Positions 1 to 64,000 of a stretch of 64,000 nucleotides of DNA are shown here, in pieces; position 1 is the stretch's first letter, and each line of letters begins with the position of its first letter. Below the pieces are notes generated by a model. That model was not told the DNA's origin and searched no databases. It was given only the letters and a program-made list of their open reading frames with translations. Made by a program: the position numbers and the translations under genes. The stretch covers positions 1,024,001 to 1,088,000 of the forward strand of contig CM000435.1 in the NCBI GenBank assembly GCA_000165345.1. The letters are read 5' to 3'.

Positions 1-689
1 AACTTACAATAAACTCTATTTCTCAAATTCCATTGAAATTCTCTGCCGTCAGATACCTTTCTTCAACTTCTTTTAATTAATCTGCAGTTATTTCTCTTTT
101 TACTTCAATTCCGGTACTAATTCAGTACTTTCCCACTTTTGTTTGACAATGAATTTCTTTTACCTCTTCTCTTTTGTTTTCCACTTAAGTCAATTAAAAA
201 TTCAAATTTACTTATTTCAACACTTGTGTTCTTCGCCATTTTTTTTTTGCACATATTTGCTACTCAGAAAATCCATCCAATAACAAGTACCGGTGTTTTG
301 CGTCTTGGCGCCGGCGCGCAAAATCTAATAATTTCCTTATTTGGAAAAGCATGTGAAGAAAAAGTATTAAGTTAGGAGTGGGGAATGATGATGGAAATTA
401 AAATGAATTAATAGAGACTTTGAGTAAAACTTAGGTATCTTGTAAGTGTTTATAAATACACAGGTTTTGCGTGTGTGTTTTTTTAAATTTTAATTTAAAA
501 CATATTATAAGTGACTTTCCAATAGGAAATTAACTATTAGGAAACAATTAAATAGGATTATTCACATCTCAAAATAGGAGCCATAAATTCTAGGATATTT
601 TCTAGGTGTTTTTGTTCTCAGGAGGAGAATAGGAGAATAACATCATTTTTTGAGGAGGAATCGCTCAATCCATTAACCCCCCCAAATAC

Positions 690-960
690 CAGAGTTTCCA
701 ATACTTTTGTTGACGCAGTTGAGACTCTGGATTTGAGGGAAGAAGAAGGGAGGGAGAAAGGAGGAAAAGAAGAAGGAAAGGGTAGAAAGGAAGGGGGAGG
801 AAGAGAAAGAATGGGAGGTGGAAGAGGTGTAAGAAGGAGTGAGCGAGAGGAAAAAAAGAAGAAAGGGAAAGAGAAGGAAAATAGACAGGAAAAGAAGGGA
901 AAGTAGAAAATAAAAAGTAAAGATAAAAGAAGAAAAAAGTGAGATGGAAAAGAATAAGAA
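690..960. repeat. Polypurine (GA-rich) low-complexity tract about 270 nt long. It lies in the 3' flank of the ABC transporter gene and would read as polypyrimidine on the minus-strand transcript.
   Basis: Long runs of gaagaagggagggagaaaggaggaaaagaagg... read directly from the sequence. There is no ORF support. Confidence 0.7.
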
Positions 961-1109
961 ATCGTCTCTTAACCTTTGAAACTAAAGAACTTAAGGGAAT
1001 TTAACGAGAGTATAAAGTTAGTTAAAATACAAATTTCAAAATCGGACCATTCTAAGTGCTTGTAAGCCTACCTAACATAGCTTAGCCTCGTCCCTCCCAA
1101 ACATCAGAA

Positions 1110-4100
1110 TTATACGGAAATCGATGATGCAAGGGAGCTGAAAACGCTCTTAGGATTCCTAAGGAGGTTCTGGGGAGTATCAAATTCAAACACTCTACCT
1201 GATTCAAGAACAAGAATTTTGTCGTAATTGATGATTGTTTTAATCCTGTGGGCAATAGTTAATATAGTACACCCTTTAAACTCGGATTTGATAGTTTCCT
1301 GAATTAGAGAGTCGGTCTGGATGTCCACAAAGGAAGTTGCTTCATCAAGAAGAAGGATCCTGGATTTTCTAAGAATGGCTCTTGTTAGGCAAAATAGTTG
1401 CTTAATACCCACACTAAGCTGGGTTCCACCTCCTTCTAATTGGAAGTTTAACTTCCCTGGAAGGTTGTTAACGTAATCAAATACGTGCGCCCTTTTAAGA
1501 ACCTCATAAAGTTCTTCATCTGAATAACTTCCTTTTGGGTCTAAATTGAACCTTACTGTGCCAGTGAATATTACTGGGTCCTGGGGGACTATAGAAATAG
1601 ATTCTCTGAGCTTTAGAGGGGAAACCTTAGAGGTTTCTAAATCATCTATCAATATTGCACCAAAAGAAGGGTCGAATAGACGAAGTATTGCAGAAAATAG
1701 ACTGCTTTTTCCAGCCCCTGTCCTCCCAACTATTCCAATTCTTTCTCCTGGAGAAATCTTCAAACATATATTGCATAGAGAAGGATTAGGATTAGGGTAG
1801 AATGTCATATCCACATTCCTGAATTCAATCTTGCCTTGAGAAGGCCAGTCTTCTGGTACATTTATATTACTTTTCTCTTGATCTGATACAACTACTTGGT
1901 ACATTTCTGAATCTGTATATGTACGAATTCTTTCAAACCCAACCATATCTGCTTCAAATTCACCGACAGTAAAGATACTATACCTTAACCATCCAGGTAA
2001 AGCTACTGCAAATGACAAAATAGTACCAAGAATACCCGGATTTGATAGATTACAAGCTGAAAGAAGTACGCTGAAAATCCCTGTTACAACTAAAGTCATA
2101 CAACCAATTACCTCAAGACGGAGGTAAAGCCAAATATAGGCAATGTCCAAGTGATATCTGATATTATTTAAAGCAATTATTGCATTATCCATTTTTCTAA
2201 TAAGCATGTTCTCTGCTCCAAATGTGTGAATTGTTGCTAAGCCTGACATAGTTTCCATCAATTGAGACGTAATAGGAGCTGTTAAAGCTGCTGACTTTCT
2301 TTCACTTTGACGGATAATTGGCGGGTACTTTTTGGCCACACAATAAAAAGCGTAAAATATTGGTGGAATGAAGAAAAGGAACTGTGGTGTTATTACTCCA
2401 ACTGATACCAACATTGTTGCTGACATTAAAACTGTTACAGATGAATTGTTAAAGCTTGTTGGTAGGAGCTCATCTAAATGAACAAGATCTGAAGTAAACC
2501 TGTTTAATATTCTTCCAATTGGAGTGTTTTCAAAGAATGAAAGAGGAGCATGCTCAATATGAGAAAGAAGCTTATTGTGATAGATCTTAGACACTCCAAC
2601 ACCTCCTACTCGGAAGATGATTGTGGTTACAGTGCAAACAATTGGGAGTACAATACATGCTGTCAAGTATATGTTAAAGTAAGCTCTCCAGTTTTCTTCA
2701 TTAGCATTTTCTAGCCATATTCCAATGAAGAAAGTAATAAGTACGTATATTGCAACCAATAAAGATACAAAAATTAATAGTTTAAAGAGAGTGAGCTTTT
2801 CGTAAGAGAATATGTACTTCATATAAGTATCTAGAGATACCACTCCTTCTTCTTCCTCCTCTTCCTCTTCTTCATCAACTTTAAACCTTGAACTCTCTCC
2901 TTCCTCTTCTGTTATAGAGATTCCTTCTTGACTATAGTTTTGAGTTGAATTGCTTTTAATAAGACTTGTTAGAGTTAAAGACTCTCTTGAACTGTTATTT
3001 GAGCCAAGTTTTGCAATCTTTTGGTCATTCTTTGTTTGAGTTAAGTTTGAACCAAAAAGATTCTTATAGTGAGGAAACTTTAGCAATCCATAGGGATCTC
3101 CCAAATATAAGGGTTTCTTGCTGATGTCATCCAGAAGTAAAACCTTATCAACATGAACAACTAAATCTGCAAGATGAGTTGCCAAAATGACACATTTATC
3201 TCTAAGCAACCCAAGTATACAATTCTTGAAGATTCTAGCTGATACATTACTATCAACTGCACTAAGACAATCATCAAGTGCATAAATCTGAGACCTCTGG
3301 TAAACAGCTCTTGCCAGACTAATTCTTTGTCGTTGGCCTCCAGAAAGGTTATTAGAGCTACCACTTATCATAGTTTGGTCACCTTTTGGAAAGATCTTGA
3401 AATCTGCTACTAAACAACAAGCATCAACAACTTGAGCATACCATTCAGGGTCAAATGGGGCTCCAAAAAGAATATTTTCTCTAATTGTACCAGTAACAGC
3501 CCAAGCTAATTGAGGAACATAAGCCAATTTTCCACTAACCTGTCGAAGTCCTTTATAATGCTGAAGTTCATTAATTATGGAAAGCAATAGACCACTTTTT
3601 CCGCTGCCAACTGGTCCTAAAATAGCCATCATTTCCCCAGGATTTACTTCAAAAGAAAGGTCTTTCATTAAGAGAGCACCACTTGGCCATCTTAGCTCAA
3701 CTTTCTCGTATTTAACATTTCCTTTTATTGGCTCTGAAAGGTCTTGATCCTCAATTGGCATTGCACGAGAGACTTTAGAGCAAGATGAAGTATTCATAAG
3801 TGAATTAATATTGGATCTATCTTCAATGACTAGGAATTCGCTAATTCTTTCACATGATAGAATTAAATCCCTGAATAGAGCATAAGATTTGGGGAAGGAG
3901 GCAATAAACTCACTCACTGCATCGTACACAACGTATGCAAAGAATATATTGGCAGGGTCATTAACCTCACCCATATACCTTCTTACAATAATAGTAAAAA
4001 GAAGAGCGTGAAAAACAACAGCATGGCATGCTGCTGCAAATCCCCAACATGTACCTTGAGCCAGTAAACTTAAGATTTCGTTTTCTCTATGTGAATCAAT

Positions 4101-5291
4101 ATTTTTGATAAAATATCTTTCCCAAGAGTATGATTTAATAATCTTAATGTAATTAAGATACTCAGAAGTCAAAAGAATACGACGATCTCTGATTTCTGAA
4201 AATGGCTTTCTTAGATAGGCTCTGATATTTAGGAAGCTAATACTCCATGTAGCATGAGCAAACATAACTAATATTCCAACAATTCCTGAAATTCCAATAT
4301 TCATATAAAGCATTATAGCTGCAATAGTGACCGAACAAGCGCCATAGTAGAATTCGTGACTTGTATATAGCCTTCCAAACCTAGAAACATCGTTATTTAG
4401 AAGATTAACAACGTTTCCAGACATGCCAAAGGATCCCGTAGCTCCTTGCAGAGAAATTTCTGAAGCCACAGAAAGTCTGGCTTTGCTAGCTCTAGAAGAG
4501 AGCTCTGTGTTTGATTGAGGGCTTTCTGAAAATATATTCGAGTCCAAATTCAATAATTTCCTGTAAACAACCCCAGTAATCAAGGAGCGAATTTGCCTCC
4601 CTAATCTTGTAACAATCCTGGTTTCTTGCTGTCTTAAAACTGCATAAGCAATTATGAGGGTTGTCATTGCAAATATATAGGCAAAACCTTTGCAAGCAAT
4701 ACTTGAACTAAATCTCTCAGGAACAATCCCCAAAATAACTGCCCACCAAGGGATAGCTGAATCAGCAGAAGATTCAACTCTGGGAATGAGCTCAGAAGAT
4801 TGAATACATTCCAAGAGCTTTCTTAGTAGAAATATCTGAGTTAAATTACAGATATTTGAAAATATAACTAAAGCAAATATAATAAATATTTGCTTACTGT
4901 AACACTGGAATAATACCCTGGCCAGTGAAGGAAATTTAAGCTTTTTACTAGAAGCAGAACTATTTGTATTAGTGTTATTCCCATTTTTGTTTTCAAACAC
5001 TTTAGATTTTCCAAATCTTTCACATTCTGCCTTCCATTTATCTTCAAAGTTAGCAAGCGAGTAACTTGGATCGTTTTGCTCCGGTAAATGGTAATACTCA
5101 TCCAAAGATAGTATATGGTCATATGCAGAGTCAATTATTGGAGTAAACCAAGAAAAAGTAAATTTAGATAAGAAGCTAGCACTCTCTTCTGGAGTTATTC
5201 CACCAGTTTTTTTGTGTATAAACGGCTTTTCATCTTGTACTTGATCATCATTTTCTTTTTTCAAATTTCTATTAAAAATCCCTCCAAGCAT
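1110..5291 (-). CDS. ABC transporter of the ABCC/MRP family, a full transporter with TMD-NBD-TMD-NBD layout. The first real ATG is the 5th codon of the TTG-initiated tracked ORF.
   Basis: The tracked ORF is 1110..5303. Its first codon is TTG (caa on the plus strand), and the first ATG gives MLGGIFNRN. Two nucleotide-binding domains are present: Walker A GPVGSGKS and GRTGAGKSS, and ABC signatures LSGGQRQRISLARAV and LSVGIKQLFCLTRAI. The second signature is the MRP-type NBD2 form LSVGQRQLxCLARAL. Multiple hydrophobic TM blocks are present, plus a poly-Glu acidic linker EEEEEEEEE between the two halves. Confidence 0.85.
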   Translation of the reverse strand: MLGGIFNRNLKKENDDQVQDEKPFIHKKTGGITPEESASFLSKFTFSWFTPIIDSAYDHILSLDEYYHLPEQNDPSYSLANFEDKWKAECERFGKSKVFENKNGNNTNTNSSASSKKLKFPSLARVLFQCYSKQIFIIFALVIFSNICNLTQIFLLRKLLECIQSSELIPRVESSADSAIPWWAVILGIVPERFSSSIACKGFAYIFAMTTLIIAYAVLRQQETRIVTRLGRQIRSLITGVVYRKLLNLDSNIFSESPQSNTELSSRASKARLSVASEISLQGATGSFGMSGNVVNLLNNDVSRFGRLYTSHEFYYGACSVTIAAIMLYMNIGISGIVGILVMFAHATWSISFLNIRAYLRKPFSEIRDRRILLTSEYLNYIKIIKSYSWERYFIKNIDSHRENEILSLLAQGTCWGFAAACHAVVFHALLFTIIVRRYMGEVNDPANIFFAYVVYDAVSEFIASFPKSYALFRDLILSCERISEFLVIEDRSNINSLMNTSSCSKVSRAMPIEDQDLSEPIKGNVKYEKVELRWPSGALLMKDLSFEVNPGEMMAILGPVGSGKSGLLLSIINELQHYKGLRQVSGKLAYVPQLAWAVTGTIRENILFGAPFDPEWYAQVVDACCLVADFKIFPKGDQTMISGSSNNLSGGQRQRISLARAVYQRSQIYALDDCLSAVDSNVSARIFKNCILGLLRDKCVILATHLADLVVHVDKVLLLDDISKKPLYLGDPYGLLKFPHYKNLFGSNLTQTKNDQKIAKLGSNNSSRESLTLTSLIKSNSTQNYSQEGISITEEEGESSRFKVDEEEEEEEEEGVVSLDTYMKYIFSYEKLTLFKLLIFVSLLVAIYVLITFFIGIWLENANEENWRAYFNIYLTACIVLPIVCTVTTIIFRVGGVGVSKIYHNKLLSHIEHAPLSFFENTPIGRILNRFTSDLVHLDELLPTSFNNSSVTVLMSATMLVSVGVITPQFLFFIPPIFYAFYCVAKKYPPIIRQSERKSAALTAPITSQLMETMSGLATIHTFGAENMLIRKMDNAIIALNNIRYHLDIAYIWLYLRLEVIGCMTLVVTGIFSVLLSACNLSNPGILGTILSFAVALPGWLRYSIFTVGEFEADMVGFERIRTYTDSEMYQVVVSDQEKSNINVPEDWPSQGKIEFRNVDMTFYPNPNPSLCNICLKISPGERIGIVGRTGAGKSSLFSAILRLFDPSFGAILIDDLETSKVSPLKLRESISIVPQDPVIFTGTVRFNLDPKGSYSDEELYEVLKRAHVFDYVNNLPGKLNFQLEGGGTQLSVGIKQLFCLTRAILRKSRILLLDEATSFVDIQTDSLIQETIKSEFKGCTILTIAHRIKTIINYDKILVLESGRVFEFDTPQNLLRNPKSVFSSLASSISV

Positions 5292-5487
5292 TTTACAGTG
5301 CAAAGATGAGCTCTTTCGAAGCTAAACCTCCTTGCTTAACTTTTTTTTCCTTAGCTTTAACCCTTCTCTAAATTTGATTGATTTACCTCAATATTCCTTT
5401 CTCTACTTTGATTTATTCTTATTGCCTTGTGTATTCAAAAACTTGGCTATTTCTTATTTTTTGTATAATATACGGTACCGTCTAGAG

Positions 5488-5496
5488 TGGCGCCAA
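5488..5496. promoter_or_regulatory. E2F-like TGGCGCCAA motif in the divergent promoter between the ABC gene and the 1891-aa gene
   Basis: The string gtggcgccaatcc was read at about 5488. A GGCGCC-core palindrome of this kind recurs in most promoters in this window. Confidence 0.4.
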
Positions 5497-5884
5497 TCCT
5501 GTTCCTCATACCATTAAATATAGTTGTTATTTTCTTGGATTAAGAGTTTTTTTTGCCTAACACAAGTTCAAGTTAGCAGATATCTTTTTCTAAAACGATT
5601 TATGTTATCGTTAGAAAGCTCTGAGACTTTTTCCTAGCTCTTTCTCTCTTTAAAAAACCTCTTCCATAAAGATTTATTTGAATCCATACGTGTGCCCGCC
5701 AGATGACCCGCCTTTATGCATCCCCCCACTTTAGCCATGCACTTTGAATCATGTCATCTGAATCTTTTTACATATTTAAAGTGTGTGAAGACTAATAAGA
5801 TTTTGCGTGAGACAACAAACTGACTGGGGATTTGGTAGAATGAGTTGTTGTCTCTTGAGACTATCGCTTCAAAATTGAAAAAGA

Positions 5885-8800
5885 ATGACTTTTTTCAGTA
5901 TAAAGGTCCTTAACCACATAATGTTATGGTTTGGTTTGATCATTTTTTGGGCTATTACGCAAATATATGGCAAATCTCCAGTGGAACATGGAAAGCTAAT
6001 GCGTAATTGCCCCCCTGAATTTACTTATAGTGAGCTTCGAAGACTTACATCAGAAGGATCTTTGGTGGAGGCTCAGAACTTTTTAGACTCTTTGAGATCA
6101 ACTGAGATCAATGTTTTGTATGGAATGATTGAAGTAAGATTTGATACAGACGTTCGAAAGCTTCAAATTGAGCTTCCTAACCTGGAGCTTGCTGATATAA
6201 AAGTATCTTCAAAAATTCGAGAATTTATTTCGTATGAATATGTATTTGATTGTAAAGATATTAAAGAAAGTACCAGGTTCTTGTTTTGGATCATTAGACA
6301 TTTTGATTTGAACTACTTGTCTCCTACCATAGCATTTTCAATCACCAAGTATGTACTTGGAGAGGCTTCCAAAATCTTTGGGAAGGAACATTTTATACCA
6401 GTAACACCTGTTACATCAATTAATTTGTCTGAAGTTATAGCTCAAAATAGTAAAGATGATTTTCCTTCAAGAAAGCAAATCAATGAAGCTATACGGAAGT
6501 TTACTTCCACTGGCAGGTTCCCTGAATATAAGGGAGTTATTGACTTGCCCGACATTACCAGCATTACTCCAGCTTCTATTGAGGATAAAGTTTTGAGAAG
6601 CAGAATCCTAATACTTCAGAGAGGAGGATACGCTCCAAAGAACAAAGATCGTTCTCAAATTCAAACAGTTAAGTATATTATGAGAACTTCCAGGTATTAT
6701 TTGAACATTTATTTATCTGCAGAAATGTCTTATAGGCTTTGGAGTATTGTATATTTTATTATGACAGGAATAAGAATATCTGAATATAAATATAAAATGT
6801 TCCCATTTATCATGAAAAAGAGCCAATCTGATACCTGGCCCCATGAATCTGATGTTTTAGAGGCAATTTCAGGAACTTTAACTAAGTTTGGAATTAAACA
6901 TAAACCTTTGAGTATTCATTCCAGCTGGTATAAAAAATTAAAGCAAGAAGGATATGTACTTTCTGTTCCTCAAAACATAAAAACCTCTCGGTGGTTTTGT
7001 AGATTCTTCCAGCATTATCTTCAAATCATGATTAATCCATACTTACAGTTTAATATATGGAAGACTACTCTTGAGAATCTTTTAGAACCTCATATTAGAC
7101 AAGTCAATGTTTCTGGTGATAAATGTTTTATTAAAGAAGATCCCAAATTCCCGTGGCCAAATTGTAGTCAAGTTCCCATCAATTCTCCTGAATACGATGT
7201 ATTAAAACATGATAAAGCTGTGGACAACTTAACTCATGAATTTGCTCGTATTATCCATAATTTCAATCCTGGATATCCATTTCATGATCTGTGTGAATTA
7301 ACGCGTCAATTGATTGAAACAGGTTCTTTTCGTAGAAAAGTAAGACAACCAATCACTAGAGTAAAGCATGAAATTGCCATTCGTAAACTTGAGAGAAAGA
7401 CATATGTTAGAAATCTTGTAAGATCTTATAATTATGCAAAGAAATACGAGCCTTTCATTCAGCCAAGCGACGAAATGTTGTTCTTCTTTAAAGATTATAT
7501 TGAAAATGACGTTCCTTTGAATGATAAGATCGCTGATAAAATTGCAAGAGAAAAGTTCATGGACGAAGATCTTGAAGATGTTGTTAAGACTAGGAACTTT
7601 GTTATTGACTGTGCGAAAACATATAGTTCTATTACTGCTAGAAAAAGTTGGAACGACTTAGAGATTCGTGAAATCCCAGCTAAAGGAAAGAAAGCCATTA
7701 GTACAGCCTGTAGTAACCTTTTTTACTCAAGACCAAAATGCAAATTTGAGTCTATTCCTCCATTTCATCCAGCAAGAGAACATAGTGATATTTTAACTGG
7801 TGAATTTTCTCTTCGTATATTTTCATATTTTAGAAGTATTGGAGTTTATAATACCATTCCAGATGACTTTTGCCCTGATGCCATTAATGTGATGAGTAAA
7901 ATCTTTAGGATTGAGCCAAAGAACCATGAACAATTAAAGAGAGATTATGCTAAGAATTCCAAAATTCATGAAAGAGATCGATTTATCCGAAATGCTTTGT
8001 TAAAGTTCAAAACTCTTGATAATACTGATGTCCAAAGATCAAGAGCTCGCAAACTGAGTGAGATGATGGAACAAATTGTTAAATCTAAGCTTCAAGATAA
8101 GCTTAAACCAAAAACGTTTGATTATATTTTCGGTAGAATTGTTAATAGGTACTCAGAATTTGTTAGTAAAGCTGATGGTAATTATTGGGAAATTGATGAA
8201 CTGAAAGATATGGTTCGGCTTGGGAAGAGGTTTGTATATTATAACTCTTTCAAACAGTTCCCAAAGAATAAGTTTAAACATGTTTGTGATAAACTTCTTA
8301 CAAATATTGTTCTGAAGATTCATGGTTCTGAAGCAATTATTGAACGTATTAGAAACTCTGACCCCTCTCTTAAGCTCAGCGATCAAAGAATTTCTAGAGA
8401 TATCACCAAAAATCTTTGTTTCAGTCTCGGAAGCTGGCAAATTTCACTTCGAAAAAGAATAAAAAATAAGCTTGAATTCCTTTGGCTTAAAATGAATAAC
8501 CATAAACAAGAATATAAACTTATTGACTCTAATTTGATTCCAATTCCCAAGCACGCTAGCCAAAAATACTATATCCAAGTAGCTGACGCCAATATTATAA
8601 ACTTTTATAATTCATTGGGTACTAATTTGAAGCATCAATTCCCACACTTAGATATAAAGCTCCCAAATACCATTCCAATTGAACCTGAAGTAATGAGACT
8701 TAGAAAGTTGGGATACGATTGTCCACCTCCAAAATCTGCTAAAAGTGATGGAATACCTACTGCTGAGGAATGTATACGATATATTTACAGATATGGACTT

Positions 8801-11560
8801 TATATTTACAATGGCTTGATTCTAGATTTTAAAATCCTTTACAAAGTATACCAGAAATCTTTTATGGATTCAGGATTTCAATCTTTAGCGTATTTACCAA
8901 ACATATATCCCAAATTTCTCAATTTTTCTCTATTGAAATCAAGTTTATTTGATTATAACTTCCACAGATTTGAAACTATATGTTCCTTAAATAAATTAGA
9001 AACCGAATTATATTGGAACCAATATTTTACAGTTGTTGAGAACATTTCCAAAGATTTAATTAAACAATTACATTCTGCAAATGTTATTCTTCCAGGATCA
9101 GCTGATCGTACTAGTAGTACTTACAATATATCCCCCTTAAAAACCAGATCTCGTACTATTTGTGAATTTATTGCCAGAATTCTGAATCCAAACTTTTACA
9201 AGAGTTTTGATGTTAACACTTCTGACTTTTTCAAGGGTCAAATATCAAATTCTGAATATAATAAAGGACTTGTCTGGTATGATTTAAATCAAGTCAACAG
9301 TGGATCTGCACAGCATACGCCTAAACAAATTGATAAGAATGTTATGCGTTCACTTTATACCATCTATTTTGTTCAATCTTGTATTCACTCACTGATGAAA
9401 TACTTTTCTGGTATCCATTTTTTGCATGCAGCTTTATTATGTAGAAAAACAAGAGAATGGAGAGGCTGTGATGAGACTCAGTTTATTGGATATAACTATA
9501 TTGAACATTTGGAGGTTGGTGATCCAATTGAAGAAATTTACTTGAATAGACTATTAAAGGGAGTATTTGTTGATATGGTGACTTTTGAGTTGCAAGAAAA
9601 ATCAACTTCGTTATTCTGGTCAAGCAAGCTTTATGATATGCCAACTGACAGACTTCCAATTTCTTATATGAGATTTTGTCCAGTTTCTATCAGAATACAT
9701 GATTATCTTCAATCTGGGAGGTTCAACAACTTTGTGGATTCTTGTGTTTATGCTTTGGAAACTAGTAATGTTTTTCGTGTTGAAATTAATGGGGACATGT
9801 TTACCATAAAACGAAGTGTTGCTGAAAAGCTTTGTTCAAGTACATTTTGGGGACAAGATTGTAATCACCCTACAATCAAGAGTTCTGCAAAATTTCTTTA
9901 TGAACGTTTAATTCAAGCCCTTAAACTCCCTTCTCCAGTTATTCCAAGCTCAATTATGTGTAATATTGCATATGAAATGGCCTTCAGTAGGAATCCTGTT
10001 AATATCTGCTTTAATCCTAATACTTTCGTGGATACTAGGCCTAAAGCTGGAACAAACCCCTATTCTGAAGACTATAAGCTAAATCACAAAACCAATGATG
10101 AAAAACCCAGACTTAGAACTAAGAAATGGGACACTCCAGAAATGAATTTTGAAAATGCTATTCCTCTCCGCGAAGACCCTATGGGAATGCTTGGGCACAT
10201 TGCAAAAACTTATTCTTTAAGCGAAGTAAATTTTTCTGAGCTTAGAGATGCATGCGAGCAGGCACCAGTTTCCATTAGAGACTGCTCCAAAGTACCTTCT
10301 TTTGTAAAAGAGTATCCAAAAATTGTGAAAAACCCAGAAATCTTAAAGAAAATCAATGAGGAGACCATGAGGTTATTTTACCCTTTAGTCAAAAAAGATA
10401 ACCCAAGGAGTTTTGAAGAATTTCCAATCAGAATTGCCACCTTTGTGGAGCTTTGCAATCTTTCTGTATCAACTTACAATATCAGCCCAGAGCTTTTCAA
10501 CACTGCTTGTGTTTCTTCTTTTGGATGGAATAAACATTTTAAATCCAACCAGGAAATTTGGAAAGGTACAGATTGGCAAACTTCTATACTTTATTGTAGT
10601 TCCACATCCAAATGGAAAAGCTGCTCAAAATGGTCAAACAAGAATAAATTTGAGCTCGAAAATGATCGAGTATTTGAATTATCTTCTTCATATGCTAGTT
10701 CAAGTCCCCTTCAAAAAGCTTCTATTGACTTTATGGCTGCTTTCTTCTCTTCCACTATTTCTCTCTTCCTTTCTGGTGCAAACACTCAAAATATCTCAGA
10801 AGACCCTAAAGACCTTGAAATGATTACAAAATTGAGAGAGAATTATGATATGTTTTGTCCTGCAGCAACTGAGCTTCTTGTAAGTCATAAACTTATTGAT
10901 CAATCGAAATTAAAACCCTCAATTATTGAATTTATGAGGTCTGAGGAAATTTCTTACACTCAAGTAAGGAGAAGAAAGCCAAATAACGGAATTCCATATT
11001 TGTTTTTCAACGCCGATTGCCCTGAAATCCTTACAAATCATATCTTAAACATTGTAAACAGTGATGAGAACTCTGTTAAATCAAATCCTGATGTTCCCTT
11101 ACAATGGTCTAGAAAAGAATTTATCCTCGAATTTGCAGTTAGAGTCTGCAAAAAGCATTTCTCTTGGAAAGACTGCAATTATGACAAAGATATTTTGAAT
11201 AAAAATAATCCACTGGAAATTAACCACTTTGAATATGTTGCCTCTTCAATGTATAGGGAATTCTTGATTAGCTATATTGAAGATAAAGGGTCAGTTCCCA
11301 AGAAAATTGGTAATCATAAAAATGATAACTTTTATGTTTTTTGTAAGCTCTCAATTAACGTAATTTCCGAGCATCCCAGAATAATCCACAGCAACCAAGT
11401 TAGGTCATTAATTGAAAATCTCCTTCCAAAAAAATTCAAAAAATATTCCCAAAATATCGCCAATGTCTTCTTTAGTTCATTCGAAATCTTCCATAAAGGT
11501 GTCAAATATACTAAAAGTATCAAACCTCCAAAAGAAATCACAAAATTCTCATTTTCTTAA
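5885..11560 (+). CDS. Large hypothetical protein of 1891 aa with no domain I recognise. It is probably a lineage-specific protein.
   Basis: One uninterrupted ORF with a real ATG at 5885. It is a 5.7-kb ORF, far longer than chance allows in AT-rich DNA. Only short spurious antisense ORFs lie inside it. Confidence 0.7.
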   Translation: MTFFSIKVLNHIMLWFGLIIFWAITQIYGKSPVEHGKLMRNCPPEFTYSELRRLTSEGSLVEAQNFLDSLRSTEINVLYGMIEVRFDTDVRKLQIELPNLELADIKVSSKIREFISYEYVFDCKDIKESTRFLFWIIRHFDLNYLSPTIAFSITKYVLGEASKIFGKEHFIPVTPVTSINLSEVIAQNSKDDFPSRKQINEAIRKFTSTGRFPEYKGVIDLPDITSITPASIEDKVLRSRILILQRGGYAPKNKDRSQIQTVKYIMRTSRYYLNIYLSAEMSYRLWSIVYFIMTGIRISEYKYKMFPFIMKKSQSDTWPHESDVLEAISGTLTKFGIKHKPLSIHSSWYKKLKQEGYVLSVPQNIKTSRWFCRFFQHYLQIMINPYLQFNIWKTTLENLLEPHIRQVNVSGDKCFIKEDPKFPWPNCSQVPINSPEYDVLKHDKAVDNLTHEFARIIHNFNPGYPFHDLCELTRQLIETGSFRRKVRQPITRVKHEIAIRKLERKTYVRNLVRSYNYAKKYEPFIQPSDEMLFFFKDYIENDVPLNDKIADKIAREKFMDEDLEDVVKTRNFVIDCAKTYSSITARKSWNDLEIREIPAKGKKAISTACSNLFYSRPKCKFESIPPFHPAREHSDILTGEFSLRIFSYFRSIGVYNTIPDDFCPDAINVMSKIFRIEPKNHEQLKRDYAKNSKIHERDRFIRNALLKFKTLDNTDVQRSRARKLSEMMEQIVKSKLQDKLKPKTFDYIFGRIVNRYSEFVSKADGNYWEIDELKDMVRLGKRFVYYNSFKQFPKNKFKHVCDKLLTNIVLKIHGSEAIIERIRNSDPSLKLSDQRISRDITKNLCFSLGSWQISLRKRIKNKLEFLWLKMNNHKQEYKLIDSNLIPIPKHASQKYYIQVADANIINFYNSLGTNLKHQFPHLDIKLPNTIPIEPEVMRLRKLGYDCPPPKSAKSDGIPTAEECIRYIYRYGLYIYNGLILDFKILYKVYQKSFMDSGFQSLAYLPNIYPKFLNFSLLKSSLFDYNFHRFETICSLNKLETELYWNQYFTVVENISKDLIKQLHSANVILPGSADRTSSTYNISPLKTRSRTICEFIARILNPNFYKSFDVNTSDFFKGQISNSEYNKGLVWYDLNQVNSGSAQHTPKQIDKNVMRSLYTIYFVQSCIHSLMKYFSGIHFLHAALLCRKTREWRGCDETQFIGYNYIEHLEVGDPIEEIYLNRLLKGVFVDMVTFELQEKSTSLFWSSKLYDMPTDRLPISYMRFCPVSIRIHDYLQSGRFNNFVDSCVYALETSNVFRVEINGDMFTIKRSVAEKLCSSTFWGQDCNHPTIKSSAKFLYERLIQALKLPSPVIPSSIMCNIAYEMAFSRNPVNICFNPNTFVDTRPKAGTNPYSEDYKLNHKTNDEKPRLRTKKWDTPEMNFENAIPLREDPMGMLGHIAKTYSLSEVNFSELRDACEQAPVSIRDCSKVPSFVKEYPKIVKNPEILKKINEETMRLFYPLVKKDNPRSFEEFPIRIATFVELCNLSVSTYNISPELFNTACVSSFGWNKHFKSNQEIWKGTDWQTSILYCSSTSKWKSCSKWSNKNKFELENDRVFELSSSYASSSPLQKASIDFMAAFFSSTISLFLSGANTQNISEDPKDLEMITKLRENYDMFCPAATELLVSHKLIDQSKLKPSIIEFMRSEEISYTQVRRRKPNNGIPYLFFNADCPEILTNHILNIVNSDENSVKSNPDVPLQWSRKEFILEFAVRVCKKHFSWKDCNYDKDILNKNNPLEINHFEYVASSMYREFLISYIEDKGSVPKKIGNHKNDNFYVFCKLSINVISEHPRIIHSNQVRSLIENLLPKKFKKYSQNIANVFFSSFEIFHKGVKYTKSIKPPKEITKFSFS

Positions 11561-12346
11561 TTTTATTTAACTCTAATCACTAAACCTATATATGGTGAAA
11601 AAAAAGAAGGTATTTTGTGGTTCATTTAGCTCAAAATACGCATGCATGTACGCATGCAATTTTGTTATATACAACGGTACTTAGTCAAGAAATTAGGAAA
11701 GGTATTTTGGAAAAAAAAATACAGGTAATGGAAAGTGTATTATTCCTTGATACAGTTGATATTATTATTAATATTATTATTATTATGATATGCAGAATAT
11801 ATAATTAGGGAAAGTTTTTTTCTAATCTATAATTGATTTTCAATCGTTTATTTGTTTGCTAACATTTTTTTTCCTATTATAATTAAAATCGATAAATATT
11901 AATTTAGTGATATTTATATTCAGGTTTAGAATGAAATTTTTGTTCAGAGCCAACTGATTTAATTCAAGAAAATTTAGGAATTTTCCTTTTTATAGAGTAA
12001 TTTCTAGATCCAACAGCTATTGAGTTTAGGAGGGAAAATTCTTAATTAAGAAGAAATATAAAAACTACCAAATTTTGTATTACCTTATTTTCTCATATTT
12101 TGGTGTTATTAATTGATAATTTATATTAAATAGTATGTAAGCTTTCCGATTTTAGCTGATTTTCTCCTATTTCCTTTTCATTTTGAAATAATAATTAATA
12201 GATGAAAATACCTTTTATAGAGGGGTGGTGCTACACTCGATTGTGTCTCCCCCCAGATAAGTGGAAAAATCCGCACTTAATATATGTAAAGCAAAAGATT
12301 TTGAGATTAACTTATTTTTGAATTATTGATAAAAGAAAAACAAAAC

Positions 12347-12793
12347 ATGGGTAACTTGAAATCCTGTTGTTCTTTTGCCGATGAACACTCCCTAACCTCT
12401 ACTCAACTAGTAGTTGGAAATGGTTCAGGAGCTTCAGAAACTGCTTCCAACCACCCCCAAGAAGAAGTTAATGATATCAATACTTTTAATGTAAAGTTAA
12501 TAATGCAAGATAGAAGTAAGCTTGACTGCGAGGTAGTATTTGATAGCACAAGTATTTCGCTTTCTGGAGATGGAAAATGCAGAAATATTGCTTTGGATGA
12601 AATCCACCAATTATTATATTCAAAGGAAGAGCTTTCTAGAGTTGAAAGTAGTGCTGGAATCAGCGATTCCGACAATTGTGTTGCAATTCATCTCAAAGAA
12701 TCAGGAAACTGTATTCCCCTTTTCTTTAATAATTCGCAAGACAAAGAAAGATTTGTTGCAACAGCAAACAAATTCAAACCAAACTTTAACTAA
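12347..12793 (+). CDS. Small protein of about 148 aa with an N-terminal MGNLKSCCS motif predicted to be dually acylated. It resembles the apicomplexan ISP (IMC sub-compartment protein) family.
   Basis: The tracked ORF starts at a TTG at 12326. The first ATG, at 12347, gives MGNLKSCCSFADEH. Gly2 sits in an N-myristoylation context and is followed by a Cys-Cys palmitoylation pair. The size matches ISP proteins, which are about 150-170 aa and start MGNxxCC. Confidence 0.5.
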   Translation: MGNLKSCCSFADEHSLTSTQLVVGNGSGASETASNHPQEEVNDINTFNVKLIMQDRSKLDCEVVFDSTSISLSGDGKCRNIALDEIHQLLYSKEELSRVESSAGISDSDNCVAIHLKESGNCIPLFFNNSQDKERFVATANKFKPNFN

Positions 12794-13409
12794 AACAGGA
12801 ATTTCATTAATTCTGGATTTGTTTTTTCCAAACCCTATAAATAAAATCCAAATAGCTTTTCTTCAATACCAGGGAGAGAATTAATAAAATATTTTTGATT
12901 TTTTCTGACTACTTCCAGAACTTTTTTTTTCTATTGTGGAAAGGAACTTGAAGAATTAATTTACACTATGAAGTTTCCCATCATTTTCATCAAAGATGAT
13001 GATTCTTTTGGGGAACCGAATAGTCAAGGGGAACCGGTTATAATTGATAAAGTTTGCCCCTACTGAATATGTATTAAGTGAATTTTTTGGAGCTGAATAT
13101 TCCTGATAATTTTTAGAAAAAGTTATATAAGGAAATTCTATAATTCTGAAAAATACAAAAATCGAATAATAATGCTTTGTAATCTTAATATTTCTAGACA
13201 GACAGCTAGCTTTGTAAAGTCTCTTTCATATGGAGATTTTATTTATTATCTACTTTTTAAGATATTCTATTCATTTCCTATCCGTATTTCTTTTTTTTAT
13301 ATATCTACAAATAATTCTCCCTAATATCTTCGAGAATTCTCGATTTTTTATAGTTGGAAAATTTTTTTGCCGGAGATAACAATCATATCTATTTTCTCTT
13401 CTTTTTTTT

Positions 13410-13718
13410 TTATCTTAGTCCGCCTCTAAGTTGTAGAACCATATGTATCGTGCATCCAGCTGTTACTTTATAGTCCAAAAGTCTTAAATCGTCTGACATT
13501 TGCTTTCCAGAATAAATCAAACGAATTTGTTTTACATCAATTCCTTCTTTTTCTTGAAGTGCTTGTTTGACCTATTCAAATAAGTAAACAAATTGTTAAT
13601 TTTTTCATTTACGAAATTTCATATTTGTTAGTATATTTCTTACCTGTAAAACCGTATTTTCAGGCTCAAAGTTGAAGTTTTGTTTTTTACCTGTTAAGGT
13701 TTTGACTAGAATTTGCAT
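13410..13718 (-). CDS. NEDD8: NEDD8-like ubiquitin-like modifier with two exons: exon 1 at 13644..13718 and exon 2 at 13410..13571. A 72-nt GT-AG intron spans 13572..13643. This gene is absent from the ORF track.
   Basis: Exon 1 encodes MQILVKTLTGKKQNFNFEPENTVLQ, and exon 2 encodes VKQALQEKEGIDVKQIRLIYSGKQMSDDLRLLDYKVTAGCTIHMVLQLRGG followed by LR and a stop. The core is exactly 76 aa and ends in GG with a 2-aa propeptide. It carries the NEDD8 hallmark RLIYSGKQM(N/S)D. The donor is CAG|GTAAGA, the acceptor is TTGAATAG|GTC, and the intron contains a TACTAAC branch-like motif. The intron is phase 0. Confidence 0.75.
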
Positions 13719-14166
13719 TAATAATAAATGTGTGTGTTCTTCAAAGACAGTTCAAATTCTAAAATTTAACTATTTATCTCAGTTATTCATTTTCATTCGA
13801 TTTCTATAATTCTTGAAATCTCCTGAATTGTTTCATTTTTTAACCGGGTACACCCAGTCCAGTACAAATGCCCCCCAACATATTTATAACTCTTTTGGCC
13901 ACTAAAATTCAAATAATAAAAAATTTCAATTTACACACAATGTTATAAAAACTAAGAATTAGAATTAATATAGAGGAAACAAAAATATTACATAAAACTT
14001 GAAATATTATATTAATACAGATTCATATTTAACTTATGTATATGTTATTGACCAATTAATTGAGTTACCCTTTGTTTTGCAAAGTACACAAGTGTGTTTT
14101 AATAATTATTATTAGTTAATTTGAGGAATCGAGCTTTTACCTTAAAACCTACAAATTGAAGTGTTT

Positions 14167-17100
14167 CTATAAAAGAACCCCTTTTTGTCTCAGTCCTTTT
14201 CCTTCTGAAGCTGTTTTTTCTCCTTTATAGTTTTTCCTTCCTTTAAACTTAGTGAGTTCTAAACTTGGTTTATCGTGAATTCCTTGTCCAGAAAGTGTAT
14301 GAGAGATATGTTTACTCCCTTTGCTATATCTTTTTTCGGATGGAGACTGAATTTTTGAAAGAAAAGAGCTTTCTTGATTGCTCATCTTTTCTAATTCTGA
14401 TGCAGGACTTGCAGTTTCAATATCACACAAATTATTCTTTCTTTTAACATCTAAAATTGCTAAAGTTTGTTTTTTTACCTCTGTATTTTGGTCATCCTCA
14501 AGGTTTTTCTTCCACTTGTACCTTCTGAACCAGAATAGTATCGCTAAAATTAGCATTCCCAATATTAAGGGAGCGAATAAAATTGCATATAAAGCAGGCC
14601 CAGAAAGTCCTTTACTTTCTGATAGTTTCATTACTTGCTTCGGAACACATTCTATGATAGAAAATATGTTTGTTTCTGACTCTGAGTCCATTTCATCTTG
14701 TTCTTTAAAATTTGATCTATAAAATGAGATAGAGGGAATTTTTGGAAGTGATCCGTGAGATAGTGGTAGATTCAAACTTTCACTATATGTTATTCCATAA
14801 ACCGTTTTAAGTATTAGATTATGAATAAAGTCCATGTCATTACTTTTTGAAATAGTTACAGTATCTCCAGGTATATTATAAAAGTTCCCATTGTTACATG
14901 CCAATAGTATAGGCTCAATCTTTGCTTCATATCCTCTTGAACAAGTTACTTTAAAAACTTTCCAATCTTCACCCTTACTACTAGAAAGATCAAATAGCTC
15001 CTCAACCATGAATTTTTCAGTTCCAAGTACATTAGAAAGGAAACTTGTTCTGCAGTATTTAAGTGAAGCTTCTGCTCCTTTTACACAATTGAACCTTTCT
15101 TCAGAGTTTGATTCCCATTTTCCATTTATACATTGGAAAGTTTCAGAGTCTATTTCTGGATTGTCAGAAACATATCCAGCAGAACAAGAGATTGATCTGG
15201 TGGAACCATGATCATTTCCCACCCCACTTATAATAAATTGACTAAAAGACGAGGGAGAATTTATTTGGTTTTGATAGGGATTTAAGCTTGAATACATATC
15301 TCCACTATAACCAATATTTGTATAAAGCTGTTTTTGATTTGTGTTTGAATTATATATATATTTATTATTGTTTTTATCATCCAAATTACTCTGACCTAAA
15401 TCAGGAAGAGAAAAAGATAAAAGATTGAAAGGTTTGCATGCTTTCTTACAAAGTATTTTTGCTTCATGCTGAGTAATCCTCCATCTCCCATTATCACAAA
15501 TAAAAGGTTGAGAGGCAGGAGAAGGTGAAACTGGGTGATAATTGTAGGAACAAGCCACATTTCTAAAAGCACCTTGTTTGAGAGAGTTATCTCCATTAAT
15601 TTCATACCCTTCTTCCTGATCCTCTATTCCGAGAATTCCCAAGGATGGTTTTGGACAATTTGGAAAATCTAACTGGTTGCTTAGTGAATCCATATCAAAA
15701 GTTCCAACATATGGTGGAGGAGGAGAAATCGAAGTTGATAAAGATCTTGAATGAGAAATTGTTGATTTACTTACTTTGATTCCAAAATCTCTATCAAGAG
15801 AATCTATTTTATTCAATTCATTCGCCAACTGTTCCAATCCTTCTTCTAAAGTCATTAAAACAGTTCTAGAAGACAGTCCTGAGTCTATTAAAACTTCTAC
15901 TACATAGCTCCCAGGCCAAGCTCTGATTCTTGGGATATCAGAAATAGGAATACTCAAGAAACTACTTACTGTCTCACGAATGCTGTTTCTCAATATTTCT
16001 TCTTGAATTGAGTTTGATATTTCAAAGTAATTCAAATCCTTATAAATGAATTCTAAAATTATAAGATCAGTTTTTACTCCAGAACTACAAACTCTATCCA
16101 TGCTGAATCCACATCTTTGTTCCAAATAATCCACACTCCTTTCGCTATTCAGCTTTGGATTATCATTTTCTATCCCTAGAATTCCTCTTTGAATCTCTAA
16201 TTGTGCTGCAAAACAACATCCTCTGTTATTTAATTGATCTAATAATTTCTTCTTACAGTGTGGAGAACACCCAAAGTTTATATGGTAAGGACTACAAATA
16301 TCTTTTTGAGAAATATTTCCAAAGATTGAAGCTCTAAAGGAATCCCACCAGTCTGAACTGTTTTTTATTCCTCCAAATAGAAACTGTCCACAGAATCTAT
16401 TATTCACAGCTTCCTGGCAGAAATACCTTCCGAAAGATCTATATAATAATCCAGCTTGTCTCATTCTCAAGTTATTTGTCTCATTTCCTACTTCTAGTAA
16501 AAGTTGTCCAAAGATTCTAGTCCCAAAGAAAAGACATGAATCCTCTGGAAGATTACGAATACACATATTCATTAAGTTCTGCTTCTTTTTTGTGTCTTTT
16601 TCACTCTCCTTTTCTTTTTCATCTTTTTCTTGTATTAAGGAAAGAAGCCAATTCACTGAAGATCTGTCTGAAGCTATCATTTCTGAAACTGAATTAATAC
16701 ATGAATACTTTTCTTTTGGGTTAGAAAGACCTTTAACACTCAAACAAAGAAGATTTAATGATTTTTCACTTTGTGAAAGTATTATTTGTTTCCAGAAGCC
16801 CTCATTTATATTAGATACCCCATATAAATGATCATCTTTTGACATTTGGTATATAGAATTCTGTCTTCTAACAAAAGATCCTTCTGTTTTTTGATCTATA
16901 TCTTCGTTTTTATTCTGACCTGTAATTTTTGAAAGGTGAGATAAAGCATGTATGAGTCTTAAATTCCTTCTATGACAACTATCCTTTTTGCAAATCTCCT
17001 TTAAAGTTTTTGTTTGACCCAGAAGAAGAGAAGGTTCGTTGACAATCATCAATGTTTCATGAAAGGAGAAGGAACAAACATCTTTAAGGTCCGAAGATTG

Positions 17101-20100
17101 GCATAAATGATACTCTATAATATTTGAGATTGAATTTGCTGCGACACATTCCATTGAAAGCATATTATACTCAAGATTCCGATCCTCTATCGTAAGATCT
17201 GAAGCTTCTTTCTTATATTCATTGAGAGATTCTTTAAGTAAACTCATACATTTTCCTTTACAGAAAGTTTTAATAGTTGTATCTCTTCCTTGTCTATACA
17301 TGGTTCCACATTCCCCACCCCAAACTTCTGAGAATCTTCTAATAAGCTTACAACATTTTCCCGAGTTTTGTTGGCAATTAGCAAAATTTTCCAAAGGGAA
17401 ATTGAGAATATCCTCCTCTATCATATTAGTTGCTTGGGAAACCTTCAAAAGTCCATTTCTTCCACATGGAAGAGATTTAACAGATTCTCTATTTACCCAT
17501 TCTCCATCATTACATGTAAGAGTGACTGAGGCTTCCCTAGAGGAACATCCCACGACTAATTTAGATCCATGATTTGGAACCTCTTCCCTTAGAGAATTTC
17601 CTGAGAGAATATACTTTCCTGAGCTTTCTAATCTGAAAATAAACTCTGGATCACAGGAATTACACTTTCTACAAGAAGAACCTCCACAATCAATTCCTGT
17701 CTCATCTCCATTCTTAATCCCATCATTGCATGAAGAACAATGGTTTTCACAGCTTCCTCCACAATCAACTCCCCATTCATCTCCATTTTGGATTGAATCT
17801 TCACAGCTTGGAGCTGCACATTTAAGACTCATCCTTTCATCTGGGCCAGGAAGAGACCACTTACCATCATTACAAGCCAAGATCTGAAGTTTTGACTTAA
17901 GACTTTCATCTTGTTCCCAACCTGGAATACACCTTATATGTAATTCACTCCCAGAAGCAATTGCCATATTATCTATCAAAAGAGACTCTTTTTGAATATC
18001 CTCAATATAACTAAATCCTCCATCAACACTTAACATTGTTCCTTCTGGAAGTTTACTCAAGGGAAATCCATGACAAGGCTCACAAGTTGGACATTGACTT
18101 CCTCCACAGTCAATTCCTGTCTCATCTCCATTCTTAATCCCATCGTTACATTTGGGACAGTTTTTTGTTCCACAAGAACCTCCACAATCGATTGAGGTTT
18201 CATCTCCATTTAGAACTCCATCAAAACAGGTATCGGGACATTTCTTCTCGCAAACCCCTCCACAATCCACTCCAAATTCTCCCTGATTCTGGATTCCATC
18301 AAAACAGCTTGGTCTTTCACAAATCAATGTCGGAACCTGGAAAACACCATTATAACATTTCAAAGAATCTCTAAGTGGACCTGTTTTCCTAACATATCCT
18401 TTTTTACATCTAATCTTCACTGAATCTCCATGAACAAGCGTTCTTCTTCCTTCTCCAATATTTAAGATTTCAAAAAACTCTCTCAAAGGTTCTAGATCTT
18501 CTAAATTACAGTTTGAAAAGCAGTCGATACTTGGAATCGAAGGTTTCCACTCCCCATTCTTACAAACTATTGTTTCTTCAATATCAGAATTCCCAGGCTT
18601 TGTACAAGCTACAATACGTATATCTCCAGTATCGGCAGAGAAATCTGAATTATTTTGACTTCTAATTAGATATCTAGCTGGAAGTTTTAAAGTAGAGCAT
18701 TTTGATGCACAAATTAATACATTATCAAAGATCCACTCTCCATTAGTACAGCTTGCAGTCTGGTGAAGCTCTCCTCCTTGAATTAAGGTTCCTTGATCAG
18801 AACAGGAAATCACTAATCTCGTTCCGTGAACATACATTCCCTTCCTTTTAACTGATCCAAGCTCATTATTAATTGAATAAGCCTTGCCAAGAACTTGTTC
18901 TGGAGGTTCACAATGATTCATACAAATAGTTTTTGGAATTCCCCAAACTCCATTCAAACATTCGACTATATCATTGGTTCTAGTTCCAATTTGGACTGAC
19001 CCAAAATCCCTTTCACAAGAAATCCTAACCTTAGACCCAGGAAGGCCTCTTTCTAATGCAAGATTCTCAATTTTATAGGCTTTGTTTGAGAAAATCTCCA
19101 TATCTTTGCATTTTCTTTCACAACTAAGTTCATCAGGAAGAGAATTGGAGGTAAGTACATTTGTTGGAGACAAATCTTTGTCCAAAGCAAACCAGGAACC
19201 GTCATAACATCCAAATATAGTTTCCCCAAACTGTCCCATGGGACTCCAATTCTCTGAACATTTAATCCTCGCCATAGATCCATGTTTAAGATATCCAAAG
19301 CTTATTTCTTCACTGTAATCAATGACTAAAGACTTCTCTGAACTCACAGTAGATTCAGATATGGGAATGCATTTCTTGAAACATTTGTATTGATTCTCTG
19401 ATTCCCAACGTCCTTCACTACAAGTAATTTTGAATTCATTGTTTTCTCGATCAATTTTCATTTTCTCATCAGGATATTGAATCAACTTATCTGAATTTTT
19501 ACTACAAGAAATAGTAATTTCAGATCCTGGAGTATGTTTAACTCTGTCTTTTTCGTATTTAAAGACATAGTTTTCATTAGGGAGAGAATAAGGAGGACAA
19601 GATGTCCCACAAATTAATGTCAAAGCACTCCAGACTCCATCTTTACATGTAATCACTTCTGAGCCTTCTGTTCCAACACATTTAACTAAAAGTTTAGAAC
19701 CATTCAAATACTCTGATTCATGATCTTCAGATTCAGAGGAGGGATTTCCAGAGGCAGAATTACTTTGAATGATATAGTTCTGGCTAGAAGAAGAGGAAAT
19801 TGGGTAAGGCTTACATTTTTGGTAACAATGAATTCTTTTGATTACCTCCCATTTACCTCTGACACATCCAAAGCTTCCCACTTCCTCTGTCTCATCTTTC
19901 TTTTCATCTGAATCTTCTTGGTCTCTCTCTTGATCATGAGAAAAACTCTCCAACTCTAAAACTTTCTTTGTAGAAAAGCCTGAACTACACTTAAGTTTTG
20001 CATTAGTTCCTGGAGGAAATAATATTTGATCCGAGGATCCTCTATCGCTTCTTGGAGAATGACTATATTCTAATTGATACCTTGTGATATCATTGTGTTC

Positions 20101-23100
20101 ATAGAAAGACAAAAGATCTAATTCCTTACAGGATTCTCCACTAGTAGTAAAGAATAATTGATTTGGTCCTACATTTCCCCAAGGTTGGTAAGTCAAATCT
20201 GTCAAAGCTCCGAGTTCAGCTGTGATATCATAAACCTCTCCTTCCACCAAATTCTCGTATGGTCTTAGGATTACATCTGATGTCTGATTGGAAATGATAG
20301 AAATTCCTCTATTTTTAGCCTCAAAATCTGTTGGAATATGAATTAAATGGCCAGTTGTTCGTCCTGTAATATTGAACCAGGCCCAATGACCATAGTTCAT
20401 TGCTCTATTAAAGGTAAGCTTAATTTCTGTGTTGTTTGGGGAAACATCTACACTTCCTAATGGAGGATGTATTGCAATCAATGATGGAGGTGACTTTTCT
20501 GGAAAGCTTCTGCAGATAATAGAAATATCTCCATGTTCAATCCATTCTGGTTCTTCCTCTGGGTTAATGGAAACCCACTTTTTCCACTTTGTACTCTTAC
20601 CATCTGGAGGGATATGATTATTTGGCTCTGGTAGAACTGATTCAGCAAAAGAAAGTATATCGCTACTATCTAGATCTCTATCAATTACCCAAGTCCCATT
20701 CTTAGACTCAGAATCCAAAATTGAGTAGTAAATATAAAACTGTTTTCTCTCACCTCCATTCCAAACAGCCTTTCCATTCTTAGGAGCTTTCCATGGCATA
20801 TACAATCCATTAACATTTCCATTGTTTGTACTAAATCCTGTTAAGTACATATAAGGACAAGAAGCGTTTCTACTAATAGTAAATGTCCAGAAAGGAATTC
20901 CATCATTAGGATTTCCATGTAGATCTGAAATTGCACCAGCTTCTAATCCAACTACATAGTTATCTTCAGGAAGAGGAGTCCTGGAATCAAAACTAACCAC
21001 TATTTTCTGATCTCTAACATCAGCCGTATAAAGTACTGGAGCAGTAAATGGAGCTGAATTAGATCCAGAACTAGATCCTTGATTTTTACTTTTGTTCCAC
21101 CAAGTCCACCTGGTAGACTCTGAGTTTCTTGTTTTCTCCTCATTATTCATTACAGGTAATTGTTGGTGGTGATTGTTTGATCTAGACTCTTTTTGAGGCG
21201 GAGAAATAGGAATCTCCAGTGGTCTTGTTCTATAGTATACATTACTTGAGATTACAAGCCTTCTAGGCTGCCAATTCTTTGGATATTCTATATTTTCATT
21301 GAATCTAATAACTAACTGCTTAACAGGAGGAATGAGGGTAGAATGGTTTAAAGGAAAGAATCCTGTTGGATACGGAAGAAGTTGGTCATTCAGACACTTA
21401 TGTTCCGTACAAACTTGTCCTGGTTTGCAATCTTTGTCAGTATTGCACTCTCCAACATTCAAAAGTCCAAGATCAGTATCAAAATCTTCTGCTGAATCAC
21501 ATGGGATCCCATTTCCATCTCTGTCTACTCCACTACATCCACAAAGTCGATTAACTCCAAGAATTGCATTCGTTCCAAGGTTTATTGCACAGTTATTACT
21601 CTTTGGAAGGTTTGGATCTCCTCCTTGAGATTCCTCACTCTGAACAATACATGGGAGTCCCATTCCTCCAGGACCAGTATTTTCCATTTGAGCTTGAACT
21701 TTTTGATAATAATCAGGATCCAGAGCCACATTAGCTCCACATTTAACATAAGGAGCAGTTTGTATAACTCTATACATCTCTCCTCCAATGAATTGTCCAA
21801 TATTTGCAATAGTACAACTCTGTCTTGATAAACATTGCATTGTTCCAAGTCCAATCTGAGCAACACTTGGGAGAACTCCCTGACATTGATTGGTATCCAA
21901 GTTACAGGATGCCAAAGCATTGTGCATGCAATGAGTATTATCAGTACATTCCACAACTCTTACTTGAGCTACTGGAAAGTAGAATTCAGCTGGATCATCA
22001 CAAGGCATTCCCACTGATGCGAAATCTGGACATCCACATAACAACATTGTGTTTGAATTAATCTCACTTCTATTGTATCTTCTTCCTACTCCAAACTGAA
22101 TTTCGCAATCAAAAGGATTACCTCCTTCACAATTCCATTGATTTTGGGAATTAAACATTGATTCTTCTCTTCCCAATATTCTAACTCCACATCCCATCAT
22201 AGGACTTGCTGCTACCTTATATCTAGAAGTTATTTGTTCTCCTAGAATCTTCCCTTTAACTTTACAATCATATCCATCAACACAAAGAATCAAAGGAGGT
22301 TCATATGGATTATTACCAAAGCCTCCATAACAAGTCTTTGGGTTTCCATAACATAATCCATATCCATTAACACAACTAGCACAAGGATCTACCTTTTGAA
22401 GTCTTCTAATTTCAGCTCTTTCTTTGTTCAAAGTGTAATTTTGAGAATTCATAGTCTCTTCCCTTAATTTCTGGTCAGGATCAGTTTTCTGGATTCCTCT
22501 ATGATAAACAACGTTGCCGAGATAAATGTTGTAATCCGAAGAATTAGTACAGCTAGAGTTTTTTGTAATAGTACATCCACATAAAGTAGTAATTTGTGGC
22601 TTTGGCGATAAACTATTAATGTAACATTCAGTTCCATCATTATAAGAAGTACATTTATGAATGTAAATTAGTTCATTTTCGTCCAAATTTCTTCCACAGG
22701 TATTTGAAGCCGAATTATTGATTTCCATAACTCTTGAATTTTCCGATAATCCAAATCCTTGGATTCCTGAAATAGTACAAGGGACATTAGCAGTACAAAT
22801 CTTGGGGTTTTCATTCTTGAATGAAATTTCCTGGCTCAAAAGTTGCCTTTTTATTGTAAGTTTTTGTTTTAAGGATTTCTCCAATAGGTTTTGGGACTCT
22901 TTAAATCCTATAACTAGTAGATTACCAGTAGGAACTTTAAAATCTAAGCGTTTTGAGGGAAGAGTGGTTTCCTTTGGAAATGGAGATCCACATAACTTGT
23001 ACCTGCCTAACTCTAAAACATCAGTAGGAATTCGTAAATTACATGTGTTTTCTGATGTTACAATACATTCATATTTATATAAACTTCTTCCTGAACACTC

Positions 23101-23415
23101 AGAATCGTATGGAATCACTCCAATCTCATAAATTGTTTGCTTTAATGGATGAAAATATCCAGGAACTGAGTCAATAATACATTCCTCTCCCTTATGACAG
23201 AAATAATTCTTTTCTTGTGTTCCAGCAAGTCCAGTACAAAGCTTGTTAAAACATAGTCTTCCTGAACAATCTTGAGACGAAACACATTTTCTGATCTCAA
23301 TCAATTTCCCTAAATCTGGTCCATGCAAATTGCTCCTCACCAGACCTAATGCAGCAAGGCCTAAAAATATATATAAATGAAGTCCTTCTTTAAGAACCCT
23401 ATATAACTGGCTCAT
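14167..23415 (-). CDS. Giant type I membrane glycoprotein of 3082 aa. It has a signal peptide, a very large Cys-rich ectodomain, a single C-terminal TM helix and a basic, Ser-rich cytoplasmic tail. It is a probable surface or adhesion protein.
   Basis: A real ATG at 23415 gives MSQLYRVLKEGLHLYIFLGLAALGLVRS, a signal peptide. The ectodomain contains two clusters of tandem repeats of about 22 residues with the pattern C-x-DG-[IV]-x-NG-[DE]-E-x-G-[IV]-DCGG-[SV]-C, for example CNDGIKNGDETGIDCGGSQCPTC. It also contains many Sushi/CCP-like modules of the form C..NGEW.....C. The TM segment GPALYAILFAPLILGMLILAILFWF is followed by RRYKWKK and a tail of about 110 aa. The 9.2-kb ORF is uninterrupted. 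Confidence 0.85.
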   Translation of the reverse strand: MSQLYRVLKEGLHLYIFLGLAALGLVRSNLHGPDLGKLIEIRKCVSSQDCSGRLCFNKLCTGLAGTQEKNYFCHKGEECIIDSVPGYFHPLKQTIYEIGVIPYDSECSGRSLYKYECIVTSENTCNLRIPTDVLELGRYKLCGSPFPKETTLPSKRLDFKVPTGNLLVIGFKESQNLLEKSLKQKLTIKRQLLSQEISFKNENPKICTANVPCTISGIQGFGLSENSRVMEINNSASNTCGRNLDENELIYIHKCTSYNDGTECYINSLSPKPQITTLCGCTITKNSSCTNSSDYNIYLGNVVYHRGIQKTDPDQKLREETMNSQNYTLNKERAEIRRLQKVDPCASCVNGYGLCYGNPKTCYGGFGNNPYEPPLILCVDGYDCKVKGKILGEQITSRYKVAASPMMGCGVRILGREESMFNSQNQWNCEGGNPFDCEIQFGVGRRYNRSEINSNTMLLCGCPDFASVGMPCDDPAEFYFPVAQVRVVECTDNTHCMHNALASCNLDTNQCQGVLPSVAQIGLGTMQCLSRQSCTIANIGQFIGGEMYRVIQTAPYVKCGANVALDPDYYQKVQAQMENTGPGGMGLPCIVQSEESQGGDPNLPKSNNCAINLGTNAILGVNRLCGCSGVDRDGNGIPCDSAEDFDTDLGLLNVGECNTDKDCKPGQVCTEHKCLNDQLLPYPTGFFPLNHSTLIPPVKQLVIRFNENIEYPKNWQPRRLVISSNVYYRTRPLEIPISPPQKESRSNNHHQQLPVMNNEEKTRNSESTRWTWWNKSKNQGSSSGSNSAPFTAPVLYTADVRDQKIVVSFDSRTPLPEDNYVVGLEAGAISDLHGNPNDGIPFWTFTISRNASCPYMYLTGFSTNNGNVNGLYMPWKAPKNGKAVWNGGERKQFYIYYSILDSESKNGTWVIDRDLDSSDILSFAESVLPEPNNHIPPDGKSTKWKKWVSINPEEEPEWIEHGDISIICRSFPEKSPPSLIAIHPPLGSVDVSPNNTEIKLTFNRAMNYGHWAWFNITGRTTGHLIHIPTDFEAKNRGISIISNQTSDVILRPYENLVEGEVYDITAELGALTDLTYQPWGNVGPNQLFFTTSGESCKELDLLSFYEHNDITRYQLEYSHSPRSDRGSSDQILFPPGTNAKLKCSSGFSTKKVLELESFSHDQERDQEDSDEKKDETEEVGSFGCVRGKWEVIKRIHCYQKCKPYPISSSSSQNYIIQSNSASGNPSSESEDHESEYLNGSKLLVKCVGTEGSEVITCKDGVWSALTLICGTSCPPYSLPNENYVFKYEKDRVKHTPGSEITISCSKNSDKLIQYPDEKMKIDRENNEFKITCSEGRWESENQYKCFKKCIPISESTVSSEKSLVIDYSEEISFGYLKHGSMARIKCSENWSPMGQFGETIFGCYDGSWFALDKDLSPTNVLTSNSLPDELSCERKCKDMEIFSNKAYKIENLALERGLPGSKVRISCERDFGSVQIGTRTNDIVECLNGVWGIPKTICMNHCEPPEQVLGKAYSINNELGSVKRKGMYVHGTRLVISCSDQGTLIQGGELHQTASCTNGEWIFDNVLICASKCSTLKLPARYLIRSQNNSDFSADTGDIRIVACTKPGNSDIEETIVCKNGEWKPSIPSIDCFSNCNLEDLEPLREFFEILNIGEGRRTLVHGDSVKIRCKKGYVRKTGPLRDSLKCYNGVFQVPTLICERPSCFDGIQNQGEFGVDCGGVCEKKCPDTCFDGVLNGDETSIDCGGSCGTKNCPKCNDGIKNGDETGIDCGGSQCPTCEPCHGFPLSKLPEGTMLSVDGGFSYIEDIQKESLLIDNMAIASGSELHIRCIPGWEQDESLKSKLQILACNDGKWSLPGPDERMSLKCAAPSCEDSIQNGDEWGVDCGGSCENHCSSCNDGIKNGDETGIDCGGSSCRKCNSCDPEFIFRLESSGKYILSGNSLREEVPNHGSKLVVGCSSREASVTLTCNDGEWVNRESVKSLPCGRNGLLKVSQATNMIEEDILNFPLENFANCQQNSGKCCKLIRRFSEVWGGECGTMYRQGRDTTIKTFCKGKCMSLLKESLNEYKKEASDLTIEDRNLEYNMLSMECVAANSISNIIEYHLCQSSDLKDVCSFSFHETLMIVNEPSLLLGQTKTLKEICKKDSCHRRNLRLIHALSHLSKITGQNKNEDIDQKTEGSFVRRQNSIYQMSKDDHLYGVSNINEGFWKQIILSQSEKSLNLLCLSVKGLSNPKEKYSCINSVSEMIASDRSSVNWLLSLIQEKDEKEKESEKDTKKKQNLMNMCIRNLPEDSCLFFGTRIFGQLLLEVGNETNNLRMRQAGLLYRSFGRYFCQEAVNNRFCGQFLFGGIKNSSDWWDSFRASIFGNISQKDICSPYHINFGCSPHCKKKLLDQLNNRGCCFAAQLEIQRGILGIENDNPKLNSERSVDYLEQRCGFSMDRVCSSGVKTDLIILEFIYKDLNYFEISNSIQEEILRNSIRETVSSFLSIPISDIPRIRAWPGSYVVEVLIDSGLSSRTVLMTLEEGLEQLANELNKIDSLDRDFGIKVSKSTISHSRSLSTSISPPPPYVGTFDMDSLSNQLDFPNCPKPSLGILGIEDQEEGYEINGDNSLKQGAFRNVACSYNYHPVSPSPASQPFICDNGRWRITQHEAKILCKKACKPFNLLSFSLPDLGQSNLDDKNNNKYIYNSNTNQKQLYTNIGYSGDMYSSLNPYQNQINSPSSFSQFIISGVGNDHGSTRSISCSAGYVSDNPEIDSETFQCINGKWESNSEERFNCVKGAEASLKYCRTSFLSNVLGTEKFMVEELFDLSSSKGEDWKVFKVTCSRGYEAKIEPILLACNNGNFYNIPGDTVTISKSNDMDFIHNLILKTVYGITYSESLNLPLSHGSLPKIPSISFYRSNFKEQDEMDSESETNIFSIIECVPKQVMKLSESKGLSGPALYAILFAPLILGMLILAILFWFRRYKWKKNLEDDQNTEVKKQTLAILDVKRKNNLCDIETASPASELEKMSNQESSFLSKIQSPSEKRYSKGSKHISHTLSGQGIHDKPSLELTKFKGRKNYKGEKTASEGKGLRQKGVLL

Positions 23416-23798
23416 TTCTCTCCTATGAAGAAGCTCATAGAGAACAAAGGAACCTGTTAAAGCTTAATAAAAGTCTATCTTTAGCTATAAAAGTTACAAG
23501 AGAATCGGAACTAGACGAAGTAAAATTCCAGTACATGCGTTCCAACCCGTTTACGAGCATGGATGATTTTAGATTCAATAGTGCGCTTTTGAAAGTAAAA
23601 CCTTTTAAACATCATTTTCTAAATGAGAAGGAAGTTAATAAGGATTTCAAGACACATTTAAATAACAATTACAAGGTTAATTGTCTTTTTGATCCAGTTA
23701 TTAAACAATTTTGAGCAAGTTATGTAAATGACTTTAGGCGGGCACTTTGAAATATAAAATTTCCATCTGTGTAGAATATCAATAGGAATAAAGGAAAT

Positions 23799-24479
23799 AT
23801 GGGGATTTGGGGAAGCAAGGTTGATATAAAGGATGAGGTAAACAAGAACAAAAGAGCAGTTTCGAAGGCAATTCGCGAAGTTGACAGGGAAATTCAAAAG
23901 CTTGAGCAGGAGGAAGCCAAATTGATGAGGGAACTTCGAATAGCTGTGGAAAAAGGTTATACAGAATCTGCAAAGATTTTTAGCAGAGACATTCTGAAAT
24001 TGAGAAAGCAGATGGAGAGATTGAGTTTAGCAAGGAGCCAACTTATGGGGGCAGAGCTAAGACTTACCTCTGTAAAGAGTCAGCTTCAAGTAAACAGCGC
24101 GATTTCTGATCTAAATTCAATAATGGGAAGGGTCAATGATTCAACAGAAATTTCCAGGATACAAGGGATTTTGAAGAACTTTGCTAGAGAATCAGATAAG
24201 ATGGATGTAAAAGGGGAGATAATTAATGATTCAATAGATGTAGCTATGGGAAACGAGTCCCAGCCTGAGGAGGAAGAGGCTTTAGTGAACAAAATATATA
24301 TGGAAGTGTGCGAATCAGTGAGACAAGGGAAAGAAAAAGAGTTAGCCAAAGCCAACGCCAAAGGTCCAAATATCAACAATTTGTTATCTTATAGTTCTTC
24401 TAATAAAGATAATCCTGGAGATGAAGGTTCAGGAATTTCAATTGAAGAAAGAATTAAAAAACTTGGTGAAGATAGATAG
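23799..24479 (+). CDS. ESCRT-III subunit of the Snf7 family, of the Vps2/CHMP2 class
   Basis: The stretch REVDREIQKLEQEEAKLMRELR matches CHMP2 RELDRERQKLETQEKK. The stretch EIINDSIDVAMGNESQPEEEE matches CHMP2 EEMMNDAIDDAMGDEEDEEE. The protein is 226 aa with a basic N-terminal half and an acidic C-terminal half. Confidence 0.7.
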   Translation: MGIWGSKVDIKDEVNKNKRAVSKAIREVDREIQKLEQEEAKLMRELRIAVEKGYTESAKIFSRDILKLRKQMERLSLARSQLMGAELRLTSVKSQLQVNSAISDLNSIMGRVNDSTEISRIQGILKNFARESDKMDVKGEIINDSIDVAMGNESQPEEEEALVNKIYMEVCESVRQGKEKELAKANAKGPNINNLLSYSSSNKDNPGDEGSGISIEERIKKLGEDR

Positions 24480-24591
24480 ATTTAGGCTGGAAAAGTTTAT
24501 TTCCAGATATCTATTAGCTGACTCTTTATAATGCTGAATTTCTATAACTTTTCTTTAATTTTTTCTGATTACCTTTATATTTGAAAATGAG

Positions 24592-24599
24592 TTCCCGCC
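24592..24599. promoter_or_regulatory. E2F-like TTCCCGCC motif upstream of the LSm5 gene
   Basis: The string gagttcccgcctaatt was read in the 205-nt intergenic region. Confidence 0.35.
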
Positions 24600-24684
24600 T
24601 AATTAATAGTAAATGTTGAGGTCCTATGACATCAAAAAGAGTGAAAGTTTGAACTGGATGAAATAAAGTTATAAAGTAAATTAC

Positions 24685-25032
24685 ATGAGCGAGACACCAG
24701 CTAATAAATCTCAGGGAGGAAGTAATCAGAAGGGAGGGAATATAATCCTTCCATTAGCACTGATAGACAAGTGTATTGGGAATAGAATATATGTGGTGAT
24801 GAAAGGAGATAAAGAGTTTAGTGGAGTGCTAAGAGGATTTGACGAATATGTAAATATGGTATTGGATGATGTTCAGGAGTATGGGTTTAAGGCAGATGAG
24901 GAGGACATATCAGGAGGAAACAAGAAGTTAAAAAGAGTGATGGTGAATCGTTTAGAGACTATATTGTTGAGTGGGAATAATGTAGCAATGTTGGTTCCTG
25001 GAGGGGATCCAGACAGCTTTAACTTTTCTTAG
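24685..25032 (+). CDS. LSM5: U6 snRNA-associated Sm-like protein LSm5
   Basis: The stretch [45 protein letters not shown]...[15 protein letters not shown] is nearly collinear with LSm5: [45 protein letters not shown]...ILLNGNNITMLVPGG. Confidence 0.8.
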
Positions 25033-25072
25033 ATTATAGTTTTTGGATAGAAATTAGTAGGAGATTAATTAA

Positions 25073-26281
25073 TTATAAGTTTTTGTTATTTTCTAAAAGG
25101 TGGGGTCTGAGTAAGGCTAATGTAAGTCCGATCGCTTCTTCTGTTCTTATGGTTCTGGATCTTTGCTCTGGACATATATTAATGTACATGTCAAATAAAG
25201 AGGAAGGATTTTTGACCTTGTCTAGAGAGCATTGAGGATCGCTAAGAACATCTTCAAGGCCTCCAAGGCCACCAAACACTATAAGTATGTGTTTAAAACT
25301 TTGTGATTTCGAGTCTTTGCCTTTAGTAGAGAGTTTAAAGTTGTTGTCAACAGGTTCACCTCTCTCAGAAGTTCCTATCTTCAAATCGTACCCTTCTTCG
25401 TATTCTGAGTCATTGAAAACGCTCTTTAATGAGTTTGCTGGTCGAACTTTGTATCCCCAATATATTCCTTTTTTTCTATAAGGAGTTGAGTCATCAACCA
25501 GCTTACCAGTAAAATAGGATTTAATTTCGGAATACCTTCCAAACTTATTAAAGTCAGAACAGAGTTTTTTATGAAGACTTTCTGACTCTTTTGACATTTT
25601 GATAGTGATTCTGGTGTTATTTTCAAGTTTAGTTTCAATCCAAGCTTCAACAGGAAGTCCACAATTAACCCAACTTCCCTTATTTTTATGTTCCGGCGAA
25701 ATAGTTCCTTTAAAGAGCTTTGGGCCTGGAACTATTACTCCCTGTCTGTAAGGAAGCCATTCAGAAATTCTCATATGGTGAGGAGCGTCAATTGGATTCT
25801 GTAAACCTGCAAACTTAAAATCGTTATCAAACTTAAAAAGGGTCTTTCTGAGGTATTGAGGGGTCTCCAGATACTTTAAATTCTTCACAAAAAACTCCAT
25901 CCATTTTGAACAAGCAAACTCTACCCATTCCTTTGAGGACCTATTCTCATTATCTGTTACATCTTTACATTTATCCTCGTAAATAATGATTTCGTCCACA
26001 CCAAATACAGAAATTATCCTGGCAATTTGGCCAACTAAGTAGGCTCTCAGCTCAAAAGATTGGGCATTTCCAGCAATAGATGCTGGAATTGCAACGCTTA
26101 ATGTAGCTTTTGATGGACTTCCTGCAAATGGTATCTTTGAAAGGATATCATCATTTCCTTCCGAACTAGATTGAAGACTAGCCTGGGATTCGTTTTGTCT
26201 CCTACTCCCGGATCTTTCCCTTGAGCTTGGACTATTCTTAGACTGCCCTTGTCTATTTTTAATAGTCTTTTTAGCGTCCAT
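25073..26281 (-). CDS. SPOUT-class methyltransferase, a homolog of the C9orf114/SPOUT1 (DUF171) family
   Basis: The stretch LSVAIPASIAGNAQSFELRAYLVGQIARIISVFGVDEIIIYED matches the DUF171 N-terminal block. The C-terminal stretch HILIVFGGLGGLEDV....RTEEAIGLTLALLRP is typical of the SPOUT knot region. A real ATG is present. Confidence 0.6.
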   Translation of the reverse strand: MDAKKTIKNRQGQSKNSPSSRERSGSRRQNESQASLQSSSEGNDDILSKIPFAGSPSKATLSVAIPASIAGNAQSFELRAYLVGQIARIISVFGVDEIIIYEDKCKDVTDNENRSSKEWVEFACSKWMEFFVKNLKYLETPQYLRKTLFKFDNDFKFAGLQNPIDAPHHMRISEWLPYRQGVIVPGPKLFKGTISPEHKNKGSWVNCGLPVEAWIETKLENNTRITIKMSKESESLHKKLCSDFNKFGRYSEIKSYFTGKLVDDSTPYRKKGIYWGYKVRPANSLKSVFNDSEYEEGYDLKIGTSERGEPVDNNFKLSTKGKDSKSQSFKHILIVFGGLGGLEDVLSDPQCSLDKVKNPSSLFDMYINICPEQRSRTIRTEEAIGLTLALLRPHLLENNKNL

Positions 26282-26322
26282 CTTTAATTTGTTTAAAGAT
26301 TTCTAAATGTCAATAACAGATA

Positions 26323-26338
26323 TTGGCGCCGGCGCCAA
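26323..26338. promoter_or_regulatory. Perfect 16-bp palindrome TTGGCGCCGGCGCCAA. It comprises two overlapping E2F-like sites and sits in the 99-bp divergent promoter between SPOUT1 and DDX41.
   Basis: The palindrome was read directly at 26323..26338. It is centred in the inter-ATG spacer. Confidence 0.5.
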
Positions 26339-26380
26339 CTCTTCCAAATATGGGGATTTAATAAGTGGGTATTTAGTGCA

Positions 26381-28093
26381 ATGGATGATAACAAGAGATC
26401 TCTGTATGCAATTTCGAGGTCTATAAGAGATGAGGAGGAAAAAAAGCGGAAATTGAACCCTCATTACTCTTTAGATACTTTAAAAGCAGAGGAGGAAAAG
26501 TTATTAGCAGCTGTGAACCAATCATACAATGCACCTTTAAAAGCAGTTCATGAGATTGCTAAAGGAATAACTTTTTCTAAGCGTGAGGAAACTTCCTGGA
26601 GGGTTCCAAAAAAATATTCAAGTCTATCAGCATCTGAATGTCAGGATCTCAGATCCCGTTTGCTAATTGTTGTTAATGGTTCTGATGTACCTCCTCCGAT
26701 ATTATCTTTCAAAGATATGGGGTTTCCCCAAGAAATTTTAGACGCTTTAGCAAGTAAGGGGATTTCTAAACCCTCTCAGATTCAAATGCAAGGTCTACCT
26801 ATAATACTCATGGGAAGAGATTTGATAGGGCTTGCTTTTACAGGAAGTGGGAAAACTATAGTTTTTGTTCTTCCTATGATAATGTTTTCTCTAGAGGCTG
26901 AGTTAAGCCTTCCATTTAAAGGAATGGAAGGCCCTCATTCTCTTGTTCTTTGTCCATCTAGAGAGCTTGCTCTACAAATTAAGAGAATTATTGATGAGTT
27001 TATTGAATTTTTAACAGGAAAGTCGAATAAAAGTGACGAGTATTCTTCTAATCCAAGAAATACAAAATATCCAGAATTAAGGGTTTCTTGCGTTATTGGA
27101 GGAGAGGATTCTGGAAAGCAGCTTGCAGAATATAAAATGAAGGGTATACACATGATGGTAGCAACACCTGGAAGATTGGCAGATTTACTGAAAAGACGAA
27201 AAGTGACTCTACAACAATGCGAGTATTTTTGTATGGATGAAGCTGACAGGCTTACTGAACAAGGATTTGATGAACATTTAAGATACATTTTTGATAGTTT
27301 CTATGAGAGAAGACAAACGGTTTTATTTTCAGCAACAATGCCTAGAAAGACTCAAGAGTTTGCTCAAACTGCTTTAATTGATCCAGTTGTAGTAAATGTA
27401 GGTAGAGCAGGAGCAGCAAATTTAAGAGTAATTCAGGAATTCGAATATGTTAGACAGGAGCGTAGACTCGTTAGTTTGCTATCATGTTTGCAAAAGACTG
27501 CACCTAGAGTATTAATATTCAGTGAAAATAAAAAAGATGTGGATGAAATTCACGAATACTTACTATTAAAAGGAGTGAATGCAGTGGCAATACATGGAGG
27601 TCTTACTCAAGAACAACGTTTCAGATCTATTGAAAAGTTTAGAAATGGGGAAATGGATGTACTTGTTGGGACTGATGTGGCATCAAAAGGATTAGACTTT
27701 GAAAATATTCAACATGTAATAAATTTTGATATGCCAAAAGAGATTGAAAATTATGTTCATAGAATTGGGAGAACAGGGAGAGGAGGTTCTGTAGGAGTGT
27801 CAACCACGTTTATAGATAATACTCTACCAGAAGCATTATTATGTGATCTAAAAGCTTTATTAATAGAAGCAAAACAAGAAATTCCTCCATTTTTAGAACA
27901 GTTTGATAGCACAAATACTTCCCTTCAGGAGATTGGAGGAGTTAGAGGTTGTGCATATTGTGGTGGACTTGGACATCGTATTGGTCAGTGTACTAAACTT
28001 TTAGAGTTACAAAGAAAAACCCAGTCTGGAGCTCCTAAAGATGCTCTCTCACTTGGAGCTAGATATACAAGTTCAAATAAAGAAGATTGGTAG
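26381..28093 (+). CDS. DDX41: DEAD-box RNA helicase DDX41/Abstrakt ortholog with a C-terminal CCHC zinc knuckle
   Basis: Motif I is AFTGSGKT, motif II is DEAD (MDEADR), SAT is present, and motif VI is HRIGRTGR. There is a long collinear match to human DDX41, for example LIFSENKKDVDEIHEYLLLKGVNAVAIHGG and VINFDMPKEIENYVHRIGRTGR. The C-terminal CAYCGGLGHRIGQC is a CCHC knuckle, as in DDX41. Confidence 0.9.
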   Translation: MDDNKRSLYAISRSIRDEEEKKRKLNPHYSLDTLKAEEEKLLAAVNQSYNAPLKAVHEIAKGITFSKREETSWRVPKKYSSLSASECQDLRSRLLIVVNGSDVPPPILSFKDMGFPQEILDALASKGISKPSQIQMQGLPIILMGRDLIGLAFTGSGKTIVFVLPMIMFSLEAELSLPFKGMEGPHSLVLCPSRELALQIKRIIDEFIEFLTGKSNKSDEYSSNPRNTKYPELRVSCVIGGEDSGKQLAEYKMKGIHMMVATPGRLADLLKRRKVTLQQCEYFCMDEADRLTEQGFDEHLRYIFDSFYERRQTVLFSATMPRKTQEFAQTALIDPVVVNVGRAGAANLRVIQEFEYVRQERRLVSLLSCLQKTAPRVLIFSENKKDVDEIHEYLLLKGVNAVAIHGGLTQEQRFRSIEKFRNGEMDVLVGTDVASKGLDFENIQHVINFDMPKEIENYVHRIGRTGRGGSVGVSTTFIDNTLPEALLCDLKALLIEAKQEIPPFLEQFDSTNTSLQEIGGVRGCAYCGGLGHRIGQCTKLLELQRKTQSGAPKDALSLGARYTSSNKEDW

Positions 28094-28266
28094 AAGTGTA
28101 GTTATTGCTTGATTTATAGTAATATATATACAAGTCTTTCAAGGGAAAGTTAATAATAAATGAGGTAAACAGGAATTAAAGTAATAAATATTAATAATTA
28201 ATGTATAAGTAGCTCTATAAACTAATATAAAAATTAGTAATTAGTTTGATTTAATTAACAAATATA

Positions 28267-29334
28267 CTATGCGGAATCACTATTAATTAGCCATATAAGA
28301 ACTTTTGAACATTCGTCCATGCATCTAACAACACGTTCTGCATTAACTTCTGGGCATGCTTTTGAAATCCAAGATTGATTTGATCCAGAAATTTCTTCAT
28401 ATGCAAATGACATAGATAGAAAGATTCCAGCATACCATACAGAACATAAGGAGACTTCTAACGCATTATATTGCATACATACATTTGGGAGTCTATAGAA
28501 ATCTTGACTTATAGTTGAAGCAAGGAGTCTAAACATTTTTAAAGATTCAAATTCCTTTCCTTCTTCCTCTCCTTCTTCACCTTCCTCAACATATTCATTG
28601 AGTTTTGGAGAATAAAGTAGGATTCTTGTAAATCTTTCGATATGTGAAAATGGTAGTTCAATAGGAACTAGGTCAAAATTTATTGCTCTAAGTAGTGCAA
28701 ATTCATAGGTTTTAATCTGCTCCATATAATGAGTGTATTCTTTTCCTGAATCCTTATATATCCAGAAACTTGAAGAAAGCTCAAGAGGTATTGGCGCACT
28801 GGATACTTGGGAAAGCGAATTAGCTTTAATAATTCTATATAGAAACCTGGATAATTCAGAAAGTTTTCTAGAACTTCGAGTTGGCTCGATATCTTCTCTA
28901 ACCTTCCAAGATAAGAGAACAGCTGCAGCCGCAATAAATTTACGATCGGTTTCAAGAATATCAAACTTTGACCAAAACTTATATATGTAATGACAGGATG
29001 TCAGAGTAGTTCCTGGTGACAGGTGTAGATTTGTACAGAGAACTGTAGCTAGCTTGCTAGTTCCCAGTAGCAGTTCTCTATATCCACTACTATTTCTAGC
29101 CAGCTGCCACAGCTCTGGCTGTGATGCTGACTTTACGTTCATTTTGACAAATTTTACTAGAATTAATATTATCAAATGTTTGGCGCCACAGGTTTCAAGT
29201 GTCTCTAAAATTCCTAAAGTTGAAATTCTGAGGGTGGTAGGTTGAAAGCGTAATAGTAGGATTGGGAGTTCAGTATAGAAAGGAGAAAACTTGTCATTAC
29301 ACTTTTTCCTTTCATTTTGTAGGAATATTTTCAT
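28267..29334 (-). CDS. Cyclin-fold protein of the transcriptional cyclin C/H/K/L/T-like class
   Basis: The stretch CHYIYKFWSKFDILETDRKFIAAAAVLLSWKVRE resembles the first cyclin box, in which xAAACLFLAxKVEE is the usual form. The stretch YEFALLRAINFDLVPIELPFSHIERF resembles the cyclin ME.xILxxLxFxL motif. A Glu/Gly-rich acidic insert is present. Confidence 0.5.
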   Translation of the reverse strand: MKIFLQNERKKCNDKFSPFYTELPILLLRFQPTTLRISTLGILETLETCGAKHLIILILVKFVKMNVKSASQPELWQLARNSSGYRELLLGTSKLATVLCTNLHLSPGTTLTSCHYIYKFWSKFDILETDRKFIAAAAVLLSWKVREDIEPTRSSRKLSELSRFLYRIIKANSLSQVSSAPIPLELSSSFWIYKDSGKEYTHYMEQIKTYEFALLRAINFDLVPIELPFSHIERFTRILLYSPKLNEYVEEGEEGEEEGKEFESLKMFRLLASTISQDFYRLPNVCMQYNALEVSLCSVWYAGIFLSMSFAYEEISGSNQSWISKACPEVNAERVVRCMDECSKVLIWLINSDSA

Positions 29335-29430
29335 TTATTGACTATTAATAATTTGTTAAATTTTAAGTGTTAAAATTTTGCATGTGGATTTTTTTTTTAA
29401 AAAGGTTAATACCGGCATTTGTTTGTTTGT

Positions 29431-29438
29431 TTGCATGC
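29431..29438. promoter_or_regulatory. TGCATGCA palindrome in the cyclin/RPA1 divergent promoter
   Basis: The string tttgcatgcatacatg was read directly. This motif class recurs in several promoters in this window. Confidence 0.35.
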
Positions 29439-30081
29439 ATACATGAAATAGTGTGGACAATTTAATTACGTAATAGAAAAAATGACCAAATGAACAATTT
29501 TTAGGTATCCAAACATAATAGAATAAAAAAAGGGGGAGTTGAAAGAGAGCGTTTTTTTTTAACATCCAGAGAATATTTTGAAGCCTGTTGAGAGGCCATC
29601 GAGCAGAAAAAGCATTATTGCTCCTTTTTTTTAATTTTCATGGAAAATCCCAAAATAAATAAATAAACAAAAAACAATAGTAACAAGAGTGGGGTTTGGT
29701 TAATTTTCTTGCATTTAAGCGGAAAAAAGCGGGCGTAAAGCCGAATTGAGTGGTTTTTGGGGCCAAGTAAAAAAAAGTCGACATCCAAATACAGATTTTG
29801 GAGAGAAATGATAGAATTTCCTTCAGAACTTCAAAGAGGAACATGTGACCAGCTTCTTTCCGGAGTAGTTTCTCCAAGTGGGTCTATTGTGGTGGTATTG
29901 GCAATAAACCTGATTCGTTCAGGGCCGAGAGCACTGTAAGTTTGTCTGATTGTTTTGGTCAAAAAGGATTTTTATTCCACACGGTTCTTTTTCTGGCCAG
30001 AAATATATAATTTGAACGATTTAACTAATTTTAAAAATTTTTTTCATTCACAGAGTCCACGTAACAGATGCAGGTTCAAAT

Positions 30082-32148
30082 ATGTTTGATAATGGTTCTC
30101 CGTTGAGCATAAGGCTGGTAATGTCGGATGCTACTCAGTTACAACCAGGAGATATGATTAAGATAACAAGATTTTCTTTGAATGAGATCCATTCCACAAA
30201 GTTGGTTACTGTTGTTCAGTACGACAAAGTTGGACATTGGTCAGGATTTACTTCTATTGGAAAGGCAACTCCACATCCATGTATGGGGTCCAGCAAGGCT
30301 GCAGGGGGAGGCCCGGGGGACCAGAAGCAGCCTGCAGTTCAAAATCAGATGGGAGCTTCATCAGGCACTCCAAATTCAAGTCATTCAACTGAGCCAAGTA
30401 GCGTCAGCATGCAACAACAACAACAGCAACACAATATTCAGATGCAGCCACAACAAGTTGGATACAGAGCGAGCGGGCCATCAGAACAAATGCCAGGATC
30501 CGCAGGACCCATTTCAGGTAGAGATGGCATGCAATCCTCAGGGCCAGGCTCTATGAATATGGGTAATACAATGAGAAGTGGTCCATACGGAGGAGGTGGA
30601 ATGGGTTCAGGTCAGTCAAAGGGTCCAGTTTCAAGGAATCAGGAAATTCCAGTGTATCCAATAAAGAACATAACTTCTTATCTACACAGGTGGAGAATTG
30701 TTGGCCGTGTAGTGAGCAAAAGCGATATCAGAAAGTTCTCATCATCCAAGACAAAGGAAGGCAAAGTGTTTTCATTCGAGATTTGTGACGCTGATGGGAG
30801 CGAGATCAGGGCAACATGTTTCACCAAAGCCGTTGATAAATTCTATGATATGCTGAAAGAGGGGGAAGTATATAGTTTCTCAAGAGGAGATGTCAAAGAA
30901 GCAAATACTCGTTTTAATACTACAGGGCATGAATTTGAAATAATCTTCAACGAAGATGCAGAAATTCAAAGTTTGCCACAGGATGATCGGATCCCAAAGA
31001 AGACCTTTAATTTTGTTCCTATTTCAGAAATCCGAGGCTATTCCAAGGGCCAATCACTGGATCTTTTGGGCATTTTACTCAAAGCTGGACCAATTACAAC
31101 AATTACCGTTAAATCTACCGGTGCAGATACCCAGAAAAGAGAACTAACAATCATTGATAAGTCTGGCCACAGCATTGACTTGACATTGTGGTCAGAAAGG
31201 ACCCACTTAGATGAGGGCCTCATTTCTCAAAACCCAGTTATTGCTGTTAAAAACGCCATTGTTGAGGAGTTTAATGGATTTAGATTGAAACTGGGATCAA
31301 GCTCTTCCATTGAATGGAACCCTTCTGGAGTTGAACAATCGCAGGAACTCAAGAATTGGTTCTTCTCCCAGTCAAATTTACACGAGTCGGTTGTTTCGCT
31401 CTCGTCCTCTAGTCCAAGTCCTGGAAACACTAACTCAAGTTCCTCAGCCAAAAGGCTTAGTATTGATGAAATTGTAGCTACTGCTACTTCTGGGTCTAGC
31501 TCGTCTGATATGCTCGATGGAGGGATTTGGGTTCACACTTATGGAACTATAAGGTCAATTCGTGATAATAAGTACTACTGGAGTAGCTGCCCTAAATGTA
31601 AGAGAAAAGTTACTGAAATCGAAGATCCTAACAGTATTAACGCTTTGGTGTTGCCTTATGGGTCAGAAAAGGAGACTAGTACATCTCTCGGACCAAACTA
31701 CCACTGTCCAAGTTGCCAGCAGTCCATTGAAAACCCTATTAAAAAGTACATCTTGAGTTGTGAGATTGTTGACTCTACAGGAACAATCAGAGCCGTAGCT
31801 TTTGCAGAACATGGAGAAACCATAATGGATGGTCTTTCACCAGAAAAACTTGAATCTCTTAAAGAGAATACAGACAAAAATACTGAGGATTGCTTCTCTG
31901 ATAAACTCTTCAGTGAGTGGGTCTTTAAACTGAATGGAAAAAAAGAACTCTATCAGGACTCTGAGATAATTAAGTACCGAATCTTTTCAGCTGAAGATAT
32001 GACAAATCCAGAAATCCTAAACAGAGAGGCCAAAAGAAAGCTCGAGTATATTTATGACAAGCTTAATAATATTAAGGAAACTAATACTAGTAGCAATGCT
32101 TATAGTGCTGTTAAAGTCGGTATGGGATTTGGACAGTTTGGATATTGA
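30082..32148 (+). CDS. RPA1: Replication protein A large subunit (RPA1/RPA70-like). It has OB-fold DNA-binding domains and a C-terminal zinc ribbon.
   Basis: The stretch YPIKNITSYLHRWRIVGRVVSKSDIRKF...GKVFSFEICDADGSEIRATCF is an RPA70 DBD-A-type OB fold. The C-terminal C-x2-C...C-x2-C (CPKCKRKV...CPSCQQ) is an RPA70 DBD-C zinc motif. The N-terminal region is Gln/Gly-rich and low-complexity. Confidence 0.8.
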   Translation: MFDNGSPLSIRLVMSDATQLQPGDMIKITRFSLNEIHSTKLVTVVQYDKVGHWSGFTSIGKATPHPCMGSSKAAGGGPGDQKQPAVQNQMGASSGTPNSSHSTEPSSVSMQQQQQQHNIQMQPQQVGYRASGPSEQMPGSAGPISGRDGMQSSGPGSMNMGNTMRSGPYGGGGMGSGQSKGPVSRNQEIPVYPIKNITSYLHRWRIVGRVVSKSDIRKFSSSKTKEGKVFSFEICDADGSEIRATCFTKAVDKFYDMLKEGEVYSFSRGDVKEANTRFNTTGHEFEIIFNEDAEIQSLPQDDRIPKKTFNFVPISEIRGYSKGQSLDLLGILLKAGPITTITVKSTGADTQKRELTIIDKSGHSIDLTLWSERTHLDEGLISQNPVIAVKNAIVEEFNGFRLKLGSSSSIEWNPSGVEQSQELKNWFFSQSNLHESVVSLSSSSPSPGNTNSSSSAKRLSIDEIVATATSGSSSSDMLDGGIWVHTYGTIRSIRDNKYYWSSCPKCKRKVTEIEDPNSINALVLPYGSEKETSTSLGPNYHCPSCQQSIENPIKKYILSCEIVDSTGTIRAVAFAEHGETIMDGLSPEKLESLKENTDKNTEDCFSDKLFSEWVFKLNGKKELYQDSEIIKYRIFSAEDMTNPEILNREAKRKLEYIYDKLNNIKETNTSSNAYSAVKVGMGFGQFGY

Positions 32149-32341
32149 AATTCCCAAATTTAATTAACTAAAAAGTTTTCTCATTTCAAAGCCTAACCAA
32201 TTGGCTAAGACTACAGAGCTATTAATTACTTTTCCCTTCTTTTTCTCTTTTCATCCTCTTTTATTCTATTGAATTCTTTATCTTTTCTCTCATATTACTA
32301 AAATCAACTGTTTGGATGAATACAGTGCATACATCTCTTCA

Positions 32342-32740
32342 TCACGCTTTGACCTCTGAGGAAGACGAGGATGCTGAAGCAGACGAAGAAATACCCATGT
32401 TTGATTCTTTATTAAGATTCTCAATTAAAGTTTTAAGTTCCTCCTCTATCGATTCATATTGCTTCTCTAGCTCGGAAATTGCTGAGTCCAAGGCAGCCTT
32501 TTCCTTTTCCAGTGCAGGCTTTACTGTTTTCACAGTCCTTTCCACCATAACTCCGCCAATTACTCTAAAACATCTCCTTTCTGGGTCAACCTTCTCAAAA
32601 GCATTAAGTACAAGACCATGTTCTTTACTATCTTGAGATAATTCTGAAATCTTACTGCTCAAAACCTTTAGCTTTCTATCTAACTGTGAGATCTTCTCTC
32701 TAGAAGCTCTTTCTTTGTCTATAGGAAAAGAAGAATTCAT
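32342..32740 (-). CDS. PFD2: Prefoldin subunit 2 (prefoldin beta-type)
   Basis: The stretch RRCFRVIGGVMVERTVKTVKPALEKEK matches prefoldin-2 RKCYRMVGGVLVERTVKEVLPALE. Coiled-coil regions flank it on both sides. The protein is 132 aa. Confidence 0.7.
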   Translation of the reverse strand: MNSSFPIDKERASREKISQLDRKLKVLSSKISELSQDSKEHGLVLNAFEKVDPERRCFRVIGGVMVERTVKTVKPALEKEKAALDSAISELEKQYESIEEELKTLIENLNKESNMGISSSASASSSSSEVKA

Positions 32741-32963
32741 TTTAATTAAATTTGAGATATACCAATTTCATGTCTATACAGACACTTCCTCCTAGAAACT
32801 CACCTGTAGACATTTTGCTTATTTTACCCGAATTACCGAAAGAAGGAACTTCTAGTTGTATTTCTTTTTTTTCTTGCACCGTTTTTTTCCCTCAAAATTC
32901 GGTACCTCTAAATTAATTTTAATATAAATTCACATGGGGACCTTATTAATGGAAAATGCCAAG

Positions 32964-32975
32964 TTTCCCGCCAAA
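32964..32975. promoter_or_regulatory. Canonical E2F site TTTCCCGCCAAA in the divergent promoter between prefoldin-2 and the PTC7-like phosphatase
   Basis: The string aagtttcccgccaaatcat was read directly. Confidence 0.5.
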
Positions 32976-33055
32976 TCATAATTTATGCAATTAAATAAAT
33001 GTCAGAAAGAGAATAAATAGATTTGGCAAAGGAAAAAAAGAATTTGATTGAAAGA

Positions 33056-33961
33056 ATGAAGTACCTTCCAATGGTCAGTTCTTCACTTAATTCTACTTCC
33101 TATAACAGATTTTTATCAAAATTTGGAAGTAAGCAGAGACCAGTATCTAGTAAGAATAGGATATTATTAACGGGAGTGTACACATCAAGGAATCCAACGA
33201 AGCCACCAGGATATGAAAATGAGGACTCTTGTTGCGTAGGAACAAGTTATATTTGTGTTGCGGATGGAGTTGGTGGTTGGATTTCACAGGGAGTTAGTTC
33301 AGCTATGTATAGTAGACAGCTTGTAAATTACATAGAAACATGTATTAATGATTACTCAAGGGAACAGAAATGCGAGTTGGACAAAGATAAGTTCATTGAA
33401 ATGGTGAATAAGTGTTATGAAAATATGAAATCTTCCAAAATTATTGGTAGTTCTACGCTCTGTTTAGCTTATTTGGATAATAATAACAAACTTCATGTAT
33501 TTAATTTAGGGGATTCAAAGTGCGTAATATATAGAAAGGAAGAAAAAGAAGTCATTTTTGAGTCAGAGATTCAGCAACACAACTTTAACACTCCTTTTCA
33601 ACTAGGAACTGGGAGTATTGATACTCCTTATAATGCAGATTATATGATGTTAGAAGGTATCAAATCTGGAGATGCGATTATTGTAGCAACTGATGGACTA
33701 TGGGATAATATTTCAATGGATAAAGTTATTCGAATAGTCGATAATAATTTGTTGTATGAACCACAGAAAATTGCAGAAAAGCTTGGGAGGGAGGCTTTAC
33801 AGCTATCTTTGAACTCGGAGCATATTTCTCCATACTCGATGAGTTTAAATAACTATTTAAGCCAGAAATTGCAGTCGAATATTCAATCAAATGGTACTTT
33901 TGGTTTTGTATCTGGAGGAAAGCCTGATGATATCACTGTATCGATAGGGGTAGTCCAATAG
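33056..33961 (+). CDS. PP2C/PPM-family phosphatase of the PTC7 (PPTC7-like) type
   Basis: The tracked ORF starts at a TTG at 33023. The first ATG, at 33056, gives MKYLPMVSS. It carries the hallmark VADGVGGW motif, then IVATDGLWDNIS and a C-terminal GGKPDDITVSIGVV (PTC7 GGKxDDITV). Confidence 0.7.
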   Translation: MKYLPMVSSSLNSTSYNRFLSKFGSKQRPVSSKNRILLTGVYTSRNPTKPPGYENEDSCCVGTSYICVADGVGGWISQGVSSAMYSRQLVNYIETCINDYSREQKCELDKDKFIEMVNKCYENMKSSKIIGSSTLCLAYLDNNNKLHVFNLGDSKCVIYRKEEKEVIFESEIQQHNFNTPFQLGTGSIDTPYNADYMMLEGIKSGDAIIVATDGLWDNISMDKVIRIVDNNLLYEPQKIAEKLGREALQLSLNSEHISPYSMSLNNYLSQKLQSNIQSNGTFGFVSGGKPDDITVSIGVVQ

Positions 33962-33987
33962 TTTGCCAGAAGTATGTCTTTAATCTT

Positions 33988-34473
33988 CTAAGGTCTAGAT
34001 TCTTGTTTATTCATCGTAACCTTAATTGAAATTCCACTCACATTTCTTGTGCTTTTCGAAGATTCCCATTCTCTTTCTTCATTAATATGTACATCAGTTA
34101 CTTTGATAGTATTTGTAGTCACTTCAATCTTGATTTTATCTCCTAAATTTGACTTCAAGTCCTGAACAAGCCAAATTGCTGTCATTATACAGGCTCCCAT
34201 TCCATGTATTACTACAAATTGTTCATTTTTTCCTGACTTAAAAAGCTTTTTATTCCGTCTACATCCAAGCCTTTCTTCGTAAATAGAATTATGAGCCTCT
34301 GAAACTGTGAGAAGATTCATTGCTCTTCTAAAGTATACTATTAATGGTCTCTTTCTTGTTACATAGATATCATTTTCCTTAATTTCCTTTGGTATCACTG
34401 CCTTCTTAACCATTCGAGTCTTTTTTTCTTCTTTACCTACTTCATCAGGTACTTTCATCAACACATCATTCAT
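33988..34473 (-). CDS. RNase P/MRP subunit POP7/Rpp20-like protein of the Alba superfamily
   Basis: The stretch IYVTRKRPLIVYFRRAMNLL.....FVVIHGMGACIMTAIWLVQDLK resembles Rpp20 IYVNSKTPFKAQLARCQKLL....IYIHGLGLAINRAINIALQL. The protein is 161 aa. Confidence 0.5.
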   Translation of the reverse strand: MNDVLMKVPDEVGKEEKKTRMVKKAVIPKEIKENDIYVTRKRPLIVYFRRAMNLLTVSEAHNSIYEERLGCRRNKKLFKSGKNEQFVVIHGMGACIMTAIWLVQDLKSNLGDKIKIEVTTNTIKVTDVHINEEREWESSKSTRNVSGISIKVTMNKQESRP

Positions 34474-34556
34474 CTTTCACTCTCAAAATGGCTATTTTTG
34501 CACGTACAAGATTAGAGATCTCAATTTTTACAGACATTAGTCTATGTTAATTTGGG

Positions 34557-34568
34557 TTTTGGCGCCAA
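34557..34568. promoter_or_regulatory. E2F-like TTTTGGCGCCAA motif in the POP7/mucin divergent promoter
   Basis: The string gggttttggcgccaaccact was read directly. A second, weaker site TTTTGGCGG lies at about 35135..35143. Confidence 0.45.
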
Positions 34569-35462
34569 CCACTCATTATATTTGAAATTAAGCTTGGAAT
34601 AATAGAAAGGCCAAAGGTTACTAAATAAAAGTTATTTATCAGTATTACAACAAATTAAAACGAGTTTTATTGTTTTTCTATTTACTTCATTACTAATATT
34701 TATTTTCTTCTCTATTTGTTGTATAAGTAGAGAGTAGTCATTTTAAGCTAAGGATCAAGTTCATTTAAAAGGATAATATACAATATTCTAAGTAAATTAT
34801 TGCAATTTTAAATAGATCTGAAAGGGAAAATATCTTAGAAATATAAAATAAATTAGAAAACTATTCGTTCAAATATAATTATTACTATATATAAAAAGGC
34901 TTTTGCGTATTCATAATTTTAATTTTGACTTTATTATATTCCATTATTACGTGAAGACCTCGAAATATAGGTAAACAAATTCAAGTTTTAACTTAACAAA
35001 ATTTGTTAAAAAAAATTGTCCACAATTTTAACATATTTCCCACCAAAAATAACCAATCCAAAATATTTGTAACTCAATATATCAATTTCATTTATTTGCA
35101 TGTAATTATAATGTCAGCGCGCATAGTACCGGAGTTTTGGCGGTAACTACACCCACAAATTGATTATTGGCCAATGAAATAGAAACAAATAAAAACTTTA
35201 TCAATTGAACCTGCTTTTCTTTGAAATTAAGAACAAATGGGCCGATTATTCCCATGTATCAATAGATCATCCTTAATACTTCTTATTTTTTTTAATCCTT
35301 TGATCTTTTGGTCTAATTTTTTCTTTTTTTTTAATCAAGATATAAACTCGATGTGGATACCCGCGATGTCTCGTATGTCTTATTTAGGTACTGATTTGAA
35401 ACTTGGAAAAGAGCTGATTTAAACTAGGAGATATTAATATAAAGGTGATATTGTAGTTTAGA

Positions 35463-36860
35463 ATGGCTAGGATGTTATTAAAGAACTTTATTATATTTTT
35501 ATTGTCAGCTTTATGCTTGGCTTTTGTGCCAAATTTTGCTGTACTTGGTGCGGAAAATGAGACTGGATCTTACCAAACCAAAAGCCTTTCGATGGAATCA
35601 TTCACCTCATCTTCTTCTTCATTTAGTTCATCTTATCAATTTCAATCTTCTACAACAACCCCCGCTACAGAATGTAGTGAATGTCCAGATTCCATGTTCC
35701 CCGAGAAGAGTGAAGATGGCGAGAAAGACTCACAATCTCCAATATTTTTAGATGAACTTTATTCCAAATATTACGAATTTAAGAGTAGCCAGGAAGGTTC
35801 AAGTATTGATGAATCCTCTTCTGATCAAATTGTTCTTGTCACACCGCCTGTAACCACGCCAGTTGCGACGCCAATTCCAGCTCCAAGAACTACAACTACT
35901 ACAACTACCACTACTACCACTACTACCACCACTACCACCACCACCACTACTACTTCGCCTACTGAATCTCCAAAGTTCCCTCTTGATGATATAATTGTTT
36001 CAGTTTCTCCAATTGACGAATCATTTTTATACTCTCCTAAAAATGAAAATTCAAAGTATTTCAATGAATGTATAGGTCAAGACTGTATGGAACTTGCAGC
36101 AGTCGGTTCAAAGGTCAGTGATTTGGTTAACATATTTGAGCAAGGACCTTCCGATTTTGCTAAGCCAAGAGGTGAATCCTCGAGATCAGAGGTTGCAAAG
36201 CTTGTCAATGTATTCGAGAAATTTGATGATGAAGACCAGTTTGAACCCAAAGTTGTTAGTCCAACTTTGAATGCCTTGAGGGAAGGTACCTTAGAATACT
36301 TACAACTCCCAGAAAAGGTTGAGCCTGAGGTTTCCCATTTTATAACAACTAGGGAAGTTGTACCAAAGATGGCTTTGAAATTCGAATCTCTCAAATATGA
36401 AGACCCTAAAAACGAGATTGATGATGAATATGTTGCTACTTCTCTTGTGGAAGTTACTGATCGTTCTTCTGAGAAGCAATTAAGGTCCAGAGTAACTAAA
36501 GAGGCTGTTCCAAAGCTTATTGAAGCTTGGGAAAGTCTTAGAAAAGACGAGGAACTGATTCCTCTCCGTTCTAGAAAGACTGGATACACCTTTAAAGAGT
36601 TTTGCGATGATAAGATTAAGAAATGTTCAGATTCATTAACCGAGAAGCCTGCTTTAATTGAAGGCATTCAATTCCCTCCAGCAGAATATGATATTGTTGA
36701 AGTTCAACCTATTAAGAAACACAAAATCAAGATTAGAGCAGTATCCAATAATCCAGAATCCGCAAAGGAAGAGCTCAAAAAAAGTGCCAAAAAATTAGGA
36801 TTGGATTTGGAAGATGAAAAAATCAAAATTTCTAAATTAAGAGGGTACAAATTAATATAA
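35463..36860 (+). CDS. Secreted mucin-like glycoprotein. It has a signal peptide and a 22-residue poly-Thr tract in a Thr/Pro-rich stalk.
   Basis: MARMLLKNFIIFLLSALCLAFVPNFAVLGA is a signal peptide. The stretch VTTPVATPIPAPRTTTTTTTTTTTTTTTTTTTTTTSPTESP follows. No TM segment is present. The C-terminal half is acidic. The antisense ORFs 36077..36667 and 35825..36064 are artefacts of the low-complexity sequence. Confidence 0.7.
   Translation: MARMLLKNFIIFLLSALCLAFVPNFAVLGAENETGSYQTKSLSMESFTSSSSSFSSSYQFQSSTTTPATECSECPDSMFPEKSEDGEKDSQSPIFLDELYSKYYEFKSSQEGSSIDESSSDQIVLVTPPVTTPVATPIPAPRTTTTTTTTTTTTTTTTTTTTTTSPTESPKFPLDDIIVSVSPIDESFLYSPKNENSKYFNECIGQDCMELAAVGSKVSDLVNIFEQGPSDFAKPRGESSRSEVAKLVNVFEKFDDEDQFEPKVVSPTLNALREGTLEYLQLPEKVEPEVSHFITTREVVPKMALKFESLKYEDPKNEIDDEYVATSLVEVTDRSSEKQLRSRVTKEAVPKLIEAWESLRKDEELIPLRSRKTGYTFKEFCDDKIKKCSDSLTEKPALIEGIQFPPAEYDIVEVQPIKKHKIKIRAVSNNPESAKEELKKSAKKLGLDLEDEKIKISKLRGYKLI
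35889..35954 (+). repeat. ACT/ACC/ACA trinucleotide (Thr-codon) microsatellite encoding the poly-Thr tract
   Basis: The run actacaactactacaactaccactactaccac... was read directly. It is a likely length-polymorphic site. Confidence 0.8.
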
Positions 36861-37542
36861 AACTTACTACCTTTACAAATAGGGCGTGACATTCCCCTAA
36901 TAAATTCCCTTTTACATATTAGTTCATCCCCATCATCTATTGATTTTATAGGAATGTTATAGCTTTGGTCAAACATTAGTAAATGCCTGTATTCCTATGG
37001 AATCAAGAATTACAATCCTTCTATGAGTTAGCTTATATATACTTAAAGGGAGAATTATAGAGAAGTGACGGGTGATTACCGTTAATCCCTATCTTCAAAG
37101 ATAACAACATGCTTTATGGCATATTTACAGTGTTTTAACATACAAAATAAGGATCTGTATTTGGAAGGTCCTGGTCTTGAACTTTTTCCAGAGTCTCAAA
37201 TTGGAAATCCTGAAATCTACAGTACTAACTTTCGAAGATTTGGTCAAAAATCCAAGTTGAATGACTTTTTTCTTGGAATCGGCAGATCATCCAGGAATAA
37301 TAAAGGTTATTTGTTCCTCTCAATAAGAATTTTTTAATTGCGAGTAGTAGTAGGTATTCTTCAATAGACTCAACCATACGCGAATAGGCCCTTTAAAATT
37401 CATGTTCCTGTTTGTAACAAGCTCTGCTAAAGACCTATTTTCCATTCTTTCTCCCCTCACACCCCCTCCTTTTCTATCGAACTCTTTTCTTATAAAATCA
37501 TTCAACTTTCTTTGCCATTATATTATTTTGAGTGGGGAGAGA

Positions 37543-37551
37543 TTTGGCGGG
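37543..37551. promoter_or_regulatory. E2F-like TTTGGCGGG motif upstream of the gene at 37610
   Basis: The string gagatttggcgggctcaacggg was read about 60 nt upstream of the ATG. Confidence 0.35.
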
Positions 37552-37609
37552 CTCAACGGGTCCAGATATTGTATTAACTTAGTAAGAAGTAGAGGTAAAA
37601 AGAAAAAAG

Positions 37610-38065
37610 ATGACAAAAAGTTCAGAAATGAGTGGATCAGTAGGAGGTAAAAACATTGAAAAGTTGATAAATAGTAGTCTAGATGACATTGTGAGAGAGG
37701 CCAAGAAGGAAAGACAAAAGAAGGCAAATCTTACACAGAGTAGAGTAAGGAATGGAAGAGGTGGTAAAGGCCAAAATTTAAAGAAGAGGGGTGAAAGAAG
37801 ACCAAATAGTGTGAATTCAAATGGTAGGAGAAACTTTAAGGGTTCTCCAGGTAAGATTTCAAGAAGTAGAGGAGGAAATCGAGGAAGAGGTTTTGATCAA
37901 GGGAAGAGGATGAGTAGAGATCAAGTTAAAAGTATCCAAATTGTAGCCAAGCTTGATTCTATTCCAACCCCAACAGCACAACAGAAGGCGGGTTTAAATA
38001 ACTTGGAGATAATTCCAAGCTCAATTTCGTCTCAAAAGGCCAGGAGAAATCGAGTATTTAGTTAG
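37610..38065 (+). CDS. Small basic RGG/RG-rich protein of 151 aa. Its N-terminal SLDDIV motif resembles the UAP56-binding motif of Aly/REF and FoP/CHTOP-type mRNA export adaptors.
   Basis: The stretch LINSSLDDIVREAKKERQKK resembles Aly/REF MSLDDIIK. Multiple RGG and RG boxes are present, for example NGRGGKGQ and RSRGGNRGRGFDQGKR. A real ATG is present. Confidence 0.4.
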   Translation: MTKSSEMSGSVGGKNIEKLINSSLDDIVREAKKERQKKANLTQSRVRNGRGGKGQNLKKRGERRPNSVNSNGRRNFKGSPGKISRSRGGNRGRGFDQGKRMSRDQVKSIQIVAKLDSIPTPTAQQKAGLNNLEIIPSSISSQKARRNRVFS

Positions 38066-38185
38066 AAGAGTCAAGGAAAGTGAATAGGAGAGAAGAGAGA
38101 AAGGAATCATAATTACTTTAAACTGAATAAATTAGGATATTACTTGAAACTTAACTCATGAGGGATATACTAAGTCATATTTCCT

Positions 38186-39352
38186 CTACCTAATAAACTT
38201 GCTGGGTTTTGGGACAACTAAACCCATTTTTTGCAATTGACGATACCAATTAGTCATCATTCCGCTACACCATTGTTTAAGTTCTCTATTAATTGAATTA
38301 CTCACAACTCGGTTGATTTTATTGCTAAACATCATTCCAGATACAGTTAAATAATGTAGTTTGAAGGCCTTGTGATAGTTGTTTGTACACTCAGTAACAG
38401 TTTTTGATAGTTTCATCCCAAGTGGAGGGATACGTTTAATAATCCTAACATTGTCAAGTTCTGGGCTATAGGATGTTAAGAAAAACCTCCATTGCATCCT
38501 ATTTAGATCGTAGTCAGATGGGTGTTGAGGTTGGATTGGCAAATAGCCTTTTGGGGGAATTGCTTGTATGGGGGAATTTTGTGAAAATGTAGGTGAAGCC
38601 AGCTCCAACTCTGGAACAGTGGTCTTAAAGGTATCCCTGAAAATACCCTTAATTCCTTTTCTGCCTGCAATTGGAGGTGTATTCTGTTCTTCGAAGTATC
38701 TTGCAATGTCTGCTTCATCAGAATCTCCAGGAACTGTAGTTGAAGTTTGATATACTTTTTGAATTCTGCTAGGGATAGTTTTTCTTTCAATTCTAGTTTG
38801 TTGCAAAGCTGGATATCCTCCTGCTCTAGTATTGTACTCCCTGTGGCTTTTAGTTGAGATTGAGGGCATTTCTTGAAGCTGTAAAGGTGAAGCTTCATCG
38901 CTTTGACTCTCCTCGTCCCAAGTAAATTGTTTTCCTTGTTGTTGAGTAATAGATGGCTGAACTAATTCAAAACTATCTTCTGAGAACATTTCTTGATCTA
39001 ATTCTTCAAATGAAGGAGACATAATTCTTTCCCTATACATTTGTGGAACTTTTCTAGGTTTTCTGGACAACTGTGACCTCATTTGTTTCACCATTTGAGG
39101 AGGTACTCTCGACTCACTAACTGGAATCCACCCTGTCCACCTTCCATTTATTCTTCTTGAACAAAGCCATCCGATGGAACCATCTGAATATAGTTCCCCC
39201 CTGAACCTCTCCGGAAGGGGTCTGGTTGGGATTTTCTTCCTTGAAACATAGACTGTTCTATAATTAGGACTTCCTAAATGAATAGCATTCGCACACAAAA
39301 TGTGTGTAACAATAAGTAATAAGCATCCTAGTCCAACTAGAACCTTCATCAT
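38186..39352 (-). CDS. Hypothetical secreted protein of about 389 aa, Pro/Gln/Ser-rich, with an N-terminal signal peptide
   Basis: The tracked ORF 38186..39448 starts with a TTG. The first ATG, at codon 33, gives MMKVLVGLGCLLLIVTHILCANA, a classic signal peptide. The 32-codon extension overlaps a TGGCGCCAAA plus TGCATGCA promoter element at about 39420..39444. This supports the later start. Confidence 0.55.
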   Translation of the reverse strand: MMKVLVGLGCLLLIVTHILCANAIHLGSPNYRTVYVSRKKIPTRPLPERFRGELYSDGSIGWLCSRRINGRWTGWIPVSESRVPPQMVKQMRSQLSRKPRKVPQMYRERIMSPSFEELDQEMFSEDSFELVQPSITQQQGKQFTWDEESQSDEASPLQLQEMPSISTKSHREYNTRAGGYPALQQTRIERKTIPSRIQKVYQTSTTVPGDSDEADIARYFEEQNTPPIAGRKGIKGIFRDTFKTTVPELELASPTFSQNSPIQAIPPKGYLPIQPQHPSDYDLNRMQWRFFLTSYSPELDNVRIIKRIPPLGMKLSKTVTECTNNYHKAFKLHYLTVSGMMFSNKINRVVSNSINRELKQWCSGMMTNWYRQLQKMGLVVPKPSKFIR

Positions 39353-39481
39353 TGAAAGAATCTCATTTATTCCACTCTGCTTTTTTACTGAACGAGCAAC
39401 ATTGGCATTTTTAGATCGTAATGGCGCCAAAGCATGACATGCATGCAAATTTATTGTGGGGCGGGAGAAAGAGTCTGGAAA

Positions 39482-42226
39482 CTAAGAAAAGAAGTCAGAA
39501 ACTTGAACTTCCATTTTGACAGCGTCAGTACAGCCATCGTTGTACCTGTAAATGCAGAAAGAGCTTGGTTTCTCTGAATTAATTTTTGATTTTTCTTTAA
39601 CTTTTAGTTTGTTAATTAGATCTTGGAATTTAGGAATAGAGACAAAAATATCAGCCGGTACTTGTTTTTCAAGTAACTTATTTTTTTCATTTGATCGTGT
39701 ATTTTTTTTACAAGAAGATTTGGGGTTAAAGTAGTGAATTCCTGGGATAATTTCTTTGGAAATATCTTCTCTGAAAAAATCTATCAACTGGTTAATGAGA
39801 GTGTAAAACCCAATATCGTAAATGAACTTTCCAGGGCTTGGAGGTAAAACTGAGGGATTTCTGACATATCCTGACTCTATTGAGTTAGTCAGACATTGAA
39901 AAGTGTAAAGGGATTCAATATTTGGCTTGAGGAAATGTGAGATTTTACTGTTTGTAGTATTTTTCTCAGAAAATAAGCCACGGGTTTGGTCTTCAAACTT
40001 TAATCCAAAGCAAATCATCTTTGAGATGAGGTTTTTGAGAATTGAGAGGGATTCTAACTCCTCAGAACTGAGAGATTTTCTGTCATTATTGATGAGACAT
40101 TTAAATTTTGGGAAAATTTTGGTGGATTTCCATACATTGAGATTTTTTAATAAACCAATTCCATTGAAATGAGTTAACATGGAAGGTAAAGTGTATACTT
40201 TGAAGGCATTTGTCATGGTTTCTACTCTTATTGTTTCTATTGTTGAGGAGGAGATATCCCTGTAAATACTGTTGATCGAATTTGAAATATTTTGTGAAAA
40301 AGTAAAGGTTGAGGAGCCTAGATGCCTAAATTGGTTACAATGAAGTCCCATGATTCTCTTGGAAACAAGAGTTGCTGAACTTAAGAATGGAACTAATGAA
40401 TTTGTTCTTGAGAAAAGAATATTATGTTCAACAATTGAGTCTAAAATTAGTTTCAAATAGTCGTAGTAGAAATCACTCATCAAGTTACAACGGTATATAT
40501 TCTCGTTAAGTAATCCAGCAAGGTTTAATCCGAAATTTGCTAAACATTCTTCTCCATATTCCAGCACATATTCAAAGACTTCATTTTTCTTTATTCCAGA
40601 TTCAAGTCCAAAACATGTTTTAATAAACCCTGAAATATCCTGATCCAGATCTTTGGTATAACAACAATTCTCAAAATCCTCCCAATATATTGGAATCTGA
40701 GCTTTTTTCTCTCTTATATTCCCATTTTCCCCATCTTCTTTACTAACCTCTTTCTGGCTCATCAAATATATTGAGTTAAGACATGATCTAATATCACAAT
40801 TATGGATCTTAATAAGTTCATTCAGAATTTCATCATCCTCTAGCTTCAATCTTTCGCTTCTACAAACATAACTAAGCCTTTTAAAGATCTTTTCCTTTGG
40901 AGGAGATGGAATTACAATGTTTAATGACTTCGCTCTTAGAGATCTTAGAGATCTTTCGTGGATATCGTTACAGATACATATTATTGGCCTACTAACTGTC
41001 TCACGGGTTTTAGAGTGAGTTTCTGACAATTTTACCAGGAAATTAAAACAATCTGATCTCTTCACAGCTCCACTATTTGACAAACTATCCAACTCATCTA
41101 TCATTATTAAGCTTGGCTTACTAGACCCTCGAATAGTCCCAAAATTAATTCCCATCTTAATTGAGTTCTCAAAGCTCTCTATTGTCTTCTCATCTGAAAC
41201 CTTTATCTCATTCACATTATATCCACATTGTTTTGCTAAGATCTTAACCATACTTGTCTTTCCACTCCCAGATGGACCTCCAATTAATAAAATAGGAATT
41301 TCTGGTGCCTCAGAACCTTTATTAGAGCTTTCTGATTTGAATACAAAGTTATCCCAGCTCTTAATCCATCTCAAAATACCTCTAATTGAACCCTCATCAT
41401 TTACTAAGTCTAAACAAGACTTTGGTATATATTTGGTTGTTAGTACTGGCCTATTTGTATATGTTCTTGAGATTTCATTCTTTTCAAAATCATTATTTGA
41501 ATCTTTGCTTGTCTTAAACTCTAGTAATGATTCTTCTAACAAATCCTTCTCTAGTTCAAGTTCTACAACATCAACATTTAATCTATTCCTTTTAATACTT
41601 CCTACAGGCCTTTCTTTAGATTTTATCTCCCCAAGTAAATTCAAAGTATCTTCTTTTTCCCAAGTTTCAACAAAGAATGTCTTAGAAGGGTTATATACAC
41701 CTGAAAATCGAATTATGCCTTTATTTAATCTTTCCATAGAAGAAATATTCTCAAAGATCTTATTTGATCTAGAATTATGTTTATCAATTTGCAATGTCTT
41801 TATGGAATTTAGGCCAAAAGTATCGTAAGCTTGCTCAAAGTCTAAATCATAGTCTATTGACTCAAATCTTGAGAAATCTAACTCTATTAATTCTTCTTCT
41901 TGAACTCCCATTCTATGATCTGAACTCTGACTTAGACTAAAATCCATGCTCACATCCATACCTGAATCCATTTTAATGCTTTCCTTTGTTCTAGAGTCGT
42001 TTAATCTTTTGTCCAGGTTATGTAAAGCTTTGGAAAGGGAAGTTTCACGAATATTTATAGAAGAGTTCTCATCAAGCTCTATACTTTCGCTTCCAGATAT
42101 GGGTTGGGGAGGAACATGTAATTCCTCACTCTTTTTCTGACCATCCAATTTCTTTCGCTTGGTTTCTGGCTTCCCTACCAAGCCAAAGGATTCATCCTCA
42201 CTCCAGTCTTCTTCTATGTCCCACAT
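39482..42226 (-). CDS. RFC-like AAA+ clamp-loader large subunit, closest in form to Ctf18 (CHTF18)
   Basis: The Walker A is LLIGGPSGSGKTSMVKIL and the Walker B is SLIMIDELDSL. An RFC-box block follows: RPIICICNDIHERSLRSLRAKSLNIVIPSP...NCDIRSCLNSIYLM. This matches CHTF18 ...CNDQFAPSLRQLKQQA...FPPT...DNDIRACINTLQF. The protein is 914 aa and starts with a real ATG. Confidence 0.6.
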   Translation of the reverse strand: MWDIEEDWSEDESFGLVGKPETKRKKLDGQKKSEELHVPPQPISGSESIELDENSSINIRETSLSKALHNLDKRLNDSRTKESIKMDSGMDVSMDFSLSQSSDHRMGVQEEELIELDFSRFESIDYDLDFEQAYDTFGLNSIKTLQIDKHNSRSNKIFENISSMERLNKGIIRFSGVYNPSKTFFVETWEKEDTLNLLGEIKSKERPVGSIKRNRLNVDVVELELEKDLLEESLLEFKTSKDSNNDFEKNEISRTYTNRPVLTTKYIPKSCLDLVNDEGSIRGILRWIKSWDNFVFKSESSNKGSEAPEIPILLIGGPSGSGKTSMVKILAKQCGYNVNEIKVSDEKTIESFENSIKMGINFGTIRGSSKPSLIMIDELDSLSNSGAVKRSDCFNFLVKLSETHSKTRETVSRPIICICNDIHERSLRSLRAKSLNIVIPSPPKEKIFKRLSYVCRSERLKLEDDEILNELIKIHNCDIRSCLNSIYLMSQKEVSKEDGENGNIREKKAQIPIYWEDFENCCYTKDLDQDISGFIKTCFGLESGIKKNEVFEYVLEYGEECLANFGLNLAGLLNENIYRCNLMSDFYYDYLKLILDSIVEHNILFSRTNSLVPFLSSATLVSKRIMGLHCNQFRHLGSSTFTFSQNISNSINSIYRDISSSTIETIRVETMTNAFKVYTLPSMLTHFNGIGLLKNLNVWKSTKIFPKFKCLINNDRKSLSSEELESLSILKNLISKMICFGLKFEDQTRGLFSEKNTTNSKISHFLKPNIESLYTFQCLTNSIESGYVRNPSVLPPSPGKFIYDIGFYTLINQLIDFFREDISKEIIPGIHYFNPKSSCKKNTRSNEKNKLLEKQVPADIFVSIPKFQDLINKLKVKEKSKINSEKPSSFCIYRYNDGCTDAVKMEVQVSDFFS

Positions 42227-42392
42227 TGCGGAACAACGACCTGGAGGATTGAATCTGATTTAAAGCTAATTAGTTAATTAATTCCCTGAGGGTTTTTTGT
42301 GTGATTTTTAACTTGTCATGCGGCATTTTCACTTCCCTTTTTACCTTTTCACATCATTTTGCTACTTTAATACGGACTTAGCACCCCTCTTG

Positions 42393-42403
42393 TTTTGGCG
42401 CGC
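42393..42403. promoter_or_regulatory. E2F-like TTTTGGCGCGC motif in the Ctf18-like/MARCH divergent promoter
   Basis: The string ctcttgttttggcgcgcatatg was read directly. Confidence 0.4.
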
Positions 42404-42543
42404 ATATGCATTAATTAAATTCAAGCATGCTGTAAGATTAATGATTAAAAAAAAGGTATTAAAGTTCAGAAAGAAGGTATTAAAGAAACCAGAGCATTAA
42501 TTGGCTGTTTGAATGGGAATAGCGGACCATTAGACCGTCAAAA

Positions 42544-43191
42544 ATGCCTGAATATATTCAGATAGTGGGAGATGAAGATTCAAGAAGTAATACAAATGAT
42601 ACATGTTTTATATGCCTTGAAGATTCGTCCCAAGGAAAGCTTAAGCGATGTTGCTCTCAATGCTATGCAGTTGTACATGGGAAATGTTGGTCAAAATGGA
42701 GTAGTTCACAACAGATTGCAATCTTGAGAAGTATTTTGCTTGGAGAAGAGAGAAGAGAGTTAAAGCTATGTTCAATTTGCAGAAGTGGATCTATTAAGAT
42801 TGAACATTCAGAGGATGACTCTGAAGATTTTTCAAAAGCTCTGAATGGAGGTTTAATTTATAGATTCTTTAGAATTATTGCAAACAGAGTATATGGTAAT
42901 CAGTATGGCTCTTTTATGGTTTCATCAGTAGATAATCCTTTCTCAAACCTTAGAACCTTACTAATAAATGGAGTGTTTCTTTCACTATTTTTTATATATA
43001 TTCTATATCAAGAAGAGCATTCAGATGCCAAGAGTTTGATTACAATATCTTTATGGGCATATATTACATTAGTATTACAGTTTCTGACAATAACAGGAGT
43101 ATATAGAAGACAAGTATTGGATGAACTGGCAATAGATGAGCCAAGTCTAACTGATACATATGAATCTGTGAGACCAAACGAACAAATATGA
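42544..43191 (+). CDS. Membrane-bound RING-CH (MARCH-type) zinc-finger protein, a probable E3 ubiquitin ligase
   Basis: The Cys/His spacing is C4HC3: CFIC..(11)..CCSQC.AVVHGKCW...(24)..CSIC. Two predicted TM helices follow: VFLSLFFIYILY and ITISLWAYITLVLQFLTITGVY. Confidence 0.55.
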   Translation: MPEYIQIVGDEDSRSNTNDTCFICLEDSSQGKLKRCCSQCYAVVHGKCWSKWSSSQQIAILRSILLGEERRELKLCSICRSGSIKIEHSEDDSEDFSKALNGGLIYRFFRIIANRVYGNQYGSFMVSSVDNPFSNLRTLLINGVFLSLFFIYILYQEEHSDAKSLITISLWAYITLVLQFLTITGVYRRQVLDELAIDEPSLTDTYESVRPNEQI

Positions 43192-43288
43192 TAGGAATTT
43201 AGATTATGTTTAAAGAAGAAAAAGTTTAAGTGAAAACTTAACAAATCTTAGGTTGGAATAATTCTATAATATTTAGATTTCTACATAA

Positions 43289-44284
43289 TTACTTATCTTC
43301 TTCTCGGGTAGATGAGCTTTCTGAGATTTCATCCTCTTTATCCTGTGAAAAGTAGAGGTCAATATTGTCCAACAAGTGTTTTTTCAATGCATTCAAACTT
43401 TGAAGTTGGGTAGCGAGGACAATCCTTTGTAACATTAACGGGACAGAACCACCAAGATCCATCTTTTGAGCGAAAAAGAGTTCAGTTTCACCTTTAAATT
43501 GACGAATTAAGAACCCAACAAACTTGATTTCTCCCCTTACATATGACTCAGTGACAGGAATTTCCTCTTCAGATTCAGTAAGATTTTTAGTATCAGACAC
43601 AGAGGAAGCGACCAAAGCATAACAATTATCGCTTAGGGTAAAGTTTCTCCCCATAATGAGAAATTCCCTTCCTTGAACTCCCATCATTCCTCTATAGCAC
43701 TGTTTAGCCAATGCTAAATGCCCTAAATAATAAATAATAGATGATTCTGCACAAGTACTGTCGTACAAAGGTTTGTTCTCAACATTGATCATGAAGTCAA
43801 AGATTTGCTTTGGTGTTAAGGATGTTCCAAATGAGCATTTCCCAACGTAAGTAGATAATGCGTCTTCTGATTTGGAAGAAGAAGAATCAAATCTACTACA
43901 GAGTGCATCCCCCATGTTTCCCAGATTCACATGAACTTGTGGAGTTTTCTGGCAGCTACCAAGCGCTTTAAAGTTGGATTCGCTTTCTTGAGCGACATTA
44001 AAATCTTCAATTACGCTTAGAAAAGAGTTCAAAGCTTCTTGGGTCTTCTGGATATACTCTTGGTATAAAACTTTTTCCCTTTCTGTTTTTGGATATACAA
44101 CTTCAAGCCGTTCTCCAATGATAGCCCCATTGCTCGCTACATTTGAAGGATACTCGGAAGTAGTGTTTCTTGTAGCACATCTAGTTTGATTCGGGGACGA
44201 AGTACCTTGGTTTTCTGTTGTTTTCTTTTCTAGTTTGTTAGAGACAGAATTTGTCCCATTTACTCCACTTAAAAGATCCCACAT
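43289..44284 (-). CDS. START (StAR-related lipid-transfer/Bet v1-like) domain protein
   Basis: The C-terminal stretch YVRGEIKFVGFLIRQFKGETELFFAQKMDLGGSVPLMLQRIVLATQLQSLNALKKHL is typical of the last strands and helix of a START domain. A real ATG is present and the protein is 331 aa. Confidence 0.5.
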   Translation of the reverse strand: MWDLLSGVNGTNSVSNKLEKKTTENQGTSSPNQTRCATRNTTSEYPSNVASNGAIIGERLEVVYPKTEREKVLYQEYIQKTQEALNSFLSVIEDFNVAQESESNFKALGSCQKTPQVHVNLGNMGDALCSRFDSSSSKSEDALSTYVGKCSFGTSLTPKQIFDFMINVENKPLYDSTCAESSIIYYLGHLALAKQCYRGMMGVQGREFLIMGRNFTLSDNCYALVASSVSDTKNLTESEEEIPVTESYVRGEIKFVGFLIRQFKGETELFFAQKMDLGGSVPLMLQRIVLATQLQSLNALKKHLLDNIDLYFSQDKEDEISESSSTREEDK

Positions 44285-44633
44285 GGACTAATTATTACAA
44301 AGTTAAAAATACGTCAAATATCAAGGAAAATGTGAATTTTATTTAGCTTTTCCTTTGGGGTTCCCCCTATCTCTTCCCAATGCAAAAACGCATACTAGTT
44401 GTACCGCCCATTACGTGTTCTGCTCGAATTTTTGTAGTGATGGATGGCGCACAAAAAAGCTTTGCATGCAGCTCGGAAAATGGGAGAAAATAGGTCCAGT
44501 ATGATGAATAGGAAAAATTCTAGAAATATAGGAAGTGAGCAATATATAGAATAAGGAAAGAATATAATATATATTTGTTGAGGATTAGGATGGTGGATTA
44601 AAACATAGGAATATTTCTACCTCATTTTTGCAG

Positions 44634-45470
44634 CTACTCTGGGTCTGATGAGTCAGAGTCTGACTGATTACTAATTAAATGTAAACCTCTATATTTTGAA
44701 TGAGAGTGTGTTGAGTGTTTGTGTGCATGGCTTTCATGAATATTTGTTGTTTGTTGAGGAGTTTCGTAAGAAGCACTATTGTCCAGGTCGTGAAATGAAC
44801 CGGAAACGTCTCTTGAAGAGATTTCAGATCCATAATTCGACTCATATTCTTGAATGCTAAAGCTTTGTTCAACTGGCACACTATTATAAAATCCTGGCTT
44901 ACTAGAGAAAGCTTTGATTAAATAGCTTCCTAACCCTTCAACATAGATAGGCTCTGAATATATCTGTTCTTTTGAGCCATTTAACTGGTAAATAATAACA
45001 ACATTCTTTTGAATAGATGTTATTTCAATTCTTTTTGAAGACGGAGATATTTCAATAAGTTTTATCTTGGGTTTTAAACACGGGAGTTGTTTAGCATTAT
45101 AAAGCTGTGATAACTGAATATGAGCAATTGATGGACAGGGAAATCTGTAGCTTGGCCTTTTGGAGAGATCTTTACCTGTAAGATCATCATATTCAGGAGG
45201 AGCTCTGGTTGTTCCAGAATATCTTAAGCTGATATATGCTATATTTCCGAGAGTTAGATTCTCAAGAACAGACTCTAATTAATTAAAAGTATAAAATTTA
45301 GTATTCATACATTTATATTAAAGCAATTTCTTAAAATTGAAAAATTCATACTTACCTTGGTTTTTGGATCTTTCTATGAGCTCTAATCTATGGTCAACTC
45401 TTGCCAATGTAGACTCTATTTTTCTCTTTAACTCAATAAATTTATCAATATTCTCATCGTTTACAATCAT
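44634..45470 (-). CDS. Hypothetical protein of about 251 aa encoded by two exons. Exon 1 is 45356..45470 and exon 2 is 44634..45274, with an 81-nt GT-AG intron at 45275..45355. It has an N-terminal coiled coil and a His/Ser-rich acidic tail.
   Basis: Exon 1 encodes MIVNDENIDKFIELKRKIESTLARVDHRLELIERSKNQ and carries one extra nucleotide. The donor is CCAAG|GTAAGT and the acceptor is AATTAATTAG|AG. The phase-1 junction gives ...NQESVLENLTLGNIAYISLRYSG... This continues in frame into the tracked ORF 44634..44879, whose apparent start is a GTG. Confidence 0.55.
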
Positions 45471-45768
45471 TTAAGCAGATATATCAATTTTTATCAAAAC
45501 CAAATTCAACAAAAATTGAGATCCCTATATAGACTCCCACTTTTCCTTCTCCTTTCCGTCCTTAACTCAGATTAACTAAATTACTATATATTATGAGAAG
45601 ATCTTTTTAAACCTAATAATATAGTTTTTTAAAGATAAATAAATTTGCCTACTATTTATTTTTTTCTTCAAGTTATTTATTTTTATTATTCTTCTATGTT
45701 AAGGGGTAACGTAATTAAAGGACCCTTGCGGGATTTAAAGTAACTTAGATCTACAATAATTTAAGAAC

Positions 45769-45781
45769 TTTTGGCGGGAAA
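45769..45781. promoter_or_regulatory. E2F-like TTTTGGCGGGAAA motif in the divergent promoter between the spliced gene and the gene at 46112
   Basis: The string gaacttttggcgggaaagtgcagc was read directly. Confidence 0.45.
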
Positions 45782-46111
45782 GTGCAGCACATTTTTTAAA
45801 CAAATTATTACATGCGAATAGAAAATATGATAAGATTGTTTAAAAAAATGCATGAAACAACTATAAGATATAAATATAGGATATGGGATCTGGCAGAGAA
45901 GAGAAGAAAAAAGAAAGTCATGATATTTAAAGTCAACATAAAAGAACTCTGTAATAGTGATCGCAATTGATTGAATGTGTAATAGAGACAATACATGGGA
46001 GGGTTTAATGTCACGTCGTTTTTGTGCGTAGTAAAGCGAAAAAGAGAGAATTTGAATTTAAAAAATATATATATATATAGGAAAGTAGTGACGAAATCAT
46101 ACTTTTGAAAT

Positions 46112-46831
46112 ATGGAAGAGCCCAGAGTCACTTATTCAGAAGACCGTAGACGCCAATCCGAGTTGTTAGCAGAGGCTCAAAATCAGGCAATGGAGGGGGA
46201 ACTCTCTAGAGGCTTCTTTGTATCAACAGAGGTGGAGAATAACCAATCAAGCGTCTGCGGAATTGGCTGTGGATCAAATGGGCAAAGACTTACCCATACT
46301 ATACGTGCGTTCACTAAGCCAATCCCAGTAGCTCCAGGTCAAGTAAAGCTAAATTCTGCTGATGAATTGATTGGAAAGCCAATAATTAAGCAAAGATTAA
46401 ATGAAATGTACACTAACAGGAACCTAAATACATCTACAACCAATAAATTTATGTCTTTTGGAGTAGCTTCTTTGAGATCAATGAATTCTAATGCGCTTTC
46501 GTCATATCGTTCAACAGGTTCAGGTTCTATGCCTACGAATAGAAGCTATACATATTTAAGCCAAGTAAATACTAACAACTTTAGCACCATGAATACAGGT
46601 ATTTCCCAATATTCAAGAGGAGTCACTTCAAATACTTCATCAGTCTTTAATACTTTCACAACAATCTTGAATGGCTTGTGTAGTTGTCCAGGATTCATCT
46701 CGGTATGCAATAACAAGAAAAAAATACATGCAATCGAGCAAGAGCAAATACCTTCGGATTCCGACTTTGCTGAATCTGGCTCTGAGAGTGATGATGCAGG
46801 CCTAGATGTTGCTCAGGAAGAGCAAAACTAA
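46112..46831 (+). CDS. Hypothetical Ser/Thr/Asn-rich protein of 239 aa with an acidic C-terminus. No domain was recognised.
   Basis: An ORF with a real ATG at 46112. Its composition is low-complexity. Gene status is supported mainly by ORF length and by its position downstream of an E2F-like site. Confidence 0.4.
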   Translation: MEEPRVTYSEDRRRQSELLAEAQNQAMEGELSRGFFVSTEVENNQSSVCGIGCGSNGQRLTHTIRAFTKPIPVAPGQVKLNSADELIGKPIIKQRLNEMYTNRNLNTSTTNKFMSFGVASLRSMNSNALSSYRSTGSGSMPTNRSYTYLSQVNTNNFSTMNTGISQYSRGVTSNTSSVFNTFTTILNGLCSCPGFISVCNNKKKIHAIEQEQIPSDSDFAESGSESDDAGLDVAQEEQN

Positions 46832-47671
46832 TCGATAGTTAATGAAAACTTAATATCGGAGTAACAAGATGTAAATCAAACCACATATAAGTTTATTATT
46901 TTTTTTATTCAAATATTAATTTTTTTATATAATAGAAAAGAAGTAATTAATTTCCACTTTTTCAAAGTCGGAGCACCGAATGCAACTTAAAAAGATTAAT
47001 GATTTCTATTTCTATTTTGAAAAGTTGACCGATTTTCAGTAAATGTTTTTTTCCTAATGTATTTTTTGAGCTATTATGAGTCATTTTTTCAGCAGTAGAA
47101 GATAAACAAAATCTAAAATACTTTATTCTCTATTGAAAGAAGAAAGAAAACTCAAACAAATTAAGAATTTTCAAAAGAAGATAATAATTCATATCTAGAG
47201 TTTAACGAAATTTGACTACAGGACTCATTCCAAAATAGGTTTTAACTGTAGATATTCTGCTCAGTTCTTTCTAACACATAACTTCATTAATTTATTTAGT
47301 AATGAAGATAAGGTTTCCCCGATAAATTGAACATTGTGCGCTTTTTGCATTGGCCTGCATGAAAGCAAATATCCTCGGAATTTAGTGGAAAATTCAGCAA
47401 TAGATAAAAATTGTCCACATGATTGTATATAAAAAAAAATAGTTAAATAATAGTAAATAAAAAATAGTATTTCGCACAATTAGCATTTTTTGGTTTTGAG
47501 AAAGGCCAATTTAAATTCTAATCAATGTTTCAAAGATTTATAAATCTTAATTCTTGCAGTTCTCCTCTGTATGTTCTTATTAGTATTACTTTTCCTCCCA
47601 TAGTTATTTCTGCTATAACTCTTACTTGTATACCAGAAGTTACATTATTTGAGAGCTAAATTGTGAGTTAC

Positions 47672-47680
47672 TTTCCCGCC
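47672..47680. promoter_or_regulatory. E2F site TTTCCCGCC about 80 nt upstream of RAD23
   Basis: The string gagttactttcccgccttgtc was read directly. Confidence 0.45.
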
Positions 47681-47757
47681 TTGTCTTTTTGTAAGTTAAA
47701 CAAAAAAAAACAATTAAAGGTAGAAAAAAGTCGATTCAAAAAAATTTAAGGAACGCG

Positions 47758-48783
47758 ATGAAGATTAAGATCAGAACAGTTCAGAATACAGAGATGGAGG
47801 TAGAGGTGGAAGCAGATTATTCTATTGAGAAAGTAAAGCAGGCAATTCAAGAATTGAACCCAGTAATGGAGGCTTCGAGACTAAAGCTCATTTTTGCTGG
47901 AAGAATATTGAATGATTCTCAAACTGTTCAGGATGTTGGAATAAAAGAGGGAGAGCGATTGGTAGTTCTTTTATCTAAGGGTGCTTCCCAGAAGGCAGCA
48001 GAAAGTCAACAGAATAAACAAAACAATACGTCAAATGAATCAAACACAAATACAGATCCAGCAGCAAGTGCTACAACTTCAAATATCCAAGCTCAATCAG
48101 GGAATTCTGATCCATCAATAGATTCAAGAGCCTCAGCTTTATTAACAGGGACAGAACTTGAGAAAACTATTACAAATATTGTAAATATGGGTTTCGAAAG
48201 AGAACAAGTTACAAGAGCAATGAGAGCAGCATTTAACAATCCAGATAGAGCTGTTGAGTACCTTACTTCAGGATTACCAATTCCAGAGAATCCAGTGGCA
48301 CCTAATCACACTAATATTACACCAGTAAACTCAAATGCTTCTTTGAATGCAGGCTTAACATCATCAGAAGACTTGTCATCAGAACAGCTCCCGGGAAATT
48401 TGGAATCGCTTAGAACTAACCCATTATTCCAACAACTGAGGTCTGTAGTTCAACAAGATCCAAGAATCCTCCCAGAGCTACTTGTAAGAATTGGTCAGTC
48501 AAATCCTGAGATCCTCCAACTTATTACAGAAAATCAAGAAGAGTTTATACGAATGATGGAGAGAACTGACTCTGATGAAGTTGGAGAAACTTCCCAATTT
48601 CCAATGCAGACAACTATTCAGCTTACTCCCCAGGAAGCCGAGTCCGTTGAACGTCTGCAGGCCCTCGGATTCCCAAGAAATGCTGTCATTGAAGCCTATT
48701 TAATTTGTGAAAAGAACGAGGAGCTTGCTGCAAATTATCTTCTCGAAAACAGTGCCGATTTCTTTACTGATGGTGCGAACTGA
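47758..48783 (+). CDS. RAD23: UV excision repair protein RAD23 homolog, with the layout UBL - UBA1 - XPC-binding domain - UBA2
   Basis: The N-terminal ubiquitin-like domain reads MKIKIRTVQNTEMEVEVEADYSIEKVKQAI...LKLIFAGRILNDSQTVQDVGIKEGERLVVL. UBA1 reads ITNIVNMGFEREQVTRAMRAAFNNPDRAVEYL. The XPC-binding region reads NPLFQQLRSVVQQDPRILPELLVRIGQSNPEILQLITENQEEFIRMM. UBA2 reads SVERLQALGFPRNAVIEAYLICEKNEELAANYLLEN. Confidence 0.9.
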   Translation: MKIKIRTVQNTEMEVEVEADYSIEKVKQAIQELNPVMEASRLKLIFAGRILNDSQTVQDVGIKEGERLVVLLSKGASQKAAESQQNKQNNTSNESNTNTDPAASATTSNIQAQSGNSDPSIDSRASALLTGTELEKTITNIVNMGFEREQVTRAMRAAFNNPDRAVEYLTSGLPIPENPVAPNHTNITPVNSNASLNAGLTSSEDLSSEQLPGNLESLRTNPLFQQLRSVVQQDPRILPELLVRIGQSNPEILQLITENQEEFIRMMERTDSDEVGETSQFPMQTTIQLTPQEAESVERLQALGFPRNAVIEAYLICEKNEELAANYLLENSADFFTDGAN

Positions 48784-49037
48784 GCCTCCTTTAACTCTTT
48801 TTTGACTATAATGTTTTACCGAAAATCATTCAAGTATTTAATTCTTTAATTTAAATTCACTAGATCCAACTCTTCAGATTTTATAATTCACCTCACTTTT
48901 CACCTTCTTCTTTCCTCTTATTACACTCTCAAAGTTTCTCTTTTTTCTTTCTTCGCATTTTAAACTTCTCCTTTCCCACCTTATTCTTTGTTGTTTTCTT
49001 AATAAGAAGATTAGTGCGAAACTTTAACTACATGTCA

Positions 49038-49047
49038 TTTTGGCGCC
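49038..49047. promoter_or_regulatory. E2F-like TTTTGGCGCC motif upstream of the GDI/REP gene
   Basis: The string catgtcattttggcgccattgac was read directly. Confidence 0.45.
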
Positions 49048-49117
49048 ATTGACATTCGGCACCAATTTGTATATTTAAACCCAATTTCTATTTGAAATAC
49101 TTGATACTTTAAAAATT

Positions 49118-50881
49118 ATGGAAACCTCCCAAGATGGAGACTACTGGGATGTGATTATTATTGGTACAGGGTTGATAGAATGTATTGTTGCTTCAGGCCT
49201 CTCAATGAGAGGATATTCGGTTTTAGTTTTAGAGTCAAATACCTCATATGGAGGCTTAAATAATACACTTAAACTCCCCACAGTTCATAATTGGATCTCA
49301 AACAACCCAGAACATTCAGAATCTCTATTTGAAACTTCTTCTTTCTTTGAAAAAGAGTGTGATCTTCAGTTATACTCATCACTAACTGAAGCAGAATCTC
49401 AATCTTTAAAGAATATATATGTGGATATGATGCCTAAAGTACTATTTTGTCGTGGCCATCTTGTAGAAATGATTTTATCGTGCAATATTTCTGGTTATCT
49501 AGAATTTCAAGGAATAAATGATATTTATTTTGCAGAAATTAAAGATAATGAGACATTTAGATTAACAAAAACACCATTTTCAAAAAAAGAGGTATTTTCC
49601 TCATCCGATTTGAATTTGGTAGAAAAGAGACAAGTTATGAGGTTGTACAGTGGAATTAGAGATATTTTAGAGATATCCAAAATTGAGGAAAAGGTTGATT
49701 TGGATTTGGTTTCTGATCCTTTTAGGTCCCCAGCATTAATTGTAAATTGTCAAAATAGTTCTAAAAAGGTTAATGAGAGCAATAATGACCAAACTAATCG
49801 TAACCGTAGTTTTGGTGGCAGTAGTAGAAATGCATGCATTCCTGAAGTAACTTCTTTCTCAGACTTTCAAGATTTCTGGAAAATCAATGACAGAGTGTTA
49901 AATTTAGTTAAACACAACGTAGTTTTTAGCAATTCACACCAAAACAATAATTTTGAATGGGAAAAGAACTTTACAAGGTATTTTAACCTTCTATTAAGTT
50001 CATTAAATCAACATGGATGTGTAGGAACTCCTTTTTTGTATCCAAATTATGGTACATGTGATCTACCTCAGTCATTTTCTAGACTTGCAGCAGTTAAAGG
50101 ATCTCTTCAAAGACTTGGGACAACCATTTCAACTATTCAAAAACAAGATGAAAAGGAAAAACTATGGAAAGTTCATATTAACTCAAGTAATTCAAAAGAA
50201 GTTATTAAGTGTAAGTCAATATTGGGGTCTTTAACAAATCTTTCAAAATACTTGAAGAATTCTGTAAATAATTTAATAGAAAACAAGGTTTTGTGTTATT
50301 TCATGATTTTAAATCGTCCATTAATCAAACCAAAAAACTCTCAGAATACTAAAAATCTTTGTCTCACAAGTATCCAAATTGGAGAAAACCAATTTGAGAA
50401 TAATATAGCTTATATTCTACAATGTGACTATAGTACAGGATGTTGCCCTCCTGGATATTATATTGTTTACATAAATAAGGTAATGGGAAAAGAAGAAACT
50501 ATTTTTCATGCAAGAAGTCAGGTCCAAAATGGAATTAACTCACTGTTATCTGCGAAAACAAATGATGAGACAAAGGTTTTATATAAAGCAAGTTATATTT
50601 ATATACAAAGGGTTGAGAATCCACAACAACTTGGAGACGGATTAATACTTTTGTCAGATCCATCTATTAACAACAATAGCTTCTTACTTCTGGATGAAGA
50701 TGTTGATAAAGCTTTACTAGCTCTTGATAAATCAATCAAGTTTCTAGATTCTCAACATAAGGATTATGTGACATTTAAGAACTTTTCAAATTCTAAAAAA
50801 GATCAAAAAGAAGAAAATTCAAAAATCCGAGATTCAAATAATCAATATTTTATAGAGAAGTTACAAAACATCTTAGACTAA
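49118..50881 (+). CDS. Rab GDP-dissociation inhibitor/Rab escort protein (GDI/CHM family). A long insert after the FAD/GDI N-terminal motif suggests the REP type.
   Basis: The stretch YWDVIIIGTGLIECIVASGLSMRGYSVLVLESNTSYGG matches the GDI/REP N-terminal motif [37 protein letters not shown]. The stretch MPKVLFCRGHLVEMILSCNISGYLEFQ matches GDI [26 protein letters not shown]. The protein is 587 aa, longer than a typical GDI. Confidence 0.65.
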   Translation: METSQDGDYWDVIIIGTGLIECIVASGLSMRGYSVLVLESNTSYGGLNNTLKLPTVHNWISNNPEHSESLFETSSFFEKECDLQLYSSLTEAESQSLKNIYVDMMPKVLFCRGHLVEMILSCNISGYLEFQGINDIYFAEIKDNETFRLTKTPFSKKEVFSSSDLNLVEKRQVMRLYSGIRDILEISKIEEKVDLDLVSDPFRSPALIVNCQNSSKKVNESNNDQTNRNRSFGGSSRNACIPEVTSFSDFQDFWKINDRVLNLVKHNVVFSNSHQNNNFEWEKNFTRYFNLLLSSLNQHGCVGTPFLYPNYGTCDLPQSFSRLAAVKGSLQRLGTTISTIQKQDEKEKLWKVHINSSNSKEVIKCKSILGSLTNLSKYLKNSVNNLIENKVLCYFMILNRPLIKPKNSQNTKNLCLTSIQIGENQFENNIAYILQCDYSTGCCPPGYYIVYINKVMGKEETIFHARSQVQNGINSLLSAKTNDETKVLYKASYIYIQRVENPQQLGDGLILLSDPSINNNSFLLLDEDVDKALLALDKSIKFLDSQHKDYVTFKNFSNSKKDQKEENSKIRDSNNQYFIEKLQNILD

Positions 50882-50924
50882 GTTAAATATAATATAAATA
50901 TGTATACAAAGAGTAGACTATCCT

Positions 50925-51665
50925 TTAATTAATAATATCTCGTGAATATGGAACATTTGTATCAATAGGAGCAACAATCAAATCGTTCCTATACAAATAT
51001 TTCATTAACATTTGAACAGCTTCTAGCCCTTGAGCATGATCTTTAACCTTGTGTACTAGAATATAGTTAACAGAGACTACAAAACAACATTGAGTTATCT
51101 CATTTTTTGCCTCTTCTACTTGCTCATCTGGAAATCTAAGAAACTTATTAGCTGATGTTGTGTCTTCATTGGAATAAATACCATTTGGTTGAAAACTTAT
51201 TATCATAGCTGTATAGAGCTCTGGATCAAAGAGTATTTCAAAAACGTGATTACTAGCAATAATAGTATTATATAATTTAAATATATTTATTAATCCAATT
51301 TTGGATGGCATTTCAACTCTCAAGATAGAATTCACTTGTTTGATTTCTAAAGGAACTGATGGATCATGCTGTCTAAACTTCTTTCTAAGCCATGAAATAT
51401 ATTCAGTACAAGTTTCCTCGTTCTCCCCAATACTCAAAATATACCCACTATTATAAGCAATAATACACCCATCCTCCTTCACTCCTCTACGTCTGGGAGT
51501 TGGGCAAATTAATGCTTTCTTACTATGACAATAAACAAACATTTCTGAACTTTTCCTTAGCATATTTTTGTATATGTCCCATGATGTTACACTATTCGAG
51601 AAGTCTAGATATCCCTCAAGGACAATCCTTCGTCTAGTAGTAACCTCAGGGATTGTCAGGTCCAT
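50925..51665 (-). CDS. Hypothetical conserved-looking protein of 246 aa with no domain recognised
   Basis: A real ATG is present. The ORF is uninterrupted. A TGCATGCA-like motif at about 51695 and GGCGCC motifs lie upstream. Confidence 0.45.
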   Translation of the reverse strand: MDLTIPEVTTRRRIVLEGYLDFSNSVTSWDIYKNMLRKSSEMFVYCHSKKALICPTPRRRGVKEDGCIIAYNSGYILSIGENEETCTEYISWLRKKFRQHDPSVPLEIKQVNSILRVEMPSKIGLINIFKLYNTIIASNHVFEILFDPELYTAMIISFQPNGIYSNEDTTSANKFLRFPDEQVEEAKNEITQCCFVVSVNYILVHKVKDHAQGLEAVQMLMKYLYRNDLIVAPIDTNVPYSRDIIN

Positions 51666-52008
51666 TTCTGCTGTTTTTTATGTGTGAACTTGAAGCATGC
51701 AAATTCAGATTCTTAGGTTAGGTTAACCAGAACAACTTAACTGAGGAATTTGGTTGTTGTTTTTAAATGAGTAATTCTAATTTAAAATTTTACATACGTC
51801 CCTTTTTAAATACCGTTTAAAACAACTTTTTTTTCCTTGCAATCACCAAGAAAAATTAAAAAATTATACGGGAAAAATTCAACCATTTTTTTGACAAATA
51901 TTTTTAATTAATTTAGGCGCCACATGCCATTAATAATTAGTAAATATTTACATACCGGTATTTAGTCAGAATGATAATATTTTTTTTTTAATAAATAATT
52001 AAACAATG

Positions 52009-52016
52009 TTGGCGCC
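52009..52016. promoter_or_regulatory. E2F-like TTGGCGCC motif in the RPS4 promoter region. A second copy, TTAGGCGCCA, lies at about 51913..51922.
   Basis: The strings caatgttggcgccttagg and atttaggcgccacatgcc were read directly. Confidence 0.45.
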
Positions 52017-52261
52017 TTAGGTGTATAATTACTATTTAATAATAAATTATAATAATGGAAAGTGGTAAATAAAATGAATAGTAAATAAATTAAAAAAAAT
52101 GGAGACATATTCAATTTTGACGCATTATTATTAATTATAATTAACAATAATCGAGACGGGAAAACAAAATAGATAAATACAATCAGCTTGGTTCAAGTTG
52201 AAGGCGAGGCTTTAAGCTAGGAATTTTAAAGTTGTAAACTGTATTTTAGAATTAGTAAAGA

Positions 52262-53481
52262 ATGGTAAGTTAGGAGTATTTTTAAGCAAGACGAGGAAGT
52301 TTCTAACTGGAGCTTGTTAATTCTTTAGGCACGTGGTCCAAAGAAGCATTTAAAGCGTGTGGCAGCTCCATCCAACTGGATGTTGGACAAATTGACAGGT
52401 GTATATGCACCTCGTCCATCAAGTGGTCCACATAAACTAAGAGAATGTATTCCATTAGCAATTTTACTCCGTAACAGATTAAAGTTTGCTTTAACATATA
52501 CTGAAGCAAAGTATATTGTAATGCAACGTCTTATCAAGGTTGATGGTAAGGTCAGAACTGATATCTGCTTCCCATTAGGTTTGATGGATGTTGTAAGCAT
52601 TGACCGTGTTGGAAAGAATATACGTATAATGTATGATACAAAGGGTAGATTCGTACCAGTCCAAATTGATTCTAAGGAGGCAGGATTCAAGCTATGCAAA
52701 GTAACTAAGGTTGCTCTTGGAGCAAAGGGTATTCCAACTGCCACAACAAATGACGCCCGTACTTTGAGATACATCCACCCAGATGTCAAGGCAAATGATA
52801 CTGTTAAAGTTGACTTGGCCACAGGAAAGGTAAGTTGATTTAGAAAAAATTGGTTCAAATAAGGCAATGAAAGGGGTGAGACGAGGATATTTTTGGTAAT
52901 TTTTATTATATAGTCGATTTGACGTGTTGGCTTTTCGGTGATGAACAACGACTTAAATGGGAATCTCTCTTACAAACAAATAATATGGTGAGATATGGTC
53001 TCGACTTTCTGTCATGATTGTCCTGATGTTCTGCTTAAAACACGTCATTTTTGTACTTTTAGAGTTAACAAAGATTCCAATATACCCTCATATATGATTA
53101 TTGCATATTTTATAGAAAGATTTGGTATTCTTATTTCTGATTTGCCTTGAAACCAAATATACTTTACTGAACAATATTTAATTTCCCCCTTTAATATAGG
53201 TAATTGACTTTGTCAAATGTGAAGTTGGTAACATGTGTATGGTCACTGGTGGTAGATCCCAAGGCCGTGTTGGTACCATTACTCACTTTGAGAGAAAGAT
53301 GGGTGCTCAGTGCATCGTCACTATTCGTGACCAAAAAGGTGCTACCTTTGCAACTTTAATGAAGAATATCTTCGTTATTGGAGAGGAGGGCAAACCCTTG
53401 GTCACTCTTCCAAAGGATAAAGGTATTAGATTATCAAATGTGGAGGACAGAAACTTAAGAATGAAGAAGCACAGGAACTAA
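52262..53481 (+). CDS. RPS4: 40S ribosomal protein S4 (eS4) with three exons. Exon 1 is the ATG codon alone at 52262..52264. Exon 2 is 52329..52829 and exon 3 is 53200..53481. Intron 1 is 52265..52328 (64 nt) and intron 2 is 52830..53199 (370 nt).
   Basis: The junction ATG|GTAAGT....TTCTTTAG|GCACGTGGTCCAAAGAAGCAT gives [44 protein letters not shown].... This is collinear with eS4 [41 protein letters not shown]. Exon 2 ends at ...DLATGK|GTAAGT. Exon 3 follows TTAATATAG| and reads [33 protein letters not shown]..., against eS4 [33 protein letters not shown]. All junctions are phase 0. The tracked ORFs 52359..52838 and 53233..53481 are fragments of this gene. Confidence 0.85.
52922..53045 (+). 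ncRNA. Candidate intron-encoded box C/D snoRNA inside RPS4 intron 2
   Basis: A C box GTGATGA lies at about 52938..52944 and a D box CTGA at about 53023..53026, about 80 nt apart. They are flanked by an inverted repeat ACGTGTT (52922..52928) and AACACGT (53039..53045) that could form the terminal stem. The 370-nt intron is unusually long compared with the other introns here, which are 50-80 nt. Confidence 0.3.
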
Positions 53482-53738
53482 TTAGAGACTGATTTCCAGG
53501 AACACATGCATTAGTTAAGATATTAGTCATTTTTTTCCTCACATAGTTTCATAATTGTTTCAATTTTATTTTAACACTTGCGGAATTGATTGTCTCCTTT
53601 TCTGTCTCTTATCTTGTTACTCAAGTGGAATTTATAACTCTTGTTGGAAATATCATCTAATAATATTAAAAATAAAATCTACAGTTAATTGAATACTAAT
53701 TCTAAATAATAATTACTTATGAAATCTAGTTATTTTAC

Positions 53739-54128
53739 TTAATCTAAAATTAATTCATCAATCTTCCAGTCCTCATAATTCCCATTTGGGAGATATCTTC
53801 TAATAACAAAAGGAATTTTCTTAGTATAAAGCTCTTTCTCCGCTATTAATAAAGGATCGGTTTCTCCATCTAATGGTATTGCAACCGGAGCATTCATACT
53901 AATTTGTAGTGCTCTTGTTCCAATAATTCTTGCCTTTTCAAACTTTGTCATATAAGGAGTTGTAATACGAGGACCTTCATTTGGTTTACCATCATATCTA
54001 CTATGTACTGCATCTTCTGTCAATATTTCTATATTCTCATCTCCTTCTATCTCTTCTTCTATTAATTCCTCTTCCATATACTCCTCTTCCTCATCATAAT
54101 TTCCTCCTGATTCATCATAATCATTCAT
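53739..54128 (-). CDS. RPB6: DNA-directed RNA polymerases I, II and III common subunit RPB6 (RPABC2/omega-like)
   Basis: The stretch [75 protein letters not shown] is collinear with RPB6 [27 protein letters not shown]...[34 protein letters not shown]. The N-terminal tail is acidic. Confidence 0.9.
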
Positions 54129-54256
54129 TTTTATAAATTACTTTAAACTGCTCTAACTTGACAGCTTTTTTGTTTTAATTAAATAATTATTTTAATTCTT
54201 AATTAAAAAGTCTTATTCAGAAACTCCTAACCCCGGAAAAAATAAATTCATGAACA

Positions 54257-54266
54257 GGCGGGAAAA
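54257..54266. promoter_or_regulatory. E2F-like GGCGGGAAAA motif in the RPB6/GST divergent promoter
   Basis: The string catgaacaggcgggaaaatcag was read directly. TGCATGC-like elements, gttgcatgctaaaa and agtcatgcaaaaac, lie nearby. Confidence 0.35.
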
Positions 54267-54744
54267 TCAGTTCACTATTGTAAAAGTTGCATGCTAAAAT
54301 TTAGTCATGCAAAAACAAATTTATGAATAAAATGAAAATTAATGTACTGTAGGTGGCTTTGCAGAGGGAAGAATATGGGGGAACCATCGAATAGTTGATT
54401 TTTTTTAAAATAATAGACTAGATTAACGTTATGATCTGACAATTATCTTGAATTCTGTTTGAAAAACTATTTATTAAGTTTTAAGTAAATAGCATTTCTA
54501 TTAAGCGTTGTATAATAAATATAATTTTTTCAGAAAATTCAAACATATAATAAATTACGTGTAATTACCTGTAATTTGACTGAATTTATTGAGGAAAATT
54601 ATTATTTTTTTGAATAGAAAAAAGGACTTAATTAGATTTTCACTACTAATGGAATATATTGGCTCTTTGGATAATCCATTAAGACTCATTTACTTTTCAT
54701 GCAGGTAAGAGATATTACATAGAACTCAAGGAAAATATGGAGTT

Positions 54745-55553
54745 ATGTTACTGGAAAATTATTTAGAAAATATGTAAAATCCAGTATCAGTTAATGGAAT
54801 GAATAATTCAATTTATATTTTAGAGGAACTTGTGATGTAATAAGGTTGCTGCTGGTAGACCAAGAAATACCATATGAGGGTAAGTGAAGTGAAGTCAATA
54901 TTATTATGTAATATACAATAAACTTTAATCTGAATTATAAAAATGATTGAATATTTAGAGCATAATATTTCAGGAAAAGACTTTTTACAGCCCGAGTTTC
55001 AACAAGTCCTAGTGGAATCTGGGAACTTTCCAATGCTCCCATATTTGTCAGACTCAAACAATGAAGTCGAGCTAACAGGATCATTCACAATATTAAGGTA
55101 CCTCGCAGATAAGTGTAAGTTGATGGGTAAAAGTCCTGAGGAAAGAAATAAGATAGAAAATTGGCTGGAATATCTTCAATCTTTACTACATTCAGTATGG
55201 GATTTCGAAAATATGTCAGATAATTATACAGGAATCCAACAGGCAAAGAAAAAGAGCCAGTTTCTATTAGAAACTCTTCATCCAATGCTTAAATGTATAG
55301 ATGAAAAGATTGAACAAGGAATCTGGGCTCTAGAATCCTATTCAGTAGTGGACATTGTCCTATATTCAGCAATAAGCGTGATAATTAGATCTTGGGGAAG
55401 CGATCTATTGAAACCTTATATTAGGTAAGTTATCATTGTATGGAAGGATCAGCTGTATAACTAACGAATGCCAGAATATTAACACATAAAAAGAATATGG
55501 AGAAATTGAGAAAGCAAATAGATTCGTTTAAGGATGACCCTAGACGTTTTTAA
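54745..55553 (+). CDS. Glutathione S-transferase-like protein. The proposed model has four exons: 54745..54773, 54824..54879, 54959..55424 and 55475..55553.
   Basis: Exon 3 lies inside the tracked ORF 54943..55428. It contains the GST thioredoxin-like and helical core, for example FPMLPYLSDSNNEVELTGSFTILRYLADKCKLMGKSPEERNKIENW, against GST [43 protein letters not shown]. Exons 1 and 2 give MLLENYLENI-GTCDVIRLLLVDQEIPYEG, against GST MPMILGYWDIRGLAHAIRLLLEY. The splice sites are AT|GTAAAA..TTTTAG|A, GAGG|GTAAGT...ATATTTAG|AG, and ATTAG|GTAAGT..CTAACGAATGCCAG|A, the last with a CTAAC branch point. All phases are consistent. The choice of first exon is the least certain part of the model. Confidence 0.55.
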
Positions 55554-55578
55554 AAAGAAATAACTAACTAGTAATAAA

Positions 55579-57633
55579 TTAATCTCTTGAGTATTTGAAT
55601 TGATCAGGTCTACTATTTAAAATGATTTGATCTCGCTCACTTACAACCCATGCAACAACAACTGTAATGTCATCAAGCTTTCCTCCAGTACTAAACTGCC
55701 AAAGTTCATCGCTGACGCTACAATGTCTGTTAAAAGGGGTCTTTGCCTTTGGATCCAAAGATTTGATGTATGCTGCATTTGCTAGAGCCTTGGATATGTT
55801 ATGAGGGCTTGAATATAATTTGGGATCTTTTAGTAACCTAATTGCCTCATATGGGGAGATTGCTCCGCTACATATGCTACAAATTTCATAATCAAACAAA
55901 TTATCAAATAAACCATCGGTAGCAACTACAATTAAGTCACTTTGGGAAAGGGTAATCTCTTTGGTTATTGAATGAGATGGTAAATCCTGAGGAACATCCT
56001 CGCTATTTTTAACAAGATTAATAAAACAAGTCAATCCCTTTTCTTGTAACATTGGAAAATCTTCAGGAGTTGGAAGCCTTGATAACTGAAATGGACAATT
56101 AAAAGAATGTTGCTGAGCTGGACTTCTATAAACAATACCCATCCTAAAAGTTTCAGGAGTTCTTCTTAATATAATTATCCCAGAGTCTCCCAAATATGAA
56201 ATCTGAAGTTTGCTAGTCTTTGGGTCAAAACATGCAACAAAAGCTGTAGATGAGCCAAAAGACTGCGTATTCTTATATCCCTCCATCAACAAAAACTGAG
56301 AGTAAGAAAGAGCCTGAGAGTCACTGTTGAATTGTTTTCCTAAGTTAAACATTTCCTCTTTATCGTCTTTATCCAACTCATTCTGTGGCTCAGTCCTTTC
56401 TTCCATACTGTAACCTATATCAAACTTTAATTTTGCTCCTTTAGAACGATGCGTAAATCCACGAAATTCCGAGACCTCCCTACTTTCCATTGTCATTTTC
56501 TTTGTCGCATCTGGCTTAATGTTTGCATGCACCACATTTTTCTTTAAAATTGCCACGTCATTAGGCGGGGGGCGGGGTTGCATGCATTTTGTATTAAGAT
56601 AAGCTTCTCTCATTCCAGAAATGAGTTCAGAAGCGAATAATTTTGGGTTAACTCCAAAGTTGGCCCATTCTCCCACTCCATCGGCAATTCCGATTACATT
56701 TTCCTCATAAAAGTGTGCATCCTCTCCTCCGTAGTGAACTTTTGAAGGATGGGGGTGAGAGCAGCTCCCAATGGATAAATTCAAGACTGCTCCATCTTTT
56801 TTTGGTCGAATATATTCTGGAATTCTAAGGAAAATATCAATTCCTTTAAGGTAGCTAGTAACATTTGAAGGCCAAGCTTTATTAGAGTGTGTTGAAATCC
56901 TCCTAAGTCTGTCCTCTTTCAGAGCCATATTTAGCCTTTCCATACCATCGTCATTATAGGGTGGAAATGCAACAGTAGTACTTGTCATAACTCTGTATAT
57001 GGCGGGCCGTCCTGAAGTTGGAGTATTAGAAGAGGGAGAGTTTATGGTAGAGGATGCAGATGAAGATGCAGAGGTACTTTTTGAATAGTCATAAATATCT
57101 TTATTAACATTCCATTCGTATACTTCTCTTTGGGTAGTTGTTTTGTCTTGTCCTTCTACTTCTAACTCCAATTCTAAATCCAAAATTTCTCCCGAATAAA
57201 AGTTACTATTCTGACTGAGGTTTGAACGAGCAAACATTAGACCATCGCTAAAGCATCTACTCATGAAGGATTTCTGGTAAATATTGTCATTACGTTCTCT
57301 TTTTCCTTGGCTACTTTCTTCGACTTCTATTTCTGCCTCCCTACTACCTTCTGAGCCCTTTGACCAAGCCTCATTTGGGCTCTGATTGGACGTTGCATTC
57401 TGGGATGGAGAGAAATTACCTGAAATTGAACCAGCTGTTGACTGGGATGAATATCTTTTTGAATGGTAAAGCTTTTCAGGAAGCTCTTTTGAAAATATCC
57501 TCAATACATTCTTTGAATGGCTTACTATACTCTCTCCTCCCAAATGGCTATTCCTTGCTAAATCCTCCAAAAACCTCCGAAATATTACAGAGGGCTCTTG
57601 CTCTTCCTGTATTCTTTCATTTTCTTTATACAT
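55579..57633 (-). CDS. PTC7-type PP2C/PPM phosphatase with a long Ser-rich N-terminal extension of about 684 aa. It is the second PTC7-like gene in the window.
   Basis: The tracked ORF ends at 57657 with a GTG start. The first ATG, at 57633, gives MYKENERIQEE. The catalytic core follows: IGIADGVGEWANFGVNPKLFASELI, then IVVATDGLFDNLFD and a C-terminal GGKLDDITVVVAWVV. An E2F-like TTGGCGCC at 57688..57695 lies just upstream of the trimmed start. Confidence 0.65.
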   Translation of the reverse strand: MYKENERIQEEQEPSVIFRRFLEDLARNSHLGGESIVSHSKNVLRIFSKELPEKLYHSKRYSSQSTAGSISGNFSPSQNATSNQSPNEAWSKGSEGSREAEIEVEESSQGKRERNDNIYQKSFMSRCFSDGLMFARSNLSQNSNFYSGEILDLELELEVEGQDKTTTQREVYEWNVNKDIYDYSKSTSASSSASSTINSPSSNTPTSGRPAIYRVMTSTTVAFPPYNDDGMERLNMALKEDRLRRISTHSNKAWPSNVTSYLKGIDIFLRIPEYIRPKKDGAVLNLSIGSCSHPHPSKVHYGGEDAHFYEENVIGIADGVGEWANFGVNPKLFASELISGMREAYLNTKCMQPRPPPNDVAILKKNVVHANIKPDATKKMTMESREVSEFRGFTHRSKGAKLKFDIGYSMEERTEPQNELDKDDKEEMFNLGKQFNSDSQALSYSQFLLMEGYKNTQSFGSSTAFVACFDPKTSKLQISYLGDSGIIILRRTPETFRMGIVYRSPAQQHSFNCPFQLSRLPTPEDFPMLQEKGLTCFINLVKNSEDVPQDLPSHSITKEITLSQSDLIVVATDGLFDNLFDYEICSICSGAISPYEAIRLLKDPKLYSSPHNISKALANAAYIKSLDPKAKTPFNRHCSVSDELWQFSTGGKLDDITVVVAWVVSERDQIILNSRPDQFKYSRD

Positions 57634-57687
57634 TATTAAATTATTGCATTTCTGCACACGACTCCTCCTCTAACATGATTTCGCCTC

Positions 57688-57695
57688 TTGGCGCC
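57688..57695. promoter_or_regulatory. E2F-like TTGGCGCC motif upstream of the long PTC7-like gene
   Basis: The string tcgcctcttggcgcctaaatgc was read directly. Confidence 0.4.
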
Positions 57696-58041
57696 TAAAT
57701 GCTGGACATGCCGCTCACAGGTACCGAATCTAAAAATACGTTTGGGGGCCCCCAAAGCTGGTGTAGGAGAAAAATATCAAAAATTAATTAAATATCAAAA
57801 ATTACAAAGGAGACAAAAATATAAGATATTATTCAGGAAAAATTTCTTCAGGATTAGATTTATTAAGGTTTTATTTTCCTTTATTGATACTATTATGATT
57901 ACGGCTATTCCTTTAAATCTATCTACGTTCTCAGCAGATTCGACTATTCATCTTTAATACTTACCACGATTTCTCCTTTTTTTCCCATATTCCAGCTTCT
58001 TCCTCTTCTTAGTTTTCACCCAGCTCAATCTTTTTAACTGA

Positions 58042-59847
58042 TTATATTATGCATACTAGATTTCTAGGATTGGTCTCCCAACTTAAAATTGCCATAGTAA
58101 CGGAGGTAAAGGAGATTACGCTACCAATAAAAACCATAAATCCAATAAAGAGTTGTCCGGCTTTTGAAATTCTCTCCCTATTAAGACTGAAATAGAATAA
58201 AGGTGGATAAACAAATGCTAAAGGAACACATAATAGTCCTCCAGTAATTGTTACAAAGCTTCCTAACTCATCTTCAAAGTTATAGGCTAAAATCCCACAT
58301 AATAAAACCAGAGAATAAGAAATTAAAGCCCTCAGAGCTGAGTGGTGGAACTTTGATCTGGAATCTATGAGTCTGTCTTGGCTCAAGTCAACGATCTGGG
58401 CCCCATCGTCTTCTATTTCCTCTAGCCTTTCCAAGCTTTCCTTCTTTACTATTCTTGGAATACTTTTATTACTCTTATCACCGCCAATACCGCTACAAAT
58501 ATCAGTCTCCAAATTCTCAATAACTGCTCCTTTCTCTGATTTATTCTCTTTATTAGCCTTCATATTTTCCAATTTCAAACTGGAAGTTGAATTCTCCACA
58601 GGAGAGTAAACCACTTTGTTCCCAATGGAGGAATCCCAGCTTTCAGATATTGACGCAAGCTGAATAATCTTTGAAGTAGAAAACAGATTGTTCTGGAATG
58701 ATGATATATTCTCTGAATTCTTCAAAGAGGAGGAAGAAAAATTCAGCTGAGAAGCCCTTAAAATATTTGTACTCGTAGGATTTATCCGGATATTCTTTTT
58801 TGAAAGCTCACTTTCATGCTGGTCATCTGTGATCATGAAAAGTTCTTTCTTAATCTCTTTTCCGGTTACTTTCTCTTTATCAACTTTTGAAACAGGATTT
58901 GTCTCAATCTTCTCCAGATTCTCCATACTCTTTCTTCCTATAAAGGGAAGTTTTATCTGAAATATATATTTTTCTATAATCCCCATAGATGGGAAAAGCT
59001 GTAATGGGACGGAAAACATTATTGCAGATGAGTATATTATTAGAGAAATTATTTTGGCTTTTGGATTCAATATATTCTCAGTTACTGGAGAGGTAGTATC
59101 ATCACCAAATGAATAGTAAACAAAGCTTGCAAAGAAGTTTGAGATTACCCCAATCAATATCATTGTAAAGGTTAATATTGCTGGAAAAGCTTGGAGTAAA
59201 TACTCCGGAGTTGAATTCCTTATTGGAAGTATCAACGCTATTCCTTCATAATTAAATGCACTTGTTCCAAGTACTAACCCTGCTCCATATATGCTACCAA
59301 GCCTTGAAATTTCTGGTCTACCAATCGGATATCTTTCCAGATTTTGATAACCATAATAGATTATTACTCCAAGTACTGAGAACACTGAAATATTTGCTAA
59401 TACACTGAGAAATCCCAGATTTTCAATATCTCTCAAAAAGATAAAGGGTAAGTAAATTACCATCTGGAAACAAATCAGCTTAAGTATTGGAATTTCTAAC
59501 TGGCAACTTGAAATGGAATATATTATTTCTTGAATATTATGAGATACAAAAATCATATAAACTGTAGAAAAGCCTAGCTGAGAAAAGAATATTGAAGTAT
59601 CAACCAAAATTAATCCAGATCTTCCCCAAACTCTCTCTGCTAACTCTCCTAAGGTTTCTTTGCCTTGACAACACTTAACCAAAAATCTGATTGAAATGAT
59701 AGCCAAGAAACAAACCAAAGTTGATAATATATTTCCACTAATAATACCTGAAACTCTAAACGTTCCTGGCAAAAAGATAATCCCAGTCCCAATAAAAGAC
59801 TTGATCAGTGTGACCATTATCCTCAAGCACGGCCTCACTCTTTTCAT
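58042..59847 (-). CDS. Amino-acid transporter of the AAAP/Aa_trans (SLC32/36/38-like) family, a multi-pass membrane protein
   Basis: The N-terminal TM1 motif LIKSFIGTGIIFLPGTF is diagnostic of the Aa_trans family, which has KxFxGxGxLxLP. About 10 hydrophobic segments are present, with a long hydrophilic loop of about 170 aa. The tracked ORF starts with a TTG at 59871, and the first ATG gives MKRVRPCLRIMVTL. A TTTTAG acceptor-like sequence lies immediately upstream, so a short 5' exon cannot be excluded. Confidence 0.6.
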   Translation of the reverse strand: MKRVRPCLRIMVTLIKSFIGTGIIFLPGTFRVSGIISGNILSTLVCFLAIISIRFLVKCCQGKETLGELAERVWGRSGLILVDTSIFFSQLGFSTVYMIFVSHNIQEIIYSISSCQLEIPILKLICFQMVIYLPFIFLRDIENLGFLSVLANISVFSVLGVIIYYGYQNLERYPIGRPEISRLGSIYGAGLVLGTSAFNYEGIALILPIRNSTPEYLLQAFPAILTFTMILIGVISNFFASFVYYSFGDDTTSPVTENILNPKAKIISLIIYSSAIMFSVPLQLFPSMGIIEKYIFQIKLPFIGRKSMENLEKIETNPVSKVDKEKVTGKEIKKELFMITDDQHESELSKKNIRINPTSTNILRASQLNFSSSSLKNSENISSFQNNLFSTSKIIQLASISESWDSSIGNKVVYSPVENSTSSLKLENMKANKENKSEKGAVIENLETDICSGIGGDKSNKSIPRIVKKESLERLEEIEDDGAQIVDLSQDRLIDSRSKFHHSALRALISYSLVLLCGILAYNFEDELGSFVTITGGLLCVPLAFVYPPLFYFSLNRERISKAGQLFIGFMVFIGSVISFTSVTMAILSWETNPRNLVCII

Positions 59848-60045
59848 TATTAATGGCTCTAAAATTCCCAAGTTATAAAAGAATATTGTACAATTATCTT
59901 TCTATGAGCCAGTTACACTGTATATCATAACTCCTTCTTGTATTTTTCTCTTTTATTTTTCCTTTTTTCTCTTCTTCCAGATAATTTCTCTTTTCTCTTT
60001 ATTAAATGCTTTTACATGCAAAAATGCACCAAATTTTGAGATTAT

Positions 60046-60055
60046 GCCGCCAAAA
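60046..60055. promoter_or_regulatory. E2F-like motif GCCGCCAAAA (reverse complement TTTTGGCGGC) upstream of the amino-acid transporter gene
   Basis: The string gattatgccgccaaaaatgattg was read directly. Confidence 0.35.
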
Positions 60056-60666
60056 ATGATTGTCTTTAATTATATTCCCAATTAGAACCAGAGGAATTAA
60101 TTTGAATGAGTGTTATAGATCGAACTTTTTTAAAGCATTTCTATAAAATATGAACTCAACATATTTGGATTCTTATATTCTTTAAAACTTACCTTGGTTA
60201 AGTTTGGACTGATCTAACTTACCAGAATATTAGAAGCCTTGATTTCCAAATTAATTATAGCTTTTATTATCCCTAATAATATAGAAGGGATTTTTAATAT
60301 AATATATCTGATCTTGAGAAATGATTACTCTGTTTATGAAGGAAATCTGAAAAGAAAAAAACAAAATTGAAGTTGAGTAATATTAATTTATTAGGTGTGG
60401 GAAGATGAAAATTGGTTTCTGAACTGATGAAAAGATAGACTGCATTGAACTGAGTTAAACAAGAAATAATTAATAATCTGAAATATAAATTTCTATAAGC
60501 CAATAATAAATTAATCTTCTTGCTGTTTTTGAATATAAATCTTTATCATATATTGATCAGCTTTGGCTGGAAGAATAATTAAGAATGATTTGCTGTATAT
60601 AGGGAGTCGTTATATTGTTTATTTGGATTATAAGATTTGCATACAATACAGTAAAATTCTTTTCTA

Positions 60667-62805
60667 TTACTCTGTAGAAGTTGTAGTACTAGTAGTATCC
60701 TTTGTACAACTCTTTCCGTAAATCATAAAGGAACCACCAGTTTGAGTGCTATCAACAAACATTTGAGAAACCTCAATCTTGACCTCCTTTGCAGTTAATG
60801 GGTACTGTAACATATATTTATGAGCATTTAGACTGGCAGTGTGGGCAAGAGTAAACTTCTCTTGGACGTTAGTCTCATGCATTTCATCAACTTGTTGTTT
60901 AATATACATGGTCAATGAAGCTGGCCACATTGATGGATTATCCAATGGAATATATTGGAAGTCAGTGACTTCAACAGGTTGCTTGAATTTGATGGTAATG
61001 CTCTCACCGATAGTATTTCCTACAGAAGTTTTCCAAGCTCCAAAAGGCTCATCGCGATTCTTTCCCTTTAATGCATAGATCCCATCATATTCAGGACTTT
61101 GAGAAGATGAAGACTTTACAGATTCAACAAAAGCATCAGTACTGAGGAGCTTTCTTTCTGAACATTGTGTGGTAGCTAAGGATGCTTCAGTTGGATGCTG
61201 CTTGAAGAAGAGAATGAAAGGTTTGGATTCATTAACCTTAAGAGAGATATCAGTTGCTTTTGGGATAGTTACTTGTGCAACCTTCATTGTTTGAGTTTCA
61301 ACAGCCTTGCTGGAATCAGTTTTGTCAGTCTTATAGATTGAGAATACAGAGTCAGTGTTAGTGAATTGGAGATTTTCAGCAGTGACTGGCAATTTATCAG
61401 TAACATCAGCAGCAATGAACATTGTGCATGGCTGATTAACACTAACCTTCATATTGTGTAGTTCTGGGGAAGATGATGACTTAAGCATCTTTAAGCCTTC
61501 AAATCCAGATGGTAAGTCAGCAATGAAATGGGTATTACTATCCTTGTGAGCAAATTCTCCATTTCTTAAAGTAGAGATCTCATAAAATACTGGGTTAACA
61601 CCTGAAAGTTTCAATGGTTGTCTTGGATTTCCAGTATAGAAGTATGAACTTGGGATAACCTGCTCTTGAATATTTGAAGTCTTCCACATTAATTTAATTG
61701 AGGCAATATCTGGATTTTTATATCTAAGATGACTGCTATGGAACATCTCAACTCTAATTCTATACTTTTGCCCACCAACTAATTCTTGAGCTACTGAAGT
61801 AACTTTAACTGGGCCATCATGTCTTGCATCCAATAATAATGGAACAGCTCTCTCAGAGGAGGCATCCCCAGAGGAAGGTTGTGGCATTCTGTCGATAATG
61901 ATTGCTCTTCCACCCAAGAATAATCTTGCTCCACAATCAGCTTCAATGCTGAAGTAGTATCTTCCAGACTCAGGAGCAAGTAAAAATCCGTCCCATCTGA
62001 TGGAAAATTGCTGATTTGGAACACCCTCAATCGGGTCCTTTGAAATATACATCATATTAATATTTCTATCATTTCTATAATTTCTTGGAGCACCATCAAA
62101 CTTTGGATTGTCATAATATGACCCTCTTAAACCATCTGGGAAAGGAATATCTTCATATCCTGGTAACAACTCACAGTTTTCTGGTCTGCTCAAAGCAAAG
62201 TCACGATCTCTTACGATATCTTTTTCTAATTCATCAATGCTTGTTTTTAAAACATCAACCTTTGTAATTGATTCTTCAATCTTATTCAGGCAATGCTGAC
62301 CTTTCTGAATTAATGACTCAATATTGTCCAATCTACTGCTTACTATTGATTGCTGAGAACCACAAGTACTGTTGTATCTCTCAAGCAAGTCTGTTAATCT
62401 TGAAGCTTGGTTATCTAATTGATTTGCAATCTTAGCTGATTCTCTTGCCTTGACTTCAAAAATCTCATTTGCCTTTGTACGGAGCATATCATAGTTCACA
62501 ACAGGTAAGCAGTAATTCCAGTTCTTTGAACCTTGGGATGCTACCTGTGGCTCAACATAACACCACTCTCTTCCAGAAGTCCCATCTGGAGACTTTGCTA
62601 TTGTACAATCTGTATATGTCTGGAAATCCTGTACAAATACTGCAGAACAGAGTCTTCCATCTACTGTTCTCCTAAATTGTTGTCTATACTGAGCAAGCTC
62701 CTGAAGAAGCTGCGAAGTTGGTGCTTGTTGAGTTGTTTGGCTCAAAGCATTTCCTGCCAATAATATGAAGCTTAGGCCTTTAAATACACCCTTGAATTTC
62801 AACAT
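60667..62805 (-). CDS. Secreted multidomain protein with a fibronectin type II-like module, a coiled coil and a PA14 (anthrax protective antigen N-terminal-like) domain. Its architecture matches apicomplexan FNPA/CCp5-type adhesion proteins.
   Basis: The tracked ORF ends at 62979 with a GTG start. An in-frame ATG at 62805 gives MLKFKGVFKGLSFILLAGNALSQ, a signal peptide. The FN2-like stretch is CSAVFVQDFQTYTDCTIAKSPDGTSGREWCYVEPQVASQGSKNWNYC. A heptad-rich coiled-coil region follows. The PA14-like stretch is GSYYDNPKFDGAPRNYRNDRNINMMYISKDP......FSIRWDGFLLAPESGRYYFSIEADCGARLFLGGRAIIIDRM. No TM segment is present. An alternative earlier ATG (M11, about 62949) lies within a TGCATGC-rich promoter-like segment. 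Confidence 0.6.
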   Translation of the reverse strand: MLKFKGVFKGLSFILLAGNALSQTTQQAPTSQLLQELAQYRQQFRRTVDGRLCSAVFVQDFQTYTDCTIAKSPDGTSGREWCYVEPQVASQGSKNWNYCLPVVNYDMLRTKANEIFEVKARESAKIANQLDNQASRLTDLLERYNSTCGSQQSIVSSRLDNIESLIQKGQHCLNKIEESITKVDVLKTSIDELEKDIVRDRDFALSRPENCELLPGYEDIPFPDGLRGSYYDNPKFDGAPRNYRNDRNINMMYISKDPIEGVPNQQFSIRWDGFLLAPESGRYYFSIEADCGARLFLGGRAIIIDRMPQPSSGDASSERAVPLLLDARHDGPVKVTSVAQELVGGQKYRIRVEMFHSSHLRYKNPDIASIKLMWKTSNIQEQVIPSSYFYTGNPRQPLKLSGVNPVFYEISTLRNGEFAHKDSNTHFIADLPSGFEGLKMLKSSSSPELHNMKVSVNQPCTMFIAADVTDKLPVTAENLQFTNTDSVFSIYKTDKTDSSKAVETQTMKVAQVTIPKATDISLKVNESKPFILFFKQHPTEASLATTQCSERKLLSTDAFVESVKSSSSQSPEYDGIYALKGKNRDEPFGAWKTSVGNTIGESITIKFKQPVEVTDFQYIPLDNPSMWPASLTMYIKQQVDEMHETNVQEKFTLAHTASLNAHKYMLQYPLTAKEVKIEVSQMFVDSTQTGGSFMIYGKSCTKDTTSTTTSTE

Positions 62806-62900
62806 TTCTTCCTTTTTTATTTTGAAACTCTCAAGATGAGAATATTTCTTGTTTTTAAAAAATATATTTTCAAAAACTATTACTTTTACTATCCTGTAAT

Positions 62901-62968
62901 TGCATGCGTGGGGACCATATTTGCATATACCGTCTTTATTGGCATGCATACTTGCAAATTTGCATGCG
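62901..62968. promoter_or_regulatory. Cluster of three TGCATGC(G/A) palindromic motifs immediately upstream of the FN2/PA14 gene. There is no GGCGCC motif in this promoter.
   Basis: The motifs are tgcatgcg at 62901, gcatgcat at 62942 and tgcatgcg at 62961, all within 70 nt. Confidence 0.4.
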
Positions 62969-63217
62969 CACTTGTCCACATGCTTAATATTAATTTAATT
63001 AAAATATATATGAAATTCCAATATATAAATTTCAAAGTTTTATTTGTTAGTTAAAAGAGGTAAAATTTCAATATTAACCCTACTTTGATTTTTTTTTTTT
63101 ATAATTTAAATTTAAAAATTCTATTTATAGTTAATACTAAAAAGGATATAAATATAGATATATGTTATTTTATTTAGAAATATCTGGATACTTTGATTAA
63201 TTGAACCAATTTATGCC

Positions 63218-64000
63218 TTATTTTTTTATTAACAAAAAGCATAAAACGGCCAAAACAAGCAAAGCCCCAAACCCTAAAACCAAATAAAATGTATTACTAG
63301 ACAAGAACGATTGCAGACTGTTTGGAGGTTTTCCACTGAAGACGATTTGTCTTCCTAGCTGTAACTCTCTGCTAACCTCTCTTGGCACCTTCCTGCTAAT
63401 CTGTACCTTTTCTGTATATTTGTAATTCTTCTCTGCCTCGTCCTTATCTTCATCTTCTTTGTTAGATGATTGTGCGTTTTTTGATACCCTCCCATGTTCA
63501 AATTCCTCAAAGTCCTCCTCATCTTCATACTCCTCCTGCTGTACCGTATTTCCAGGATAATCTTTCAAAAGTCCCTGAACAATTTTATATTGTGCTAACT
63601 GTGATTCAAGCATCCTTGAACACGACAAACGGAGGCAAAACTTATAAAATCTCATATCACATGATTTTTTTTCTTTGCATTTAGCTTTAACTTTAAATTC
63701 ATATGGTCTATAAACCCCAGACCTATCAAGTGGTAAAGAAAATGATCTAGAAATCATTGTCATGGTTTCTTTCGTCTTCTTGTGTTTTAATTTTAATGGA
63801 TTCAAATTATGGGTAATCGGACAAAGAGAATTTCCTCTTGATGCCCTAACATTCATACCACGCATATTAATCTCCTCCAAGGTTTCATCTAAATCAATCT
63901 GAAATTCAATTGGAGGAATTGTCTTACCTTTTGGCTTATTGATCAAGACCGCAATGTTAAAAGTGACAGTGGAATAAAGTGAAGTATAACTACCTGTTGA
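63218..64000 (-). CDS. Hypothetical tail-anchored membrane protein with an acidic middle region and a C-terminal TM helix. The 5' end is unresolved. The reading frame stays open to the window edge, so the N-terminus may lie outside the window.
   Basis: The tracked ORF 63218..63946 begins with a TTG. The frame stays open upstream through 63947..64000, reading STGSYTSLYSTVTFNIAV-LINKPKGK.... The C-terminus FYLVLGFGALLVLAVLCFLLIKK followed by a stop is a TM anchor. The alternative start is internal Met28, MRGMNVRAS. Confidence 0.35.
   Translation of the reverse strand, partial: STGSYTSLYSTVTFNIAVLINKPKGKTIPPIEFQIDLDETLEEINMRGMNVRASRGNSLCPITHNLNPLKLKHKKTKETMTMISRSFSLPLDRSGVYRPYEFKVKAKCKEKKSCDMRFYKFCLRLSCSRMLESQLAQYKIVQGLLKDYPGNTVQQEEYEDEEDFEEFEHGRVSKNAQSSNKEDEDKDEAEKNYKYTEKVQISRKVPREVSRELQLGRQIVFSGKPPNSLQSFLSSNTFYLVLGFGALLVLAVLCFLLIKK

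What the first reader, a model, noticed from the sequence alone, without database searches (positions are those of the whole stretch)
54745..55553. Intron-rich (4-exon) GST-like gene in an otherwise nearly intronless neighbourhood
A GST thioredoxin-fold core (...LPYLSD....TILRYLADKCKLMGKSPEERNKIENW...) is only readable if three short GT-AG introns are removed. The final intron has a CTAAC branch point. The gene is fragmented in the ORF track, where the 161-aa ORF begins at an internal acceptor. A second reading frame at the 5' end also yields a GST-like beta-1 strand peptide, MELCYWKII followed by a stop. This peptide lacks a legal donor site, so the first exon is ambiguous. Cytosolic GSTs are sparse in apicomplexans, which makes the gene worth confirming.
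Basis: partly seen in the sequence, partly recalled or inferred. Interest (0 to 1): 0.5.

Follow-up and report, generated by a model that had tools for sequence, protein, structure and literature searches.

The report
Known Cryptosporidium GST gene, first exon misplaced

Summary
The window is Cryptosporidium parvum chromosome 7, and the gene is cgd7_4780 (CPATCC_003696, "CpGST1").

**Gene model.** The gene has four exons and three GT-AG introns. Its exon 1 (54745-54773) and the MELCYWKII peptide are not exons; both lie inside intron 1. The true exon 1 is 54649-54704 (MEYIGSLDNPLRLIYFSCR, donor CAG|GTAAGA).

**Support for the corrected model.**
- The 218-aa product is identical to GenBank QOY40804.1 and WRK33660.1, "Glutathione S-transferase [C. 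parvum]".
- All three introns keep their position and phase in nine Cryptosporidium lineages.
- Differences between species fall mostly on third codon positions.
In C. meleagridis both decoy ATGs are GTG.

**Protein.** It is a tyrosine-type cytosolic GST, about 27% identical to Schistosoma Sj26 (mu class). Tyr15, Pro65 and Ser79 are conserved. The full-length protein models with a normal thioredoxin-like N-domain. The published "atypical fold" of this "Vega class" GST was therefore probably an artefact of a truncated 186-aa gene model.

**One oddity.** MELCYWKII is the best mu-GST β1 mimic in the whole window. It is not conserved, so it is probably chance.

Ordinary and already known.

The parts
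54649..54704 (+). Exon 1 (true): ATG..., encodes MEYIGSLDNPLRLIYFSC + 2 nt of Arg19. It contains strand β1 and the catalytic-type Tyr15. Donor CAG|GTAAGA.
   Evidence: First ATG after an in-frame TGA at 54577. The peptide is conserved in 9 Cryptosporidium lineages, always followed by AG|GTAA. It is needed to reproduce QOY40804.1/WRK33660.1 exactly.
54705..54823 (+). Intron 1, 119 nt, phase 2, GTAAGA...TTTTAG, 24% GC.
   Evidence: Same position and phase in all lineages. Length varies from 62 to 161 nt, and the sequence cannot be aligned beyond the parvum/hominis/meleagridis clade.
54737..54766 (+). Intronic decoy A: ATG GAG TTA TGT TAC TGG AAA ATT ATT TAG = MELCYWKII*. It mimics a mu-class GST β1 strand, but has an in-frame stop and no usable donor.
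   Evidence: Joining it in frame to RG... needs a 61-nt intron with no GT-AG, GC-AG or AT-AC ends. Its ATG is GTG in C. meleagridis. It is absent in six more distant lineages.
54745..54773 (+).
   Evidence: Lies inside intron 1. Donor GT is AT in C. hominis. ATG is GTG in C. meleagridis. Its 209-aa product is not in the 15-billion-protein collection. It adds only about 2 bits to a mu-GST profile score, against about 11 bits for the true exon 1.
54824..54879 (+). Exon 2, 56 nt: (R)GTCDVIRLLLVDQEIPYE, helix α1 and the start of β2.
   Evidence: Amino-acid sequence almost invariant across the genus, while nucleotide identity falls to 70-80%.
54880..54958 (+). Intron 2, 79 nt, phase 1, GTAAGT...ATTTAG, 19% GC.
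   Evidence: An in-frame alternative AG at 54972-73 (exon would start at 54974) is used by the C. hominis CHM_7g4780 213-aa model and removes EHNIS. EEHN[IV] is conserved in all lineages and forms β2 in the model, which favours 54958|54959.
54959..55424 (+). Exon 3, 466 nt: the rest of the N-domain (cis-Pro loop FPMLPY, TGSFTILRY) and most of the helical C-domain.
54943..55428 (+). Legacy 161-aa ORF, the original single-exon model of cgd7_4780. With exon 4 added it is the 186-aa, 2-exon model used in the 2020 paper.
   Evidence: P0003, 'hypothetical protein [C. parvum Iowa II]'. 186 aa over 611 nt in L002/L006. Table 2 of PMC7683740.
55425..55474 (+). Intron 3, 50 nt, phase 2, GTAAGT...GCCAG. 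Branch-point-like ACTAAC at 55460-55465.
55475..55553 (+). Exon 4, 79 nt including the TAA stop: (R)ILTHKKNMEKLRKQIDSFKDDPRRF*, the last helix.
   Evidence: Conserved as I..HK..EK.RK.I..FK.DP.RF* in all nine lineages. Several public annotations missed it.

Best explanation
The locus is the C. parvum chromosome-7 gene cgd7_4780 / CPATCC_003696 (CpGST1).

**Structure.** It has four exons: 54649-54704, 54824-54879, 54959-55424 and 55475-55553. Three short GT-AG introns (119, 79 and 50 nt; phases 2, 1, 2) are removed to give a 218-aa protein. This structure is shown by the evidence below.

**Fold.** The protein is a soluble, tyrosine-type glutathione S-transferase. It has a thioredoxin-like βαβαββα N-domain (residues ~11-89) and a helical C-domain.

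**Mechanism (inferred by homology, not shown).** A dimeric enzyme binds glutathione in the N-domain. Tyr15 at the end of β1 stabilises the thiolate. The backbone before cis-Pro65 and Ser79 hold the peptide. The activated thiol is then transferred to electrophiles or protein thiols bound against the C-domain.

**Biology (from the literature).** Cryptosporidium cannot make glutathione, so the substrate must come from the host. Expression is reported to be specific to female stages.
For: **Identity**
- The neighbouring RPB6 ORF is found exactly in C. parvum and C. hominis chromosome-7 records.
- The corrected 218-aa product is identical to QOY40804.1 (CPATCC_003696) and WRK33660.1, 'Glutathione S-transferase [Cryptosporidium parvum]'.

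**Gene model**
- All splice sites are GT-AG.
- Intron positions and phases are the same in C. parvum, hominis, meleagridis, canis, felis, ryanae, bovis, andersoni and an unnamed lineage from SRR31861040. Intron lengths and sequences differ freely.
- Differences from C. parvum by codon position 1/2/3 in the spliced frame: 3/0/7 (hominis), 9/0/25 (meleagridis), 26/9/131 (canis), 27/20/129 (L013).
- The IOWA-ATCC annotation that carries this model reports its introns as 100% RNA-seq supported (PMC8744675).

**Family**
- Pfam GST_C_3 23.3 bits (cut-off 21.6); GST_N 20.7 bits (cut-off 20.9).
- PDB phmmer/hmmsearch hits to mu-class (8ude, Sj26) and 28-kDa/sigma-like GSTs, E = 4e-10 to 4e-12, over residues ~10-211.
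- Tyr15, Pro65, Ser79 and Asp169 are invariant when aligned with mu GSTs.
- The AlphaFold2 model has pLDDT 81 and pTM 0.79, with β1-α1-β2-α2-β3-β4-α3 followed by helices.
- Foldseek against the PDB finds mu, alpha, sigma and P. falciparum GSTs at TM 0.7-0.8.

**Biology**
- PMC7618951: the parasite has no GSH synthesis, and cgd7_4780 is female-specific.
Against: - No RNA-seq reads were examined here. Transcript support is second-hand: the paper's general statement plus an exact match to its protein.
- GST_N falls 0.2 bits short of Pfam's gathering score, and only 4 of 6 orthologues reach E <= 0.01.
- Several mu-class G-site positions differ in every Cryptosporidium sequence: the Gln of the Gln-Ser dyad is Gly78, Lys49 is Glu50, and Asn58 is Met63. 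GSH affinity or activity may therefore be unusual or weak. No enzymatic data were found.
- The structure model rests on an alignment dominated by mammalian mu GSTs, so it leans towards that fold. With Cryptosporidium sequences alone the N-domain was not predicted with confidence.
Confidence: 0.9

Rival explanations
1. One reading: translation starts at ATG 54745, exon 1 is 54745-54773 (MLLENYLEN + 2 nt of an Ile codon completed by exon 2), and it is spliced from GT 54774 to the 54823|54824 acceptor to give a 209-aa GST.
For: It is in frame, with a GT-AG 50-nt intron. It places a Tyr five residues before the Gly, as in GSTs.
Against: - The donor GT is AT in C. hominis, whose protein differs at only 2 of 218 residues.
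- The ATG is GTG in C. meleagridis.
- Nothing similar exists in six other lineages.
- The whole segment lies inside an intron defined by a conserved upstream exon.
- The product is absent from the protein collection.
- Its GST_N score is 16.4 bits, against 20.7 for the true model.
- The weak donor TAT|GTAAAA compares with CAG|GTAAGA for the true exon 1.
Confidence: 0.02
2. The intronic MELCYWKI(I*) segment (54737-) is a decayed or alternative first exon. It would be a former or rarely used mu-like N-terminus (MELCYWKI-RG...), joined to exon 2 by a non-canonical 61-nt intron or used before it acquired its stop.
For: - Prepended to exon 2, it scores 50.5 bits against a mu-GST profile. That is higher than the true exon-1 end (47.8).
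- It ranks 1st of 75,528 stop-free 9-mers in all six frames of the window, and lies on the sense strand 58 nt before exon 2.
- Only 1 of 1500 shuffled introns does as well.
- The hypothetical product matches 'LGYWKIRGLCDPIRLLL' of a mite mu GST almost residue for residue.
Against: - It has an in-frame TAG and no GT, GC or AT donor in any register.
- Its ATG is GTG in C. meleagridis.
- The segment changes at 4 of 30 positions between C. parvum and C. meleagridis, against 7 of 89 for the rest of the intron. It is therefore not under extra constraint.
- It is absent from all more distant lineages, which nevertheless keep the upstream exon 1.
Confidence: 0.05
3. The older single-ORF or two-exon models (161 or 186 aa, starting at ATG 54943) are the real product. 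This would be an N-terminally short GST with an atypical ααββα N-domain and no active-site Tyr, as proposed for the 'Vega class'.
For: - It is the longest ORF.
- It was the CryptoDB model used in PMC7683740.
Against: - Its first five residues (MIEYL) are encoded by intron 2.
- It omits exons 1-2, which are conserved at the protein level across the genus with mostly synonymous change.
- Those exons supply β1, Tyr15, α1 and part of β2.
- It has no GST_N hit at all.
Confidence: 0.02
4. Same gene model, but the protein is a non-catalytic or non-canonical GST-fold protein, such as a ligand-binding, redox or protein-protein module, rather than a GSH-conjugating enzyme.
For: - The Gln/Glu that binds the γ-glutamyl group in mu, sigma and PfGST enzymes is Gly78 in every Cryptosporidium sequence.
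- Two other G-site positions are changed: Glu50 for Lys and Met63 for Asn.
- No activity data were found.
- The family has no relatives above about 31% identity outside the genus.
Against: - Tyr15, cis-Pro65, Ser79 and the Asp169 capping residue are invariant.
- The distant GST P0017, which passes all Pfam GST models, also has Gly-Ser at this site.
Confidence: 0.2

Closest known systems
cgd7_4780 / CPATCC_003696 / CpGST1, 'Vega-class' GST of Cryptosporidium (Mfeka et al. 2020, PMC7683740; GenBank QOY40804.1, WRK33660.1)
   Same: It is this gene. The corrected spliced product is identical over all 218 residues. Synteny RPS4 - RPB6 - GST - PP2C-like is kept in every species examined.
   Different: The 2020 paper analysed a 186-aa, 2-exon model that lacks exons 1-2. 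It described a unique 'atypical' N-domain without the active-site Tyr. The full-length protein has β1, Tyr15 and α1, and models as a canonical thioredoxin-like domain.
Mu-class GSTs (Schistosoma japonicum Sj26, PDB 1GTA/1M99; Tetranychus TuGSTm06, 8UDE; mammalian GSTM)
   Same: - Best sequence and fold matches: E about 1e-10 to 4e-12, TM about 0.75.
- Tyr-type active site.
- Shared motifs: YxxxRG...RLLL, FPxLPY and the xS..I.RY of α3.

   Different: - Only about 25-30% identity, below the usual 40% within-class level.
- No extended mu loop: there is an 8-residue gap opposite GSTM1 'MGDAPDYD'.
- Phe16 replaces Trp, Gly78 replaces Gln and Met63 replaces Asn.
Sigma-like GSTs (Schistosoma 28-kDa GST 1OE7/8BHZ, haematopoietic prostaglandin D synthase) and Plasmodium falciparum PfGST (3FR9)
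   Same: - Comparable profile E-values (1e-11).
- Identical β1 pattern: 'kviYFngRG' against 'kliYFscRG'.
- Full-length fold match, TM 0.7-0.8.

   Different: - 20-24% identity.
- The Cryptosporidium protein sits between the classes rather than inside one.
- It has a genus-specific C-terminal helix encoded by exon 4.

Membership tests
Soluble (cytosolic) GST superfamily | N-terminal thioredoxin-like domain (βαβαββα; Pfam GST_N / GST_N_3) | tested here: met
   - GST_N 20.7 bits, against a cut-off of 20.9, over residues 13-87. This is borderline. 4 of 6 orthologues reach E <= 0.01.
- PDB profile hits from residue 10 onwards, E = 4e-12.
- The AF2 model gives β11-16, α23-31, β36-41, α49-58, β66-69, β74-77, α79-89.
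- Caveat: the alignment behind the model is dominated by mu-class sequences.
Soluble (cytosolic) GST superfamily | All-helical C-terminal domain (Pfam GST_C family) | tested here: met
   - GST_C_3 23.3 bits, above the 21.6 cut-off; 6 of 6 orthologues match.
- Helices at 97-213 in the model.
- The α6 capping Asp169 is invariant.
Tyr-type GSTs (alpha/mu/pi/sigma) | Catalytic Tyr at the C-terminal end of β1 | tested here: met
   Tyr15 aligns with the active-site Tyr of Sj26 and GSTM1. It is invariant in 62 aligned sequences and in all nine Cryptosporidium lineages. A catalytic role was not tested.
Soluble (cytosolic) GST superfamily | Conserved cis-Pro before β3 | tested here: met
   Pro65 in FPMLPY aligns with the Pro of FPNLPY and is invariant. 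The cis conformation itself cannot be tested here.
Tyr-type GSTs (alpha/mu/pi/sigma) | Gln/Glu-Ser dyad at the start of α3 that binds the γ-glutamyl group of GSH | tested here: inconclusive
   Ser79 is invariant, but the preceding residue is Gly78 in all Cryptosporidium sequences, where Sj26 and GSTM1 have Gln. The distant GST P0017 also has Gly-Ser.
Soluble (cytosolic) GST superfamily | Glutathione binding and GSH-dependent catalysis; dimer | not testable with these tools
   No biochemical data were found in the searchable literature.
Mu class GST | At least about 40% identity to class members | tested here: not met
   - 27% to Sj26 over 158 aligned residues.
- 27-32% to 55 mammalian mu GSTs.
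- 24-28% in structural alignments.
Mu class GST | Mu loop between β2 and α2 | tested here: not met
   The Cryptosporidium sequences have an 8-residue gap opposite GSTM1 'MGDAPDYD'.
'Vega class' GST (Mfeka et al. 2020) | Orthology with cgd7_4780 and the other short Group-1 Cryptosporidium GSTs | tested here: met
   Same gene and same synteny; the product is identical to the current cgd7_4780 orthologue record.
'Vega class' GST (Mfeka et al. 2020) | Atypical ααββα N-domain, lacking β1 and the positioned active-site Tyr, proposed as a unique class feature | tested here: not met
   That description came from the 186-aa model. With exons 1-2 restored, β1, Tyr15 and α1 are present and conserved.

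The most novel reading that the evidence does not exclude
Intron 1 of the C. parvum, C. hominis and C. meleagridis gene carries the remains of a second first exon, or a rarely used non-canonically spliced one, encoding a mu-class-like N-terminus (MELCYWKI-RG). This would record an exon-1 turnover or duplication within the genus.
Probability: 0.05. Interest if true: 0.35.

Novelty: already known. Interest (0 to 1): 0.12.

Why it matters
As a discovery it matters little. The gene, its four-exon structure and its GST identity are already in GenBank and in the literature.

Three practical points follow.

- **Gene prediction.** In AT-rich introns, plausible-looking in-frame "exons" with legal splice sites arise by chance. 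Only cross-species conservation or transcript data separate them from real exons.
- **Public annotation.** Models of this gene are inconsistent across Cryptosporidium species.
  - Annotated lengths are 161, 186, 193, 197, 199, 213, 231 and 270 aa, against a real 218-235 aa.
  - Exon 4 is missed in the C. meleagridis, felis, ryanae, bovis and andersoni models.
  - Exon 1 is missed or replaced in the C. felis and C. bovis models.
- **Published fold claim.** The claim that this "Vega class" GST has a unique non-thioredoxin N-domain and no active-site tyrosine most likely comes from a truncated model. [quoted passage not shown]

Tried and rejected
- **Joining MELCYWKI to exon 2.** Every register was enumerated. 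None has GT-AG, GC-AG or AT-AC ends, so the idea was rejected in favour of an upstream exon.
- **AlphaFold2 with only Cryptosporidium sequences (10 rows).** Mean pLDDT was 62.8 and the N-domain was below 50. The model was unusable and was not interpreted.
- **Homologue searches with the protein and with a six-species profile.** These found only Cryptosporidium sequences plus one distant GST. A mixed profile that included Sj26 and GSTM1 was needed to collect mu GSTs for the alignment.
- **Direct cDNA evidence.** The exon1-exon2 junction 34-mer has 0 matches in JGI metagenome contigs. This is uninformative.
- **Literature search for enzymology of CpGST1.** Nothing was found beyond the 2020 in-silico paper.
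- **Ciliate-type stop-codon reassignment.** Considered as a way to read through TAG in MELCYWKII*. Rejected because neighbouring genes have long standard-code ORFs and the organism is Cryptosporidium.
Full report
**What is at the coordinates.** The stretch 54000-56400 shows a 161-aa ORF at 54943-55428. It is flanked by short AT-rich segments with GT...AG ends. All three introns are GT-AG, with lengths of 50, 79 and 50 nt. ACTAAC lies at 55460-55465 in the last intron. MELCYWKII* is at 54737-54766. The raw observation is therefore real.

**Where the window comes from.** The adjacent 129-aa RPB6 ORF (53739-54128, minus strand) is found exactly in chromosome-7 records of C. parvum and C. hominis. 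The window is base-for-base identical over 54600-55600 with three of those records. In those records the gene next to RPB6 is annotated with products of 161, 186, 213 or 218 aa. The model has clearly been unstable.

A protein search returned only Cryptosporidium proteins. These include CHM_7g4780 (213 aa), the Iowa II 161-aa ORF that UniRef labels glutathione transferase, and orthologues from C. canis, felis, ryanae, bovis and andersoni.

**The first exon.** Several orthologues begin MEYIGSLDNPLRLIYFSCR-GTCDVIRLLL. This peptide is encoded in the window at 54649-54704. It starts at the first ATG after an in-frame TGA at 54577 and is followed by CAG|GTAAGA.

That exact sequence is on record as QOY40804.1 (CPATCC_003696) and WRK33660.1, "Glutathione S-transferase [Cryptosporidium parvum]". 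The 186-aa product built from this window is also not found there as an exact sequence.

**Comparative test.** I fetched the orthologous loci of eight further lineages and located each exon:

| Lineage | Locus |
|---|---|
| C. hominis | L005 |
| C. meleagridis | L012 |
| C. canis | L010 |
| Unnamed lineage from SRR31861040 | L013 |
| C. felis | L009 |
| C. ryanae | L008 |
| C. bovis | L011 |
| C. andersoni | L007 |

- All nine lineages have the same three introns at the same codon positions and phases (2, 1, 2), with GT-AG ends.
- Intron lengths range over 62-161, 53-86 and 46-140 nt. Beyond the closest relatives the intron sequences cannot be aligned.
- Exon 2 is identical at the protein level in most lineages, although its nucleotide identity falls to 70-80%.
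- Over the whole spliced CDS, differences from C. parvum fall by codon position as follows:

| Compared with C. parvum | Position 1 | Position 2 | Position 3 |
|---|---|---|---|
| C. hominis | 3 | 0 | 7 |
| C. meleagridis | 9 | 0 | 25 |
| C. canis | 26 | 9 | 131 |
| L013 | 27 | 20 | 129 |

This is the signature of purifying selection on exactly this reading frame, exons 1 and 4 included.

The decoys behave differently:

- Both intronic ATGs (54737 and 54745) are GTG in C. meleagridis.
- The segment is absent in the other six lineages.

Transcript evidence is indirect. The IOWA-ATCC re-annotation that contains the 218-aa model states that its introns are 100% supported by RNA-seq and that all genes were manually curated (PMC8744675). 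I could not inspect reads, and a junction search in metagenome contigs found nothing.

**What the protein is.**

- *Pfam.* On the 218-aa product, GST_C_3 scores 23.3 bits (cut-off 21.6) and GST_N 20.7 bits (cut-off 20.9), over residues 13-87. The 186-aa legacy product has no GST_N hit.
- *Solved structures, by sequence.* The best hits are mu-class GSTs (Tetranychus 8UDE, Schistosoma Sj26) and the 28-kDa/sigma-like schistosome GSTs and prostaglandin D synthase. E-values are 4e-10 for the single sequence and 4e-12 for a six-species profile. The hits cover residues ~10-211, with "liYFscRG" aligned to "lgYWkiKG" and "viYFngRG".
- *Identity.* It is 27% to Sj26 and 27-32% to mammalian mu GSTs.
- *Conserved residues.* In a 62-sequence alignment, Tyr15, Gly20, Arg26, Pro65, Ser79, Asp169 and Tyr173 are invariant.
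- *Departures from mu GSTs.* The Gln before the G-site Ser is Gly78 in every Cryptosporidium sequence. Glu50 and Met63 stand where GSTM1 has Lys49 and Asn58. The mu loop is missing.
- *Predicted structure.* An AlphaFold2 model with only Cryptosporidium sequences was unusable. With mu GSTs added, pLDDT is 81 and pTM 0.79, with β1-α1-β2-α2-β3-β4-α3 followed by five helices. Foldseek against the PDB finds mu, alpha, sigma and P. falciparum GSTs at TM 0.70-0.80. That model leans on the mu-dominated alignment, so I treat it as showing compatibility with the fold, not as independent proof.

**Relation to the literature.** The gene is CpGST1, type member of the "Vega class" proposed by Mfeka et al. 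2020. That study used the 186-aa, two-exon CryptoDB model (Table 2). It concluded that the N-domain lacks the thioredoxin βαβαββα arrangement and a positioned active-site Tyr, and called this a unique class feature (PMC7683740).

The 186-aa model starts at an ATG inside intron 2. It carries five intron-encoded residues (MIEYL) and lacks residues 1-37. With the missing exons restored, β1, Tyr15 and α1 are present and conserved. The "atypical fold" is therefore most simply an annotation artefact.

A 2025 paper notes that Cryptosporidium cannot synthesise glutathione. It cites single-cell data that cgd7_4780 is expressed only in female stages (PMC7618951). No enzymology was found.

**Likely mechanism.**

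- *Shown:* the gene structure, conservation, fold-level homology and conservation of Tyr15, Pro65 and Ser79.
- *Inferred from the family:* a dimeric enzyme that binds host-derived glutathione in the N-domain, lowers the thiol pKa through Tyr15, and transfers it to electrophiles or protein thiols bound against the helical domain, acting in macrogamonts.
- *Uncertain:* the Gly78, Glu50 and Met63 substitutions leave room for an unusual G-site or a non-catalytic role. I give that about 0.2.

**An oddity.** Prepended to exon 2, the intronic MELCYWKII scores 50.5 bits against a profile of non-Cryptosporidium GSTs. Only 1 of 1500 shuffled introns reaches 50.5. MELCYWKII ranks first of 75,528 stop-free 9-mers in all six frames of the window.

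Against any function:

- It has an in-frame stop and no legal donor in any register.
- It loses its ATG in C. meleagridis.
- It is no better conserved than the rest of the intron: 4 of 30 positions differ, against 7 of 89.
- It is missing from all more distant lineages.

I read it as a chance mimic at roughly the 1-in-1000 level. A decayed or alternative exon remains a remote possibility (about 0.05).

**Neighbourhood.** The gene order RPS4 - RPB6 - GST - PP2C-like is conserved across the genus. RPS4 (52262-53481, +) is itself split into several exons, so the GST is not the only intron-containing gene here. The PP2C-like ORF on the minus strand ends 25 nt after the GST stop codon.

**Verdict.** Three exons are right and the first is wrong. 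The gene is already known, so interest is low. The useful by-products are a consistent exon map for nine lineages and a likely correction to a published structural claim.

Noticed in passing
window 54737-54763 (+), inside intron 1: MELCYWKII is the best mu-GST β1 mimic among all 75,528 stop-free 9-mers of the window, and beats the real exon-1 peptide. Only 1 of 1500 shuffled introns matches it. It is not conserved as an ORF in C. meleagridis and is absent in distant species.
   Followed up: yes
literature (PMC7683740) against window 54649-54879: The published 'atypical thioredoxin-like fold / no active-site Tyr' of the Vega-class CpGST1 was derived from a 186-aa model that lacks exons 1-2 and begins with five intron-encoded residues. 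The full-length protein looks canonical.
   Followed up: yes
L005 (C. hominis), L012, L009, L008, L011, L007: - Public models of the orthologues are inconsistent.
- C. hominis CHM_7g4780 (213 aa) uses a downstream AG and deletes EHNIS, which forms β2.
- C. felis (199 aa) starts inside intron 1.
- C. ryanae (231 aa) retains intron 1.
- C. bovis (183 aa) lacks exons 1-2.
- The C. meleagridis, felis, ryanae, bovis and andersoni models all miss exon 4.
- One C. canis model (270 aa) has a spurious N-terminal extension.
   Followed up: yes
window 52262-53481 (+): The ribosomal protein S4 gene (261 aa over 1220 nt) is split into at least three coding blocks. It is a second intron-containing gene two genes away from the GST.
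   Followed up: partly
window 55554-55578: Only 25 nt separate the GST stop codon from the end of the convergent PP2C-like ORF (55579-57657, minus; Pfam PP2C 23 bits). The two 3' UTRs must overlap or be extremely short.
   Followed up: no
window 54129-54648: A 520-nt divergent intergenic region lies between RPB6 and the GST. It contains a GCATGC palindrome at 54289-54294, which from memory resembles an ApiAP2-type motif. Whether it relates to the reported female-specific expression is unknown.
   Followed up: no
L010 (C. canis) and L013 (SRR31861040), intron 1: In these two lineages the introns of this gene are GC-rich, for example 55% GC in C. canis intron 1 against 17-24% in C. parvum and C. 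bovis. The exons stay conserved, which fits the reported high-GC regions of C. canis genomes.
   Followed up: no
alignment A3/A2, residues 50, 63, 78 of the 218-aa protein: Three positions that bind glutathione in mu GSTs are replaced in every Cryptosporidium sequence: Lys to Glu50, Asn to Met63, Gln to Gly78. This may indicate an altered G-site.
   Followed up: partly

Follow-up and report, generated by a model that had tools for sequence, protein, structure and literature searches.

Which apicomplexan protein family is represented by an open reading frame on chromosome 7 of Cryptosporidium parvum whose product combines a fibronectin type II (FN2) module with a PA14 domain, what might that product do, and where does its translation begin? 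The frame lies in a 64-kb window, the whole stretch of DNA analysed here (64,000 nucleotides), and a sequence-only reading had assigned it an FNPA/CCp5-type architecture. The frame is the already described gene cgd7_4810 (CpFNPA/LAP5), whose product belongs, as a protein of FNPA/CCp5 (LAP3/5) type, to the LCCL/CCp family of apicomplexans. Its translation (713 codons including the stop) yields a 712-aa product identical to EAK90448.1/XP_628628.1, deposited as 'CpFNPA', and the nearest relatives outside the genus are the CCp5 proteins of Toxoplasma and Plasmodium and the FNPA proteins that lack LCCL, so the proposed architecture holds. The gene identifier comes from the supplementary tables of Tandel 2019, where cgd7_4810, 'Fibronectin II collagen-binding/PA14', directly follows cgd7_4800, 'Amino acid transporter'; the genes flanking the frame in the window encode Aa_trans and PP2C proteins, which fits the cgd7_4790/4800/4810 synteny and backs the identification. 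A second identifier, cgd7_5140 (an AP2-F target in a review), is wrong for this locus: cgd7_5140 is CpSP1, a different protein, and its primer is absent from the 64-kb window.

The gene, its architecture, family, female-specific expression, organelle assignment and promoter motif are all already published. Our additions are small points for the evolution of the LAP/CCp complex: a C-terminal domain is missing in Cryptosporidium, and FNPA-versus-CCp5 orthology is left unsettled by a neighbour-joining tree. Taken as a whole, the explanation favoured here, in which the protein is CpFNPA, has a role in a crystalloid complex, is transcribed in females from AP2_1 sites and is translated from position 62805 (Table 1), has a probability of roughly 0.88. 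The earlier assignments of family, domains and start are supported, with two qualifications that concern the start 'correction' and the 'unusual' promoter.

Table 1. Features of the cgd7_4810 locus (window coordinates)
Feature	Position	Strand	Basis or remark
Intergenic region and promoter, cgd7_4820 to cgd7_4810 (412 nt)	62806..63217	-	Upstream ORF ends at 63218
Conserved cis-regulatory block with AP2_1 sites	62896..62983	-	Upstream alignment of six Cryptosporidium species
AP2_1 site 1, TGCATGC (TGCATGCG when extended, + strand)	62961..62967	+	GCATGC core at -162 from ATG
AP2_1 site 2, aTGCATGCc on gene strand	62942..62948	-	Core at -142; overlaps ATG 62947-62949
AP2_1 site 3, TGCATGCG on +	62901..62907	+	Core at -102
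cgd7_4810/CpFNPA, complete CDS	60667..62805	-	Single exon, 712 aa plus stop
Predicted signal peptide, aa 1-23 (MLKFKGVFKGLSFILLAGNALSQ)	62737..62805	-	Hydrophobicity heuristic
FN2 module, aa 45-106 (Cys53, 67, 82, 99)	62488..62673	-	Family profile, fold matches
Two predicted long alpha-helices, aa 105-147 and 156-206 (earlier 'coiled coil')	62188..62493	-	AlphaFold model
PA14 domain, aa 224-386	61648..62136	-	Pfam PF07691
Family-specific beta-rich domain, no assigned family, aa 387-549	61159..61647	-	Family conservation and model
Discoidin (F5/8 type C) domain, aa 550-702 (Pfam match aa 563-681)	60700..61158	-	PF00754, Foldseek

Architecture of CpFNPA

CpFNPA is the secreted product of an intronless gene and has no transmembrane segment; a signal peptide is followed by the FN2 module, a helical spacer, the PA14 domain, an unassigned beta domain and a discoidin domain. 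A signal peptide read from the ATG at 62805, as proposed earlier, is predicted by the heuristic from a basic N-region (lysines at residues 3, 5 and 9) and a hydrophobic core (GLSFILLAG, residues 10-18, the most hydrophobic 9-mer). The corresponding segment is conserved at the start of every Cryptosporidium orthologue, and the predicted fold contains no hydrophobic helix beyond it.

The FN2 module is barely visible to single-sequence searches. The Pfam fn2 model scores CpFNPA at 18.7-19.1 bits (E ~1e-3), below the cut-off of 22.2, and a sub-threshold match was likewise obtained in all 11 homologues tested, but a family profile and fold matches do identify the module as FN2, as the sequence-only reading had supposed. 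The profile, built from 43 modules, matches the FN2 repeats of MMP-9 in the PDB (5.3e-12, three repeats, four cysteines aligned), MMP-2 (1.2e-10), fibronectin (5.7e-9) and factor XII (1e-5). The FN2 region has a pLDDT of 32-37 and is uninformative in the full-length AlphaFold model, so the module was modelled separately with a deeper alignment (pLDDT 74.8, core 85-87); the best 16 PDB matches of that model are all FN2 structures, with kringles next, and the top match is the factor XII FnII structure 7prk (TM 0.74, target-normalised; 30% identity). C53, C67, C82 and C99 and the aromatics cited earlier are invariant in family alignments of 16 and 23 sequences. The residues of the cysteine schematic drawn earlier are thus present, but its spacing was inexact: C53 to F57 reads C...F, and W81-C82 is separated from N95 by 12 residues, not 7. 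The four-cysteine module and conserved aromatics are common to CpFNPA and animal FN2 modules (the gelatin-binding repeats of MMP-2/-9, fibronectin and factor XII); CpFNPA differs in a four-residue insertion between the second and third cysteines and a two-residue insertion between the third and fourth.

The predicted helical spacer has block pLDDT values of 46-80, with the minimum where one helix turns into the other. The PA14 domain proposed earlier is unambiguous (PF07691, E=9.1e-24, 84.4 bits, cut-off 24), and its Foldseek matches include the PA14 domain of RsgI, anthrax protective antigen and Candida Epa1A. The region that follows is kept throughout the family and is modelled as beta strands (block pLDDT mostly 74-88); Pfam and PDB sequence searches of aa 387-549, a profile search included, gave no match, and its counterpart in LAP3/5 has been termed an 'unspecified domain' (PMC11285972). 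A diverged second discoidin domain was considered for this region and rejected (hhalign of both family alignments, probability 0.1%); Foldseek matches of the whole model to tandem discoidin proteins are the sole hint that it is a related beta-sandwich. The discoidin domain itself scores 25.7-27.2 bits with PF00754, slightly below the cut-off of 28.2; the same Pfam family is recorded for the C. canis orthologue and, marked as weak, for that of C. felis, and the Toxoplasma CCp5 score equals the cut-off exactly. Its Foldseek matches include the factor V/VIII C domains, neuropilin b1b2 and CBM32. Both the beta domain and the discoidin domain are collinear with every family member aligned.

Relationship to FNPA/LAP5 and CCp5/LAP3

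Full-length homologues of CpFNPA are the CCp5/FNPA proteins of Toxoplasma, Plasmodium, Eimeria, Theileria, Babesia, Besnoitia and Vitrella; Plasmodium FNPA was missed by word-indexed single-sequence and profile searches and was found only by an exhaustive HMMER search. The CCp5/LAP3 proteins (PfCCp5, Toxoplasma CCp5 and Vitrella CEM32701.1) are the nearest sequences outside the genus (Toxoplasma, 41% identity, 637 bits) and are collinear with CpFNPA from FN2 through the end of the discoidin domain, but they carry two domains that CpFNPA lacks, LCCL (PF03815) and a C-terminal domain. The FNPA/LAP5 proteins (PfFNPA, represented by P. gonderi XP_028545160.1, 863 aa, and the LCCL-less orthologues of Besnoitia, Theileria and Babesia) have the domain order of CpFNPA without LCCL and are homologous to it over the full length (33-38% identity, E 1e-124 to 1e-131). 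They differ in an extra C-terminal domain of ~130-180 aa that is absent from Cryptosporidium and probably corresponds to 'GAL' in PMC11285972.

PF03815 scores in the Toxoplasma and Vitrella relatives and gave no match in CpFNPA, and an LCCL HMM derived from the family matched no Cryptosporidium protein examined. The HMM for the C-terminal domain matches the LCCL-less proteins of Besnoitia, Plasmodium, Theileria and Babesia and none from Cryptosporidium, whose proteins end ~10-25 residues past the discoidin domain. A remnant of the LCCL or C-terminal domain, or a second exon carrying them, was sought at 59872-60666 by tblastn with six CCp5 C-termini and rejected, the discoidin tail being all that was recovered; tblastn detected no LCCL remnant elsewhere in the 64-kb window. 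The C-terminal galactose-binding-like domain is kept by CCp5 and FNPA in every other sampled lineage.

The published classification gives cryptosporidia a single LAP5 and no LAP3, with loss of lap3 inferred in the lineage (PMC11285972), and Pradel 2004 likewise treated the Cryptosporidium protein as the FNPA orthologue. An alternative, which we regard as possible though doubtful, is that CpFNPA is not an FNPA/LAP5 orthologue and is either a CCp5/LAP3 orthologue from which the LCCL and C-terminal domains were lost in the Cryptosporidium lineage or a protein inherited from the ancestor before the duplication. The best matches outside Cryptosporidium in the first search were all LCCL-bearing CCp5 proteins. 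Over shared columns, identity is 42.8% to Toxoplasma CCp5 versus 37.3% to the coccidian LCCL-less protein; the Plasmodium values are 33.7-35.5% for CCp5 and 34.0% for FNPA. In the tree (neighbour-joining, corrected p-distances, 200 bootstraps), a clade of LCCL-less proteins (Besnoitia, Plasmodium, Theileria and Babesia) has 89% bootstrap and leaves out Cryptosporidium; the LAP3 clade receives 59% and the position of Cryptosporidium only 33-38%, by a method prone to long-branch effects. Further points in favour of this alternative are the C-terminal domain retained by other FNPA proteins and missing in Cryptosporidium, and OrthoMCL, which assigns cgd7_4810 to the same ortholog group as two genes each from P. 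berghei and Eimeria. However, faster evolution of FNPA could account for the greater identity to CCp5, and both published assignments favour LAP5. Were the alternative true, the name 'FNPA' would describe architecture alone, and that architecture would have arisen at least twice through domain loss.

A related proposal is put forward tentatively: the sole LAP3/5-type protein of Cryptosporidium may be a genus-wide minimal form that stops after discoidin, carries neither LCCL nor the C-terminal galactose-binding-like domain and need not belong to the FNPA clade. On that view the crystalloid complex of Cryptosporidium would do without two modules conserved elsewhere.

Female expression and proposed role

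Expression of cgd7_4810 is female-specific (log2 fold change of 12.9 over asexual stages; PMC6877471); in culture only female gametes were stained for the myc-tagged protein, which is retained in oocysts, those of the transgenic line being strongly reactive (PMC6877471). The gene is included in the crystalloid-body list of sporozoite hyperLOPIT data as that list is given in the analysis code of a separate paper (PMC10233709). In Plasmodium, parasites without LAPs form no crystalloids and sporozoite development is abolished (PMC11285972). By analogy with the Plasmodium LAPs, CpFNPA would enter the secretory pathway and use its lectin-like modules to join CpCCp1, CpCCp2 and CpCCp3 in a complex that may build or fill the crystalloid; it would be needed for sporozoite and oocyst development and for transmission and not for binding a specific host receptor. 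Ligand binding, membership of the complex with CCp proteins and essentiality are all carried over from Plasmodium and are to be read as putative for CpFNPA.

It is unlikely that CpFNPA, instead of belonging to the crystalloid as structural material or cargo, serves mainly as an adhesin that sporozoites or oocysts secrete or display on their surface, with host matrix or glycans as ligands of FN2 (collagen or gelatin) and of PA14 and discoidin (carbohydrate). Its domains are indeed binding modules of a kind typical for proteins of extracellular adhesion and carbohydrate binding, the tagged protein is found in oocysts, and CpCCp1/Cpa135, as cited in PMC11285972, is reported in sporozoite apical organelles and the parasitophorous vacuole. 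CpFNPA, however, has no membrane anchor, and the crystalloid-body listing in the hyperLOPIT code and the loss of crystalloids and sporozoite development in Plasmodium LAP mutants point the other way. The family is kept from chromerids to parasites whose hosts are unrelated, a range that speaks against any specific host ligand (a view also taken by Pradel 2004).

Upstream region and translation start

The 412-nt sequence between cgd7_4820 and cgd7_4810 is identical to that given as the cgd7_4810 promoter in the S6 File of PMC11078545. The conserved block within it is near-identical in C. parvum, C. ubiquitum, C. canis and C. felis and partially kept in C. bovis and C. muris. The three TGCATGC copies noted earlier were recovered at 62901 (+), 62942 (-) and 62961 (+); only one of them is on the strand of cgd7_4810 itself, and the palindromic core common to all three is GCATGC. 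Site 1 is kept (at -162 to -164) by C. ubiquitum and C. canis. These two species and C. felis, which keeps two sites in all, share site 2 (at -141 to -148) and site 3 (at -101 to -103). Two sites are also present in each of C. bovis and C. muris, at other offsets. The motif gives 27 strand matches in the window versus 3.6 expected, and nowhere else in the window do three GCATGC cores fall within 70 nt (P ~0.005 for 23 cores placed randomly). The absence of GGCGCC was also confirmed, with no occurrence at 57696-64000.

The description of this promoter as unusual does not stand, as GCATGCA/TGCATGCA is the well-known AP2_1 site of C. parvum ApiAP2 proteins (PMC3734150; PMC4117751), bound by cgd2_3490, cgd1_3520, cgd8_3230 and cgd5_4250 (PMC4117751). 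A macrogamont motif, TGCATG(T/C)(G/A), has been derived from the promoters of 65 macrogamont genes, cgd7_4810 included, and agrees with the binding motif of cgd2_3490 (PMC11078545). The cgd7_4810 sites have the same core sequence as the AP2_1 sites of C. parvum (TGCATGCA) and the AP2-Sp motif of Plasmodium, and like the TGCATGYR macrogamont set they lie upstream of a female-specific gene; they differ from AP2_1 in that none is the full 8-mer palindrome, two being TGCATGCG and one ATGCATGCC.

The three conserved GCATGC (AP2_1) sites at -102, -142 and -162 may drive transcription of cgd7_4810, with a female-specific, TGCAT-binding ApiAP2 protein as the candidate factor. The most likely candidate is cgd2_3490, which is favoured because cgd7_4810 is absent from the table of AP2-F-dependent differential expression (a thresholded table, and so weak evidence); AP2-F also binds an AP2_1-like motif. 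The conserved block of ~90 nt with its three AP2_1 sites is a candidate minimal female-specific promoter for Cryptosporidium genetics.

The promoter overlaps the N-terminal extension of some gene models. In C. parvum the frame is open upstream of 62805 to about 62979 (up to 192 nt) and contains one further in-frame ATG, at 62949. C. muris, C. bovis, C. ubiquitum, C. felis and C. canis all share the ATG that corresponds to 62805, have a stop codon in frame 15-33 nt before it and lack any in-frame ATG further upstream; the long N-terminus is accordingly not conserved. On this comparative basis 62805 is the right translation start, as the sequence-only reading had it. It is highly improbable that the longer frame is real (start at ATG 62949, 760 aa as in QOY40807.1 and WRK33663.1, hydrophobic stretch internal): the open frame and its ATG in C. 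parvum and its adoption by automated C. parvum and C. hominis annotations speak for it, but the frame is closed in the five other species, the extension overlaps the AP2_1 block conserved at the DNA level and its ATG (62947-62949) falls within one AP2_1 site, the conserved signal-peptide-like segment would be displaced to residue 58, and the deposited models of most species are 710-726 aa long.

The start at 62805, put forward earlier as a correction, is correct in position but merely restores the 2004 model, and what it corrects is confined to the newer GenBank models of 760 and 771 aa; CryptoDB-based work already uses the 712-aa start, with a 412-nt promoter ending at the ATG at 62805 (PMC11078545). 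The 760-aa models of C. parvum and the 771-aa models of C. hominis begin inside the promoter, and comparison with the five species favours reverting them to 712 aa.

Gene model and start codon

The window has a G+C content of about 33%. In it, cgd7_4810 occupies a minus-strand frame of 770 open codons, and translation from the ATG at 62805 yields 712 amino acids followed by a stop. This product is identical to EAK90448.1/XP_628628.1 of Cryptosporidium parvum (exact-sequence look-up), and cgd7_4810 is an already known feature; its downstream neighbors encode an Aa_trans transporter and a PP2C phosphatase. The sequence-only reading had proposed a secreted protein of the FNPA/CCp5 type with FN2 and PA14 domains. 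Its observation is confirmed overall and its interpretation supported; the coding sequence, domain set, family membership, start codon, and presence and conservation of the promoter motif are all established here.

Coordinates of cgd7_4810, its upstream elements, and other features of the window
Feature	Position	Strand	Remark
cgd7_4810 (CpFNPA)	60667-62805	-	712-aa product
Open frame containing cgd7_4810	60667-62979	-	770 codons
Upstream in-frame ATG (C. parvum)	62947-62949	-	-144; contained in ATGCATGC
TGCATGC site 1	62961-62967	+	core at -162
TGCATGC site 2	62942-62948	-	core at -142
TGCATGC site 3	62901-62907	+	core at -102
Conserved upstream block (~90 nt)	62896-62983		near-identical in four species
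cgd7_4800, Aa_trans transporter	58042-59847	-	female-specific
Region upstream of cgd7_4800 (~800 nt)	59848-60666		no GCATGC core
Long ORF	55579-57633	-	PP2C match
TGCATGCA palindromes	56524-56531, 56579-56586		55 nt apart
GGCGCCGGCGCC tandem	26325-26336		two adjoining E2F-type cores
Divergent ORFs flanking GGCGCCGGCGCC	25073-26281, 26381-28093	-, +	100-nt gap

Newer records carry a 760-aa version (QOY40807.1 and WRK33663.1), and some C. hominis records a 771-aa version. We compared the corresponding locus in C. muris, C. bovis, C. ubiquitum, C. felis, and C. canis, where the surrounding gene order is conserved. In all five species an in-frame stop lies 15-33 nt 5′ of the ATG aligned with 62805, and none has an in-frame ATG further upstream; the longer N-terminus, whose conservation would speak against a start at 62805, is thus closed in every orthologue compared. 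In C. parvum alone the frame extends 192 nt upstream without a stop, and the ATG that it contains there falls within ATGCATGC and therefore inside a promoter motif. Lysines occupy positions 3, 5, and 9 of the short N-terminus, and its 9-mer of highest hydrophobicity spans residues 10-18, a segment that would start only at residue 58 in the long model; a published promoter table lists exactly the 412 nt 5′ of 62805 (PMC11078545). The start proposed from the sequence alone is upheld by the upstream stops, the hydrophobic segment, and the published promoter, and is a return to the 2004 model, not a new discovery. The newer automated annotations, which begin at an ATG within an AP2_1 motif, are too long by 48 codons (59 in some C. 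hominis records), and these mis-started models are a residual point of value.

The deposited C. muris RN66 orthologue (L001:3001-3024) begins MLFGIREKMLDKKK, with an in-frame stop 24 nt 5′ of the annotated ATG; because its second methionine aligns with the start in the other species, this model may include seven extra codons.

Domain architecture and family

The PA14 domain is unambiguous (PF07691, residues 224-386, E=9.1e-24). A discoidin (F5/8 type C) domain at residues 563-681 scores slightly under the Pfam cut-off (25.7-27.2 versus 28.2 bits); PF00754 is recorded for the C. canis orthologue and, flagged as weak, for that of C. felis, and the score of Toxoplasma CCp5 equals the cut-off. The weakest of the domain assignments is FN2, with 18.7-19.1 bits against a Pfam fn2 cut-off of 22.2, and an 11-sequence profile reached E values of only ~0.01 against FN2 and kringle domains of the PDB. 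A profile of 43 diverse family modules matched MMP-9 (5.3e-12), MMP-2 (1.2e-10), fibronectin (5.7e-9), and factor XII (1e-5), as well as SEL1L, the cation-independent mannose-6-phosphate receptor, and the mannose-receptor family; in MMP-9 all three FN2 repeats were aligned, with four cysteines covered in each. The full-length AlphaFold model is uninformative in this region (pLDDT 32-37), while the module modeled alone reached 74.8, and its best 16 Foldseek matches in the PDB were all FN2 domains, followed by kringles (top match factor XII FnII, TM 0.74 on target, 30% identity). Because both the 43-module profile and the modeled fold match FN2 domains, we accept the module as FN2, as a variant slightly enlarged by two short insertions.

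Two long helices (residues 105-147 and 156-206) are modeled between FN2 and PA14, and a beta-rich domain of ~165 residues, kept across the whole family, lies between PA14 and discoidin. Neither Pfam nor the PDB gave a sequence match for this middle domain, even when it was searched as a profile, and its profile shows no similarity to that of the discoidin domain. Foldseek with the whole model returned RsgI, anthrax protective antigen, and Epa1A for the PA14 side, and factor V/VIII C1-C2, neuropilin b1b2, and CBM32 for the tandem discoidin side.

The closest relatives outside the genus are the CCp5 proteins of Toxoplasma (41% identity), Eimeria, Plasmodium, and Babesia, each ~1000 aa and LCCL-bearing. 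They align collinearly with the Cryptosporidium proteins from FN2 through discoidin, at the end of which the latter terminate, whereas CCp5 continues with LCCL and another C-terminal domain. An exhaustive HMMER search also recovered an LCCL-bearing Vitrella protein and LCCL-less paralogues (~840-980 aa) from Besnoitia, P. gonderi, Theileria equi, and Babesia gibsoni, the P. gonderi protein being FNPA-type by its architecture. According to alignment-built domain HMMs, with Pfam as control, these FNPA-type proteins lack LCCL but retain the C-terminal domain, whereas those of Cryptosporidium lack both; tblastn of the window found a remnant of neither. The additional loss of the C-terminal domain in Cryptosporidium is a residual point beyond known facts. 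Published work describes LAP3/5 as FN, PA14, an unspecified domain, F58C, LCCL (LAP3 only), and GAL, and gives cryptosporidians one LAP5, with LAP3 lost (PMC11285972). The proposed FNPA/CCp5-type membership agrees with these homologues and with the published assignment, which we accept; strict FNPA-versus-CCp5 orthology is not reproduced by a simple neighbor-joining tree (625 columns, 200 bootstraps), in which Cryptosporidium falls outside the FNPA-type clade (89%; CCp5 clade 59%) with a placement supported at only 33-38%.

A 1098-aa protein of Babesia microti strain RI (P0023) is named "cleavage and polyadenylation specificity factor subunit 5" by NCBI and UniRef; this looks like a mis-annotation, since it has the full CCp5 architecture (FN2, PA14, middle domain, discoidin, LCCL-like, and C-terminal domain). 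Metagenome- or SRA-derived LCCL-bearing members of ~850-1240 aa (P0064, P0066, P0067, P0069, P0077, P0139, P0058, P0059, and P0022) form one clade (100% bootstrap) separate from every named apicomplexan and Vitrella sequence, and may belong to gregarines, colpodellids, or colponemids. A 512-aa protein (P0135) has two family-type FN2 modules and none of the other family domains; the protein shares 59% identity with query residues 31-89.

Promoter motif and female-specific expression

TGCATGC occurs 27 times in the window (both strands counted) versus 3.6 expected, and GGCGCC 11 times versus 0.8. The claim of three TGCATGC and no GGCGCC in this promoter holds, as GGCGCC does not occur beyond 57695. 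The three cores here cluster within 70 nt, and no other three in the window do so (P ~0.005 under random placement of its 23 cores). Cores recur at identical offsets in C. ubiquitum and C. canis; C. felis carries two, and C. bovis and C. muris two apiece at other positions. GGCGCC is absent within 600 nt in every species compared.

This motif corresponds to the known AP2_1 site (consensus BGCATGCAH), over-represented in 33 expression clusters and bound by cgd2_3490, cgd1_3520, cgd8_3230, and cgd5_4250 (PMC3734150 and PMC4117751); a 2025 review names cgd2_3490 and AP2-F (cgd4_1110) among female-specific factors with AP2_1-like motifs. Sites 1 and 3 read TGCATGCG on the plus strand, consistent with TGCATG(T/C)(G/A), a motif obtained from 65 macrogamont genes, among them cgd7_4810 with the same 412-nt promoter, and linked to cgd2_3490 (Hasan et al. 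2024, PMC11078545). In that study cgd7_4810 was down with eight differentiation inhibitors and up with an inducer. It is absent from the table of genes changed on AP2-F ablation (Tandel et al. 2023, PMC10233709), and the AP2_1 cluster may mediate activation by cgd2_3490 rather than AP2-F.

Both female-specific expression and persistence in oocysts have been shown: the female versus asexual log2 fold change is 12.9, the c-Myc-tagged protein stained only female gametes in culture, and transgenic oocysts were strongly reactive (Tandel et al. 2019, PMC6877471). The protein is listed in the hyperLOPIT crystalloid-body set in the analysis code of Tandel et al. 2023 (PMC10233709). By analogy with Plasmodium LAPs, it may join CpCCp1-3 in one complex, on which the formation of the crystalloid and the development of sporozoites and oocysts would depend.

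Neighboring loci

The transporter gene cgd7_4800 is also strongly female-specific and a member of the 65-gene macrogamont set; its upstream region is without a GCATGC core, and the motif therefore does not explain its co-regulation. Two perfect TGCATGCA palindromes lie within a long ORF whose sole Pfam match is PP2C in its C-terminal part (residues 557-618); they may be a coincidence of the coding sequence, or the ORF may have been modeled too long. Elsewhere, the gap between two divergent ORFs that holds the GGCGCCGGCGCC tandem resembles a bidirectional E2F promoter shared by both.
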